Shown here one piece after another: positions 1-64,000 of a DNA stretch of 64,000 bases (positions within the stretch are counted from its first letter, which is position 1; each line of letters begins with the position of its first letter). Origin of the DNA: Oikopleura dioica (taxonomy: Eukaryota; Animalia; Chordata). The notes below the pieces were generated by a model. That model saw nothing but the letters and a program-made list of their open reading frames with translations. It made no database searches and had not been told where the DNA came from. A program made the translations under genes and the position numbers. Location: contig OU015568.1 of NCBI GenBank assembly GCA_907165135.1, forward strand, positions 11,284,001-11,348,000, written 5' to 3'.

Positions 1-241
1 TGTAAAAATATTGTCCTCGCATTTTCCTTCTATCTCCACCACTTCTCGCTTTTTCTCAAGGCGTCTCGTGGAAAAAACTCAACAAAAAACTGCTTTCGAT
101 CTCTTATACAATCACCTGATCTGTGTTTCTGCCCAGCTGACCTTTCTTCTACTTCTGCTACGTGCCTTTCCTACACAGCAGTGCAATATTATCTTAATCG
201 ATAACAAATTCTATAGTTTACCTTGTGAATAGGTTTTTAAT

Positions 242-1439
242 CTATTTAAATATGCAAAAATATTTATTTCTCCTTGTAAAGTACTCCTTTCGAGGAAACC
301 TTTTATCTGCCAAAAAACGGAAATCTCGTTTTTGAGGATGAGCCATTTTCAATTCATCTTCGGGAAGGATATTTTCAGCCGTATTTTTCTTTTCGGGTCT
401 TACACTACCTGGTACACACTTGAGAGTATAGTATTTCATACTGTGCTATTTATATTACCTATGTATTTGCTCCTATTCTGCTATTCTAAACGGTAGTAAT
501 TATAATTTTTAAGAAATTTACATATTCAAATTTTCGAATTTTAACTAGACCAATATTGGTGTTTTGACGGATAGAATCATAATAAAATAAAGCAAAAAAA
601 TATTTGAAATATTGTCGATTCATCAGGAGCCCTACAAGCACCTGCCTGTGAGCTCGAGAAAGTTGCGCTCATTGACACCGTGTCTCGGCATTAGCATGGC
701 TTTGGTCATCATTTGAAACAGGAGCATAGGCGGGGATTTTCCTCCATGATTTCAAAAGCGAAATAAAATTATGGCGCGTGGCTGAATGTGTGCCTTACAG
801 TTCCCTCTCCAGGAAAATACAGTAGAACGGATCTGAAGGAATCTTAGAGAATATATTGAAAAAATGATGAGCCAGAATTCGGCTTTTCTCTGAATAATTC
901 TCGTTGTGCCCTCCGCTCTACTGAAATATTGATCGATTCGGCTGTTTATCTCGAGTTCTAGTGCGCGCAGAAAGGAATCACAAAAAGTTCAAAATGACGG
1001 TAGAATCGAGAATAATGAGAAACAAACACTTACCCGGAAAAATACTGAGCAGAAGAGCGAGCTTGCAGAGGATTCCCGTAATAAGTCCCTTGATGAGGCG
1101 GCAATCCTCCGCAGCGTTGTTACTAAGGATGCGTTTCGAAATGAAAAAAAGCTGCACCATTATCCAAAAAATCGAATACAATTTATCGAGGATAAAATAC
1201 AATAGAATATTACCAAATTATGAATAATTATTTGCGAGCGCACTCAGAACAACCAGAACGGACAGACTGAAAATTTACTTACCATTTTGCGTCATGATGA
1301 TTGAATGGGTGGTTTTTTGTGCCTTCGTCCTATACGAGCGGATTCGAAAAGGAAGCATCAGATTATGATTATCCTGACCTTTACTTTTTGACAGCTTTCT
1401 TGAGAAAATTTCAAATCCGAAGAAGCTTATGACGCTCAT
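242..1439 (-). CDS. Possible spliced gene fragments of a hydrophobic/membrane protein; structure unresolved
   Basis: There are open coding-like stretches on the minus strand: MSVISFFG...MTQN followed by gtaagt at about 1285, YFILDKLYSIFWIMVQLFF, ELEINSRIDQYFSRAEGTTRIIQRKAEFWLIIFS and ORF 242-439. I could not join them into one consistent model and recognised no family. Confidence 0.3.
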
Positions 1440-1631
1440 TCCAACTCACAAGAGGATAGTCGAAACTTTCAAATGACAATTTCTGTGCACAGATTAATAA
1501 ACAACATAAATCGATGGTCTTTTATTCAAATATTACAGATGAAGAGAAAAGTGTCATAAACCATGAACTCTTGCAAATCTTTTGAAATTGGATCAAATCG
1601 AGTCAATCCTCATAAATATTTCAGGATTTGC

Positions 1632-2543
1632 CTAAGTGTTCGATCTTTTCATTCTAATAGGGTCTTCCCAGTAACTTTCCATCGCACATAGAATATCATC
1701 CTCACAGTTACCTGAAATGAATAAAAAAGATAAAACAATTTCACAACTTAATGAAATGGAACTATGGGAGGGTAAGATTAGCCGACTTGAGCTGTTGTAT
1801 AATTTGAATTGTAAAAAGATAATTTCTCTTCCAGAAAGGGTAACTTTTTCCTATATACTTATTTCTCAAAAGTATCTTGCGCTAAGAGCCCTCATCAAAA
1901 GTTGCTTACCTCTGCGATAACGTAGAATCCGATCATGAGCATAATAAGATAAACATAATGCCACATTTGAAGTCCTTCACTCGACGTCTAGGCGGATTTT
2001 GTTACTCTTTATCCGATTATGATTTGAAATCTGGGCAAAAGTCCGCTTTAGCTACAGTTTCACCGGATAGACTTTCCCTGCTAATCCTATCTTCGACAAA
2101 ATTACCAAAGTCGTTTTCTTAAAAATTATCAAATTGCTTACCTTGGTTAATGATATCATGTTATCCTTTCTTCTATGATTTCAGCCAGAAAATGAAATTT
2201 CTCTTTTTGAAGGTCCAATTTGTTTTGTTCTTTATAGAAGCCGACCGCTCATCAATAGTTAATATTATTCAAGCGCAACAGCGTTGTTTTCTCTGCTTCA
2301 GAATCTCAATCCCAAATTCGGAATAGGTTTCCTCGAACGCGATTGCCCCTGGAGAAATTGACGGGCAAATAAAGAGTTGCTTTTTTGGAGTGCCACTTCA
2401 AACCAAAACTCGCTGCATTTATCGATCCAGTTTTGTGCTTCTTCTTCGTTTTTCCTAAGCCACTTTCTAGGCAATTTGAAGAGATTAATGACGCTCTGCC
2501 ACTGTAAATCAGCACGCGTCAAAGCTGAGAAGAAGCCCTGCAA
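1632..2543 (-). pseudogene. Coding-like fragments with stops; possible decayed or unresolved gene
   Basis: ORF 2298-2543 is followed by downstream segments with GT-AG signals (gtaagc at about 2140 and 1910, ttcag acceptor at about 1712). Every frame I tried is broken by stops. Confidence 0.22.
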
Positions 2544-2907
2544 ATTAGAAACATATAAAAATAATCGATAAATTAATTTATTTTTCAGAAACTACGACAA
2601 CATCAGCAATAGTAAAGTTAAGTAAGCATAATGTCCAGTTTATCACAGAATTAGAAGCTACCTGTAAACTAGCACTTATACGTACGACAATACTCTGACA
2701 AGAAGAAAAAGTACAGTAGTTACTTTACAGTAGAAGGAATCTTTCTCAATATAGCATCATATTAAAGTATGCAGGTGTTTAAAATAAAACTTCGATTTTT
2801 GAAATATACAGCAATATTCTCTCGTCAAAATAGAAATGAGTCCTCGTTGATTTCAACCGAAATCTGGATTTAACGGTGTGTAATTTTTACATCTTTAGAA
2901 TTAAGAT

Positions 2908-6043
<3,136 letters not shown>

Positions 6044-7311
6044 CTTAAAAACGCCGGGTTATAACAAGTATGGTATGATGATATGAACTGTCATTCTAGT
6101 GCCGAGTACTCGGTGACGTTTCTGTCATTTTTGTAAGTTTGGCCACTCTGGCATTAGCTAGGTAGCGCTTGTCAAAACAATTTTCGCAAAATCAAATATT
6201 TCGTCCGGACGCATGTTTTTGTATTTTCGCGAAAAATGCAAAACCCTCGCAGAGGAAAATCGTAAATACGCCCGGCCGAAAATATCATAATATAAGTTTA
6301 GAAAGGGAGCCCGCGTAAACATATAGTAGCAGTGCTACTTTGTTTATATCCGGTGGAAGAATTGTTGCGCCTAAAATAATTGCCAAGGATTAGCGTCGAC
6401 TGGAAGGCGGCTAATTGCTATGAGCACTGTCAGTATTAACGAATTAGCAAGCGCAATTTGTGCCACCTCGTGTCACAAGTGTTAAATTTCAATTTCTAGT
6501 GAAAAACGAGCCTTTTTCATACTAAAAAAGTGGAAATAAAAGGAAGAGTGTTTAAAACTTTCCAAATAGGAGAATTTGTAATGCTCCGTTTTCTCGATCA
6601 TTTTAAAATTATAAACGAAAAATACTTCTTCTTCTTATTTGGGAAAACTTACTTGGATATCCAGGAATTCGATGATGCATAGACAGCGGATCCATTGGAT
6701 TTGAAAGGTTGGAAATCATTCCATAAGGAGATTTTAAGTAGGACATTGAGTTGCTGCCTAAAAATACGAATTAGACGAAATAGAGTGAGACATATTTTTA
6801 AGAAGAATCGAACACTTATTTTGACGGAACGATTCTGCGGTTATGGAATTGACTTGGACCTCGGAAGCGGATTACTTCACCCTAAGCTGCAAAAAGAGGG
6901 GACACGCTTGTGGCTTGGGTATGTTCCCGCGAAGGAGTACAATGTCTGGCAAAATTGAAAAAACTCCAGGAGAGAAAAATAACTTCTTATCTTCTTGCGC
7001 GTGCGTTATCAGTAGAGGGTCGGATATTTACGGGCGCATCCGGAGTACCGTGGGAAATTTTCGCTAATTGGCCTTGCATCTTTTTTCCATTCAAGAGCCC
7101 TTTCTAGCTTTTTTTCACGTTTGGAATAGAGGGTTGCTCCTTTTTACTTGTGTGAATTTATTCACTTAGTGGTTTCATTCTGATTTTCACGCATTGGGCG
7201 GTCGGGGTACCCATTACTCTAATTGCTTTTCTACCGGAGCTATTTAACCAAGGAAATCTCCAGGAAAGAAAGAAGTTACAGACCGTACAGTAGGCATTAT
7301 GGCGCCCGTAA

Positions 7312-8270
7312 GCGGATTAGCGCCGCCCGAACATGTTGAAAATAAGGATTATGGCGCGTTTCCGCGCGCTGATTGGCTGCGCACCAAAGTAATCGGTGGT
7401 GTAAGAGCGACACCACCACCATCCCTTTTTTATTGAAGACGGAAATATATTTATTTTATGCTACTAAACGATGCTTTTCTATTTAAAACTTCAGAGGGAG
7501 ATTATTTTCAATGTGTTTTTTCCATCTTACATCTAAATAGATCGTATTCTAAGGAAAAATAAATAATTCAAGTTGCTAAAATAATGATTTGATCATTGCC
7601 TAGACAAAGATAAATAACGACTCCCGAATCTGAAGTCAGAATGACAAAACAAAAGTGGGATGAAAAAAGCGAAAGTGACTAGATCCGGGCGGGGTCTAAT
7701 CCGCGCTCATCCCGCATCAGGGTAAACTTCTGGGTTCGGTGCCGGACCTTCTCTCTGAGCTCGCGTGTGGATTATTTCGCGAAAATTTACGTTGGCCAAC
7801 CTCGAGAGTTGGATCTTATAAGTTATTTGGAATGCATCTTGCGGCGGATCAAACGTTGCTAATCCGCCGGATGATCCAGATTTTTTGAGGCTCAATTCAT
7901 GAACGTCTAATATTGGCGTAACTCTCTATCTATGAAATTATAATTCTAGCTTGCGTTGAGGATTACTGGCTAAGGAAACACGTTGAGTAGGGGTAATCCC
8001 GCCGCGCTCAGAATGAAGGAAAAATCAAAACGACCCGAAAAGCGATAGAATTTGCATAAGCGGGTCAGGAACGGGTAGCTCCACCTTACAGGTACATATT
8101 TTTGACGCAATCAGAAGGAATGACTCTTTAGAAATTTGTTGAACAGAACTAATGAGCATTCTGGGGGCTAAGCTCAAACCTAAGATGCCTAAGCAGGGAT
8201 CGGCAAGTCGGCGAGAGCCTTGGCCCGGGCAGCTATTTTGACTTTGCAAAGTGTGGGCCACCTCTAATCC
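7312..8270. promoter_or_regulatory. Cluster of TAATCC/GGATTA (K50 homeodomain) sites upstream of otx
   Basis: Eight sites occur in about 960 bp (7314, 7346, 7697, 7769, 7860, 7960, 7994, 8265), and an ATTGG (CCAAT) box lies at about 7374. Function is inferred. Confidence 0.6.
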
Positions 8271-8449
8271 TCAAAATAAACCTTCTCTGCGAGCCCTGGG
8301 TTCAAAAAGAAACAGCGATAGAAGCCTCTTTCTCGCTCTAAAAGCGTTTAGTTTTTAAAAAGAAATTTTTACTTTCCGAGAAGCACGATAATGACATAAT
8401 CTCCTATGTTTTCATTGATTCCGGCAGATTCCAGCTACACAATGCGCAG

Positions 8450-9890
8450 TTACGGTTAATTTGAAATCAATGCAAAGAAACAGGTGCTATCCTTATTCAC
8501 GCAAACACCTTCCATGGGAGTTCCTTTTGTGGATTGTGCTCCGGAAGTGCTTCCAGACCCATCTTCTGACAAAGAGAGCAAGTTCATTATCAGTACGTCT
8601 GGCCCCATTATAACTACAGAACCCACTGAGCGCGCTTATAGAGCCTCAGGAAGAGCTTAAGGGTGTGTATGCCGCTTATCAAGAAGTCAACGCACTTGTT
8701 AGGGACTTACCAATGCCTGAAAAGGCCTGAGCGGCGATTGGATCAGGGGGATTGGCTCCCTCCTGATCGTCTCGTTGTTGGTTCCACAGTTTCTTTTCTT
8801 GCTCCCAGTAAGTGTAGGCCGAGTACTGCTCCTCGGCGAGACTGGTGGAGTTGGGGGAGTAGCTCGGCGCTTCCTCGGTGATTGCCAGCTTGTCAGCTTT
8901 GCTCTCTGGAAAAGTCAGCTGCTCTCTCGCTCGCGCGTTTGATATCTTTATAGGATTTGGCAGAGGGATTTGTCTCTGAGCGGATTTGTTGATGTTGAAG
9001 TGCTCGTCGTATCAACTGGGAGGTTTGGAGGTGAGCGATTCGTTGCTCCGCCGCAGCGGAACGCAGCCGCGCCACCCAACGGAGCAAAGAAGCGAGAATC
9101 GCAAGCGCGTACGCCCTCCTGCGGGAGCATGAGGAAACCCTGCGCGGATCTGTCTTCCTTCTCCTGCAACAAAACAACCTTTCTTGATCAAGAAAGATTG
9201 CCAAAAGCTTGACTCCCTTGGGGACTTGTCAGCTGATCTTGTTTACTGTCTAGTAGATGTAGACTTTGAATCGATTTATAGAGTATGAATAGCGACTTTT
9301 ATCCGTATTTGCGATTTTTGATATTGAAAAATAATATCTTCAATGATTTTTGCTCAAAAATGCTTTTTAATTTGAAATATAATTTGAAATAAATGCTTTT
9401 TTAATGAAATATAAGCAGCTTATCTTTTAAAAAAGGGATCAATAACAATCGTCTAAAAAGTTTTGTCTGAAGTTATCGGAACCTGCTGACTTAAATTTAG
9501 GATAAAGGATCTTCTTAAAAGATTTTATTCAACGTGTTTGGCTAATTCACTTCCTCGATTACGATTGAGCCCGCTGGTGGAAACAGAATTATCAGGGAGG
9601 AATGTGTTGGTGGTGCTCAGCGTTTGCGGCGGTGTAGTTGTGCGCGGATTAGCGCCGCCCGACACCCCAACAGCCAACTATCTCCTGAATAATCCGCTCG
9701 TCCAAATTTCCAGCCGCCGTCTTATTCCACCGCCACCAGTTCCAATCATCAGATTATTGACACTGAAATGAAACAACACATTTTGCAACAAGTCGAGTTC
9801 TTGACGCTCTTCTTCTGAATAAAGATTCTTGCTATCATTTATATAACCCGGCTCGCATTCTGAAACACCAGCCGTTTTCAATTCATTCAT
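8450..9890 (-). CDS. Spliced gene of unknown function upstream of otx
   Basis: Plausible exons are MNELKTAGVSEC...DLLQN, (ttgcag)EKEDRSAQGFLMLPQEG...PPNLP and ISNARAREQLTFPESK...YSAYTYWEQEKKLW...AFSGI followed by gtaagt at about 8718. The last exon is ambiguous and I recognised no family. Confidence 0.45.
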
Positions 9891-12800
9891 GTGAATAAAA
9901 CTCGCATATCAGGATAATAATTATGTTAATTCGAAGATATTAAAAACGTCTTTTATTGTGCAACAGCTTTTAACAACTATCAACGAAAGGTGTTCTTTTC
10001 ATAATTAAAATAAGCTTTCTATAATGATTTGGGAAAATGCAGAATACGAGTGCTTTGATAATATCACTGCCCAAAAAATGGCTTATAAAAGAGAGTAAAA
10101 GGGATGAGCTGGCTCGTGTGGCGAAGGGGGGATAATCCGGGCGCTAATACGGCCAGAATGTACTTTGACGCTCAATTAAGCGCCTCCTAAGCCGGATTGG
10201 ACTTGTAACTCTGTTACCGGTCGGTCGCCTCTCTCGACGGATGATCTGGCTCATCCGCCTGACGATTACGATTTTCGAGCAAAATCCCCACACCAAGACA
10301 GCCTTAATCTATTTTCTAAAAAGCGCGAGTACTTTTTACGTATTTAGACACTCTTCCCAAGCTCAAACGAGCTACAGAAAATCTATAACGAGGGTTTGAA
10401 GTAATATAACATGCGTGAAATTAGTACTAGCGCCGATTAAATATTCAATGGCTTTTCCTTTCTGAGAAGGGAGTACCCGCTGAGGAACACTGTCGGATTT
10501 TGGCGCATTTCCCACGAGTTATATCGAGGAGTACTTTTGTCGTTTAATTAAAAGCTCGAAGGATGAAATTCACAACAGTTCGAATATTATTCAGGATTCT
10601 GGGCGTATATAGTTATACTGTATAACTTATACAAGACCTATAAAAAGTGCCCTGATCAACTTTTTGTTTCATAAAAATGGACGAAATTCTCTTTGGAAAT
10701 TTACTAAGAAAGGCGATTTTGGATATAAAACTTCTATATAATTTCTTATTCAGCATATATTTGTTGATATGCCTTCATCTTGCCACGCTTCGAATAATGA
10801 AAAGTTAAAACAAAGCTTTGGGGAGTTATTTCTTTGGAGTGTTTGTGAAAACTGTGATAAGACGCGCTTTCATTCGTAAAAACGCCGACGAGCCCTAAAG
10901 ACGCTCTTAGAACAACACAAATCTGCCAAAGAACACTCCGCTGGACGAAAAGCGCGTCAAGGCCATTTCATTGTCTTCTGCTGGAATCTTTCAATTTTAG
11001 TTTTATTTTAACTTCGACCTAACGAGAAGGGCTCAAATACCATCAATGTGAATCAAGGCGCGGTGATGTTGCCCTTTCCACGAGATCCAGGTGGAACACC
11101 TTGAGGAGGAAAGGCACGTGCGAAGAAGTTGCGGTACCCTTTTTTTGAGTGACGAGCATTTGTGTTACATTCATTTCCTAGTTTTAATGTTCATATAAGC
11201 TGATTGACGAGTTGATTTTCTTCAAAAATGGATTAGTTTGTCAGCTCTGAATTCAATTGAATTCAATTGAATTGGCTTATATAAACCTTTCATAATCTAC
11301 TGAAACAAATTTTTCTTTTAACAAGAATATTGTTACATAAAATAGAAGAAGTACTAGAAGTAGATGATATCGCGTTCCTGAACACACGACGGGGCCGGTG
11401 GCCAGCGAGTGGCTCTGTGTATCGCCGCGCCTGAGCCTTCCGGATTATGCGCACTGGTGACAAAATTGGAACTTCCGAAATACAAAATTTTCTAGCGGCC
11501 AAGAAACATCAGTAGACTCAGGCCTTTTGAGCGCGCATTTAGAAAACATCCTCGTCGGCAAAGACGCAAGCAGATTTTCTTAACTTCAGACGGCTGGATG
11601 GCCATTTTCTTGGTATAGAAAGATGAGGAAGAGGAAGGCTAGGTGGGTGTTATAAAAAGACTGAGACTTTCACTTCGACCGTAACGTGAAATCGGGTGGC
11701 TAGGTAAAATTGTTGGAAATGGAAGCGACCGCTCTTGCGGGTGGCGCCGTAATTTCTAAAGTACCCTAATTCGATTAAAATATTCGGCCTCGACCGTAAC
11801 GCAAAAAATTTTCACGAGCAAGGAAAATATTTGTCCGCGGCTGGAGCCTCCCTGTCGAGCTCTCCTAGACGATTGACGAACTCGCTAATGTCATATTAGG
11901 GAATATTATCTCAACCCCGAGGAGGCAGAGAGAAAGAGGAAACTGTTATTGCAAGCCGTAATGAGGGCCATTTAGGGAGCGCGTAAATATTTGAAATGAA
12001 AATAATCTATTATGGCTTTTTTACAAAAGTCTAAAAAGAAGTTAGGCTCTAGGCTGGAGGCTCTAGCAATATAAAAAAATATAAAGAATTTTTATTCTGA
12101 AATGAGAAAATACAAAATTTAAGGCTTCTTTGGCTATTTTTGCATATTACAGGAAAAATAAGAAGAAAGATCAAAGATGTTTCAGTTTGTTTATTCTGTT
12201 ATTTTGTCGGTGGCAATTAGCAGTGCGATTACAGTATCTCGCCACGGGGTGCCACGTGAGAGAAACTTTTTTTTGTGATTTGTTCTTTGGCCGCTTCTGC
12301 GCCGTCGGCTAAATCCGCTTTGCCCGCGAGCGTGTTCTTTGAGGATCACTTCGCTATGCGCACCCGTCGCTTCAGGCAATCTCGTCCAACTCGTAATCGA
12401 TTAAATTCCATCGAGCTGGCTAGAACAAGCTCTATAAATCCAATCTGCTTCACTTTCCTACCGTCTGTGTTTCTTCTAATTTTCGATCAAGGAATTGGCA
12501 AATTGACGCTTTCTGTTTGTTTGCCTATATTTTGGCAACAAACAGAATCTTTACTTTTATCAGTCATTTACGCTCCTAAGTGGAGAAACTGATAAAGGCG
12601 TCACCTGCTGTGGGGCACGCGTGGGAACCCAAGGTCACTTCTCCAGAGCACCCGGGGTCGGAATCGTATTTTGCAAACACGCTATTGTTCTCAACAGTTC
12701 TTGAAAGCAAAACAACTACGCATAAACGATTGAGTAATATCCTAGTTAGCCTTCTTGAAATTAGCGCTTTCCGTAAAATTTTGTTATCAACGTCTTGTCT

Positions 12801-15348
12801 GAGCTGAAAAACTATCTCCTCACTGGTACAGGATCATTTTGTTCGGGCCAAATCCGGCAGATAGCGGATTTTCTCCCGAATCCGAAATTTTGCGATCGCT
12901 GATAATTTGATAATAAAGCTGATCCGGGCGACTTTATCGAACACAGGATGGATTCGCTGAAAGAGCCGTTTTATGCCACTAGAATCGTTCGAAAGTGAGC
13001 TCACATGATACTAACCCTGAGCCGGGGCTTTCCGGATTAGAGCATTGTGTCCGTTTTTCATCCCTTTTGAAATGGCGTCCAGGGTCAGCGCCCATCAAAG
13101 ACTGGAATTGACCGGGATTGCCAATAAAGAGCTTTTTAAGCAATTTGAATTTATTCAAATTTTACAAAAGACAAACCAGCTCGGCGCGTGCTCTTTGATC
13201 ACCCGCCGCGCTATCACGTGTTCCGTTATCAGCAGAAGGGGGCAGAAAAACGGAAGAAAAAGAAAGAGTGAATGAGCTCTTTGGCTAATCCGAAAACCTC
13301 CTTCGCCGATTTTGAGCTGCCCCTTGAATTAAACTCTCGAGCTGCCATCGAAAACATTTTTTCGACCAGTGAAAATAACCACCTGGTGGAACAGCCACTC
13401 ACGATCAAAATTGACCAGAAAACTTCAACAGCGATAAGGAGCTGCATTATCATTAATTTGGATTATTTTCTATTCAAAATATTTAAGAAATTTAATTAAC
13501 TTTTTCTCTTTTTCGACATGATTCAGTAGAACTATCAGTAGAAAAGGGCTAGATTTCTTGTGGTGCGAAAGTTTTCTTCTTCTACTTCGAATGTGCAATT
13601 TCGTAGCTGCCGAGAAAACACGCTCGGCGCCATGAATCCGGCTAGTCTCCTGATTAATACTTTCCTGGCGCCTGTTTCTGCTTAAACAAATTCAAATAAA
13701 CCTTCTCTGAAAACGTATATCCAGTTTTTCAAAGTACCATTCTTGCGCTTTTTAAGCTTTGTCGACCAGATGGGCGTACTCGAAGAAATGCTTGTAATTC
13801 AGCGTAAATACTACAAACGATATCTGAAAGGTTCACCAGCTGCAGCTGCGCCAGGCCTTCAAGACGACTGAGTGAATTCGTATTTTCGAAAAATTTTCAC
13901 CGCCGCTCCAACTGCCATGTTCCACTTGACACCAGTGACGTTTGATAAAGTGCCACACAGAGTGGGACCCAAAGAGACACATCGCTAGTAAGGAACACTT
14001 ATTCATACAGGCAGACGAGCAAACCGGAAGCTCAAGGGATCCTCCAGGAATCCTTTTCTGAAAAAAATGAATGATCAAATTTTTGTTGGGGCAAGTTGGC
14101 TCAATCCAAACTGCGGTCGACTTTTTGGAGCGTCGGAACTCCTCCACTTCAGATTTGCTTATTCTTTCAGTACAAGGTGTTATCGTTTTACATTTTTCTC
14201 TAATATTCGAGACCTGAATTTTATTCAAAAGAGATTTGTACTAGAAGATTCGTCGAGCTGAAAAAGGTTTTCAATAGCAATTACTTTTGTTAATAATCAT
14301 TTAGGAGATAGAATCAAAGTTTGAGTTAATTTTGGTGTCTTATTTAGTCTGAGAACACTTTTGCATCCTTTTGATTAGCACTTGATTTGATAAGTGCTCA
14401 TAGTGCTGCATTTTCTGGAGTTTTGAGCATCGAAGTTAATCCCACTTGCTCAAAATATCGAGTTGCATTTGATAAAGGCGGGGGCCACTCTGCTGGCACC
14501 ACCACCGCCGCTCTTTTTTGAGCCGCTGGGACTTGCTCGAGGAGTACTAAGGGTAGCCGAAGGATAAGCTGTTGTCCCCAGCTGGGCACAATAAAACGAC
14601 CCAAAGCGCTCAAGAATCGGAAACGCATGGGAAAATGGGGAGCAATGATCAACAAGATTCCGCAATTCTTCTGAAATCGGTGCTTTAAAAAGTTTCAAAA
14701 GATTAAATCTACAAAGGATAAATTCAAATATGTTCGTGGAAAGTCGTTCACATAAACTCCTTTTAGGGAAGGTATATCTTAAAAGACACAGCTGATTTTA
14801 TGGGATATTTCCACGACTGTCGGCCGTGGCGAATAAGGGCTGCTCATGTCTTCGCTCTCCTTTTCTTTATTTCTTTCAAAACAGTTTCTGATTTGGTTTC
14901 CATTGAATTTATCCGAAAGAAAAGTCATCTGATGATTTGAGAACTAACTTTTGATTCCGATGTGGAATAATTTTTAAAAATGGAAACCAATCTTAGCTGG
15001 TTCATCAGTTTTCCGACTGTCACAAGATCCTGGAGGAGCATTGAAAGCTCACGGAAGAAAGCGTGTCGTTCAGACTTCCGAAAAACCGAAACAAACACAG
15101 TCTAAATCGAAAAAGAACAAACTGAGTTTCGAAAAAGTCATGGGATAAGAATTGCGAATCTTTCTTGAAAACAAATTTTTATTCATTACGTTCTAAATAA
15201 TAGTCTAATTATGTTCCTCAAACTCGTGATTATTCCATTCAAGATGGCACAATTGAACTGGAAAACTACCGGGAAGAATCTGCTATATCTCCATGGGCAA
15301 GAACCCTATCAAGAAAGCGTTTCTGATTGCAGGCAAATAGAAAAAGTG

Positions 15349-15420
15349 TGGAGATGCCGGGTATCGATCCCGGTACCTCTCGCATGCTAAGCGAGCGCTC
15401 TACCATTTGAGCTACACCCC
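15349..15420 (-). tRNA. trnA-AGC: tRNA-Ala (AGC)
   Basis: The reverse complement reads GGGGTGTAGCTCAAATGGTAGAGCGCTCGCTTAGCATGCGAGAGGTACCGGGATCGATACCCGGCATCTCCA. It forms a cloverleaf with anticodon AGC and is followed by a T5 Pol III terminator. Confidence 0.97.
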
Positions 15421-15516
15421 TTGGCAATATCATGCCTACGGCGAGTTTCGCGTCTTGAAAAATTAACGATCAGTAGTTTTGGTTATCTGGTAGAGCCTTT
15501 GAGGTCACTAGTTCAA

Positions 15517-15588
15517 GGGGTGTAGCTCAAATGGTAGAGCGCTCGCTTAGCATGCGAGAGGTACCGGGATCGATACCCGGCATCTCCA
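15517..15588 (+). tRNA. trnA-AGC: tRNA-Ala (AGC), identical second copy
   Basis: Same 72-nt sequence as the minus-strand copy, followed by a TTTT terminator. Confidence 0.97.
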
Positions 15589-16497
15589 AACCTTTTGGTC
15601 TTTGCCCCTAGAAAAATATGCCAAGTGTGCAATAACTGGAACAAGCGATGGTTAAATATTTTATTGGCAATTAAGTTTGAACAATGTATGAAAGAAAAGA
15701 GCTTTTTGACTCGAGTTGAGCCTTCCGAGCTCTTCCCGTAAGCCGATTAGGCTCAAAGTGGTCCACTGAATTTTGAGATCGAATTAATTTTTCAACCAGA
15801 GTTTTTCCTTTTCTCAGGCGAATTCGCACCTCAAGCTTGCTTCAGTCGTTCCAAGGAGAACGTTTTTGATCATCTTCAGCAAGGCCAAGTTTGAATAATT
15901 ATTTCTTTGGTGCTATTTTTCATTCAAACGGAAATTTAATGTTTATGATCTTTTAAAATTGAAACAGTCTTATCCCCGATAAGATGAGAAACTCAGCAGG
16001 TGTTCGTCGGGACTTAGCCGTATCATAAAGTTGAAATTAAAAATTAATGCTATTGAAAGTGGAGTGTTATAATTTCCCAGTTCCTTTGTCTTAATTCCAA
16101 TTCTGGCTGCGACTGCGTCTCCTTATCAATTCCAGATGCTCGGCGGGGAGTCCCGGCGCAGCGACTGATAAGGGAGGCCCATTCTCGTTTCCACTCTAGC
16201 TCGCGAGTTCGAAAAAGGCTCCGCGTCGAGCTTCGAAAAGGATAATCCGATTACGCAACTAAAACGCTTTATTTTCTCTAGTTCCGGTCAAAATATACCC
16301 GATAATTGATGCCATAATTGACTTGTGGCTTCATAACAAGCAATTAAAACATATGTTAATATTTATCATTCAGTAATGATTTTGCACATAAAAATTTTCA
16401 AGAACTGCTATTTTCACTACACTAAAAATATTAATGTTTTGACTTCGTTGGAATTACTTAGAATAAAATATACATTATCCGCAAAATACTCAGTATT

Positions 16498-17527
16498 ATG
16501 GTTCTTATAATCAAAGTTTTTTTTATTTGTGGTCTGAATTTTTTATATTTCTTTGTTTCACCATTGCAAACGTTACCCGCGAAACAGTCGTCATCACTAA
16601 AAACGTCGATTCTGTGCTCGGTGCGCGGGCAAATTGGCTTAAAATATATTTTCTTGCAAATCGGCGAGCCGCAAATAGGCTTAATGGTACTGGGTATGAC
16701 CGCCGACCGGGTCGCCACCAAGGGCCCGAAACTGGTCACTCCCGGCACCAACTTCCGAGGTAGCCTCCATTTCGCGCCACCACTGTGGAGCACCGCAAAT
16801 GGTCAAATTTCCGCCTTACTTTGAACCATACAAAATACTTCCAAAACTTGACTCATCTGTTCGCAAATCTGAAACGCTCAAAAAGTGGAACCCTTTCTGA
16901 CATCTTTCACGACGAAGATTCAATACGAAAAGTGTTCATTTACAAAAAGACCACTGGAAATATCACAACCTACAAATTCTCCGACAAAGGGAGTGTCCCT
17001 TACGGCTACGATCGTAACACGGGAGAGGGTAGCTTTCAGCAGATGATTCTTCAGGCTGAAAACGATGGAGGAAATCTCTCGATTTTGCGGGTTTGTACTC
17101 ACAAGCAAATGAAGGTGACGTAGTTTTTACGAAATTAAGAATATATATATCATGACTAGACACAACTCCTTATCATTGACGAAGAGTGCGGGAAAAAATG
17201 GGACACCAGTGATTCATATTTCGTCAATACTATTCCTCAGGTAATCTAACTTCGTCATTATATTTTTGTAACCTTTACACGATTTTTTAGCCGGGAATGA
17301 CGGAAATCTGGACGGGCCGACGATCTCAACGACCCTACGACTCAGGCATCTCGCTTTCTCCCCTGGATTCAACTCCATTTGAGAGTTCCCAACAAGCATT
17401 TTATGCGCCAGTTGTTGAGAAAATTGAGAACTCCGGTATTTTCGATTTTAGAAAATGTGAATAACTACTCTAATTGCTATTCTTTCAGAGGATGAAAACG
17501 AATATCAAACCATTTACCAGTTCCAAG
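16498..17527 (+). CDS. 5' exons of a probable secreted/membrane protein; likely the first part of the FN3+LRR gene at 27014-30470
   Basis: Phase-consistent GT-AG exons are ~16764-17114, 17160-17240, 17291-17435 and 17489-17527. A hydrophobic N-terminus starts at ATG 16498, but its junction to 16764 is uncertain. The gene either stops at 17543 or splices onward from a G|GA donor at 17528. Confidence 0.6.
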
Positions 17528-18497
17528 GAAGAGTTTCGAAATAATTGTCTTTTATTCATCATGGTTCTACTATACATAGGGTCCACGCTCAAAAATTAGG
17601 TACCCGAAATAATGGTCCAATGATTTTCAAAATTATATATGTTATAGAGATGTATCGTTTAGGTATTATATCTCTTTATCCGAGAAAAACATTAAAGGGT
17701 TGAGAAATAACAAGGCCCTAAAATTGGCAAAAATCTGAAAATGGTCAAGATGGACAATTTTTTAAAATTTAAAAAAAGAAATGTATGTTAATTTAATTGC
17801 TTATTTCAAATTTAAAAACTATTTTTTTGGAGGATGGCCTTATTTAACAGAAATAAGCGATTTTTTGTCGATTTTGCCCCTTTTCAAAGCAGCGCGGCGC
17901 CGATTGCCTCGGGCGCTCCTAGGGTGTCCAAGACAATTTTTAAAAATATTATCCGCTTTTAAACTGATTTTAATAAAGAACATTTTATTCTCGTTTATAT
18001 TTTAAAAAGAAAAAAAATGAAAGTATTACTGAAAATGACATAATAATTTTCATTACCTTGGGCTAAATTTAAATTTCTAGTCTTTTTCTCTCGATTTTTT
18101 TGTCAAAATTTTCTTCTTTTATAACAAAATCGAGAAAAAAAGGATGAGTTTTGACGATAATATTAAAAAGAAAAAGAAAAATTAAATTTTTGGCCATTAA
18201 AAACTCCAAAGAAGATGGAAGGTTCATCAAATTCACTGCATTCTTCCGCAATTGAGCCAAGCAACAATGGTTGGATCAGTGTTTGAAAAAATGGTCGAAA
18301 ATAAGATAAGCGAGTGAGCTTGTTGTGGGGAGTATCAGTGATACTGTATCACGCATTTTCGGCTAAAGGGGGTCGGAGATCGGCTATAGGAATACTTAAA
18401 TAGGTATTTAAACAACTTAAATAATCTGAACTTTACCACTTACGTAACTGCCCGGTAAATATGTTTCGTTTCAAAGAACGCCCGTAAATACGCTTAA

Positions 18498-18986
18498 GGA
18501 CCCCCGTCATGTTTGACGATTTTCGGAAATTGATTCTCTGAGTTCTGAGGATCATTTTTCTCTATTATAAAATTTTATTTCGACTTTTTGACCCTCAAAA
18601 TCGACCTTGAAAATCATGATTTTCGGGCTTTTTAGCTAAATTTGCCCATTTTTCGGCCGATCACCAATCTTCAAACCCTTTTTAGTGAAACCCTTAAGAT
18701 ATCATCATAAACTTGATGCGGTGCCCTTGACAAGAGTCTCAGCTAAATTTTCAACATGAAAAAATTTTGATCAGTTAAGGTGATCACAATGATATCACTG
18801 TTTGAAAAATATTTTCATTTAAACTTATTGGTGCGACACCCTTAAGAGGCCTTTAAGCTTGTTTTCCTTCTGGTGCCCCAGAGCAACTATCGGGCTACAA
18901 AATAATTAAAAAATTTTTCAAAAATCTTAAGGGGATCAACCCGATAACCGTGTTTGAAAAAGTGATTATGAGATGACGGAGGGTCC
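18498..18986. mobile_element. MITE with TTAA target duplication (Kolobok-type GG...CC ends), nested in the hAT element
   Basis: TTAA at 18494-18497 and 18987-18990 flanks imperfect TIRs GGACCCCCGTCAT / ATGACGGAGGGTCC. The element is 489 bp with no ORF. Confidence 0.75.
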
Positions 18987-19198
18987 TTAAAGACCAATCT
19001 TCGAGTTCTTCAAGTAAGTGAATGAGCGCGAGCATTGGCCTTGAAAGTGTACGGGAGTGGGTAAGAATAAGCGCTCATCATTTTTTCAAACACTGGATTG
19101 GATAGCCGATGGGAAAAATTCTTTCGGGGATTCAAACCGAAAACGTCAAAGCAGGGTTGCGCAATTGTGAAGCTTAAGAATTTTTAAGGGATCCCCCG

Positions 19199-19500
19199 TT
19201 TTGGCCATCTTTGACTTGAAATTCAGCCGATTAGGGTTTATGAATCCAGACGTTCAATAGCTCTTCTGAAAGCTTGTGTGCTATCCGCTATTCTCTAGTA
19301 CAGAGAAATCATTTGCTCAAGGCAAACCTACAGCAAAGAGGCGCCAAAGTTCGAGAAATCTAAAAATTTTTGGCCATTTTTGAATCGAAATTCAGCCAAT
19401 AAGGGTTTAGATAGACTTGATCTGAAAAAAGATTCAGTAAGAATAGAGCCTAATCTAAAATCTCTTGTACAGAGAACTTTTTTGGTCAAGTAACAAAAAA
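19199..19500. repeat. Degenerate ~170-bp direct duplication inside the hAT element
   Basis: ttttggccatctttgacttgaaattcagccgattagggttta (~19199) matches ttttggccatttttgaatcgaaattcagccaataagggttta (~19368), and each is followed by ctct(a/t)gtacagagaa. Confidence 0.55.
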
Positions 19501-19569
19501 ATTCGGATCCAATTGTGCAACTCTCGCCGTATTGCGAAACCTTCGACTGCAAAAAAATTTTGAAGAAAA

Positions 19570-21135
19570 TTTTCTTCACTCTCATTCTTCTTGCCGTTGG
19601 ATGGTCAATGAAGGTCGGTATCGACCGCGCAATACAAAAAGCGACTGATGATCTCGAAGCAGAGAAAAAAGCTGCTTTTTCAAAAATGGTATTTTTTATG
19701 AAATCAATTATATATGTTAATGTTTCTTCAGCATTTTCCGGAATATTTTTGAATTCTAAGACCTTTACTTTTCAAAATATGGGTCCAGGCTTTCTTCTGA
19801 CCGAGTCAGATACCCTTAATTATGACTTTAACACCCTTTAAAATCGGTTTAAAAAACAGCTCCAAATAATTATCCTACTCCAAATTAAGGGCACTCCAGA
19901 AATCGGGAATAGCCGTGTTTTTCCGTCATGGGGGCCATTTTCTTTTTTATTTCTTTTGTTGAGTTTTGCTGAGCCTAGCAGAATATTTGCAAGCTTTTTA
20001 TTTTGAGTTATTAAAAATGACATAATATTGAAGTCAGAAAAATAATAAAAAGAGAATAGAAAGATTTTTTTCAAATCAAAATATGAATATTTTACTGTTT
20101 TTAATATCAGTTGGTCAATCCAAGAGACCAGATTTTACCAGATATCGGATAGACATTGAAGAAATTACTCCTCAATACGACAATGATACTTTTATTCTCG
20201 GAATGCGACGTTGCCAGCGATTTCTTGGTCATTTTCTTCCGAGACACGAACAAGAGAACAATATTTGTCATTCAGCCCTTTCTTTAACAATTAGGCTCCC
20301 TTCTCCCCATATTCGGAAAGTCGTGTTTTGAATAATTTTTATTATTTAATGGAAGTCTATTCAAATAATCTGAAAGCGATCCATTTTTAATCCGGAGAAA
20401 CGTGGTTTCACGAGCTCATTTGGAAATTTACACCCCGCAATGCTACAAAAATAAAAGAGACGTCACCAATTTTATACTTGAAGCAGATGCTTACATGGGA
20501 ATTGCCTGGTTTTGGGTTTGATAGAAGAATAATTTTATAAAAATAATTATCGAACTATTGAAAATCAAACTCAAGATAATACGGGATCATGAGATTGCGG
20601 CATTTTTTGAGGACCTTTCCAGTTACATTCCTCAGCTTCTCCTTGAAAATGCGGATTCAATCTACGACATTAGTACTTTTATGTGAGTCCTTTTTTTAAA
20701 CAATAAAAAGATTTTATCTATTGTTAATTCAAGATAAATTTATAAATTCATTAAGTTTCAAATTGGAACGCCAGAAAATTGAAGAACCATTCTTTTTCGA
20801 TAGGTTTTCATGATATTTTTACTTGTTAAGTGGCTCATGAAAATCCTTAAAGAAGACAGTGTAAAAGAGATGCTTTCGACTTATTTTGATGAAGCAAGGA
20901 AAATACTTTTAGGTAGAAAAACAAACATAAAAAAATTAAGATTGATTTTCTAGGTTTACTCAGTTGGGAAAACAGAACTATGAGCGAATCATTTGAGAGC
21001 AGATTTGTTTTACATGAAGGAACACTTTCGGAGAGAACTAAGAATATGGATGAGCTTCTTGAGACGCTTCTAGCTGTTATTAAGGAAAAAGGCTTTTTTA
21101 GGAAGAAAAAATTCCAATTAATGGAATTCTTTTGA
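19570..21135 (+). pseudogene. Second, spliced, decayed gene carried inside the hAT element (passenger, unknown function)
   Basis: Plus-strand coding-like blocks have GT-AG signals: KVGIDRAIQKATDDLEAEKK, SKRPDFTRYRIDIEEITPQYDND, SESDPFLIRRNVVSRAHLEIYTPQC, IKLKIIRDHEIAAFFEDLSSYIPQLLL(gtgagt) and MSESFESRFVLHEGTLSERTKNMDELLETLL. Stops interrupt the frames. Confidence 0.45.
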
Positions 21136-22501
21136 TAAAGCAAATTTGAGACTTATTTGCATTCTCTTACAAAAAATGAATATCCGAGTGGGTGGAATCT
21201 AGGACAGGTTCAAAAAAGTAATCAAAATAATATTGTTTGAAAATAATGAACATAAAAAAAGAAAGTACTCAAAAAATCGCAGAGCTTGAAGTACTACGAC
21301 GCTATGGGAACGAAGCAGCAAAAAATCTAGCTTCATTTATTTTAAGTGATGAATAAAAATTTAAGAATCATTCATGATTTCCAATGTTTTTTGTTGTTCG
21401 GCAAGTTTATCATCCTCAAGCTGCTGTTCACGGTTGCGCATTCCCTAAAAAAGTTTTTTTTTTATAAAATATTTTTCCCACCTTCCAGACCAACTCTTTT
21501 TGAATGGTTTCGTCCAAAAATTTGAAATGATCATAAAGCTGATTTTGACGCACAACAACTTGACGCCATACTCGAATGTCTGTCCTAAGAGTTCAAAAGC
21601 ACGCTTCTGCCAAAAAGCTTATTCTCAGAGAGTAGTGCGCGGGGCGGCTTGTCCAAAAAAGCCCATTTTCAGAGAGTAGTGCGCAGTCCAAATTTTGAAT
21701 CTCTTTTGGAATCAATGCTCCATTTAGGAGGGGATACCTTTTTTTAGCACGCGTACGCGCACGCGAAATTCAAAATTTCTCAGCATGCGAGAATTTTACG
21801 TTTTTTGGAACTCTGCCTGTCGTTCTTGAATCAGAAGACTCGAGCGATTTTAATTGACCGAAAGAACGCTCTGAAAATTCAAGTAAAAATTTAAAATGGT
21901 TCGAATAAACCTGCAGCTCTGTTGTCAAAAGTTAAAACCGCGTCATCTTCAACTTCAATCTTATTTATTTCGATATATTCTTTCTCGTATTTTTCGTTAA
22001 AATTGATCATTTTAAAATCAAGAAGTCTTACTTGAGAAAAAACGATGGGGTTCCCCCTAAGAATAGAAATTAAAAATGACCATGCCCATAATACGTTCGG
22101 ACGCGATTTTGATATTTTGATCGAGTTTTTTCGACAACGTTGTTTTTCTTCGGTGAAGATGAAGAAGTTCTTCAATTTTTTCTTTTAACATAAGGAGATC
22201 TTCTGATAATAGGAGCTCCTTCTGCTCACTTTGGAGATAATCTGCTTTCTCCGTAAGTCCTCCAAAAAGTCGGTTGTACGACCCAGAATAATCGTCGCCT
22301 TTGACATAATCCATTCTTCTTTTCATGTTCTGAAATGCAATCTTTATCTCGGTAAATTTCTTCGTTCCTCCTGTTCGATCGAGAAACGGCTCGATTATAA
22401 CATTCCAAAACATCAGAATCGTGGCTCAGAAACCTGTGTGAAAAACCTGAGCCAGTATCTGAAATTTGCAACTGTTTGAAAAATATTATTTTTTTTGTTA
22501 T

Positions 22502-22544
22502 GGAGCCGCTCTTCGGCTTTCTTTTTTCAAGGCGCTACGCGGCT
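22502..22544 (-). repeat. Truncated copy of the small hairpin element at 60120-60191
   Basis: The reverse complement agccgcgtagcgccttgaaaaaagaaagccgaagagcggctcc aligns to agccgcgtagcggcttttcaaaaaagagaagccgttttgcggcttc. Confidence 0.6.
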
Positions 22545-23112
22545 TGTTTAGAAAGCATATCAGAGCTCGACTGAAGTTTTTACACAGATCGCCGAAGCCC
22601 GATCGGAATTATGGCCATTTTCAATTTAGTCTTAAAAGAAGGTCGATAATTCTAAAACAGAATTTTCTATTAATTTGTATTTATCGACCTCTTGTCAAAT
22701 AGAAATCAGGTTTTTCAGAAATTTCTAAAATTTTTGCTGCATATTTCTTTTCTTTGTACATCTCGCAAGTATTGATAACGAGTTGTTCATATTTGAAAAA
22801 AGAAATAGTATTTTTTTGATAATCCCAGGGTCATGTAATTAAAAAAAATTTTGTTAAAATCTGAAATGACCCATTCATGAATCGCATATCTGCTCCCAAG
22901 ATCCGTTGAAAATGGGCGATTTGGCGACTTGTTCGCAGCGAGAAAGAGCGCCTCGAGTCCAAAGCGGATATCGGCTCGGCTATGTGCCGTTGTTGTACGA
23001 CTTATAATATTTTGAATATAAATAACAGATTAAAACAACCTTCCAAATGATAATTTGAGCGCGACAAGAAGATTCCAGACGTCGGATGGTAATCCCTTAG
23101 AGTTTATCTTAA

Positions 23113-23221
23113 GGGGGTAAACTAGCCTTTTTCAACTGAAAAGGAATAAGAATGTTTTCTTATGTGATCCGAGATAAAATCAAACATTTATGATTTTTTG
23201 CGCTCATGGGCGTGTACCCCC
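23113..23221. mobile_element. 109-bp MITE with TTAA duplication interrupting the transposase exon
   Basis: TTAA lies at 23109-23112 and 23222-23225, with TIRs GGGGGTAAAC / GTGTACCCCC. Removing the element plus one TTAA restores the frame ...KSRDALK|INSKGLPSDVW. Confidence 0.85.
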
Positions 23222-24832
23222 TTAAGAGCATCTCGGCTTTTATCCTCGTGTTCAAAATGCTCGTAAGAGCGTTGATCAAAGCTCGCGGCTACATGCTTTT
23301 TCGGGATTTATGAAAGATGAAATTGTAGCACACATTTTAAAATATTCGCACTATTTAAATCCGTTCAGCATCATACATCGTAAACTAAAGATATTTTGCC
23401 TGTAGCCTTCATCTTCGAGAAGCTGGATGATTTTTCGATTCGCACTCACTTGCGCGGCAGCTAAGAATTTCAAAAATATAATCACACAAGGGAGACACCT
23501 GTATCGCTGACTATATATCGGAGCCTTTGAAAAATAAGTCGATAGAAATTGAATTTTTAATTCATCAACAGCACATTTTGACAATTGATCAGCTGTATGA
23601 CGTTGCTGATGATAAATGCTAAGTAACAAAAACTTCCCATTTTCGTCAGTCAATCCTGCGAAATATTCGAATGATCAGTTTCATAAATTTCTCTTACCGA
23701 TAGAGCTGACAGCTCTATTTCGTCGTGATGTCGTCGCGTCTATCAGAGGGATGAAGAAAATTTGTTCTTAAGGATCGGAAACACGGTTTGGTATTTCGAG
23801 AATTTTAGTCAGAAAAAATCTATTCTTATCCCTGCACTAAATGTAGCGTCAATGCGACAGAAGATCTCACGAATTTTTCGATTTGGTGACGCATCGGTTC
23901 TATCATTACTCCGGACAGACTATTTATAAACGTCTCACTTGGTATTTCGACCTCTGGGCTTTTCAGTTCGGGAACAAAATCTTCCAATTCAGAAAGCATC
24001 GCCCGAATAGTTGTTGAAGGAATCGCTCGCATTTTCAGCAAAAGAATAAATCGTATTGTTTCAAATTGATACGTCGGCTTGAATTATTTTTTTTCAATAT
24101 TTTCTATATTTAAAGCGTTAACTACCGTATTTTGACCTCTTGCGGAGAATGCCGGGCTAAATGTTTCTCTTCCAGGCGGTTTTTTCTTAAAAAAGCTCTG
24201 AAGCGTCGTTAACGGAGCGCTGCATTTCGGAATTTCAAGGTCAGGAACTGGAACTTGACTTTGTTGACGTTGCCTCTTCGATGATCGGACAATGGGCGTT
24301 TTGCAAAAATAATATTCAAAATCGCCCATACCATCCAATAATTTATCAATCATATTTTGGTTCCGTTGATTTGTTTCCCATAAAGCATCATCAAGATCTT
24401 GATCAGGCCATAATTGAATTCTCAAATTTTTGTTCTTCAAAATATTCATGATTGCAAGGTTTGCTTGACGTCCTTTACGAATGAAATTCGTCCAATCCTT
24501 TGAATTTCTGACCCTTGATCTCTCAAGTTCTTCCCAATGTTCAATCGTATAATATCCATTTTGAGTCAAATAAGTTTTCACATCATTATAAGAAAGAGGA
24601 CAATTGTTTTTATGTAAATATGCTGATATACTTGAAAAAAGAAAAAGAAGATCAAATTTCATTTTCTCTGTGAAAGTGGATTTTCCGCTTTCTTTTTTCT
24701 TTTAATCGCGTGGTTACGGTACATTATATAATCCTCTATGTTGATCATTCTGGTAGACTTACTTGAAGCGTTGTCTAGGCGACATTTGATTTTCAACTCA
24801 CAAAAATGATTTTCTCAAGGATACCCTTAAGT

Positions 24833-25357
24833 TACACGAACCAAGTCACACGAACCTATTCTTCACGAACCTAGTCTTTACGAACCTAGTCACACGAACC
24901 TAGTCATCAAGCCGTTTCCTTTACTGCCCCAAAATTTATTTCTATTTAAAATTTCACGAACCTAGTCACACGAACCTAGTCATCAAGCCGTTTCCTTTAC
25001 TGCCCCAAAATTTTTTCTATTTAAAAATTCACGAACCTAGTCACACGAACCTAGTCATCAACCCATTTCCCTTACTGCCCCAAAATTTTTCTATTTAAAC
25101 TTTCACGAACCTAGTCACACGAACCTCGTCATCAACCCATTTCCCTTACTGCCCCAAAATTTTTCTATTAAAACTTTTACGAACCTAGTCACACGAACCT
25201 AGTCATCAACCCATTTCCCTTACTGCCCCAAAATGGTGAAGATACAAAAATACATATAAAAATCAAAATTTCACGAACCTAGTCACTCGAACCATTTTTT
25301 CCGACATGGCACCCACGAACCTAGTCACACGAACCTAGTCCTCACAAACCTGGTCAT
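24833..25357 (+). repeat. Tandem array: ~75-bp units (4.5-5 copies) each starting with a doubled CACGAACCTAGTCA motif
   Basis: The unit is acgaacctagtcacacgaacctagtcatcaa(g/c)cc(g/a)tttcc(t/c)ttactgccccaaaattt(t)tctattt... at about 24880, 24957, 25031, 25105 and 25179. Further isolated motif copies lie on both sides. Confidence 0.9.
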
Positions 25358-27013
25358 CGGTCCTGAGAAATAAAAAAATATTCCGGAAAAAATTCTTTTT
25401 AAATTTGTGAAAGATAAATTGATTTTAGTTGGAACAAGAAAACTTCGACGACTTCCAAATCGTATCCCACTCTGACGGTTACCGATCATGGATGTCATCA
25501 TTTTCAGGAGAGGCTCCAAGTTTGATACAATTCAATTTTTCAATCAGCACTCGGGCTAGCCCGCTCATTCATCCAGGTCAATCATTTTTGAGAGAACTCA
25601 GCTCAGACCAATTATTTTCTTATTAATGGCAGCTCAGGTCAGCTTGGAAAATGGTAGCTCAAAAAGGGTCTGCTCAGCTTAGCTCACTGATATCAAGAAA
25701 AGGCAAGCTCAGCTCAGTTGAACAAATTTTTATACCAGGGGTCTGGATTCGCTTAGCGAATTCCCTTTCAGTAATTTCCATTCGCTTCCAGGAATTCGCA
25801 GTTCTTCCATTGTCGCTTTTTCCTTGGAAATTCCCACCTGTATCAATGGTCAACTGCGAAAGAAATGTTTTACTCAGAAGAGCACTTTAAAAATAAGCCG
25901 GTTGTTTTTGATCCAGAAGGAATTACTGGCACTTTTTCGTCGATTTTGATCGTTTTCTTCAGCTGCAAAGATTCTTCGAAAAAAGAAGAGTTTTCACAGA
26001 AGAATCCTTCTTTGGGAATCGGCTCAATTTTAATCCTCATCGGGCTCTATCGCGCATCAACTGTTCCCTTCAACAAAAACCTTTGGTCCGACAGCTTCGT
26101 TTTCTTCACCGTCGGCTTCAATTCCCTAGCGCTCCTTTTTCTCCTCGACTTTTCCTCTTTTTCCATTTATCGTCCCTCTCGGAAGAAGATCGATGTTTGT
26201 CTATGTCGCTCACACCTTTCTCCGTGGCTACTTTCCCTTTTCCTGGAACTCTTCATTCACCCCTACGCACGCTTCAATCTTTTCCGAAAACCTCTTCGCG
26301 ACCAGAAAAAGTCCAAATAATAACCCAAATAATCATTGAGCTGAGCTGATTTTTCAAAAAATTGTTGATCCCAAAAATCCCATACAATTTTCGTCGAATT
26401 TATTTCTAAAAGATTTTTTTAAACCTAAAAAGTCTAGGAGCTTCTTAAAGACGAATAATTCGACTGTTAATTTTTCTGCTTTTAGATTTTTTTCGATTTG
26501 AAAAAATTATATGAATTTTAATAAAAATTATGAAAAATTAATTGGTTTTTTATTTATTGAAGTCTTTTTTAATGTCAAGAAAATAAAATTCTTGAAAAAT
26601 GAAATTCTATTCATGCTTCAGTGTGGACACCCTTTCTCGGCCTGGGGGCATTCCGCGCAACGCGACTCACGCCGCTCTTTTTTGTCGTCAAAATTCACCC
26701 TTTTTGCAAGATTTCTCGATTAAGAAGGCATCCTCCAAAAATTAAGAAAAAAAATATTAAATTATGGGCTTTTTTAAACCTATTCATAAAAAAAAAATTT
26801 TAAAATCAGTCGTTCTTCATAGTTTTTCGAATGTTTTATCGAATTTTCTCCTCATCCCTTGAAGTTTTGAAAAATTTTTTTGCTTAAAAATAATTGTTAT
26901 TTCAATAGCTAAAAGTTTTATATTTACATAAAATGTATATATCTTATATTTAAAAAGTTTTATTTTTTGAGCGTGGACCCTAACTATACAAGCCTTGATC
27001 AACTCAGAATAAG

Positions 27014-30000
27014 GCTGGAGTACCCGGTACTCGCGATTGAATATCACACACAGCATTTTCTCTCTTTCCGATTCTCCACCTAATGGCTATTCAAAAGGTG
27101 AGTCCGGATTTTCCCTACCGAGGATATTCTCCTCCTGATCGCGGTTTGTTTGAATAAGGATTTGCATAGGAAAGGATTTATTAAATAAAATATTTATTGA
27201 AAAAGGGACCATTCCAACATTATGTTTACGACGTTTTTGGCGGCGGCGGATGAAAGTGGCTTTTGAGATTTGTCAAATTTGGAATAATGAGATTTGCAAG
27301 TTTTTGAGCAGAAAAGGCGTTCATGTAATTCTGTATAACTTGAGGAAATTAGTAAAGTCGTATAGAGTTGTTTTAGAAAACAACTTCGCCGGTGTCCCCT
27401 CGGCGTCCGTCGCTGTCGTCCGAAATGCGCTTAGCGAGTTCGAGTTACCGATACCGCGTTTTCCTCTTTATATCACATTCGAATGGGTCAAGACAGAGCC
27501 TAACCCGATTAGAGTTGAATTCCGGCAGACCGGTTGATGGGCCACTTTTAACTCAGAATCATTTCAGCTGAAAGCGGCAGTCGTTCTATCTCCGGCTTCT
27601 CCTTCCCGACTCAAGCAAGTGACTCAACGAAGAAGTTGAGGCTTTGTCAAGCTTATGAGTCGCGTGCTCCTCCTGAGTGGTCGAGAAAAGGCGACGGAAT
27701 AGTTATTAAAAGCCAGACAATATTGTCGGATAAGGCGTGCGAGGAATTAAAGCGGAATGCTAAGGAGATCGCCGTTCTCAATGTCTGGGATGACCAGGAA
27801 ATGCTCACGAAAAGAGTTGACCGGATTTGTCTAGAAACCCAGACAATATCCGAACTTGGCGCGAGCAAAGTAAAGGATACGGCGCCTAAAGGAGCAACCC
27901 AAATTTACGTGAGTCAGCGAACATCTTGGCCAAACGACCAATTTCTCTCGTTTTCTCTCATTACCCGTGATATGGGAGGATTCAAACCAGTAAACAGATT
28001 CTGGGCCATCCCACTTGATGAAAATGAACTCAAAAAGGACAATCAATTGCTTGTTTCTGCTATCCGATCAATTTTGGACTGAAATATTTTGGAACTTTTT
28101 GCATGGGATTGTAAGAATAAGTTTGATCAGTAATTGAGTCCACTGAAAGACCGAATGAATGTTGAATGGAGAAAAGACCCTCTGATCCGAAGCTATAAGG
28201 AACGAGTTCTGAAATTTCAGCCGACAAAATTTTGAAATCAAGGAAGAGAGTTTTTTAGCTCGAGAAAGATTGATGTTCAACCGCCACCAAAAGTTATCCA
28301 AAAAGAGCAGATAAAAAGCAACGTCCTTCTTCTGAAGAATTTATTGCCAGATACAGAATATGAAATTACTGTGACCCCAGTCAGTACATCTGGGGTGGAG
28401 CTTTCTCCGATGATTGCCAAAAGAAGAACGGCTGTGGAAGGACCGGAGATCCGTTTTCCATTCATTCGTTCGACAAGGATCGGTTCAGTATATTTCAATA
28501 AAACAACAAGACTAAATTAGACTGTCTTATTATACATAGGAGGTTCTTCCAGTCTGAAAGTTTATGCTGCTTCCATGAATAATTATTCCCCTACCTGTAG
28601 ATTAAAAATAAGTTTCTTAATGGTTCTCATCCTTTAACAGCATCGAGGTGGAAATCGGAGAAGTAAAAGACGGAGAAATTCGGCTGAAAGTAACTCCGGA
28701 AGTTGAAATAACATCAAGGTAAGTTATTCTATCACAATATTGTCACAGAATTCTTTCAGTGACACCAATCATCTGACCCTGATAACTGAACCAGCTACAG
28801 AATACGCGGTTACGGTCTTTGTTGTTTTGGATCAGGAGAGAGATATCCAGGAAATGGTAAGATTACAGGGCAAAAAGCGGTTTTGAAAATATGACGATAT
28901 ATTCGGGTGAAGATTTTCCATCAAGTGTCTAGAGTCTAGACGCCTTCTTATTCTGAAACTAATTTCAACGAGAGCACATGACTCAGCTTACTTAACTGAG
29001 GCTATAAATGTGATGCCCGTTTAGTAGATGGAATCGTATCGGTATTTTGGAAGAACAAAAATTTTCAAAGATTTTACTTCCTTACTGAGTCAGTAAATAA
29101 TACTGACGCAGAAATTTACGTAAATAAAGTTGGAATCTTCATCATCATTCTAATATGATCATACCATAAAAAGACGAGCGAAATGACGCGGATCGTTCGA
29201 AGCTCACCGAGTCCCGAGGAACTCGATGTACAAGTTTCGATGGTTGATGGCAAATTTGACGTAAATGTCAACGGAATGGATGATGCTGAATCGTATAATA
29301 TAGATGTCATTTCGGATAGAGCTGGGGAAACTCAGCTTTCAGGAAGTATTCGGTCCTTTTCCGTTGCTGGTGAGTCAATTAGAAAGGAAACAATTCGAAT
29401 TCATCATAAAGTTCTCCTTGATTTCAGTATATTTTTTTCAGAAAACCACGCGACGCTCGAAGATATGGAATTATCACGTAAAGACTCATTGACTTTTTAC
29501 GTCGCAGCGAAAATGGGAAGAAGCAGTGCAGGAGAAGTTCGAGAGACAGATGCAATCGCTATCGAAACTCCTTTCCGTTTATGTAATTGGGTCGAGGAGG
29601 AATCGAGACTATCTTGCACAGGGAAAGATGATCTTAGGAGTCAAATCCTCACTTGGTCAGTCATCGGCGACAGGGTTCAAGTGAATGTCAAGGATATCGG
29701 GCAAACTGACATTGCTTGCGACTTGGTGAAGGTTTTAAATGTGGATAATAATTTGCTAAATGGAGTGGAACTCAAGTCGTTTTTATCGAAATTCAAAAAC
29801 GTTGAACGGCTCAATGCGTCTAAAAATCGAATTTCTTCCTTGCCTTATGGTAACATCCCCTAATAATCGCGTCTTTTAATGTTTATAGATACCTTCATGA
29901 ACACTCCAAAATTGTGGAAAATCAACCTGTCGGAAAATTTTATCGAGACATTCCACAAGGACACCTTTATTTTCACCCAAGCACTTCAGGTACTTTTAAA

Positions 30001-30470
30001 ATTTGACATTTCGAGTGGGTACCACGTGACCACTCAAAATGCTTGTTGAGGCGGCCGGTTTTTTTGTAAACTGAAAATTCGCTTATTTAGAAATAATTTT
30101 ATCTTGCTAAAGATATTTTGAAGATTAAATGATTTCAGTGAATTATTCACCGGTTCTCATTAAAATACACGTTTAATCTCCTTATGATAATGGATCTTTA
30201 TTCAGCAAATACTTTGCTAACAATTTACTGAATTAAAGTAATGAAGAATTATTCACGTCAATCAAATTTTAGGTTCTCGACGTGAGCAACAATCCATTAG
30301 CCTTCTGTGGATTAGGAATCGGCCATTTGAGAACGCTAGAAAGCAAATTACGAATCCTGGATCTTCGGGCAACCAACTTTCCAGCGAAGCTCGAAGGTCA
30401 CTGGAACGCACTTATGCTTTATTATGACGTAGGTGAAGCACCGCGAATTATTCACCAAGAAGGGATTTAG
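27014..30470 (+). CDS. Large extracellular protein with fibronectin type III repeats followed by leucine-rich repeats
   Basis: There are multiple GT-AG exons. FN3 signatures are LKNLLPDTEYEITVTP and TEPATEYAVTVF. LRRs are LNVDNNLL, LNASKNRISSLP, INLSENFIETF, LDVSNNPL and LDLRATNF. The first exon (27014-27097) has no in-frame ATG and looks internal. The C-terminus is uncertain. Confidence 0.8.
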
Positions 30471-31068
30471 AGCGATTTCGAAAGGCTAACCGGATGAAGG
30501 ATTAAATTTTTGAAAATTTGGAAGTCAAGAAATTCAACAGATAAGAATAAAAGAACACGAAATCCGAGATATGAATTTTCAAAAATTCAATCCTTTTGAT
30601 AAGCCCTAGAATCTCGTAATTCAAGCCAAAGATATCTAAATCCCGGATACAGCCGTTTTCCCACGACTCTGCCCAGTCCACAAGACGCGTTCGACGTGAA
30701 GAATTCGGTTCAAAGAAATTTATTCTAATATTTTTCATAAATGTCAAATACAGTCTCAAAAACAGAAAAAATAGAGGTCAGAATTTTACGATTTTGATGT
30801 TGAAATGTAGATGCTGTAGATTGTTTGTATAGTGTCGTTTTGGAAACGATCAGTTATTCGTCCTTTTCAAGAGTTCGAAAAAATAATTTTATATTTTTGT
30901 TTTCAAAAAAAGATTCAATAATTCGAACGCTGCCTTTTTTGAAGCACAGTGATGCACGTTTTAGGTTAATATCGAGTAAAATTGAAGTAATTAATTATGT
31001 GTAACGATAATTTGAAATTCTAGTGATTAGAGCTACTGCAAATTCATTTTCAAAAACGTATTTGAGAA

Positions 31069-32938
31069 CTAGTCGTAATGAGGCTTGACACCGCATTTTA
31101 TGAGGATGAATTCGAACACTGCCTTTAGGTGCTTGCAAAGAAGGTTTTCTTTCTCGGCGAAAAAGGTTCCAAAGATGAGGTAGGTTTGGACGGCGGCGGC
31201 AGCGCTGGCAACCCAGAAGACCCACACGTAAGCATATTGTCCTAAAAGTAAGAAATTCATCTTTGTCGAAGTTGAATGAATCGATGATCACTCAAACAGA
31301 AATCAGCCCTCTATTTTTCTTCGAGGAAACAAAGCCCTTTGCCGGAAGCACTTGATCCCGGCGCTTACTCCACCATGACTGCGTCGCGTCATACGCCATT
31401 TGCCCCAAACAAAAACCCCCGTTTGCTTATCTAAATGCCTAATCATCCTCCCGTTTATTTATTATGTTTTTTTTTTAGATGAAAAAGTTTCAAAAAAGGC
31501 GCAGCGAAATGGAATGTTTTTGGAGCTGCGCCAAAGAACATTTTCGCGCGCATTTTGACTTTCTGGCGGTGGTGCTGGAACTGGATTGGACCATGCGAGA
31601 CTTGCGGTTTGGCGCATATTCTTAACGAGCAAGGGCAAAAATCCATGATCGTTTTCGGGGCCTATTTTAAGTGGGGAAGGCGCGCTGACGCTTGAATAGC
31701 CACCTGATGATGAATGAGGCCGCAGCGCATGGTGTTCGCGCTCGTTTAGGTTCATTAAAGTAATCATCTTATACATACTAATGTTGCTTACCGGTAAGAA
31801 TGGCAGTGGCGAGGACTTTGGCTGGGTGCATTTGTCCAGCTCCGCAGTGATGTCCAGCCATGATTCCGGTGAAGACGCACATGCCGATCATGAAGGCTCC
31901 GTTGGGGTTATCCCATTTCTTGTTTCCAACGACCAAGTTAGTGGCGAGCTGGAGGATGAAGGAAGTCTGCATCTCAGCAATAAAAAGTCCAACGACCTGG
32001 GCTTTTGTCAAGTCAGCGAGAACGACGGCTCCAAGGACTTCGCCCTGGCCAGCGGAATACTAAAATGGAGATAATTAATGTTAACATTCCAGATTTTATT
32101 TTATGAGAGCGGGAGAGTTCAACTTCACATACCTTAACAAGAGCGGCTCCAGTCATAGCTCCAAGGAGCTGGCAGAGGACGTAGGATGGAACCAATCGCC
32201 AGTCGAAATTGCCAGTGATCGCGAAACCGAAGGTGACAGTAGGCGAGACATGGGCGACGGAAACGTAGTGGAACATTTGAAGGAGGGCAAAGATTGAGAA
32301 TCCAGCGACAAGACCAGGCACAAGTGGGAGAACATCGTCGGAGCTGGCATAGCCAAAGACGGAGGTGACGTTGAAGACGAGAATCATCGCGGTCACAAAC
32401 TCGCAAGCGTGGGCTCGGCCATACTGCCAGTAGTAATCATAAGCTAAGCTTGACATTAAAAACAGGAAGAGCGGATGATTTTACCTTTGCCTCGTGACTC
32501 TACTACAGCAACGACGACTTCTTCTTTTTCATCTTCAACAACAACTTTGGCATCGTTCTGAATAATTTGCTTAGACAACAGAATACACAGACATGTTCTT
32601 TTGTCAAGAACGCCAAGAACTTGATCGATTATGTTGTAATTCTAGGGCAGGGATAGCCACTGGCAATATCAGAGTCGACATTCCACGGAATATCAAGTCT
32701 CTGAGACATCAAACTTTCATGATTTTTGCAGTTTTATCCTTATTCAGCTTCAAATGCTAGAAAAAATGATTTCTTTCCCTGGTTGAAATCTGTAATTTTA
32801 TATCATTGACATTAATAATGAATCGATTAGATTAAAATAGCACCAGATATTCTTTTAAGTTAACAAAAATAAATATTCATAGCCCCTAAATACCTCAGTC
32901 TGCTCGATAAGCTCAGTTTGTTCCTCTTTCTCAGTCAT
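31069..32938 (-). CDS. aqp: Aquaporin (MIP family) with unorthodox NPA boxes
   Basis: Exons encode MTEKEEQTELIEQTE | NDAKVV...RGK | AYDYYWQYGRAHACEFV...SVAHVSPTVTFG...QLLGAMTGAALVK | YSAGQ...AEMQTSF...GAGQMHPAKVLATAILT | GQYAYVWVFWVA...HYD*. The six-TM MIP layout is intact, including the conserved TM1/TM4 Glu and the TM3 QxxG. Confidence 0.9.
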
Positions 32939-33595
32939 ATCGGTGCTTCTCAATCACTAGAAGGGAAGGAAAAAATCAATAAAGTGCAATCTGCTCGTCA
33001 ATGCTGGCGCAATGATCGGTATGTGGCGAATGCGGTGGTGCTGCTGCTGGCGGATTTTCAAAAATGGCACCAGGCTGTAGTAAAATAGCCAGTAGGCAAG
33101 TGGCGGCGGAGCAAAAAAAATTAACGGAAAGAATCGGCGCTGCCGTGGAGCAACGCGAAACGCAAAAGGTGGAAAATTCATTGGGTTCGGCTTGCTGGCG
33201 CCCCGTGTGCGCCGCTTTTTCCCGCCATTTTGCGCGGATTATTCAAAATCAACCAGCAAAGTGGGTACTTGGTATACCTAGATACCTTTGTTGGCCATTG
33301 TGGCCAACTAGTCGGCTAGATACACACAGTGCTTATGTGTCAAGGGCGTTATTGTAACTGCTTTTGTGAGTGAATTCAAAAAGGATTCGTTACACAAAGT
33401 GTACCCGTTAAATAAAGCCTAACTCATAAATGCTTTACTCACCTGAAAAGTGATCTCTACAATTTGAAAGCAGCTAAAACAAACTTTTGCTATTTGATTT
33501 CTTGTACCCTAAGCGCCTATTTTTTGAACTAACAATGCTGTATCCCTGAATAAAAACAGTATTTGATTTCGAGAGTATATTTTCGCAGCAAAAGT

Positions 33596-35021
33596 TTAGC
33601 AGTAAGGCGCGGAATTTCGAGTGTCGCCGTAGTAGGTCGTTCGCGATCCTGGCTTTGACGCTTTGATTGGGATTTCTTTCTGTCTTGAGACACTCCAAAA
33701 CACGGAAAGTAAACTCACTCAGTCTCTCGAGACGAGTGTTAAGTGGTCATTTACGGAAATCTACTTGTACTCCCGCACTCACAGTTTTCGGAGCCAAGAA
33801 TTAAAAAGTCAAAATCCCTTAACATTCCACCCGAGTCGGTTGCAGCCATTCAAGCAGTTCGTGCAGCGGCCCTTGAAAATGTTTAGCCATCAGATTAGCT
33901 TTATTTGTTTATATTTAGGACTTACGGCTTCATAGTTGGATTTGGAGCAGACAGGAATGTTGCATCCGTTGTGTGTGATAGAGTCAACGTACATTTTTGG
34001 CGCCTCGCCGTGATCGCAAATGAAATTGCTTAATTACAGTAAAGTTATTGATTCAAGATGCGATGTTTTTTCATGTCTACAAAACAGAGCTTTTTATGTT
34101 AAGGAAATGTAAGAACAAGCGGAAATCCGATCTCAGCTTTGCAAACTTACTTGCAGCCAGGTTGTCGAACGCCGCCATTGGGGTAGAAATCTGCGTGGCC
34201 AAAAGCAGCATTCATACCCAAGAAACCGGCATCTTCGTCGCCGCCATTGGTATGAATGATCTTTTCAAAATTTATTAACCATGGATTACTAAGTTGTATA
34301 CCTGCACAAAAGTAGCATCGGTGTAATCAATTCGAACTTCTTTCGTTGTCTTCTCAAAAGTTGGACCAGCAGGATCCATGCCAACAACTTGTCCCATGGT
34401 TTTTCTGAATTCCGACTTGAGATATTTAGCTGCATAGGAGCACACGTGACCTCCAAGAGAATGTCCAACGCAGTAGAAATCGCTTGACCTGATGCTCAGC
34501 TGGCTCAGCATCTAAATAACACTAAAATATATTCCTTTTAACGTTTTTTTTTTACCTTTGCGATCATTCTACCGACAGTTTGAGTATCAGCCGCAGATTG
34601 AAAATAGTCCAGATTCTGCGAGCCCTTGGACCAGTCAACGCTGATGAAGTTGACGTTCTGGTGGTTGAGATAATTGTCTCGAGCCTTGGTCATGAAGCTT
34701 CTGTCGTCGTACTCGTCGGTCCAGCCGTGAGTCATGACAACAACTTTTTTGTTTGTCTCAAAGAGGTTCTCATTGACGTTGTTCCAGGTGATTGCTCTCT
34801 CGACGCGGTTTTTGGAGTTAGTGATGAACATACCCGTCAAAACATCGCTCGGCGATTTGGGAAGTCGTCGTGGACGATACCCAGAAACCGAGAAAGGGGG
34901 ATCATCGGTGAAGCACCCAACATCATCTTCGAACAATAAATATCTTTATCAACATAAAACTCTTACTGTAGCAAACACTGGCAGCCTCGGAGCAAGCAAA
35001 GATGAGACAAGCTAACTTCAT
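33596..35021 (-). CDS. Pancreatic lipase family protein A (catalytic domain only)
   Basis: Features are a signal peptide [25 protein letters not shown] (Ser), MDPAGP (Asp), IHTNG, FYPNGG and CDH (His), ending TRNSAPYC*. It has seven exons, including a GA-AG intron at 33661-33816. Confidence 0.93.
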
Positions 35022-35413
35022 AATTATGCTGAAAATATTATTTTCAGAATGAAGGCGTGGATTTCAAAAGAAGTGACATAAGTTTAAGCATTTGTAGAAT
35101 TCTCACGAACTGCGCAATAAAATCTACGAATATTTGTCCTACGACAATTTTCTATTGAGAAGATACTGTGTTCAAGGATCACCTGCTTGTGCGGGCGGGA
35201 GATCATCTCTTTCTAAAGGTGGTGAAACATTTGAGTATTCGATCAAGTGACTTCACCTGCAACTTTCAACCGGGCGGGCATTTTTTTTCCTTCAAAGTCT
35301 CACGCCGGTTTTATAATACAACATAAACACTGAAATTCTCGGAAAACATCATGGTGAACAAAAGCGAATAAATTTATTTTGATGAATGAATGGAAGCAAC
35401 AGAGATTCAGAAA

Positions 35414-36543
35414 TTAACAGTAAGGTGCTTCCCTTCCAGTTGTTCCGAAATAATCGTGTTTGATAGTTGGCTTGTGAGCATTCCATCCCATCGAGTTTTT
35501 ATTCAGGCGACAGCTGAGATCTGTGATTGAAGCGTTTTCGTCGCACGTGTTGAATTCGCAGCCATGTCCTCTGATCGAATCCACGAACATCCACGGCGCC
35601 TCTCCGTGCGAACAGATGAAATTGATATCCCAGCAGCCAGGTTGATGAACGCCGCCATTGGGGTAAAAATCAGCGTGTCCGACAGAATAGCTCATGCCCA
35701 GGAAACCCTGATCCTCGTCGCCGCCATTTGTGTGGATAACATCGACAAATTCGGCATCCGACGAGTCGAGACGAACAGCCTTTGTGGTTTTTTGAAACGC
35801 TGGCCCAGCTGGATCCATTCCAGTGATACGGCCCATGGTAAGTTCGAACTCGCTTTTAAGGAATTTTCCGGCATTCGAGCACACGTGTGCGCCCAAGGAG
35901 TGACCAATGCAGTGGAAGGAAGATGCTGGCATATCGAGTTGTGAGAGCATCTAAATCAGCCTTAGTTACTTTTTTAAACGGAAGTGCGTCTCTAGTTTTC
36001 CGGAGAAAAAACGAGCGGCGGTAAAGAATACGCGCGAAACCGCCAAATCCGTATTAGCATAACCCCTTACCTTGGCGATCATGCGTCCAACGGTCTGCGT
36101 ATCCGCGGCGCTTTGAAAGTAGTCGATGTTTTGACCGGCTTTGGCCCACTCGACTCCAACGAAATTCACGTCTTCATAGGCCAAGAATAACTTTTGAGCC
36201 TCAGTGAGCCAGTGTTCCGAATGCCACTCGTCATTCCATCCGTGCGTCATGACAACAACTGGTTTGGTAAGGTCGAAGTAGCGTTGCTCAACGTTTTTCC
36301 ACGGAAGCCAGGTGGGCTTTTGATGGAACCTATTCGTCAGCCACATTCCATTGAGAACATCTTCAGGTTGCTTGGGCAGCCGTCGTGGCCGATAGCCAAA
36401 CATGGAGAAGGGAGGATCATCGGTGAAGCAACCAACATCGTCTGAATGAAAAATGGATCAAGAATAGTTCCCGAATCTCATCATATACCATAGCAAATGT
36501 CGGCAGCAAAGGCAGCAGAAGCAAATATTCCAAAAATTTTCAT
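35414..36543 (-). CDS. Pancreatic lipase family protein B, tandem paralogue
   Basis: The sequence includes MKIFGIF..CYDDVGCF, THGW, GHSLG, MDPAGP, IHTNG, FYPNGG and CSH, ending GREAPYC*. It has three exons. Confidence 0.95.
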
Positions 36544-37767
36544 ATTTCAAAGTTGTTTCTTTTCTATTTGACGAAACTCAGCAGTTTATGCTTTCTTTAA
36601 TCCGTCAAACAGATGCGTTTTCTCATGATTCTGCTGACAAAAAGCGCGCTACAATTGACGAGTTACAGAGACTCAAGGTAAATACTGTCTCACAATTTGC
36701 GTTGCGTCTTTTTACATCATTTGATAATGATGAAATTTGACTGGAAACTCGACAAGCTCTGACGTCAAAGTCGGATTCATTTTCTTTTCCGGGATAAATT
36801 TGCGATTATGTATTTCTGAAGTAAGCAGTAGTTCTGAACCCGTCGCTCTGCTGCATCGGGCCGCTTCCGGCTTTCTCAATCTCCGGCGGGCGATAATCCC
36901 CGCTACAGCAGATAACTGTTACCAAACTACACGCTAGACATGAAAGCTACTGGGAATAATTGGCAATGAGATAGAACCTGTTGCCAAAATGTCAAGCCTG
37001 TCAGATAGATATTTTTCGCCGCGCTCAGTGCGCATTTCCGCGTTGCGATGGCGTGACCGCGTGATTACCGACCAGGGGTTAATATTTCAGCCATGCCATT
37101 TTCATTTTCTCTCGCCTCGTCAACGGATAAGGTTTCCCGCCGCTGGATTTATTGGCGCGACCTTTGGAGAATGAGCGACTGGAAAATTGAAAATTTTGGA
37201 CGATTAGGTTAGTTTGGAGCAGTTATAAATAGGTGATCATAATGACTGATTAAAATAAAATAAAATAGTGATTTGCCACTAAAAATCTCTTACAAGATTC
37301 GTTTTAATTTTAAAACTCTAATTTTAACAACTGTCAATTGTTAAGTTATCGGATTAAATAAGGATATCAGAACTTGAATCCCTCGTTTGGACATTATTAG
37401 ATTTTCAGAAGAAGAAAAAGGTGCTTCTTGTTTATTGAAGCATTTCTAGCTTTGTGAGCTAGTCGAGGGTGGCACTTGTGGCACCGCGATTTCCTTTTAC
37501 CACACCCGAGTACAGGGTGTAGTGCCACCACCGCCGCCACCACAGCCGCGTCCCGGACAGAAAAAAGGGAGAGTGACTCACCGCGGTGAAAAAAATAACG
37601 TAAAGGACTTTGACTGACTTTGCGCCACCACCTCCATCTAGCGCGGATTCGGTGCGCGCGCCAGGCCATCCTCTCGCTCACAATATAAATAATTTTTATC
37701 AGATTAGATAAAAATGTAAGACGCTGCAATTCTTAGAGAATAAAGGAAGAAAATGATATGAGAGATT

Positions 37768-40700
37768 ATGAAGACTGAAAAATGGCTGAAGATCTTGGAC
37801 AGGGAAGGGGTTGAACAGACATTCCAGAGCGAATTCCAGCCTATGACTAGCAATGATGTTTTATGTAAAGGTAATGCTTTGCTGTCGAAGTTTTTAAAAA
37901 TTTATACATTGAATTTTAAAAATGTTGATAGGGGAAAATAAACTGTTTTATATTTATGATTTCGAACTAATCATTAATTTCAAAAATAACTATTCAAAGC
38001 GAAAGTCAAAAATAAAATGATTGAACTCAAATTTCAACCTCATAAAGTCAGCAGTTTCTGTCCTGTCGTGTGTATGGATTCTGCTGATAATCTCGCTGAG
38101 CGGGATCCTCTTCGTCTTCGCCTTGGCCTGGAAATACAAATCCTTTAGGTATGAAAAAACTTTCCCAAGCGGCTTGTTTCAAGCACGTTGCGGCCGACGC
38201 TCTAAATCCACGCTGAATTTTATTCCCACTTTCTTTGCTGAAATCGTTATGTGCGGATGTTCTCGAGATAGAAACCGCATCGCTGTATTTCTATTTGAGA
38301 TAATTTTATTCTTTATTTTTGCGCTTGTAGAGCTAAATGCAGACGTTTCTTGCGCTGGCTGACAGCGCGCTGGCATAAGCCACTTGACAAATTTCAAACG
38401 GTCGGTTTGTTTAAGAATTTTTCTTTCAGAAAAGTACTTAACAGCTTAGTTTTGAAGTAACCATAAGGATCATTTGCATTCTTCTTGTATATACTTTTTA
38501 TAAAATAAGTCAGTTGAATAAAAATTCAAAAGCATTGCTACTGTGTCACTAACAAGTGTGAATCGCTAAATATCAAGTTCACAAATAAAAGAAACTGACA
38601 AGAAAAGTTGTAAATTGAATTTGAGCTCAATCGGCTTACTCGGTTGGTTTTAGGGTACCATCGTCCGACGGAAAAGACTCGTGGTTGACTTTTGCCTTGC
38701 TCTGCGGATCCCTGCTCGCGCACTCGTCCGTCTTTCCATTCGCAGCACGAGTTTACGCTCTCGTTCAAATACGTAAGTACAGTAAAAGTGAGACCCCTCG
38801 ATGGAGCGAGAAGAGTCCAAAAATGTGCCGCACTTGAGATATCAAAGGCTCGTGAAAATAAATTCTCCTGCTGAAAAATCCGTGATAATAATAAGTTTTG
38901 CGCGGGCGCTAGAATTCCTCAGCTGTAATAGGAATGCCGGAATAATAAGAACTTTTCAATTGCGGTTTTTAATTTTAAGTGCTGCTCTGGTGATATTTTG
39001 AACATAAAGTAGAAGGGACGTCAATTATCGAGTATGAGTATACGCGCTAATCTATAATCATCGCATCAAAATTGCTCCGAGTAATCCGTCCCTGGTCTCG
39101 AATTTCTTAAAAATCCAAGAGTCACTCTTTTCTCTCTCTCTCCTTCGATCACGTGGGCACGGCGCCAACCCTCAGCTGCGGGTTAGAGGCCACTCTCTCA
39201 AAGACGGCTTTATCGCTGAAATTATCTGCGGCGAATATTTCGAGTGCATCACTTTGTATTTGCAATTTTAATGTTTACGATGCTCCAAGCCGCCCCTTTA
39301 TTTTAGAAATAATCGTGTTTCAACGACCTTTTTTACTTGATAGTTAAAGAAATGTTAAGCAACTTCTATCAAAACAGAGACGCAAATTCAAGTGGCAGTT
39401 TGGCTCCTTTCCGTTGGATGTTCCTTGGTGTTTGGATCGCAAGCGATTCTAGCGTGGAAACGATGGAAGATCCAGAACTCGTATTTAAATATTCGGCACC
39501 AATACCTCGCACTCATTTTATGCATGATTGTTCTTGTTGATGTTTCCCAGGTGAAAATTAGTTTAATGATCGTAATTTTCATATTCCATGAAGTGTAAAT
39601 AAGTTCGACATATAATAGATATAATATCAATCAATCAATCAATCAATCTAGTAGACTTATTCAGCTTACTCTGTGGAGCAGCACTGATCCATTTCGATGC
39701 TCGGCGACACCGGCGTCTGCTCAATCAACGCGTTCGGCACCTGACAGCTCGCTCGTCTTCTGCTCAGTCCATTACCTACCTCTCTGGCTGCTCAGTAATT
39801 TTCTTCATAAGGTGCGTTTCGTTTTATATTCATTTCTTCAGTATTTCAGGGAGTGCTTATCTTCACCGCAACCGTGTACTCCTGGCGACTCCAGCTTTTG
39901 TCCACCTCAATTTCGATTCTACGTTCCATTTCAGGCTGCTCCTTGCTTTCTTCTAGCGCAGCTGTGATTTCTATTGCTTTGCTCTCTCCACTTGTTTACA
40001 TCGCTAACCAGTCTCCTGCGCTTCAGGTGTAATGCTCAATTAAGGAAGATAATCAAACCCCTTATTTAGCACTTGTGCCTTTCACTTGCCATTTTGCTTG
40101 CCATCGGAAGCACTTCGATCTTCCATTTCATTCCAAAAATCCTCACAGCGCATGTGCACAGGGAACAGCAAGTACAAGTGCGGCAAGCCACAATGGGGGA
40201 CATGGCTGGCAGCCCATTGTTCCCGGAAGTGCACGGCGGCGGACTCAAAAAGGTCAAGAAAACCAGCGAATTGAGGCGACCTTCCGCGAGTAGTCTCAGT
40301 CAGCATCAGCAGCTTCAAAGTCAGCAGCCCCTCCAAATGAATCAAAATCATCACAGACGAGAATCTAGCTCAATTACAGGGCGAAATATTTCGTTTATGA
40401 ATCCTGATCGTCTTGAAAATCTTCTCAAAGTAAACTTGAACGTCATTTACTGTTCTATCATTTTCCTAGGTTCCGCAAGACTCTCCTCACAAAAAGTCCA
40501 TCCGCGTTGGGTCAACCCGAGACCTAATGATGAAGGCCCGACAGCACCATAAAAGCATGTTCCAATTAGGCTACACTGCCGCCGGTTACCCTTCCTCGGA
40601 CTCGCATAATTCGCGGATAGAGATGTCCAGACAGTCTCAATGCCAATCATCTGCTTCGTCTTCCCGACACCCTCCTCACCAACCTCAAAACAGTCACAGA

Positions 40701-41316
40701 CACCATATGAGTAGACAGAACCTGAAATACAAGAATGACAAGCAACCTGTTAATAGGAACGGACTCAACTGCACGCTTTCGTTTTTTTTTAAATCGACAT
40801 CTACTTGAGCCCTAAAAAGTGCCATTCAACAGCTGGCTAATCCGCTGAATACGCGCATTCGTAAGAGCTTCAGTTTGAACGACATGAAAGCATTTCTACG
40901 GGACACGAAGCGCTCAGACGCGATGATCCTGGATTCGCGCGACCCTGAGCCCGTGGCTTACACGAGCGAGAATCTCTTACGGCCGCTCATTACGCAGCCA
41001 GCAACAGTAGGTGATAATCGAAATTTGATGCACAGATGCTCTAATTGAAACAATTTAGAAACGCCGTCAATCTCGCCAAACTCGACGTCAAGACAGGGCT
41101 CTCAGACCCATGGAACAGCTCCTCTGACGGAGGAAGAGTCTACCAGGTAATGATTGTGACTATAAGACAGTAGATGGATGTTGAAAATCTAGCCTGGCGT
41201 CCAAAATGTGGCTTACACCCTCCATTCTCCGTTCAAATCCCATCAACTTCATTCGACTCGGTTCCGTGACAAGTCAAATGTCCGTCAAACAGACAGACGA
41301 CCCTGTAATTATTTAA
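37768..41316 (+). CDS. gpr156: GPR156-like orphan class C GPCR (GABA-B-related, no Venus flytrap domain)
   Basis: Phase-consistent exons are 37768-37870, 38052-38148, 38654-38772, 39378-39550, 39665-39811, 39850-40026, 40070-40429, 40470 onward and three tail exons. Motifs NDVLCK, LLCGSLLAHSS, LSVGCSLVFG..WK, VDV..TLWSSTDPFRC, FCSVHY..W..KGVL and FHFIPKI match GPR156/GABA-B TMs as I recall them. The N-terminus is short and the C-tail is long and S/Q-rich. Confidence 0.8.
39626..39648. repeat. (ATCA)n microsatellite in a gpr156 intron
   Basis: About 5.75 perfect ATCA units. Confidence 0.9.
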
Positions 41317-41537
41317 CTAACATATTTTTGACTGAACTAGAATGTGATAATTTCTCGTCACTTTAATATTTTCATTCCAAATAAACACACTTTGTAACAG
41401 CATTTATACTTCAAAGTCAGGCGCCTTGTTTCTCACCTTCTTCATTTGCAGGCTAAAAGAATTCTTTATTTTAAAAAAGAGAATTTTGATGAACCTCGGA
41501 TTCAATGGGAGTCACTTTGTTCGTCATCTTTGAGTTC

Positions 41538-43206
41538 TTATTCCTCCGAATTACCAGAGCGTGTTCTAGGCCTTTTCCACTTGTAAGAACTACTACTGTC
41601 TGAGCGCGGATTTCCGAGTCTTAGATAGGTTTTTTCCGGATTTTGGACAATGAATATTCTCATTGCAACGAAATAAACCTTGGCCATGCAAAACTGGATG
41701 ATCGGATTGCAAATCAACGAGATGCGGGCAATGACAGAGGGAAATGCGACGAACGCGTAACGGGATGAGTAGACATCATCGTCGACGGCAGTTTTCGAGA
41801 TCATGATTGACAAGATGTAGCAGACATATGGCATCTTAAAGAATTATAAATTTTCAGAAATACTTACAAGACTTTTACCCATCCTATTAGCCACGCAGCT
41901 ACCATTGCGACGGTCATTTTCCATAGAAGAATGTCGTGATCCCGAGTCGGGCAACTTCGCTCAGACGGTGACTGGAAATAACATTTTTTAATCTACTTTT
42001 TGACGTCAAACTTGAAAAATTTTCCAGACAAGGATACATTATAATTCTGAGTGGGATACCTGAACGCGTATAAAACTAAGCGTAGTTCCAAATAAGTAAA
42101 TCATGACGATCAACGGCGTAATATAGACGATGATCAGGAAACAAATGGTAAACTTTGCACCATTTCCACCACTAAATACGTATGGGAGTAAATTATGCGC
42201 AAGTAGTCTCGTGATTCTGATGAATTGTCAATGACGACACTCATTCTTGAAGGACTAATTTTTACCTATACCAATTTGGCGCACAAGATGTTCCAATGCC
42301 TTCAAGTGCGTATTGATTCCATCCAACAAGCGGAAGCATGCACCAAATTCCGCTCCAGATCCAACAACAACCAGATGAAATCATCGATTGTTTGATATCA
42401 AAGTTAGCTCCTGCAAGCGGATTGCAGATCACAAGATATCGCTCAACCAGCATCAAAAGAAGACTAAAATATTTCAAAAGAAAGACTCAAAAAAGTCACC
42501 TAAGAAGTCTTGTTGAGCCACAGAAGAAAGTGATGAATCCTTCGATTTTGCAAGCATTCATGCCAAAGTAAAAATATCCCATTGCATTTGAAATCATTGT
42601 CATGAAGACGCCTAGAGCCGTTGCCACCAAGTCACAGGAAGCGAGATTAAGGGAGAGCATTCGAATCGGGTTTTTAAGACCGTCATATTTTCCTAAAGTC
42701 GTATTTCTAAAGCTGTCTTTATGCATGTATCTTACCAATAACGGCTAGAAGCATACAGTTGAGAAAAAGCGAAAGCATGAAAACAACAAGAAAAATGAAA
42801 GAAATAGAAGCGTAGGCACCACGACTAACTTTTAGGAAGTTTAAAAATAATTTGTCTTTTGTACTCCTCTATGTCTCCAAAACTCCTTTCCTTGAGAGAC
42901 ATGATATACAGTGGTCGTATTAAGATCGTACCAGTATTGCTGGCAAGGTGGCTCTGCTGGTGGCGGAGGCATTGTCGTAACGACGAGTTCTGTGGTCATT
43001 TCTGCCGTTGTTACCCATGCTTCCGTTGTTTCCGTTATATTATTGTTGGTCGTAGTATTCACGATACTTTCCAGAACAGTTGCAATCGTGGCGACAACAT
43101 CATTCTCGTAGTTTCGTTTGGCCTTACTGTCGATGTAATTACTGTCATTTGCAGGTGCTAATGTCTCGTTCATGGTCGCGTTCATATTTATCAAAGATTC
43201 TTTCAT
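41538..43206 (-). CDS. opsin: Ciliary-type opsin (Ciona opsin1-like) lacking the retinal-binding lysine
   Basis: Seven exons encode a Thr-rich N-terminus, TM1 FLNCML, TM2 LNLASCDL, ACKIEGFITFF (C110, E113), VERYLVICNPL, GWNQYALEGIGTSCAPNW (E181, C187), TM5 PLIVM, TM6 GWMPY and TM7 FPSVIARISLICNPII. The C-terminal end is uncertain. Confidence 0.9.
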
Positions 43207-43522
43207 ATCCACCGCATCTCTCTACTTTGGACAACTCTCAGTTTCAAAAATAGTAAAATATTCCACTTGTTATATGTTTGTCGATGGAAATACGTCTGGA
43301 CGTGCGCTTAGGGGAGAGAAGATCCGATTCCGGCGAGTGCGCTGATCGATAGAACTTTCAAAGAAAGAGCCGTATAATCCCAGCGAAGACGTGGCAACGC
43401 ACGCAAAAATTGGAGAAACTACATAGATCGATGGGGAGATTTAGCCTTAGACAAGATTTTCTCTTAGACGAAATTTAAATAAATTTTAGCAAAAAGGAGA
43501 TTATCTTTTTGAAAAGAAGCAA

Positions 43523-46500
43523 TCAATGATTTTCGGGATCAGCCTTGTGATTACTTTGGGGTTTGGAAATCGAGTTTGTATAAGTTGATAGAAGGCATGT
43601 TCTTTCCCAGATAAACTCTAGTAATCTATAAAAAGAATTTATTTGTTTGAATTAAATCGAATGAAATAAGCCGTCGGAAAAATGTACCACATTTCTTTTT
43701 GCATAACATGTCCTTCACTTCTTGTAAAACTTTCATGCGTCATTTGGATGTTCATGTTTCGAGCAACAGTCTTTGCAAAATCGGCATCGGTGTAGTAAAA
43801 TGGCCGCGAAAAAGGAATTCTTATTTTTGCCTTATGTGAAGGGTTTTTATCGTCCACAAGACTACTTTTCATAAGATAAATTTGATCTGCATCATCTTTG
43901 CGATCCATTATCATTTGATGGAGATAAACTTCTCCATCTGAATTTTTCTGAAATATGAATTGAGTAATGCAATGTGAGAGAATCATTGATTATTTTCCTA
44001 AAACAACTATCCATAGATCATTATTTACCTGAGCACAACAAACAGATATCGGACAAACGATGTCATCACAGGTCAGATCGACTTGAAAATTAATTACAAA
44101 ACAAAAAAGATGTAAAGGAATCTCTTACCTTCTTTCATGATAAGAGACGTTTTTGGAGCCCGATATACCAGATTTTGGTAAAGAATTTGGTCGGCCTCTC
44201 TTAGTAAAATTTTCCAACCTTCAGGTTCAAAAAATGTAGGATTAACAATCCTTTTAAGAACTCGCTCTGCCATCGCCATTTGATTGGTGGTGTCTACATC
44301 GCCGACAGCTCCATATTGACTCCATTCATGCAAACTTCTTGGTGTTAGTCTCATTGTTAAACAACTAATGAGATCTTCTATACTAAGGGTGTATTTATAG
44401 AGCTTGAGATTGAGCTCACTCATAAATTCCTTGAGCACAGAGTAGAACAAATCGCATGTTGATATTGGTACACAAAGATTTGTGTTTCGTTGAACAAGCA
44501 CACTTTGAGTTACGTTGGAAAACATAGACTCACGAGTAATTGTTATATTCATTCTAATCATCTGATTGTTGATAGTACAAAGAGTGTTGTTCGGTTTGAT
44601 TCGTATTTTTTCAAGGTCAAATTTTATAGGTCGACTTGCTAACAACATTTTTGTCATTAATTTTTCTGCTACAGTATTCGAGTATGTAAGAGATCCATTG
44701 AATAAGTCTTCTAGAATTTTGAAAACCCCAGTAAGTCCAGCTTGCTTTATGCACTTCTTTATATATTTTCGATCAAAATTTTGCTGATCACGCTCCTCAT
44801 TTTCAGTTTCCAAAGAATAAAACATCAAGACCCAGGAAGTTTCCCATTCGCAGCAGCAAAAGACAATAAAACGCAGCAGGTTTGTTGGTATTTCATAATC
44901 ATCTTGGGAAAAATTTTCGACAAAGCCTGCCGTTCCTGCTTCTAAAAACACAAATGAAACAAATTGACGAGGACGTTTATCCAAGGTTTTGAAGCTAAAA
45001 GAAGTTCTATTTTTTTGAAATTAAAGAAAATAAGATCATTCATTCTATCAAAGACATTCACATAAAAATTCAACGATTGTATTATCGAACTGTACCTAAA
45101 AAATCAGGAAACCAGAATTTTGTTCCAGATCGCACAAGACCATCCTGACAGTAACGTTCGTATACAGAAGGAATCTCAAGATGCTCAGGAAAGCAAGCTG
45201 ATAAAAAGTTAACAAATTTGACTGATTTTTTCTCGTTTATTTGTTAACTACCGGTTTCGGATAAAATCCTTCATCAGGCTTAACAGACAATAAACAATTA
45301 TTCCGATGTAAAGTAAGTTACCGTGAGGCGGCAAAAAGCACGACTGAGTTAGCAGTGTAAAAAGCGAAAACAACAAAGATCTAATCGTAACAGAAACGGC
45401 AAAAGGGGCGCCAAGAATGGATTGATGTATGCCCCTTTTACAGAAAATTGACACTTTTGCTCTGAATTTGACGGTTTAAGATCAAATAAACGAAGAAAAA
45501 TGCCAATGGTCAACTAGAGATATAATTTGACTGATATTTTATATAAAATATGATAACTTTACTGAAAGACCAAAATCGCATAATCTTACATCACTTAAAA
45601 TAAGGTTTTTTGAAAAATTTGAAAATCAAGAAAAATATTACCTCAAATCTCTTTGAATGAGAATGTTACTTGGTTTAAGGTCAGAGTATCGAATCTTCAA
45701 TTCTTCAAGATTATTCAATCCGGTGAGGACAGAGAAAAGAATTGTTTGTCGAGATTTCATCGATAGGTGTCGGCTTGCCTTTAGAAGTTCAGCAAAATTA
45801 TCATCATACAAGGGCATGATTGTAATTGAGCCTAATGGATCTGACTGAATTTCATCATCTTTATGAAAGAACCTTATACAACAAAGAATCGGCACTATTC
45901 CCGGCATGTCCACTTTATTTCGTGTAAAAGAATAACTTAGTTCTACCATAGGATAAGAAAATAACCAAGAATCAAACGGTTGTACTCTCACTGCATAGTA
46001 TTTTCCATCAATTTTTTCCTTAAAAACAACTGCTTCGCCTCCGAATGATATAATGTTTCCAAACTCAAGTTCTCTTCCAACTGTGTAAGGTTTTAATGTT
46101 TTTACAAAAAGAATATTTTTATATAATAAGTAAGTTTTTAATGAAATAAAACCGAAGATTTCAAAATTTTAGATTGAATTCTAATATGCTTCAAAATTTT
46201 TCTTGGAGAATTTAATTTAAACTGCAAAAATTTATATTGTATTTATTGTCATCTGTTAGTTCGGTGAAAATTAGACTACCAAGTCGTGAGTGTTTTCCGT
46301 AAAATCACACTATCACGATCAATTTGTTCTTTGCTAATGTCTGGAGATAAGTTCAACGCGGTCAAACTGCAAAAAAACGAAAATAATGAAGTGTTTTTAA
46401 GAAAAAAACCTCACAATAATAAGACCATTATACAGCATTCTCTGTAAAACAATCATTTGTTTGTTGTTTAAATCGACAACAAACGGCCCTCTTTTCTTCT

Positions 46501-46927
46501 GTGTTTTTCGCATAAGTAACTTCACACGAAAGGAATCCAAAATACGAGCAGTTGATATCTTTTTGTAGTCAAATGTTTCAAATAAATATGTGTGGCGTAA
46601 GATCTTTTTATCGGAACGTCTTATTTTGCATGTTTTTTCCGGATTACTTTCGTCCAGAAGCTGTTCTTGTGTTCTTGTCAAAATGTCTATTTGTCTTGGT
46701 GTTGCCAACCATTTATAAATCGGTCTTCTGTTGTCATATTTTGATTCACGATAAAGATAACCATAGATAAGATTTTGTTTCGATTCTTGATTATATTCAA
46801 ATTTGAATTCAGCAATTTTCCAGCATTCATATTGTAGCCAATTCGAAAGCGTTTGTCTTTCTATTGTTTCCAAAAGATGGCTTTTGCTGTCACCAATATA
46901 AGCTCTGTTTAGTTCCGGTTTCTCCAT
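43523..46927 (-). CDS. Large multi-exon protein with a divergent Ser/Thr kinase-like domain
   Basis: Kinase motifs are ISFGGEAVVF (Gly loop), YAVRVQPFD (VAIK position), RYSDLKPSNIL (catalytic loop), VRLCDFGLS and GTKFWFPDF. Long N-terminal (176 aa) and C-terminal (296 aa, 115 aa) exons flank the domain. Some junctions are unresolved. Confidence 0.72.
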
Positions 46928-47559
46928 AAATATTGGTATCCACTGTGAGTTAAGTTTTCATTTTTGATATTTTTCACGTTAAAACACACCTGCAAAAGTT
47001 TTTCCTCGTTCATTTTCTAAGCATAATATTCTCTTATGTTTTTCAAATACTTTTGAAACTGAAGCGCGGCTATTTGATTAATTACAATGCAAATATCTTT
47101 TTACCTTAGATTTTGACCATGATTGCGTTATTTTATCGTTCATAATCGCGTTCGATTCCTTTGTCAGAAATTTCTAAGAAAGATACAGAAGTGGTTATAT
47201 CAAGAAAAATCTTTGACTGTTCTACTTTAAAGCGCGTTTCATTGATCAGTTAAACAAAAGATCAAAATGCGGTTATCACACTTAGTACAATTAGGAGGTG
47301 TCTCGAACCGCCAAAAAAGTTCCAAAATTTCGCAAATTTTGCTTGGAAATTTTTAACCAATCAGAATCTTGGATTCGGTTAATCGGCCAATCAGCAGCCG
47401 AGTAGCAGCCCGAGCAAAATATGGTGGGTTGGGGTGATAAGGGGTGATTTCGCATCCCTGTTCGGGATGGTTAGGTGGCCGAACAGGGGACTTGCCCGAA
47501 GAAAATCTATGGATTCTCAGAAGACCTTATTGTTTTGGTTTTATCGTTTAAATTTTTAT

Positions 47560-48000
47560 ATTCAAATGACAGAACTGGTTGCTTATGGGCTTAGAAATCG
47601 ATTTAGAATAATTTGATAGAAGGCACGTTCTTTCCCAGATAAACTCCGTATTTACGGAAAAATATGAACGTCGAGAAAAAATATCAAGTGAATCAGAATT
47701 TTAATGCTGAAAGACGGCTTCTTTTGGAACTCTTTTTTCATTAAACTTGGACAGCCCCTGTGTAACTCGAGAGACAAGTTATAAAATGACGTTGTAATAG
47801 CTTATCCGTCCACAAAACCAGAAAATGAGACAATGAGCTCTTTGCTCTTGAACTTGTTACACTAGTTTCTACTGTTATAATGAATTCCAAACAAACGACC
47901 ATTATTTTAGGTATATTATCCCACGATCCCGTTTGTCGTTCTTGAATTAGAACATAAATAAGTTCCGCTTGATTATTCATTTGAAATAAGTATAAACAAC
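47560..48000 (-). pseudogene. Degenerate paralogue of the 3' end of the kinase-domain gene
   Basis: gatagaaggca(c/t)gttctttcccagataaactc occurs at both ~43588 and ~47615. The translations SLSGKERAFYQIILNRF and SLSGKEHAFYQLIQTRF align, and this copy is broken by stops. Confidence 0.6.
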
Positions 48001-48309
48001 TTCGATTTCAAAATTGATTCGAGCATTTCGAAAGTACCATCCATCAATACTTTGATATTCGAAGAAAGTGCTTAGATTTTACTGGAACATGTGACTTTGT
48101 TTGCTCTGGGGTTGAAAAGGGGTGTGGAAATGAAGAATATCTTCTTTTAGAGTTTTTTTTATCACCTGGAACATCTTATCCTGGTAAGTCTTTTTATTAA
48201 ACTATGGCAAATACCTATACTATTTTTAACACTTGAATTCTTTGATAGTATTTCTGTGTAAAGTCTTATTTGAAATTAAGACATAACTCATTAAAAAAGA
48301 GAGTGACCG

Positions 48310-50640
48310 ATGACAAAAGTCGATGTTATCGAAGATGGTGAATTTGATTTCGATAAAAGTGCGCGCTCCGCGAAAATCGTTCGTAATTTGCCCTTCCACC
48401 AAACAGTTCGCCGCATTATGAGAGATATCGAGGAAACCTTCCATGACAAGTACAGATATGTCACACTATCTTTCTATGTCTACGGCCTGGCCGGCTTAAT
48501 GCCTTGGAACTTTTACATCACGCCAGAGAACTATTGGAACGACAAACTTAGTAAGTACAAAAGAACAAAAATTCTACATGCGCATGTTAAACTTAAAGCC
48601 AGCTTTCTAAACACCCTCGATGATGAAATCTTCGACCGCAGAATTCTGTCGCGTTCGCTAGCTGGCGTTCGAAAAAATTAAGACGATCTTGTAAGGGGCC
48701 AACTTGTTGGTTGGAGTAAGAATTTCTAACTCGAGACTCAAAATAACCAAAATTTTAGCAGAATCAAATCTAATCTTGTAGAAATTCAAGCATCAAATAA
48801 CTTTTGCACCTAGCGACCAATGATACCTTTTCTCCTGACGGATCCTTCACCCCGAACTGGATGCAAAACTTTTGGCAGAATTTCCTTTCCATCTTATGCA
48901 CGGGAGTTGTTTTCCTTTCCTCAATCTTGCTTCAATTCCGGCCGCAGAGTTGGAGCAAAGAAAACCTGCTCTCAATCGGTGAGCCTGTCCCTAATCTCGA
49001 AACCAGGAACCAACGTTTGAATATAGGTGTGGCAGTGAGCGTGGTGCTCTTTATCGCAACAGCTGTAGTGGGCATTTTCGACAATACCGGTTGGGAAGTT
49101 CAATTCTTCTGGATCAATTTAGCTCTTGGAACTGTCCTCAACGCGTTTTGCTCGGTGGTCCAAAATATGGGAATGGCAATGGCCGGTTCTCTTGGCGAAA
49201 CCTACGTGCGGAATCTCTCCAGTGGGCAAGGCTTTGCAGGTAAGAAATTAAGGTTAATTTTCTAAAGCGAAACGTTTGAGGTATCTTCGCGGCTCTGGCC
49301 TACATGATCAACTTGTGCATCGCTGGGAGCCCAACCTCGGCAGGCATCTCATTTTTCTGCACCGCAGGAGCATTTGCCCTCTTCGCTCTGATCAACCACC
49401 TCTGCGTAATTAAAACTGACTTCTACAAATCAAAAATGCTCGACGAGCCGAATTCTAAATCGTCCGATGCCGAGCTCGTTTCGGATGCCAGTTCGGAAGG
49501 ATCATCACAGGAAAAGAGGTTTTTATGCCAAAACACAAATTCATCGAGTCTTGTTGACCGCGCACTAGCCAGAGCATTGCCGAATTCCATACGAGTATGG
49601 AATTTTGCTTCCTTCTATTCTGACATTCCATTTTTGTGAAAATTCCGCTTTCTGATGTAGAATATCAGTTGAATTCGAATGACTGAATGACGTGGTCGTA
49701 GACTGCCATCCTTATCAAAGTTTTCCTGATGAAAATTTTTAACTTTAAAAAACCTCCGATCAAAGGATCCTGCTCGAAGTCGGACAGCAAGCTGCAATTC
49801 TGGTTCCAGCTCCCCTCAATCGCTGATTTGGACCATCCATCCTGAACTTTTCATGAGCTTCATAACATTGTTTGTGACATTGTCCGTTTTCCCTGGGGTG
49901 GCAGCGTCAGTACGATCGACATCAGATAACAAGGGCTCGCGTTAAACAACAATTATCGTTGGCTCATCTAATGTGATCCGCTAATTACGAGCTGTTTCAC
50001 AGCGCTCATTAAAATACTGAAACGTCAGGGATTTATCGGAATTTTCAACGGGACAAAGATATTTGCAGAAAAATGGTTCGTCCCTGTCTGCACATTTTTG
50101 GTTTACAACATCGGTGACACCATCGGCCGTCTGATGACCAACTTCTGTCAAGTTCCTTCCCGCGATTCAACAATTTCAATTTATCTCGTCTCCGCTCTTA
50201 GGCTTATCTTCATCGTGCTCTTTCCCCTCTGTAATGTTCAAAGGATGCCATCTGCTACTCTTCCTACTTTGATATCCTCAGGAATCGGTTTGACCGCAAG
50301 TTGAAAACGACACTTCGATATTCGAGCGTTATCGTAGAAGCGGGTTTAACCGACGTTAGATATTGGTTATGCTGTGCTAGTTCTACTTCTTGCTATTTCA
50401 AATGGATACCTCACAACGCTAAGGGAGGTTTTCTGAAAGTTATCAGATTTATTGTCTTTGACAAATATCCCAAAAATAGTTTGAAAACAATATCAAAGTT
50501 TTATTTACGCTCCGTCCCGTCTTATGGAGCACTCTGACAAGTCCAAAGCAGAAGAATACGTCTTCATTGCCCTGACATTCGGCCTCATTACTGGCTCAGC
50601 TACTTCCTTCGCAACTAAAGCTGCCACTTTGTACCTGTAG
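48310..50640 (+). CDS. slc29a: Equilibrative nucleoside transporter (SLC29/ENT)
   Basis: Motifs are GLAGLMPWNFYIT, NWMQNFW, QGFAG, YNIGDTIGR, LRLIFIVLFPLCN, ISNGYLTTLSFIYAP and FGLITGS. The last two introns are GA-AG (50282-50359) and GG-AG (50424-50498). Confidence 0.93.
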
Positions 50641-51143
50641 AATCGCGAGAACTACTTGATTCCTTAGTTTAATTAATAAATAGATTAGTTCAATTGCACT
50701 CTGCTCAAAGGCGTGTCTTTTTCCTGAAAAAAGAAGATGATTTGAACAGTTTTAGAGAGTGAGTTTGCTTTCATATCTGTGGTTTCCCGTTCAGCCCAAA
50801 AATTTCGCGGTTCGAGCGGAAAAGTTCCGCAGGTGAGTTTTCTTTAGGCGCACTATCAGATCACGTTAGTAAATCCTGCTAATGCCAATGGCTTGAAGCT
50901 TTCTCAAGGTCTTTGAACATTAGAAGAACCAGAATTTTAGAGGAGGATTCATGTTGTTCTCAGCAAAAACGTTTTCTTTGCATGGATCTAAACGTTTCGT
51001 CACTTCCACCTGTTTCTTATCGAACACGTCTTATCAGCCCCAGCGACACCATAAATATGAGTCTTGGATCGCAGTTTAGACAGAGACCAACGCATTTACA
51101 GATAGGATTTTGGTTTGAGTTTTGATTTGCTTCGCTGAAAAAA

Positions 51144-51883
51144 ATGAAGATTGCACTTTTCCTCGCCGCTCTTTCTACAGCTAAAAAAGTCCGAGAGACA
51201 CAAATGATCGGTAAATTAGTCTTCAAGAGACCCTCCACAAACATTCGCTAATTCTAGCTGACCCGGACTTCGATTACGACTTCGACACTTCTAGTGACGA
51301 TGATTACGTCCTCTACGATCCAAATGACATCGATAGATCTTCTGATGATTTCGGCTTTTTGGGACCAATGAGCGATACTGGCGGAGTCCGAAACTTGGTA
51401 AGTCTTTGATAAAAAATCAAAACGTGTTAAAGCTATGATGTAAACATGTGCCGGATTGTACAGTAGAATGCGTTGATAAACAGCACTTAACATACTCGAA
51501 AGTGCCCCTTGAAATGAGAAAAAATTTTAGCACGGCATGTGTGGCGGCGTCAAACTGCCAGGAATCAGCTGCAAGGGTTGCAAGAAGAAGGACGGCTTTC
51601 CACGATACGACAAGCCCTGTCACGAGCCCGAGGCCGGCAATCATGGGAAATTCAAGTGCAAAGTTCTTTGCGGTCCCGGATTTACAGTAAGTTGCAGCGG
51701 GAATTTATTTAACCCGGAGTTGCTGAAAAAACTAACGACTCAAGAGTTTATTCAAGAGTGCGTCACTCTTCAAAAATTTATCGTTCTATTTAGCCGACTA
51801 TCCGACGAATGAAATGCATCGGGAACATCTGGAAAAAGTACCCATCAATGGGAGCTGTCAGATGCATCAAGGACAAGCAATAG
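51144..51883 (+). CDS. Small secreted protein (150 aa): signal peptide, Asp-rich segment, cationic 8-Cys domain
   Basis: Exons are 51144-51210, 51258-51397, 51531-51686 and 51794-51883, all GT-AG and phase-consistent. The product reads MKIALFLAALSTA..DPDFDYDFDTSSDDDY..GVRNL|HGMCGGVKLPGISCKGCKKK..CKVLCGPGFT|PTIRRMKCIGNIWKKY..RCIKDKQ*. Confidence 0.8.
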
Positions 51884-52099
51884 AGAAGCAGAATCACCTG
51901 GTGAAAACATCAACAATTTGATCCGAATAACGGACAAACCTTTCTATCTGTAAAACTGTAACTTTTGTAAAAACCTCGAAAAGCGACGATCAGACGATTA
52001 GTTTGACGTGCGTATTCCGAAAACTCTACCTTATTTAATGATTCAAAATAAAGTGTTTGCGCAGACACAAATTCAGTTGGCCGAATCTTTTATTGACGA

Positions 52100-52830
52100 A
52101 ATTTGCATAACAGTCCCGAGCTATCACCTCTGAGAACAGTTCATCGCTGAGGTACAAGTTATTCCATCTATAACTGCTCTTCTGCAGAGTACTTTAGGAA
52201 AATATTTCGACATCATTTGCCGAGCCCAGGGTCTTCCCATACAGGGATCCCCCTATAAATTGATTCCATCTCTTTCAGTTAAAGACTATAACATGTAGCG
52301 CATCGATAACTGTTCTTAGAGGCCTATTGATCATGAGATAAAACAAAAATTGCTTCAAGCAATTTGTTTGTTTTAAATCTTGATCTATAGCCGATATGTT
52401 TTGTTTAGGTCCTATCATGCAACTGAAACGCTCCCTCAAGATTCTCTAGTGATGAGGGAGCGTTGCTGCCGCCTTTTAATTATAATTATAATTAGGTATA
52501 AGTTTTTAATTTTGATCTAAGAGAGAAAAGAAGTTTGCTGGTGACTGAGATCAGTCGTTGTAAGAGACAATGTTTGATTTTTCCGCGTGAAGATCTTGGA
52601 TCGTTGGCTGAAGATCGATACGATCATGGTGGAGTAGTTGGAACTCTAACTCGTCGAGTCGAGCTGATCGCTCAAGAAGTCTTGCGTGGTCATAAGTTTC
52701 TTTTTTCAGTCCAACGATTTGTGACGGTCTAGTCTCTTCCATCTTTAACAAAAAAACTAAAAATCAGATCTTAATGATTTCTAGCTGGATAAGAGAATCC
52801 TGTCAAATGATGATTTTCTTGCGCTTATAT
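52100..52830 (-). CDS. Possible small gene or pseudogene with a coiled-coil-like exon
   Basis: The exon MEETRPSQ..ARLDELEFQLLHHDRIDLQ follows a ttgttaaag acceptor. Further coding-like but stop-broken frames extend to about 52050. Confidence 0.25.
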
Positions 52831-54024
52831 CTTGGCTCATTTGTTTGCTTCTAAATTCAGAACGAATCAGCGGCTGCGCTGGTAGAATTCACACCCACTT
52901 TTTGCAAATAAAATTGCATGAATTTTTATCTATTTGACAATGTATGAATTCTTATTTTTACCGGTTACCTAGACTAAAAAGTTGCCTCGTGCAAAATTTT
53001 CATTTGAAAAATGCTCCTTCTTTTATAAGTTATAAATTATAGCTAAACAGATGTTCGATATCATTAGGTGTGGTTTATTTCTTCGAAGTTTGACAATTGA
53101 AAACGAGAAAAATGGTAATGATGGAGTCTTTTATTCATCCAATTACACGGTCCATCGCAAATCTTCTTCCGATCGACTATTAGAAGTCCTCCTATCCATT
53201 CGGGGTTTGAGTTGAACGCAATCTCATATTATCTTACAGCTAAGCAAAATATGATCGTAAGTTAACTATAAAGATAAGACCATTTCTTAGCGCACAATAA
53301 TCATTCACACTATTGACAGCTTTCTTATTATCTTGTCTTATGCATAACTTCGGGCACGTTTTAGTACACGAGGATTTATGACGAGTATCGACGAAACTAT
53401 TTCATTTTTTTTAACTTGAGTTGATTGAGCTTGCGCAAATTTCTCGAAAATGTATCACTTGATTGGCGATTATATTTCGCCGCTACTGACCTTAGTCGTA
53501 GACGATCATATCGTATAACGAATTCAACACCAGAAGCTCTTGAATAAAGACGAATCTCATCTCCCAGTGCCCCTCAACAGATCGTCTCAATCACAGATAA
53601 CACATAATAAGCAGATTTACTCTCAAAAACTCAAGCAGGGACCGGAGGTTAATGACGATTGATGCGTGGTTTTTCAGAAAAAAAATTTTCACTCGAATAG
53701 AATTTACATAATCGCCAATTTTTTAAAAACGAAAACTATTCGTTCAAAATCCTCCTGTCAATTTACAAAGAAAGTTGTCATGTTTCAGTGCGTGTTCATG
53801 TCGCATGAGGTACTTATCATAAATAGTTCTTAGTTCTATCGCCAATCTCAAAAGCCCGTAACAGTAAGCTTGATACAGTAGATGCAGTTCCGGATGGCCT
53901 CGGTAGAATCTAAATTGTTAGAAATTGTTCCTGCTCGCCTTTATCGAAATAGCACTTTTAGGGCTTTCTAAATGTGTATGAATAGAGAGCAAAGAGAGAT
54001 TCGTTGCCGAAGAGTGGTACTCAC

Positions 54025-55053
54025 CAAAATCTGGAGGCATGGACACTTTGGCTTCTTCCGACGAGGCGGCAAGGGCTCTTCAATTTGTGTATCCCCTTCG
54101 CAGAGCAACGTAGACTCTCTTTGTAAGAAGTGCTCAAATACTTATGGTAAGTCGAGTTGTTCAAGTTCACAGTTTCTCTTGACTCGAGGAGGAAGTTATT
54201 CTAAACTACAATTACTGTTTTGCTGGAGACTGTGCGAGTAAACAAAGAGTTAAAGCAACGAAAATAAAACACGCAGATTGCTGCATCAACAAAAAGGCTC
54301 GAATTAATGATCGTCACTAGAATAACCCGAAGCTCTATTATGCCAATTATCGAAGCTTGACTTTGTAACAAAAATAAGCCGTTATACGAAAGCTGGAGCT
54401 TATCCCGTCCGGATCCAGCTCCGGCATTATAAAGTTAGTATCCTGAGCACTCCGTTCCTTACGCGCCGCTTTTTCTTCAGAATGTCCAAGGATCTAATTA
54501 CCTCACGTTAAAACCTATTTTACTGTTTTCACAACATGTCAGAATCGCGACAGGCTTTCTTGATAGTGGCGATGTGAAAATATACTCAAATTATGTAAAG
54601 AGGTAATTTAGAAACAATGTATCAAAAATAGGTTTTTACTCCGTTTTTCTAATATTTATAGCGCGAAAAATCATTGTATAACTTTGAAGATAGCCTATCT
54701 TAGATAGGGGCCAAAAAGGCTGCTGAAAAATAGAGTTCTTGCGATATTTGCCATCTTCTAAAGCGGATTTTAAACCATTCCTTCTTGGATAAATAAAGTG
54801 TATCTGAAAAAAATAATAAATTATCATCGACGTGGAAAAGTAAGAACAGTTCAAAGCTTACCTTGATGATCCGCCAGCTGGCGCAGATAAGAAGCTAGGA
54901 AAACAGTAAGTCTTCCCTTTGAAATGTTGAAAGTAATTTACCGAAACGGCTGTAGTTACACAGAGGAAGGCTTTTCTAGGACTCGGAGTCACACAAAAAC
55001 CGCGCGAGCATAAATTACAGTACTTTTGAGACGGCAAAATGTAAGCCAATCAT
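54025..55053 (-). CDS. Spliced gene of unknown function
   Basis: Phase-consistent short exons read MIGLHFAVSK|KSLPLCNYSRF|ASYLRQLADHQ (gtaag). Later blocks such as VFEHFLQRESTLLCEGD..RKKPKCPCLQIL(gtgagt) follow. The middle is unresolved. Confidence 0.35.
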
Positions 55054-55511
55054 TTCTTTGAGCTTGAAACTGGTCAAGCCAGAATTAAATTTAATCGAAA
55101 CTGACCCTGTTCTGCAGCTTCAATTAAAATTCTGTCCGGTCCTAGAAGCACTGGATAGTACTTTAAAAACAGGTCACTAACATTATTATCAATGTTAAAG
55201 TCGAGCAAAAACGTGTTCACGCATTTTCAATTTCATTTTTTTGTCAGAGGCTATATTCCACCGACCTCGGAATCCGGGGTCCGGAAGTTCACTCCGGAAA
55301 GATTATTTTTATGAAAATCGAGTGACCGAGTCCGGAATATTTAAGAGCATTTCGTCGTCTTCAAATTCGTAGTTCTTCATTTCGTTCAAGTTCTTAAACG
55401 AACTTCAGCTTTGAAAAGGTCAAATTTCAGCTTTCAGCATTCTAAAAAGCGAAAAAAATTGCGCAAAAGAAGCGGAGATTAACCCGCCCTTAGATGTAAT
55501 CCATCTCGGGG

Positions 55512-55739
55512 ATGTCTAAATCAATGTCGGATTCCAATCCGCGGTCTCCTCTTTTTCGCAAAATACGAACACACGGAAGAACATGGATCGCTTCCGAAAA
55601 CGAGTGGCTACTGCAGCATGTGAAAACGCAATCGTATTTTACGGAAGAGCTTATCAAAAATACGCCGATGACATCTGATTTCCCGACATTTATTCATCGA
55701 CAAACTAACTCGTTCTTAGACCTTTCGTTTATGAAATAA
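55512..55739 (+). CDS. Short ORF with weak Myb/SANT-like start
   Basis: GRTWIASENEWLLQHVK resembles Myb W-T-x-E-E-D-x-x-L-L-x-x-V, but the downstream Trp residues are not evident. Confidence 0.2.
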   Translation: MSKSMSDSNPRSPLFRKIRTHGRTWIASENEWLLQHVKTQSYFTEELIKNTPMTSDFPTFIHRQTNSFLDLSFMK

Positions 55740-56479
55740 GTTAGTTTCATACCTATGTAAGAAGATGAAGGAATCAGGCGGTTTATAAAATCCCAATCTC
55801 TATCCGAATATTTTCATTTCCAACTTCTGAAATGACTTTTAGAGAAGCTCTTTTTCCGGACTACTCGGATTTCAGAAAATTAGAATAATAATTGAAGTAG
55901 ATTTGATTAGCGACTCGAAATGATGGGGAAAATCTCGCGTGTGACTGAATTTACATATCTTTGAAATGCCGTATAATTTTCTTTAAAAATCTAAAACTAG
56001 CTGTCAGACTGTCTAAGAAAAGTTTGCTCTGGGCTGCAGAATTTTCTGCAGGTTGATAGAAAGGGGACGTGGATAGGCTATCTGTGTACGCTTAAACAGT
56101 CAAAAGGCCATAACATTTCTATCTTTATCGGGGCAAGGCTCTTTGATGATAACAGTAAGGGGACACAGACGTTATTTTAAACTTTAGCAGTTTATATCCA
56201 AGACTTCTGTACAGCATAAATAATGCTTTATTATAAAGGTTGCAAGGAAACTCGCAGAGAAAATACAAGAGTACGTAATTGCTATTCAAAGAAAAAACAG
56301 TAACAATATTTACACTCAACATTCAATCCATCTTTCCTGAATTTCGTGCGTTTCCGCCACTATCTCATAGGCTAGTCATAGCTTAAAACGTGTGTTGTAT
56401 GCGAATTTGTCACAATTACTGCCAGCCAAGAGTACTTCTATGATAGGCAGCTGGTACTCAGAATGCTCATTTAATTCTA

Positions 56480-57701
56480 ACTAAAGTTAGACAGCTTAGT
56501 TGCAACAAATTTTGACTGGCACAAAGTCGGATCAGTTTTCATCGCGATATTGCCTTTCTCAAGCTCTCTAACATGCAAGCACTTTCGCATAGAAATTCTA
56601 GAGCAAGACCCGACATGGTAATTTCTATTTGTAGAAGGTGATCTCATACTCGTACTTTTACATGCAAATTTGGATAAGAAAGGTCTTCTGACGGCTAACT
56701 CGGTTCTAGAACAAAATTTGAAGATCAGTTTTTTATCCTAGACGTTGGTTGCCATCGCAACGGACAAAAATCATTATCTGATCGCGTTTTGTTAGAGAAA
56801 AAAATGGAACTTTCTGACTCAGTTCTGGATATACTCGATCTTGCGGGATTAGACGTGACGAGGGATGGGCCAGAAGCATGTAAGTTTTCAAAATGCGGCG
56901 ATGTTGCTTCCATGAATTGGAATGCCACATATTTCAATAACACACCGTTCCCAGAAGAAATAATCCAAGTTCGTTTAGTCGATAAACACGGCCCAGATGG
57001 AGACATTTTACAACGATGGCGACTTAGTCGAAACATAACGAAACCTGCTGAGGAATCAAGTGATTTCTTTTTGAACAAGTATCTAGGCTCGAAAAAGGAT
57101 CAAGGACATGTTCTTATTAAAACTTCTCCTAAGTGTTACTGTAATCGACAGAAACCACTGATATCTTGGGCGCGTAAGGATCAGACCAAAATCCCGGAAT
57201 GTAGGATAGCCGCACTGTGGTGCTTAATTCCGTGAATCAATCCTCTAAAATCGTCATGTCAGTTTTCCGAACAACTCAAAAGACACTCAAACCATCCAGC
57301 CATCTTTCCGGAGCTCGTCAACCTCAACTGATGAAAGAAAGGCAATCAACATGGCTGTCCAGTGCCAGACTGCAAAATGTCGCGAAGCAAGTGTGCAGAC
57401 GACAGCGAGACAGCATCGCCGGTCGGTGGCTCTTCAGTTCTCTTCCGCAAAGAATCACAAAGGTAACCAGACTGTACTTCAAATAGAGGTTTTTATGACG
57501 ATTTTTTCGGGGAGGAAGTATATCTCTTGTGTCATAAGTATTCCTAGTACTCTGATTAAAAATGACAACATGAAAATATCCTTTTTTTTATCCCTGAATT
57601 TCCGCCTATTTTTTGATCAAATAATAGAGGCTCAATTCAACATGCTGGTCGGAATTCGACATGCAGAAATATATTCGAAAGCCTTCACTTTGATCGACTA
57701 A
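56480..57701 (+). CDS. Spliced gene of unknown function
   Basis: Exons read ..VEGDLILVLLHANLDKK|DVGCHRNG..(148-aa ORF)..IPEC|SFPNNSKDT..SAKNHK|EAQFNMLVGIRHAEIYSKAFTLID*, with one probable AG|GA donor. No family was recognised and the start is unresolved. Confidence 0.5.
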
Positions 57702-58039
57702 CCACACGCTCGCTAGAAAAACATCTCGTGGTTTTTATCGACTCAGGTCCGTTTAGAGAAGCTACCGTTTTCGGCTCTTATCAGTCCATCTGTGCATATA
57801 TAATTTAACTTTAGTTGAGAATGTGCTCAATGAGCATTTTTTAATAGGGAAGATTGTGTTAGTTCTAGCGGGGTTATGAGCGCGGAAGAGATAATTATGC
57901 ATATTCCGGATATCCCGCGGGAATGATAACATCCTCACGTTCCGATAAGGAGTCGACATCGCCATGTTTTCGTTTCCTTCCCCTTACCTAACCACCATAC
58001 TCAACCATCCAATTAAGAGTGCCAAACGGAAGCAGAACT

Positions 58040-58642
58040 TGATTCGGAAGAGTTGACAGTTGTAAGTTCGATGCCCAGCAGATGTGCGCCCCCAGAAGAC
58101 GTAACGTTTTTAAGTGCATGCCCAGACGCGACTCAGGAATTTGGTTGAAATTGCTTTTGATTTTGAGCGTTATTTGTCGAAAGAATGCGAATAACGACCT
58201 GTCGTGGCCAATCTTCTTGAGGCTCGGTATTTTTATTGGAAGTGCTTAAAAAATAGCATCAAGAGCAGCACTTTTAGCTGAACTACAGCTTGCTTATCAG
58301 AATTGATCAATGGCGAGATTTTTCTTAAAATTTCAACCAAAAAAAGAAAACACCTTCGATTGCAGAGTTAGAAGAAAACTTCTCCCGAATTCTTGCGGAA
58401 ATCGAAGACGAAGAAAAGAGTCCTCAAGGAAAAAATGATCCAATTCTTGAGTTCCTCCTCCAGCGCCGCGAAGAGATCACCCGCGACGTCCAGCTCATCG
58501 ATCAAGCTCTCGCTTCTACCGTAATCTGTTAGCTACGTGTTACTGCTTCTTTGATGGTCGATCTTATTTACAGTTTGTTGACGATGACGGCTCAACAGTT
58601 ATTCCATTCTTAGTAATACTAATTTCTGAAAACTACACGTAA
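58040..58642 (+). CDS. Small spliced gene with acidic helical exon (missed by the ORF track)
   Basis: After a gattgcag acceptor the frame reads ELEENFSRILAEIEDEEKSPQGKNDPILEFLLQRREEITRDVQLIDQALAST, then gtaat...ttacag, then FVDDDGSTVIPF. Confidence 0.4.
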
Positions 58643-60119
58643 TTCTTTATTCTTCTTAAGAGTTTCTCTAAAAATACTCTTCTCTTGACGGAACTATCAA
58701 TTTTAAAATGTTCATGAATGAGTTTTCGCCGAGTAGACAACTCGAGTGCCTCCTCGACCAAAAGTTCCATAATTTACGTTACCGTAAATATTTGCCGTGC
58801 AGCCGAGTTGTTCAATGATCCTTCTTTATTCAAAAATTTGTATCACTATCTCGAATCAAGCTTGCAGTCGAATTTTTAAAACTGACCCTGGGTAATTAGT
58901 ATTTTGGGCTAGATGAGTACTGGTGAATTAATCTGTTTCGAAAATACAAATTCATGCTCAGTTTAACAGATCTTTAGCTTAGCTGCTCGTAAATTTTCTC
59001 ATGCGTTCTATTGAACAACGAATCGAGAAAAAGTCTCTAAAGCTCAAACTTCAAGTTTGAATTTTATGAAAAAACCATCAATTATCATCCCAGAAATGAT
59101 TTTCTCCATTCTACCCTTGGCCACGTTAATAATCCTGTCTTCGAAGGATTCACGCAGTAATGTTTAATCAAAACGGGATTAAGGTTTACCGGCAACAAAC
59201 TGATTGAAATCCACGAACTGGTGTCCGCTAAATTTGTAGCTCAAACAATCCGCGATGATCTGGCTTCCTGCGAATCATGCGACGTGGTCATATTCACGAC
59301 CGTTGACAACGAGTTCTTTTTTGCGTCTACTTTTTCGCTCCTCTTCTTTTCAAAAAGAATGACCTGTGAAAACCAGGGCCTATCTAACGGTGGCACGCCT
59401 GTTTTCATAATTCGGTCTGGCGCATGCTCCGAGAAGTTAAGCGATAAGGTGAGATAAGGGACATCTTCTAATAAACGCCAAGGTGATTTTAATCGACCAC
59501 TAGGAAACACAGAAGAGGATTAGAAAACCAACCGTAGAACTCGTTTTCTTGACGCCAGGAGATTCATTAAAAAATAACACTGAGCCATTTCACGGCTTGC
59601 TGATTTTCTTTCAATTACAAGTTCTTCTTGGCTTGAAGAGAAAAAGAAATGATCCGCCAACGTTTTTCCAATTTCGCGGTGATTTATTTAGATAAACTCT
59701 CTTATATCATCGCACTCTTTGAATCCGTTTTGTTTTCACAGGCTGGAAAATTGCGTAAAGCCAGAAAAAACGTTCTGAAAAATAGCGTTCTCGCCGAACT
59801 AAAAATTTCTAAAAATCCGTGTCGCTCTTTATTTTCATAAAATATAAAGGCTCTTTAAAGCGCTCAAACAAAAAAAAGGTCTAAAAATTTAAGATTTCAG
59901 GGTTGAATAAGACTGATGAAATTTTACACCGTTTTTTCAATTAGATTCTAAAGCTAACTGCGCGATTCGCCCTAATTGCTCCAGAGAATTATCTAACATG
60001 GTTCGCATTTTCCACTTTTTTCTGATTCACGCGAAATTTTTACTCCTTCCGGATTTTTTCAATTAATCAGCATCTGGGCCCGGCAATCAGAGACAAGATC
60101 CTGAAAGAGCTTGAATAAT

Positions 60120-60191
60120 AGCCGCGTAGCGGCTTTTCAAAAAAGAGAAGCCGTTTTGCGGCTTCGTTCTTAGAAAAGCCGCTACGCGGCT
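60120..60191. repeat. 72-bp perfect-ended hairpin element (tiny MITE-like)
   Basis: The arms AGCCGCGTAGCGGCTTTTC and GAAAAGCCGCTACGCGGCT form a 19-bp perfect inverted repeat around an internal hairpin GAAGCCG-TTTTG-CGGCTTC. Confidence 0.8.
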
Positions 60192-60944
60192 CTCGCTAAA
60201 TCTCTTTTAGGACCCTGATATAAGTTTTTTTCAGCAGGCTGCTGAGCTTTGATCAGCATAAAATGATAATTAAAGATAAAATAAGCTAATATGAGATCGT
60301 CAATTATTGCGAAAAAACGTGTCACAGTCGCATATTTTTGGTCGATTAACACGTTCATTCGCGACAGTTGCGGACAGTTATCATTTATCTTTTACTATAA
60401 ACGTAAAATTTAAAACGAACAGAAAAGCGGTTAGAGTCCGAGCTCGTTTTGATCAATTTTGCGAGATTTATTTTTAAAGCTTGTAATTTACAATTGAAGT
60501 CGTTCGAAACGAACTGTTTCTATCCCAAACATGCGATAAATAAAAAAAGGGCAAGAAGTGGAATAAAACGAATCTGGGCGTTGTTTGTACTTTTAACAAG
60601 AAAGAATAAAATGATTAGGACGAGCAATTATCGGAATAGAATTGATAAGGCATGAAGTCAAGTGCTACATGCTTAGGGCTCAAACAACTGGTCAATTATA
60701 ACTTGATAAAACATGAGCTTGAGTCAGCGTGAGGTTGAGTCAATGATCTTTTTGGACCAAAAATGAAAGGAACAATTTATTTGTTTTATTAGTTCTCACG
60801 ACTTTAAAAAAAAGTTCGAAGCATATTTCCCAAACAAGAAAATCAACACACTGAGTGGTTAACAAGCAAGTATTTTAACTGACCCACACTACGAGCTACT
60901 GGTCACTTACGCGTAAAGGATGGGGATGGGCACCAACGCCCCAG

Positions 60945-62681
60945 TCAGGCAAAACATTCCTTCCAATATTTTTGGACCGGAGAGTTCCCATTTCCAAACA
61001 GGATTTTTCCACGAGCATGCACGTTTTGTTCGAATTTTTGGCTGAATTTGAACTTATAAATTTCAAGTTGCTTGAGTATTTTGCTGAAGCTAGCAAGCAA
61101 TTCTTGATAAAAACTGTCTTGGGGAGATTTGTAAGTGTCATGTGCTGAGAAAGTCAAATATATCCAAGTATGTCCATCTTAGCCGTGGAAATCAGTGGTA
61201 CGCTAAGCCTGGCAAGGTATAATTTGCTCGAGCCGATGCGTTCAAAAAGACATCAGTGCTAGAAGGGTTTTAATCAAAGGCTCCAAAACCGCTGCTTCAT
61301 ACAGTCATTAAGTGCTTGAACTGAATCAAAGGGACAGCACAGAGTCCTTGACACGCGGACCATAATAAAAGCAGAAAATGAGAGGGTTAGCTGCAATTCT
61401 AAGGGTGTCCGGCTGTAATCTAACGTAAGGGTCTGAAAGTCCGTTCCCATACTGTAATAAACTGCTGATTCAGTGAACTCTTTCGAGAAATCGTCGTCGC
61501 TCGACACTTGGCTGAGAGAAAAAACGTGGCTACTAATCGGGATTACAATGTAATCGCAAAAAAAATCCTTCAGATACTGCGAAGTAAAAATCCGCATTCT
61601 TACACGCATTTTGGCCCGCCACACGCGCTGGAATTTTTTATCAGCTCGAACTTTCAAGCCGATTATTTACGATGGAGCCTTATCTAAAATATGAAGCATT
61701 GTTCTTTGCTCGTCAAGATAGTGTCTTCTATAAAAAATATCTAAGTTTATTTTTTCTCTTCCTCTTCCGAGCTTGGCAAGGGTCAATCTTGCCCTGAACC
61801 TTTCAGGGTGCCCCCTGTTCGACATTCGAACTCAGCTTAGGTGCAGTTTGTATTATGCAAATATTATGATGTCGGAGTTGATCTTTTGAGGTTACGAATA
61901 ATCCACGTGCAGCCATCGTTTCGCAATTTTACGGTCAGCGGAGATCGCGAGGATAAGAGAAAATCGCAAATTCTCTTCTCTAAACAAGTTACTCTTCTTC
62001 TGTTATCACAGCTGGGAGTGCCGCTCGTTAATTTTTGACGTTCCTAGAAAGGTTACTTCGATTGATAAAAGTGGTAGTGGGGTTAATAAGTGAAATCGGA
62101 GGGCGATTAACTTATGGTTTCACAAATAATTGCATCATTATTAATCGCTAATTACTGACGCCTCTTTTTCGATAATTTAGACATCAAATTGAGTAATTGA
62201 ATTTCTTGTCGTTTGCGCGAAATTGCTAAAAAGACACCTCTCTTTCTTTCTCCCTGAGTCTAAAAATTCTAGTGTAAGTCGGTTCCGTTCACCCCCGCAA
62301 TCTCATTTTCGGTTTTCCTTCTTTGTAAGTTCCTTCTGGTTTGTCTCAACCCTCTCTTGCATAAGATGATAAAGATAATATTTAACAGTAAAAGCAGAGA
62401 ACTTTCACCTCCGACTGTTTAGCGAAAAAATAAATATTCGGCGCTCGAACATAGCGGTGCCTACCCAAAACATCACAGCCCCAAACGTGAGATCCCATTT
62501 CTCGATAAATCTCTGCCCAGAAAGCTCTGTTTCGCAAATATCTACCGGCAGAGTGAAAAATAAAGCGCCGAATGACGGATTGTCGTGTCAGATTTTCGGA
62601 GCTATTATTAATTGAATTAGAACTGTGAGAGAAGCCTCTAAAGACGACGGTGAAGAATAACCGTCTAATTCTGTTTCGCAA
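60945..62681 (-). CDS. Probable spliced gene of unknown function
   Basis: Coding-like minus-strand blocks are SAGRYLRNRAFWAEIYREMGSHVWG, VSSDDDFSKEFTESAVYYSMGTDFQTLTLDYSRTPLEL and AHDTYKSPQDSFYQELLASFSKILKQLE. The junctions are not resolved. Confidence 0.35.
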
Positions 62682-64000
62682 TTAGAAACCGTAGACGAAA
62701 TTTTCAGCCGCAAAGAATGATCCACGAATCTATAAAAATCCGTTCCCAAGGCCGACCGATTTTCCATTAGCTTATCTTACACGTAGTATTTTGAGTACGA
62801 GATAATAGAGTGCGATTAATTGATAACGCGGCTTGGAACGGGCGATTCTATGGAATGAAATGTGAGATAACTTGCCGAACATGCCGTTTTCTGTGATGCA
62901 AGATTCTATCTCGCTTGTTTAAAATCGAACAGGGTTCACATAGTACTGGGATTTCTGGTTTTAAGATTGTTCAGCATAAAGTTTACTACCAAATACAGCG
63001 GGATTCTCCCTTAATGTTGAACGCCATCTCAAAAATTATTGACTAGAAATCAATTTCGTAGGTCTAAGGTCCTCTATTGGTTTTTTGTTTACATGGAAAC
63101 GTCGATGATATGTTTAAAGCCTTGCTTTTGTAGGCTTGCAGTTAAAAATTTGTAAGGAACGTAGGAAGGGGATGAGGAAATAGTCTTGACGTTTTTTACA
63201 TAAGGTAAGCGTTTTCTTGGTGACCCTGGCTCGGATGGAGCTAAGAGGCGCGAGCGCAGCGCGGCGCGCGAGTGAGGGCGCTAGCTAGCCCGCGACGCGA
63301 AGCAATCGTGACAGCTCAGGTCACAGTCATCAATAGAGAGAGATTGAGAAGAGGTCACGTCAACTTTGTCCAGAAGAATCTAACGAAGATGAAACTTTCA
63401 ATCATTGCCGCTTCATTGCGAAAGGGTTCGAGATTTTTTTTTCTTTCAAATTCAGAGAATCATAAACGAAGAAAAATTTAAATGAAAAAATGTCAACCGT
63501 TGGTTATTTTCTCGTGATAGTCTTACTGACTGTTATTTTTTGCGCCGTTTTGAGTGTTCTTTTCGTCTATTTTTTTGCGTACTCAAAATTGTGAATTAAA
63601 ATTTCCAATTGAAGAAAGAGTGGCTATTTTAAATCAATTCATTTTAAGTTTTAAAATTTTATAGTTCAGTTGTCCATACCTTATCTTCATGCTCATAAAT
63701 TTCTCTCCAGATACTGCAATTTTGTGGAACTCTGCGTAACAAGCACGTGGAAATCGCTCGGATTTGTGGCAAAGGGTCAGCCCCCCCCTATTATACGCTT
63801 TGACTTTTGTTTTGCTTAAGGGTACTACCTTCGATTTCCCCAACATTAGCCTTGAATAACCCTTTACATGGCATGGATAGCGGGTATCATATGGCCTCTA
63901 AAAGTTAAACTATCTTAGATCTTTAATCTGTCAGAGGCGTTTTTGAATAGCTCAATGAAAAGTCGGCTAATTTCTAGCTTAAAAATATCATTGTTGCAAA

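Follow-up and report, generated by a model that had tools for sequence, protein, structure and literature searches.

An Oikopleura dioica ciliary-type opsin gene with arginine at the retinal lysine site, maintained by selection across larvaceans

The retinal lysine, Lys296, is so highly conserved that it defines opsins, and sequences lacking it have usually been dropped as errors or pseudogenes (PMC9368030). Only gluopsins, some astropsins and nemopsins were recorded as Lys-less clades in the survey concerned, all of them of chromopsin type and none from a chordate (PMC9368030). Gluopsins (arthropod, mainly lepidopteran) and the Glu296 astropsins of sea urchins are genuine opsins without the retinal lysine, and the NPxxY motif of gluopsins is derived (PMC9368030). 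Nemopsins, such as C. elegans sro-1, are chromopsins (peropsin/RGR-related) with Arg at position 296 and an intact NPxxY; they are expressed in chemosensory cells, and a chemosensory role has been proposed for them (PMC9368030). The same substitution has been engineered in vertebrate rhodopsin (RHO), where K296R abolishes chromophore binding and is tolerated in rods without degeneration (PMC12697683), and, according to work cited in PMC9368030, Drosophila Rh1 with the K-to-R change still works as a chemoreceptor, keeping its response to aristolochic acid. The gluopsin survey and its supplements include Ciona sequences and none from Oikopleura (PMC9368030). O. dioica lacks a visual organ, and its retinoid signalling has been lost (reviewed in PMC10963430). 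In the openly accessible literature searched, no description was found of an Oikopleura or larvacean opsin, nor of a Lys-less opsin in chordates or among c-opsins.

The gene described here lies in a 64-kb stretch of O. dioica DNA, the whole of which is referred to as the window. Its product resembles nemopsins in having Arg for Lys296, likewise fixed within its clade, and in coming from a host without canonical opsin vision. It differs from them in being ciliary and in having lost the NPxxY tyrosine, and it groups with chordate c-opsins and not with peropsin-named sequences (in trees that contained no nemopsins); the nemopsin and larvacean arginines are independent convergences. Nor does the protein belong with the gluopsins, in which NPxxY is likewise derived, since its residue 296 is Arg and it falls in the chordate c-opsin clade, whereas gluopsins and astropsins are Glu-bearing chromopsins of other phyla. 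The RHO and Rh1 K-to-R proteins are laboratory point mutants in intact photopigments; the larvacean change is natural and ancient, and is accompanied by microswitch and pocket changes.

Fourteen related contigs cover TM7 (L001-L012, L013 and L015); they come from marine metagenomes and sequencing runs of different samples. These represent at least six diverged larvacean lineages, designated by letters below, with exon 7 identities of 65-100%. The opsin gene runs from 43206 to 41417 on the minus strand and comprises nine exons, with the following features.

Exon 1, 42891..43206, minus strand: open reading frame with start codon at 43206-43204, ending ...YHVSQ + G.
Intron 1, 42829..42890, minus strand: 62 nt, non-canonical GA-AG.
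Exon 2, 42736..42828, minus strand: TM1 (SRGAYASISFIFLVVFMLSLFLNCMLLAVI), with Asn1.50.
Exon 3, 42500..42692, minus strand: TM2 to TM3, with D83, C110 and counterion E113 (codon 42543-42541).
Exon 4, 42266..42463, minus strand: end of TM3 (ERY), TM4 and ECL2, with E181, S186 and C187 (EGIGTSCAPNWY).
Exon 5, 42060..42171, minus strand: TM5, with Phe 5.58/223 at codon 42092-42090.
Exon 6, 41879..41971, minus strand: ICL3 and TM6 up to Trp265, with Asp at 6.30/247.
Exon 7, 41679..41834 (3' end to within a few bases), minus strand: end of TM6 (W-MPY), ECL3 and TM7.
Key codons of exon 7, minus strand: Arg CGC at 41726-41724; Gln of NPIIQ at 41696-41694.
Intron 7, 41620..41678 (splice sites approximate), minus strand: coding in the initial annotation.
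Exon 8, 41495..41619, minus strand: helix 8 and tail, (D)SEIRAQTVVVLTSGKGLEHALVIRRNKNSKMTNKVTPIESE, including Arg314.
NKVTPI (VxPx-type) motif, 41515-41504, minus strand: within exon 8.
Intron 8, 41494-41453, minus strand: GT-AG.
Exon 9, 41417..41452, minus strand: PANEEGEKQGA and stop TGA (41419-41417).

Exon 1 encodes a Thr/Asn-rich N-terminus of about 100 residues with several N-x-S/T sites, which sets it apart from the chordate c-opsins compared. The 3' end of the exon was placed by comparison with the homologous sequence of lineage E, which lacks the intron, CERYWYDLNETNVSHVSQVSRGAYASISF (L015:4817-5425). HVSQ-V-SRGAYASISF results only from the GA-AG junction, and L015 and L013, both without the intron, read identically; a canonical GT-AG choice for intron 1 was rejected, as it would delete the conserved residues WYDLNTTTVYHVSQ. 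Where exon 3 overlaps lineage C, the proteins are 100% identical (52 residues of L008 and 39 residues of L010). The intron 7 stretch differs in length between lineages by non-multiples of three and contains stop codons in the others, while its flanks are conserved. Excision at a canonical GT...AG shifts exon 8 one base from the conserved frame; exons 7 and 8 are thus not joinable in frame by canonical splicing, and the link between TM7 and helix 8 is uncertain by 2-4 residues, with ...QFCMAK-D-SEIRAQ, ...QFCM-D-SEIRAQ and ...QF-Y-SEIRAQ as candidates. An acceptor at CAG/ACA (41599), giving a canonical intron 7, was rejected: SEIRAQ, which precedes it, changes between lineages in the manner of coding sequence, and the acceptor AG is CAA in L012. 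Exon 8 differs by many synonymous changes in lineages B, C, D, E and F while its protein sequence is conserved, which fixes the frame, and its NKVTPI matches the C-terminal NKVAPA, NKVGPA and NKVTPA of Ciona, Styela, Clavelina and Xenopus pinopsin. In the larvacean opsin a further 14 residues follow this VxPx motif, which is normally terminal. Around intron 8, GAG/GT and TTTAG/CC are conserved and the sequence between them diverges with indels; 9-11 of the 11 residues of exon 9 are conserved in lineages A, B and C.

This model departs from the initial annotation, which had seven exons and ended at 41538. Cross-lineage evidence gives nine exons and places the end of the coding sequence at 41417, and the last 46 residues previously predicted (VYFVAMRIF...SGNSEE) are read-through of an intron that is open by chance in this strain. 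The first model of the present analysis, with a canonical GT-AG intron 1 and the open tail, was rejected on the same cross-lineage evidence. Correct reading of the gene thus requires two non-canonical or unusual introns, a point that matters to annotators. Among neighbouring open reading frames only a kinase fragment (45638-45991) was recognised, and no synteny was visible with the L015 locus, the neighbours of which are Nuc_sug_transp and RA-domain genes.

At the Lys296 site the minus strand reads CGC (Arg, 41726-41724) in the context GCC CGC ATC, within a TM7 of sequence FPSVIARISLICNPIIQ; the codon mismatches the Lys codons AAA and AAG at all three positions. In a MAFFT alignment the Arg column is Lys in 42 of 52 long opsins, the remainder being truncated or frameshifted entries. 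TM7 spacing agrees with rhodopsin, Pro291 lying at -5 and Asn302 at +6 relative to the Arg. Searched against the PDB, a larvacean TM7 profile had a single match, 1FDF (bovine rhodopsin TM7 peptide), which was ungapped and set the Arg on K296 but was weak (E 0.46), and the TM7 exon alone gave no PDB match at E<=10; placement of the Arg at position 296 for this reason rests mainly on the full-length alignments. The replacement of Lys296 proposed from the first reading of the window (CGC, 41724-41726) is borne out by both the minus-strand sequence and the alignments.

For the identity of the protein, exon 3 matched cone opsins and rhodopsin in the PDB at E 5e-8 to 6e-6, against 3e-4 for the alpha2A adrenergic receptor, and exon 4 matched LW/MW cone opsins at 7e-12 and rhodopsin at 2e-8, against 4e-3 for the best non-opsin, CB1; all opsins ranked ahead of any other GPCR, by 4-9 orders of magnitude. 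A phmmer search of 1.84 billion representative proteins with exon 4 returned 284 matches at E<=1e-3, consisting only of metagenomic fragments of the larvacean gene and other opsins, and all long matches that were named or aligned were opsins. The full model showed 29-34% identity to pinopsin, parapinopsin and VA opsins (E about 1e-50). In IQ-TREE analyses the larvacean opsin fell inside well-supported clades (100/97 and 99/98) that contain chordate visual, VA, pinopsin, parapinopsin and ascidian opsins, away from the c-like opsins of cnidarians and from sequences whose sources call them melanopsin or peropsin. These trees sampled opsins only, and the comparison with other GPCRs is that of the PDB ranking; the phylogeny places the protein within the opsins, in agreement with its first assignment as a chordate ciliary-type opsin. 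The 99/98 clade holds the ascidian Ci-opsin1-type sequences (Ciona intestinalis 'opsin' P0205, Clavelina, Styela, C. savignyi) together with VA, parapinopsin and pinopsin, to which the larvacean opsin is 26-31% identical over 300-370 aligned residues. Monophyly of larvacean and ascidian opsins was not rejected (p-AU 0.52). The larvacean branch is much longer than those of chordate c-opsins (2.3, with tree medians of 0.3-0.9).

Diagnostic residues were numbered as in bovine rhodopsin by HMMER alignment to 1F88 (exon 3 residue i = i+63; exon 4 residue i = i+127). D83, C110, E113, E134-R135-Y136, E181, S186 and C187 are kept, as are W265 and Y268; the counterions characteristic of c-opsins, E113 and E181, correspond to E50 of exon 3 and E54 of exon 4 and are also kept in lineages C, E and F. 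The class A 7TM signature is present (D2.50, the C110-C187 disulfide, (E/D)RY and CWxP-type W6.48/P6.50). Pfam 7tm_1 matched exon pieces at E 1.5e-6 (exon 3) and 4e-7, scores just under the whole-protein cutoff because the queries were exon pieces, and PF00001 is present on orthologous ORFs. ECL2 (EGIGTSCAPNWY) is close to that of Ciona (EGLGTSCAPNWF). Larvacean and ascidian/VA/pinopsin-type opsins share a near-identical EG(I/L)GTSCAPNW(Y/F) in ECL2, E113, E181, the disulfide, ERY, W265/Y268, Arg314 and NKVxP. Much of the pocket and all of the ECL2 lid are still opsin-like (E113, G114, G121, W167, Y178, E181, S186, P189, W191, W265 and Y268), so that a retinoid-like ligand could still be bound; T118F, E122S, C211V, F261W, A269V, F293V, F294I and Y301C set the pocket apart from that of chordate c-opsins.

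All 26 aligned chordate c-opsins have Lys at 296, Tyr at 223 (5.58) and Tyr at 306 (7.53), whereas the larvacean opsin has Arg, Phe, and Gln or Glu. Lineages C, E and F have the Phe as well; residue 306 is Gln in the window (NPxxY to NPIIQ) and Glu in lineages D, E and F. The canonical class A activation microswitches are thus absent, Y5.58F and Y7.53Q/E being found in every lineage, and Asn302 (Asn7.49) is Ser in two lineages (E and F), a combination that argues against ordinary G-protein activation. Alignment numbering and the match to Ciona thereby uphold the further readings of the initial annotation, namely retention of E113, E181, the C110-C187 pair, ERY and W265, an ECL2 of Ciona opsin1 type, and loss of both activation tyrosines. 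As Arg occupies position 296 (7.43), the lysine site of retinylidene photopigments, in the window and in every TM7-covering locus, the gene was not filed as a photopigment. A guanidinium group is unable to form a retinylidene Schiff base, and the larvacean opsin therefore cannot be a conventional covalent photopigment.

Alternative sources of a lysine and independent records of the gene were looked for in several ways. By tblastn with the gene model and six ascidian and vertebrate opsins, no alternative Lys-bearing TM7 exon or paralogue was found within the window; a weak match at 45411-45572 proved to be stop-ridden, low-complexity sequence and was discarded as a paralogue. Indexed-word searches of 18 small O. 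dioica RNA-labelled runs gave no match to the opsin stretch. Four RNA runs (X4-X6 bulk, X1 single-cell) derive from another lineage, less than 90% alike; their reads fell only on the plus-strand neighbour at 41184-41351, apart from four doubtful reads on the opsin exons, all in low-complexity exon 1. The spliced e7/e8 and e6/e7 junctions had no match in the JGI contigs scanned. No annotated full-length protein was found by phmmer and profile searches: a profile search headed by the Clavelina opsin was swamped by vertebrate and ascidian opsins, and a search with the 202-aa ORF of lineage E returned only unspliced fragments.

The Arg codon is CGC in all 14 TM7-covering loci, which bears out the earlier view that a sequencing error was unlikely. 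Between the window and lineage C, 237 codons show 139 nucleotide and 16 amino-acid differences (omega 0.02, dS > 1.5); the window and the TARA contig L002, its closest relative among the contigs, differ at 20 synonymous and 0 non-synonymous positions over 300 codons. Omega is 0.02-0.04 against L006, L012 and L003 and 0.02 between L001 and L015, dS being saturated in the comparisons that give 0.02-0.04. Among the best-conserved parts is the cytoplasmic face (ERY, ICL2, helix 8 and a 25-residue stretch beyond helix 8). These values, far from 1, indicate that purifying selection on the Arg-bearing opsin is strong. A decaying or non-functional copy, be it a pseudogene, a null allele private to the strain or an artefact of assembly or sequencing, might be suspected from the lack of RNA evidence, the very long branch in the opsin trees and the failure of the TM7 exon alone to match the PDB. 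Against this, the identical Arg codon recurs in independent contigs from differing samples and lineages, and frames and splice-site flanks are conserved although the introns diverge. With Arg fixed and omega at about 0.02, decay is hard to invoke, and the artefact, null-allele and pseudogene readings, hardly credible on these grounds, are refuted as far as the sequence data reach. The comparisons establish a nine-exon, selectively maintained larvacean member of the chordate ciliary-opsin clade, and date the change from Lys296 to Arg to before the split of the sampled lineages, with Arg kept since. Of the four tests by which the initial annotation could have been refuted, three spoke for it: every orthologue carries Arg, dN/dS is about 0.02, and the trees put the protein among opsins.

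Such strong selection despite the loss of Lys296 suggests that the function is probably something other than conventional light detection. It is very improbable that the protein is still a light sensor, with retinal or another chromophore either held non-covalently in the largely intact pocket or joined by a Schiff base to a lysine elsewhere. Retention of both counterions (E113 and E181), the ECL2 lid, W265 and Y268 would suit such a sensor, and lineage-specific lysines do occur at bovine positions 111 (TM3), 202 (TM5) and about 278 (ECL3). Of these, K111 and K202 are unusual (the 26 chordate c-opsins have V/Q/E/Y and S/T/L, respectively) and are kept in lineages E and F, and in rhodopsin the active-site lysine can be relocated within the pocket by experiment. 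However, positions 111, 202 and 278 are presumably extracellular helix ends that do not face the chromophore, no lysine is found at the pocket positions checked (90, 94, 117, 186 and 293), and bulky Phe118 and Trp261 intrude into the polyene/ionone site. The host, moreover, has neither a photoreceptor organ nor retinoid signalling (PMC10963430), and K296R rhodopsin takes up no chromophore (PMC12697683). An opsin that does not signal at all, kept in sensory cilia for structure, trafficking or lipid scrambling, is unlikely rather than implausible: it would be locked inactive by an Arg296-Glu113 pair and the loss of both activation tyrosines. The tyrosine replacements in every lineage and N7.49S in two speak for such a protein, as does the joint retention of Arg296, Glu113, ERY and Asp6.30, which favours a permanent 'dark-like' state; conservation extends to the VxPx-type tail motif, and opsins are known to act without chromophore as scramblases, in trafficking and in mechanosensory cilia (reviewed in PMC8892948). 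A pure scaffold should not, however, require a cytoplasmic face that ranks with the best-conserved regions of the protein, and the extracellular lid and pocket are also constrained.

The reading we favour overall, with moderate confidence, is that of a maintained ciliary opsin without the retinal lysine that acts as a non-photic receptor. That the protein functions without covalent retinal appears very likely, and a light-independent role likely; that it is a signalling GPCR has not quite an even chance. We infer a folded, cilium-targeted receptor because the disulfide, N-glycosylation sites, helix 8 and NKVxP tail motif are kept. In this receptor Arg296 would pair with the kept counterion Glu113, mimicking the lock between the protonated Schiff base and Glu113 and giving the apo-receptor a defined resting state. 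The pocket once used for retinal would be partly remodelled (T118F, F261W, A269V, F293V and F294I), and the input would be non-photic, for example a diffusible ligand, mechanical force or temperature. Signalling might then use the conserved face formed by ERY, Asp6.30 and helix 8, the microswitches being altered (Tyr5.58 to Phe, Tyr7.53 to Gln or Glu). More tentatively still, we propose that in larvaceans a c-opsin of Ci-opsin1/vertebrate type has turned retinal-free, with Arg296 permanently in place of the protonated Schiff base as the partner of Glu113, and may serve in sensory cilia as a ligand-, temperature- or force-gated GPCR.

The larvacean gene belongs to the same ciliary-opsin clade as the vertebrate rod and cone pigments. 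If this last reading is true, it would be the first case, in the lineage leading to vertebrate visual pigments, of a natural Lys-less opsin maintained by selection throughout a clade, and would offer a tractable chordate model for light-independent opsin functions. O. dioica is a laboratory model, and the questions raised by its opsin are therefore directly testable. The gene provides a natural experiment on what an opsin does when covalent retinal binding is impossible, on whether an Arg296-Glu113 pair can replace the Schiff base/counterion lock, and on how the loss of the eye and of the retinoid pathway in a chordate relates to the fate of its opsin.

Translation of the exons on the minus strand, from 43206 to about 41417, gave a class A GPCR encoded by a short-intron gene, with a spliced product of ~440 residues. 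For exon 3 (TM2–TM3) and exon 4 (ERY to ECL2), the best solved-structure matches were cone opsins and rhodopsin (E 5e-8 and 7e-12), with the best non-opsin GPCRs in the same search at 3e-4 and 4e-3, respectively. With exon 4 as the query, phmmer recovered opsins and unspliced pieces of this gene from 1.84 billion representative proteins, and the full spliced model matched pinopsins, parapinopsins and VA opsins at 29–34% identity (E about 1e-50). In bovine numbering taken from HMMER alignments, D83, C110, E113, E134-R135-Y136, W161, E181, S186 and C187 were all present; the retention of E113, E181, the C110–C187 pair, ERY and W265 claimed in the initial annotation was borne out.

TM7 reads YAFVAFPSVIARISLICNPIIQ, with the spacing around the Arg as in rhodopsin (Pro291 at −5, Asn302 at +6). 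The Arg column holds Lys in every intact sequence among 52 long opsins and, separately, among 26 chordate c-opsins, in agreement with the replacement of Lys296 first proposed. The codon, CGC, lies at 41726–41724 (minus strand), exactly where it had been placed, and matches neither Lys codon at any position. The TM7 exon alone, being too divergent, had no PDB match; a larvacean TM7 profile matched only 1FDF, the bovine rhodopsin TM7 peptide, weakly (E 0.46) but ungapped, with R on K296. An alternative TM7 exon had been raised as a possible objection; tblastn with our own model and six ascidian and vertebrate opsins found no paralogue or second TM7-like exon in the 64-kb window, the single weak additional match being stop-ridden. 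Both activation tyrosines are lost, as first read, with Phe replacing Tyr223 (5.58) and Gln replacing Tyr306 (7.53); the comparators have Tyr in 26/26 at both. The cytoplasmic ionic-lock partners, ERY and Asp at 6.30, are retained. Clade-atypical lysines occur at 111, 202 and about 278, with none at the pocket positions checked. The former chromophore site compares with the clade as follows.

Kept: E113, G114, G121, L125, W167, Y178, E181, S186, C187, A188, P189, W191, Y192, W265, Y268, P291, A295
Changed against strong clade consensus: V117T, (S/T/A)118F, (I/V)122S, F208L, C211V, F212Y, F261W, A269V, (F/Y)293V, F294I, T299L, Y301C

Screening exon 7 against 5.8 billion proteins returned nine unspliced fragments from ENA, JGI and Logan assemblies; every one carries Arg. 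The contigs of these fragments, together with contigs found via exon 4 relatives, made up 18 loci (L001–L018), grouped into larvacean lineages.

Lineage A: window and TARA contig L002; 96% nucleotide identity
Lineage B: L006 and, more loosely, L012; 94–98% exon 7 protein identity to the window
Lineage C: L003, L004, L007–L010; about 70–76% regional nucleotide and 94% exon 7 protein identity to the window
Lineage D: L001, L005, L011; 69% to the window in exon 7
Lineage E: L015–L018; related to D
Lineage F: L013; more divergent
Lineage G: L014; TM7 outside coverage

Arg was found in 14/14 loci checked across TM7, as CGC each time with varying flanking codons, which excludes the private defect that the initial annotation had considered. 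Phe223 and a non-Tyr residue at 306 are equally fixed, the latter being Gln in O. dioica-like lineages and Glu in D, E and F; Asn302 is replaced by Ser in E and F. Pairwise omega, which the initial annotation had proposed to compare with 1, was 0.02–0.04 for the window against L006, L012 and L003. Against lineage C (exons 4–9, 237 codons), the window differed at 139 nucleotides and 16 amino acids (omega 0.02, dS 1.5–2.3), and L001 against L015 in exon 7 also gave 0.02. All 20 differences from L002 (300 codons) were synonymous. Since Arg is fixed and omega is low, the substitution is older than the lineage split, and strong purifying selection has maintained it. Lys is found throughout the ascidian and vertebrate relatives, so the change took place in the larvacean branch once it had separated from the sampled ascidians. 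The CGC codon is invariant across lineages at a level of divergence that has otherwise saturated synonymous sites; this constancy could stem from codon bias or nucleotide-level constraint.

Seven exons had been assigned initially, ending in 46 C-terminal residues and a stop at 41538. This part of the model did not stand: a ninth exon is present, and the 46 residues are an intron read-through, open by chance in the window strain. The revised features are listed here.

42890–42829 (62 nt), minus strand: intron 1, non-canonical GA–AG
41620–41678, minus strand: intron 7, flanks ATGGCCAAG/GT (41679/41678) and CTAAG/AC (41620/41619)
41617–41495, minus strand: exon 8, conserved frame SEIRAQTVVVLTSGKGLEHALVIRRNKNSKMTNKVTPIESE, nearly all differences synonymous
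41452–41417, minus strand: exon 9, PANEEGEKQGA-stop, after a GT–AG intron

The read-through is recognized because the intron 7 stretch in lineages B and C contains stop codons and shows length differences not divisible by three, with conserved flanks, and because the conserved downstream frame is not the one first read, which a shift already disrupts in the near-identical TARA contig. Exon 8, also present in lineages D, E and F, encodes helix 8 with Arg314 (IRAQTVVVL versus bovine FRNCMVTTL) and carries NKVTPI, matching the NKVAPA, NKVGPA and NKVTPA C-termini of ascidian opsins and Xenopus pinopsin. We take this NKVxP-type motif to be the VxPx signal by which vertebrate opsins are targeted to cilia. 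The ends of intron 7 look canonical and conserved (GT, AG), yet excision there leaves the frame off by one base: canonical removal yields TRKSALRQ-stop, and the conserved frame wants one more base. Lineages D and E show this oddity as well (L001:713–959; L015 about 6538–6753). In lineage F (L013), intron 7 is absent and ELIM-DDDIRAQ is contiguous and in frame, with Arg314 lying 12 residues from Asn/Ser302, a spacing like that in rhodopsin. An unusual splice site (GT-AA, TT/TA-AG, CC/GG-AG or GC-AG variants) or other frame restoration is conceivable; the candidate products differ by 2–4 residues. For intron 1, an ORF without introns in lineage E reads ...YWYDLNETNVSHVSQVSRGAYASISF (L015:4817–5425), and its HVSQVSRGAYASISF is reproduced in the window only via the GA–AG intron, a class common in O. 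dioica.

Intron turnover within this small gene is extensive among larvacean lineages (L001, L013 and L015 versus window 41417–43206): intron 6 is missing in L001 and L015, introns 1, 2 and 4 are missing in L015, and L013 has additional introns within ECL2 (between LE and GIGTSC) and within TM7 (codon of residue 302). The Thr-rich N-terminal region (TTEAW.TTAEMTTELVVTT; 42932–43130, minus strand) differs in repeat length from L002:1–300. The surroundings contain the following features.

41184–41351, plus strand: last exon of a convergent neighbour, ending about 60–100 nt from the opsin stop codon
45638–45991, minus strand: protein-kinase ORF piece (Pfam Pkinase, E 2.7e-7), upstream of the opsin gene
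L015:1886–2747 and L015:8769–9320, both minus strand: lineage E flanks, a nucleotide-sugar transporter and an RA-domain (RASSF-like) gene

The minus-strand ORFs at 43639–43986 and 44094–44984 had no Pfam match. Neither L015 flank gene was found beside the window opsin, so local gene order is apparently unconserved. The opsin stretch was in none of the indexed RNA runs, JGI contigs yielded no spliced form, and the database fragments are all genomic; protein searches, including phmmer against 1.84 billion representatives, retrieved no annotated full-length protein. The plus-strand neighbour exon is covered by reads of bulk runs X4–X6 and single-cell run X1, with mismatches spaced at multiples of three bases; this spacing shows that the runs derive from another lineage within the species.

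Phylogenetic placement, another check proposed initially, was addressed by two IQ-TREE analyses (LG+C20+F+G4). The protein nested inside the starred chordate c-opsin clades (100/97 and 99/98). Going by database names, these clades include ascidian sequences from Ciona, Clavelina and Styela as well as LWS, SWS2, OPSV, pinopsin, parapinopsin, VA and lamprey P-opsins. Opposite them in both trees lay cnidarian c-like opsins and proteins named melanopsin or peropsin. The larvacean branch joined the base of the clade in the free tree, but at 2.3 substitutions per site it is long, so its exact placement within the clade is unreliable; a tree forced to monophyly with ascidian opsins was marginally better (p-AU 0.52). 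ECL2 reads EGIGTSCAPNWY against EGLGTSCAPNWF in Ciona, as the initial assignment to the Ciona opsin1 type had it, and together with the tail motif also points to the Ci-opsin1 type.

At the level of sequence, these comparisons establish a conserved and selected member of the chordate c-opsin clade, predicted to be incapable of Schiff-base formation. Arg is chemically incapable of a retinylidene linkage. Chromophore binding is lost in K296R rhodopsin, which rods nonetheless tolerate (PMC12697683), and a K-to-R Rh1 precedent is documented (PMC8892948, PMC9368030). A review describes Oikopleura as having no visual organ and as having lost the retinoid signalling system (PMC10963430), much as the initial annotation had stated for the ocellus and retinoic-acid signalling. 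That the protein is a residual photoreceptor we consider very improbable. Light-independent opsin roles include chemo-, thermo- and mechanosensation, scramblase activity and trafficking (PMC8892948, PMC9368030). Loss of both activation tyrosines favours a non-signalling or atypically signalling protein; a non-signalling role we consider rather unlikely. Strong conservation of ERY, ICL2, helix 8 and the following 25 residues favours a signalling receptor, which we hold tentatively, at a little under an even chance. In this protein, Arg296 may pair with the retained Glu113 and so act in the resting-state lock in place of the protonated Schiff base, trafficking to cilia could run through the NKVxP motif, and the role would be non-photic.

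Known Lys-less opsin clades are the gluopsins and some astropsins (Glu) and the nemopsins (Arg); the survey defining them found all to be chromopsin-type and put other Lys-less sequences down to isolated errors or pseudogenes (PMC9368030). Its text and supplements include Ciona sequences and none from Oikopleura (PMC9368030). No description of a larvacean opsin was found in the searchable literature, nor any Lys-less chordate c-opsin, of which the initial annotation had likewise known none. The larvacean opsin shares Arg with the nemopsins but belongs to the chordate ciliary-opsin clade, and it differs from the gluopsins and astropsins in both residue and clade. Here the retinal lysine was lost to Arg independently, the first such case that we can find in the chordate ciliary-opsin clade.
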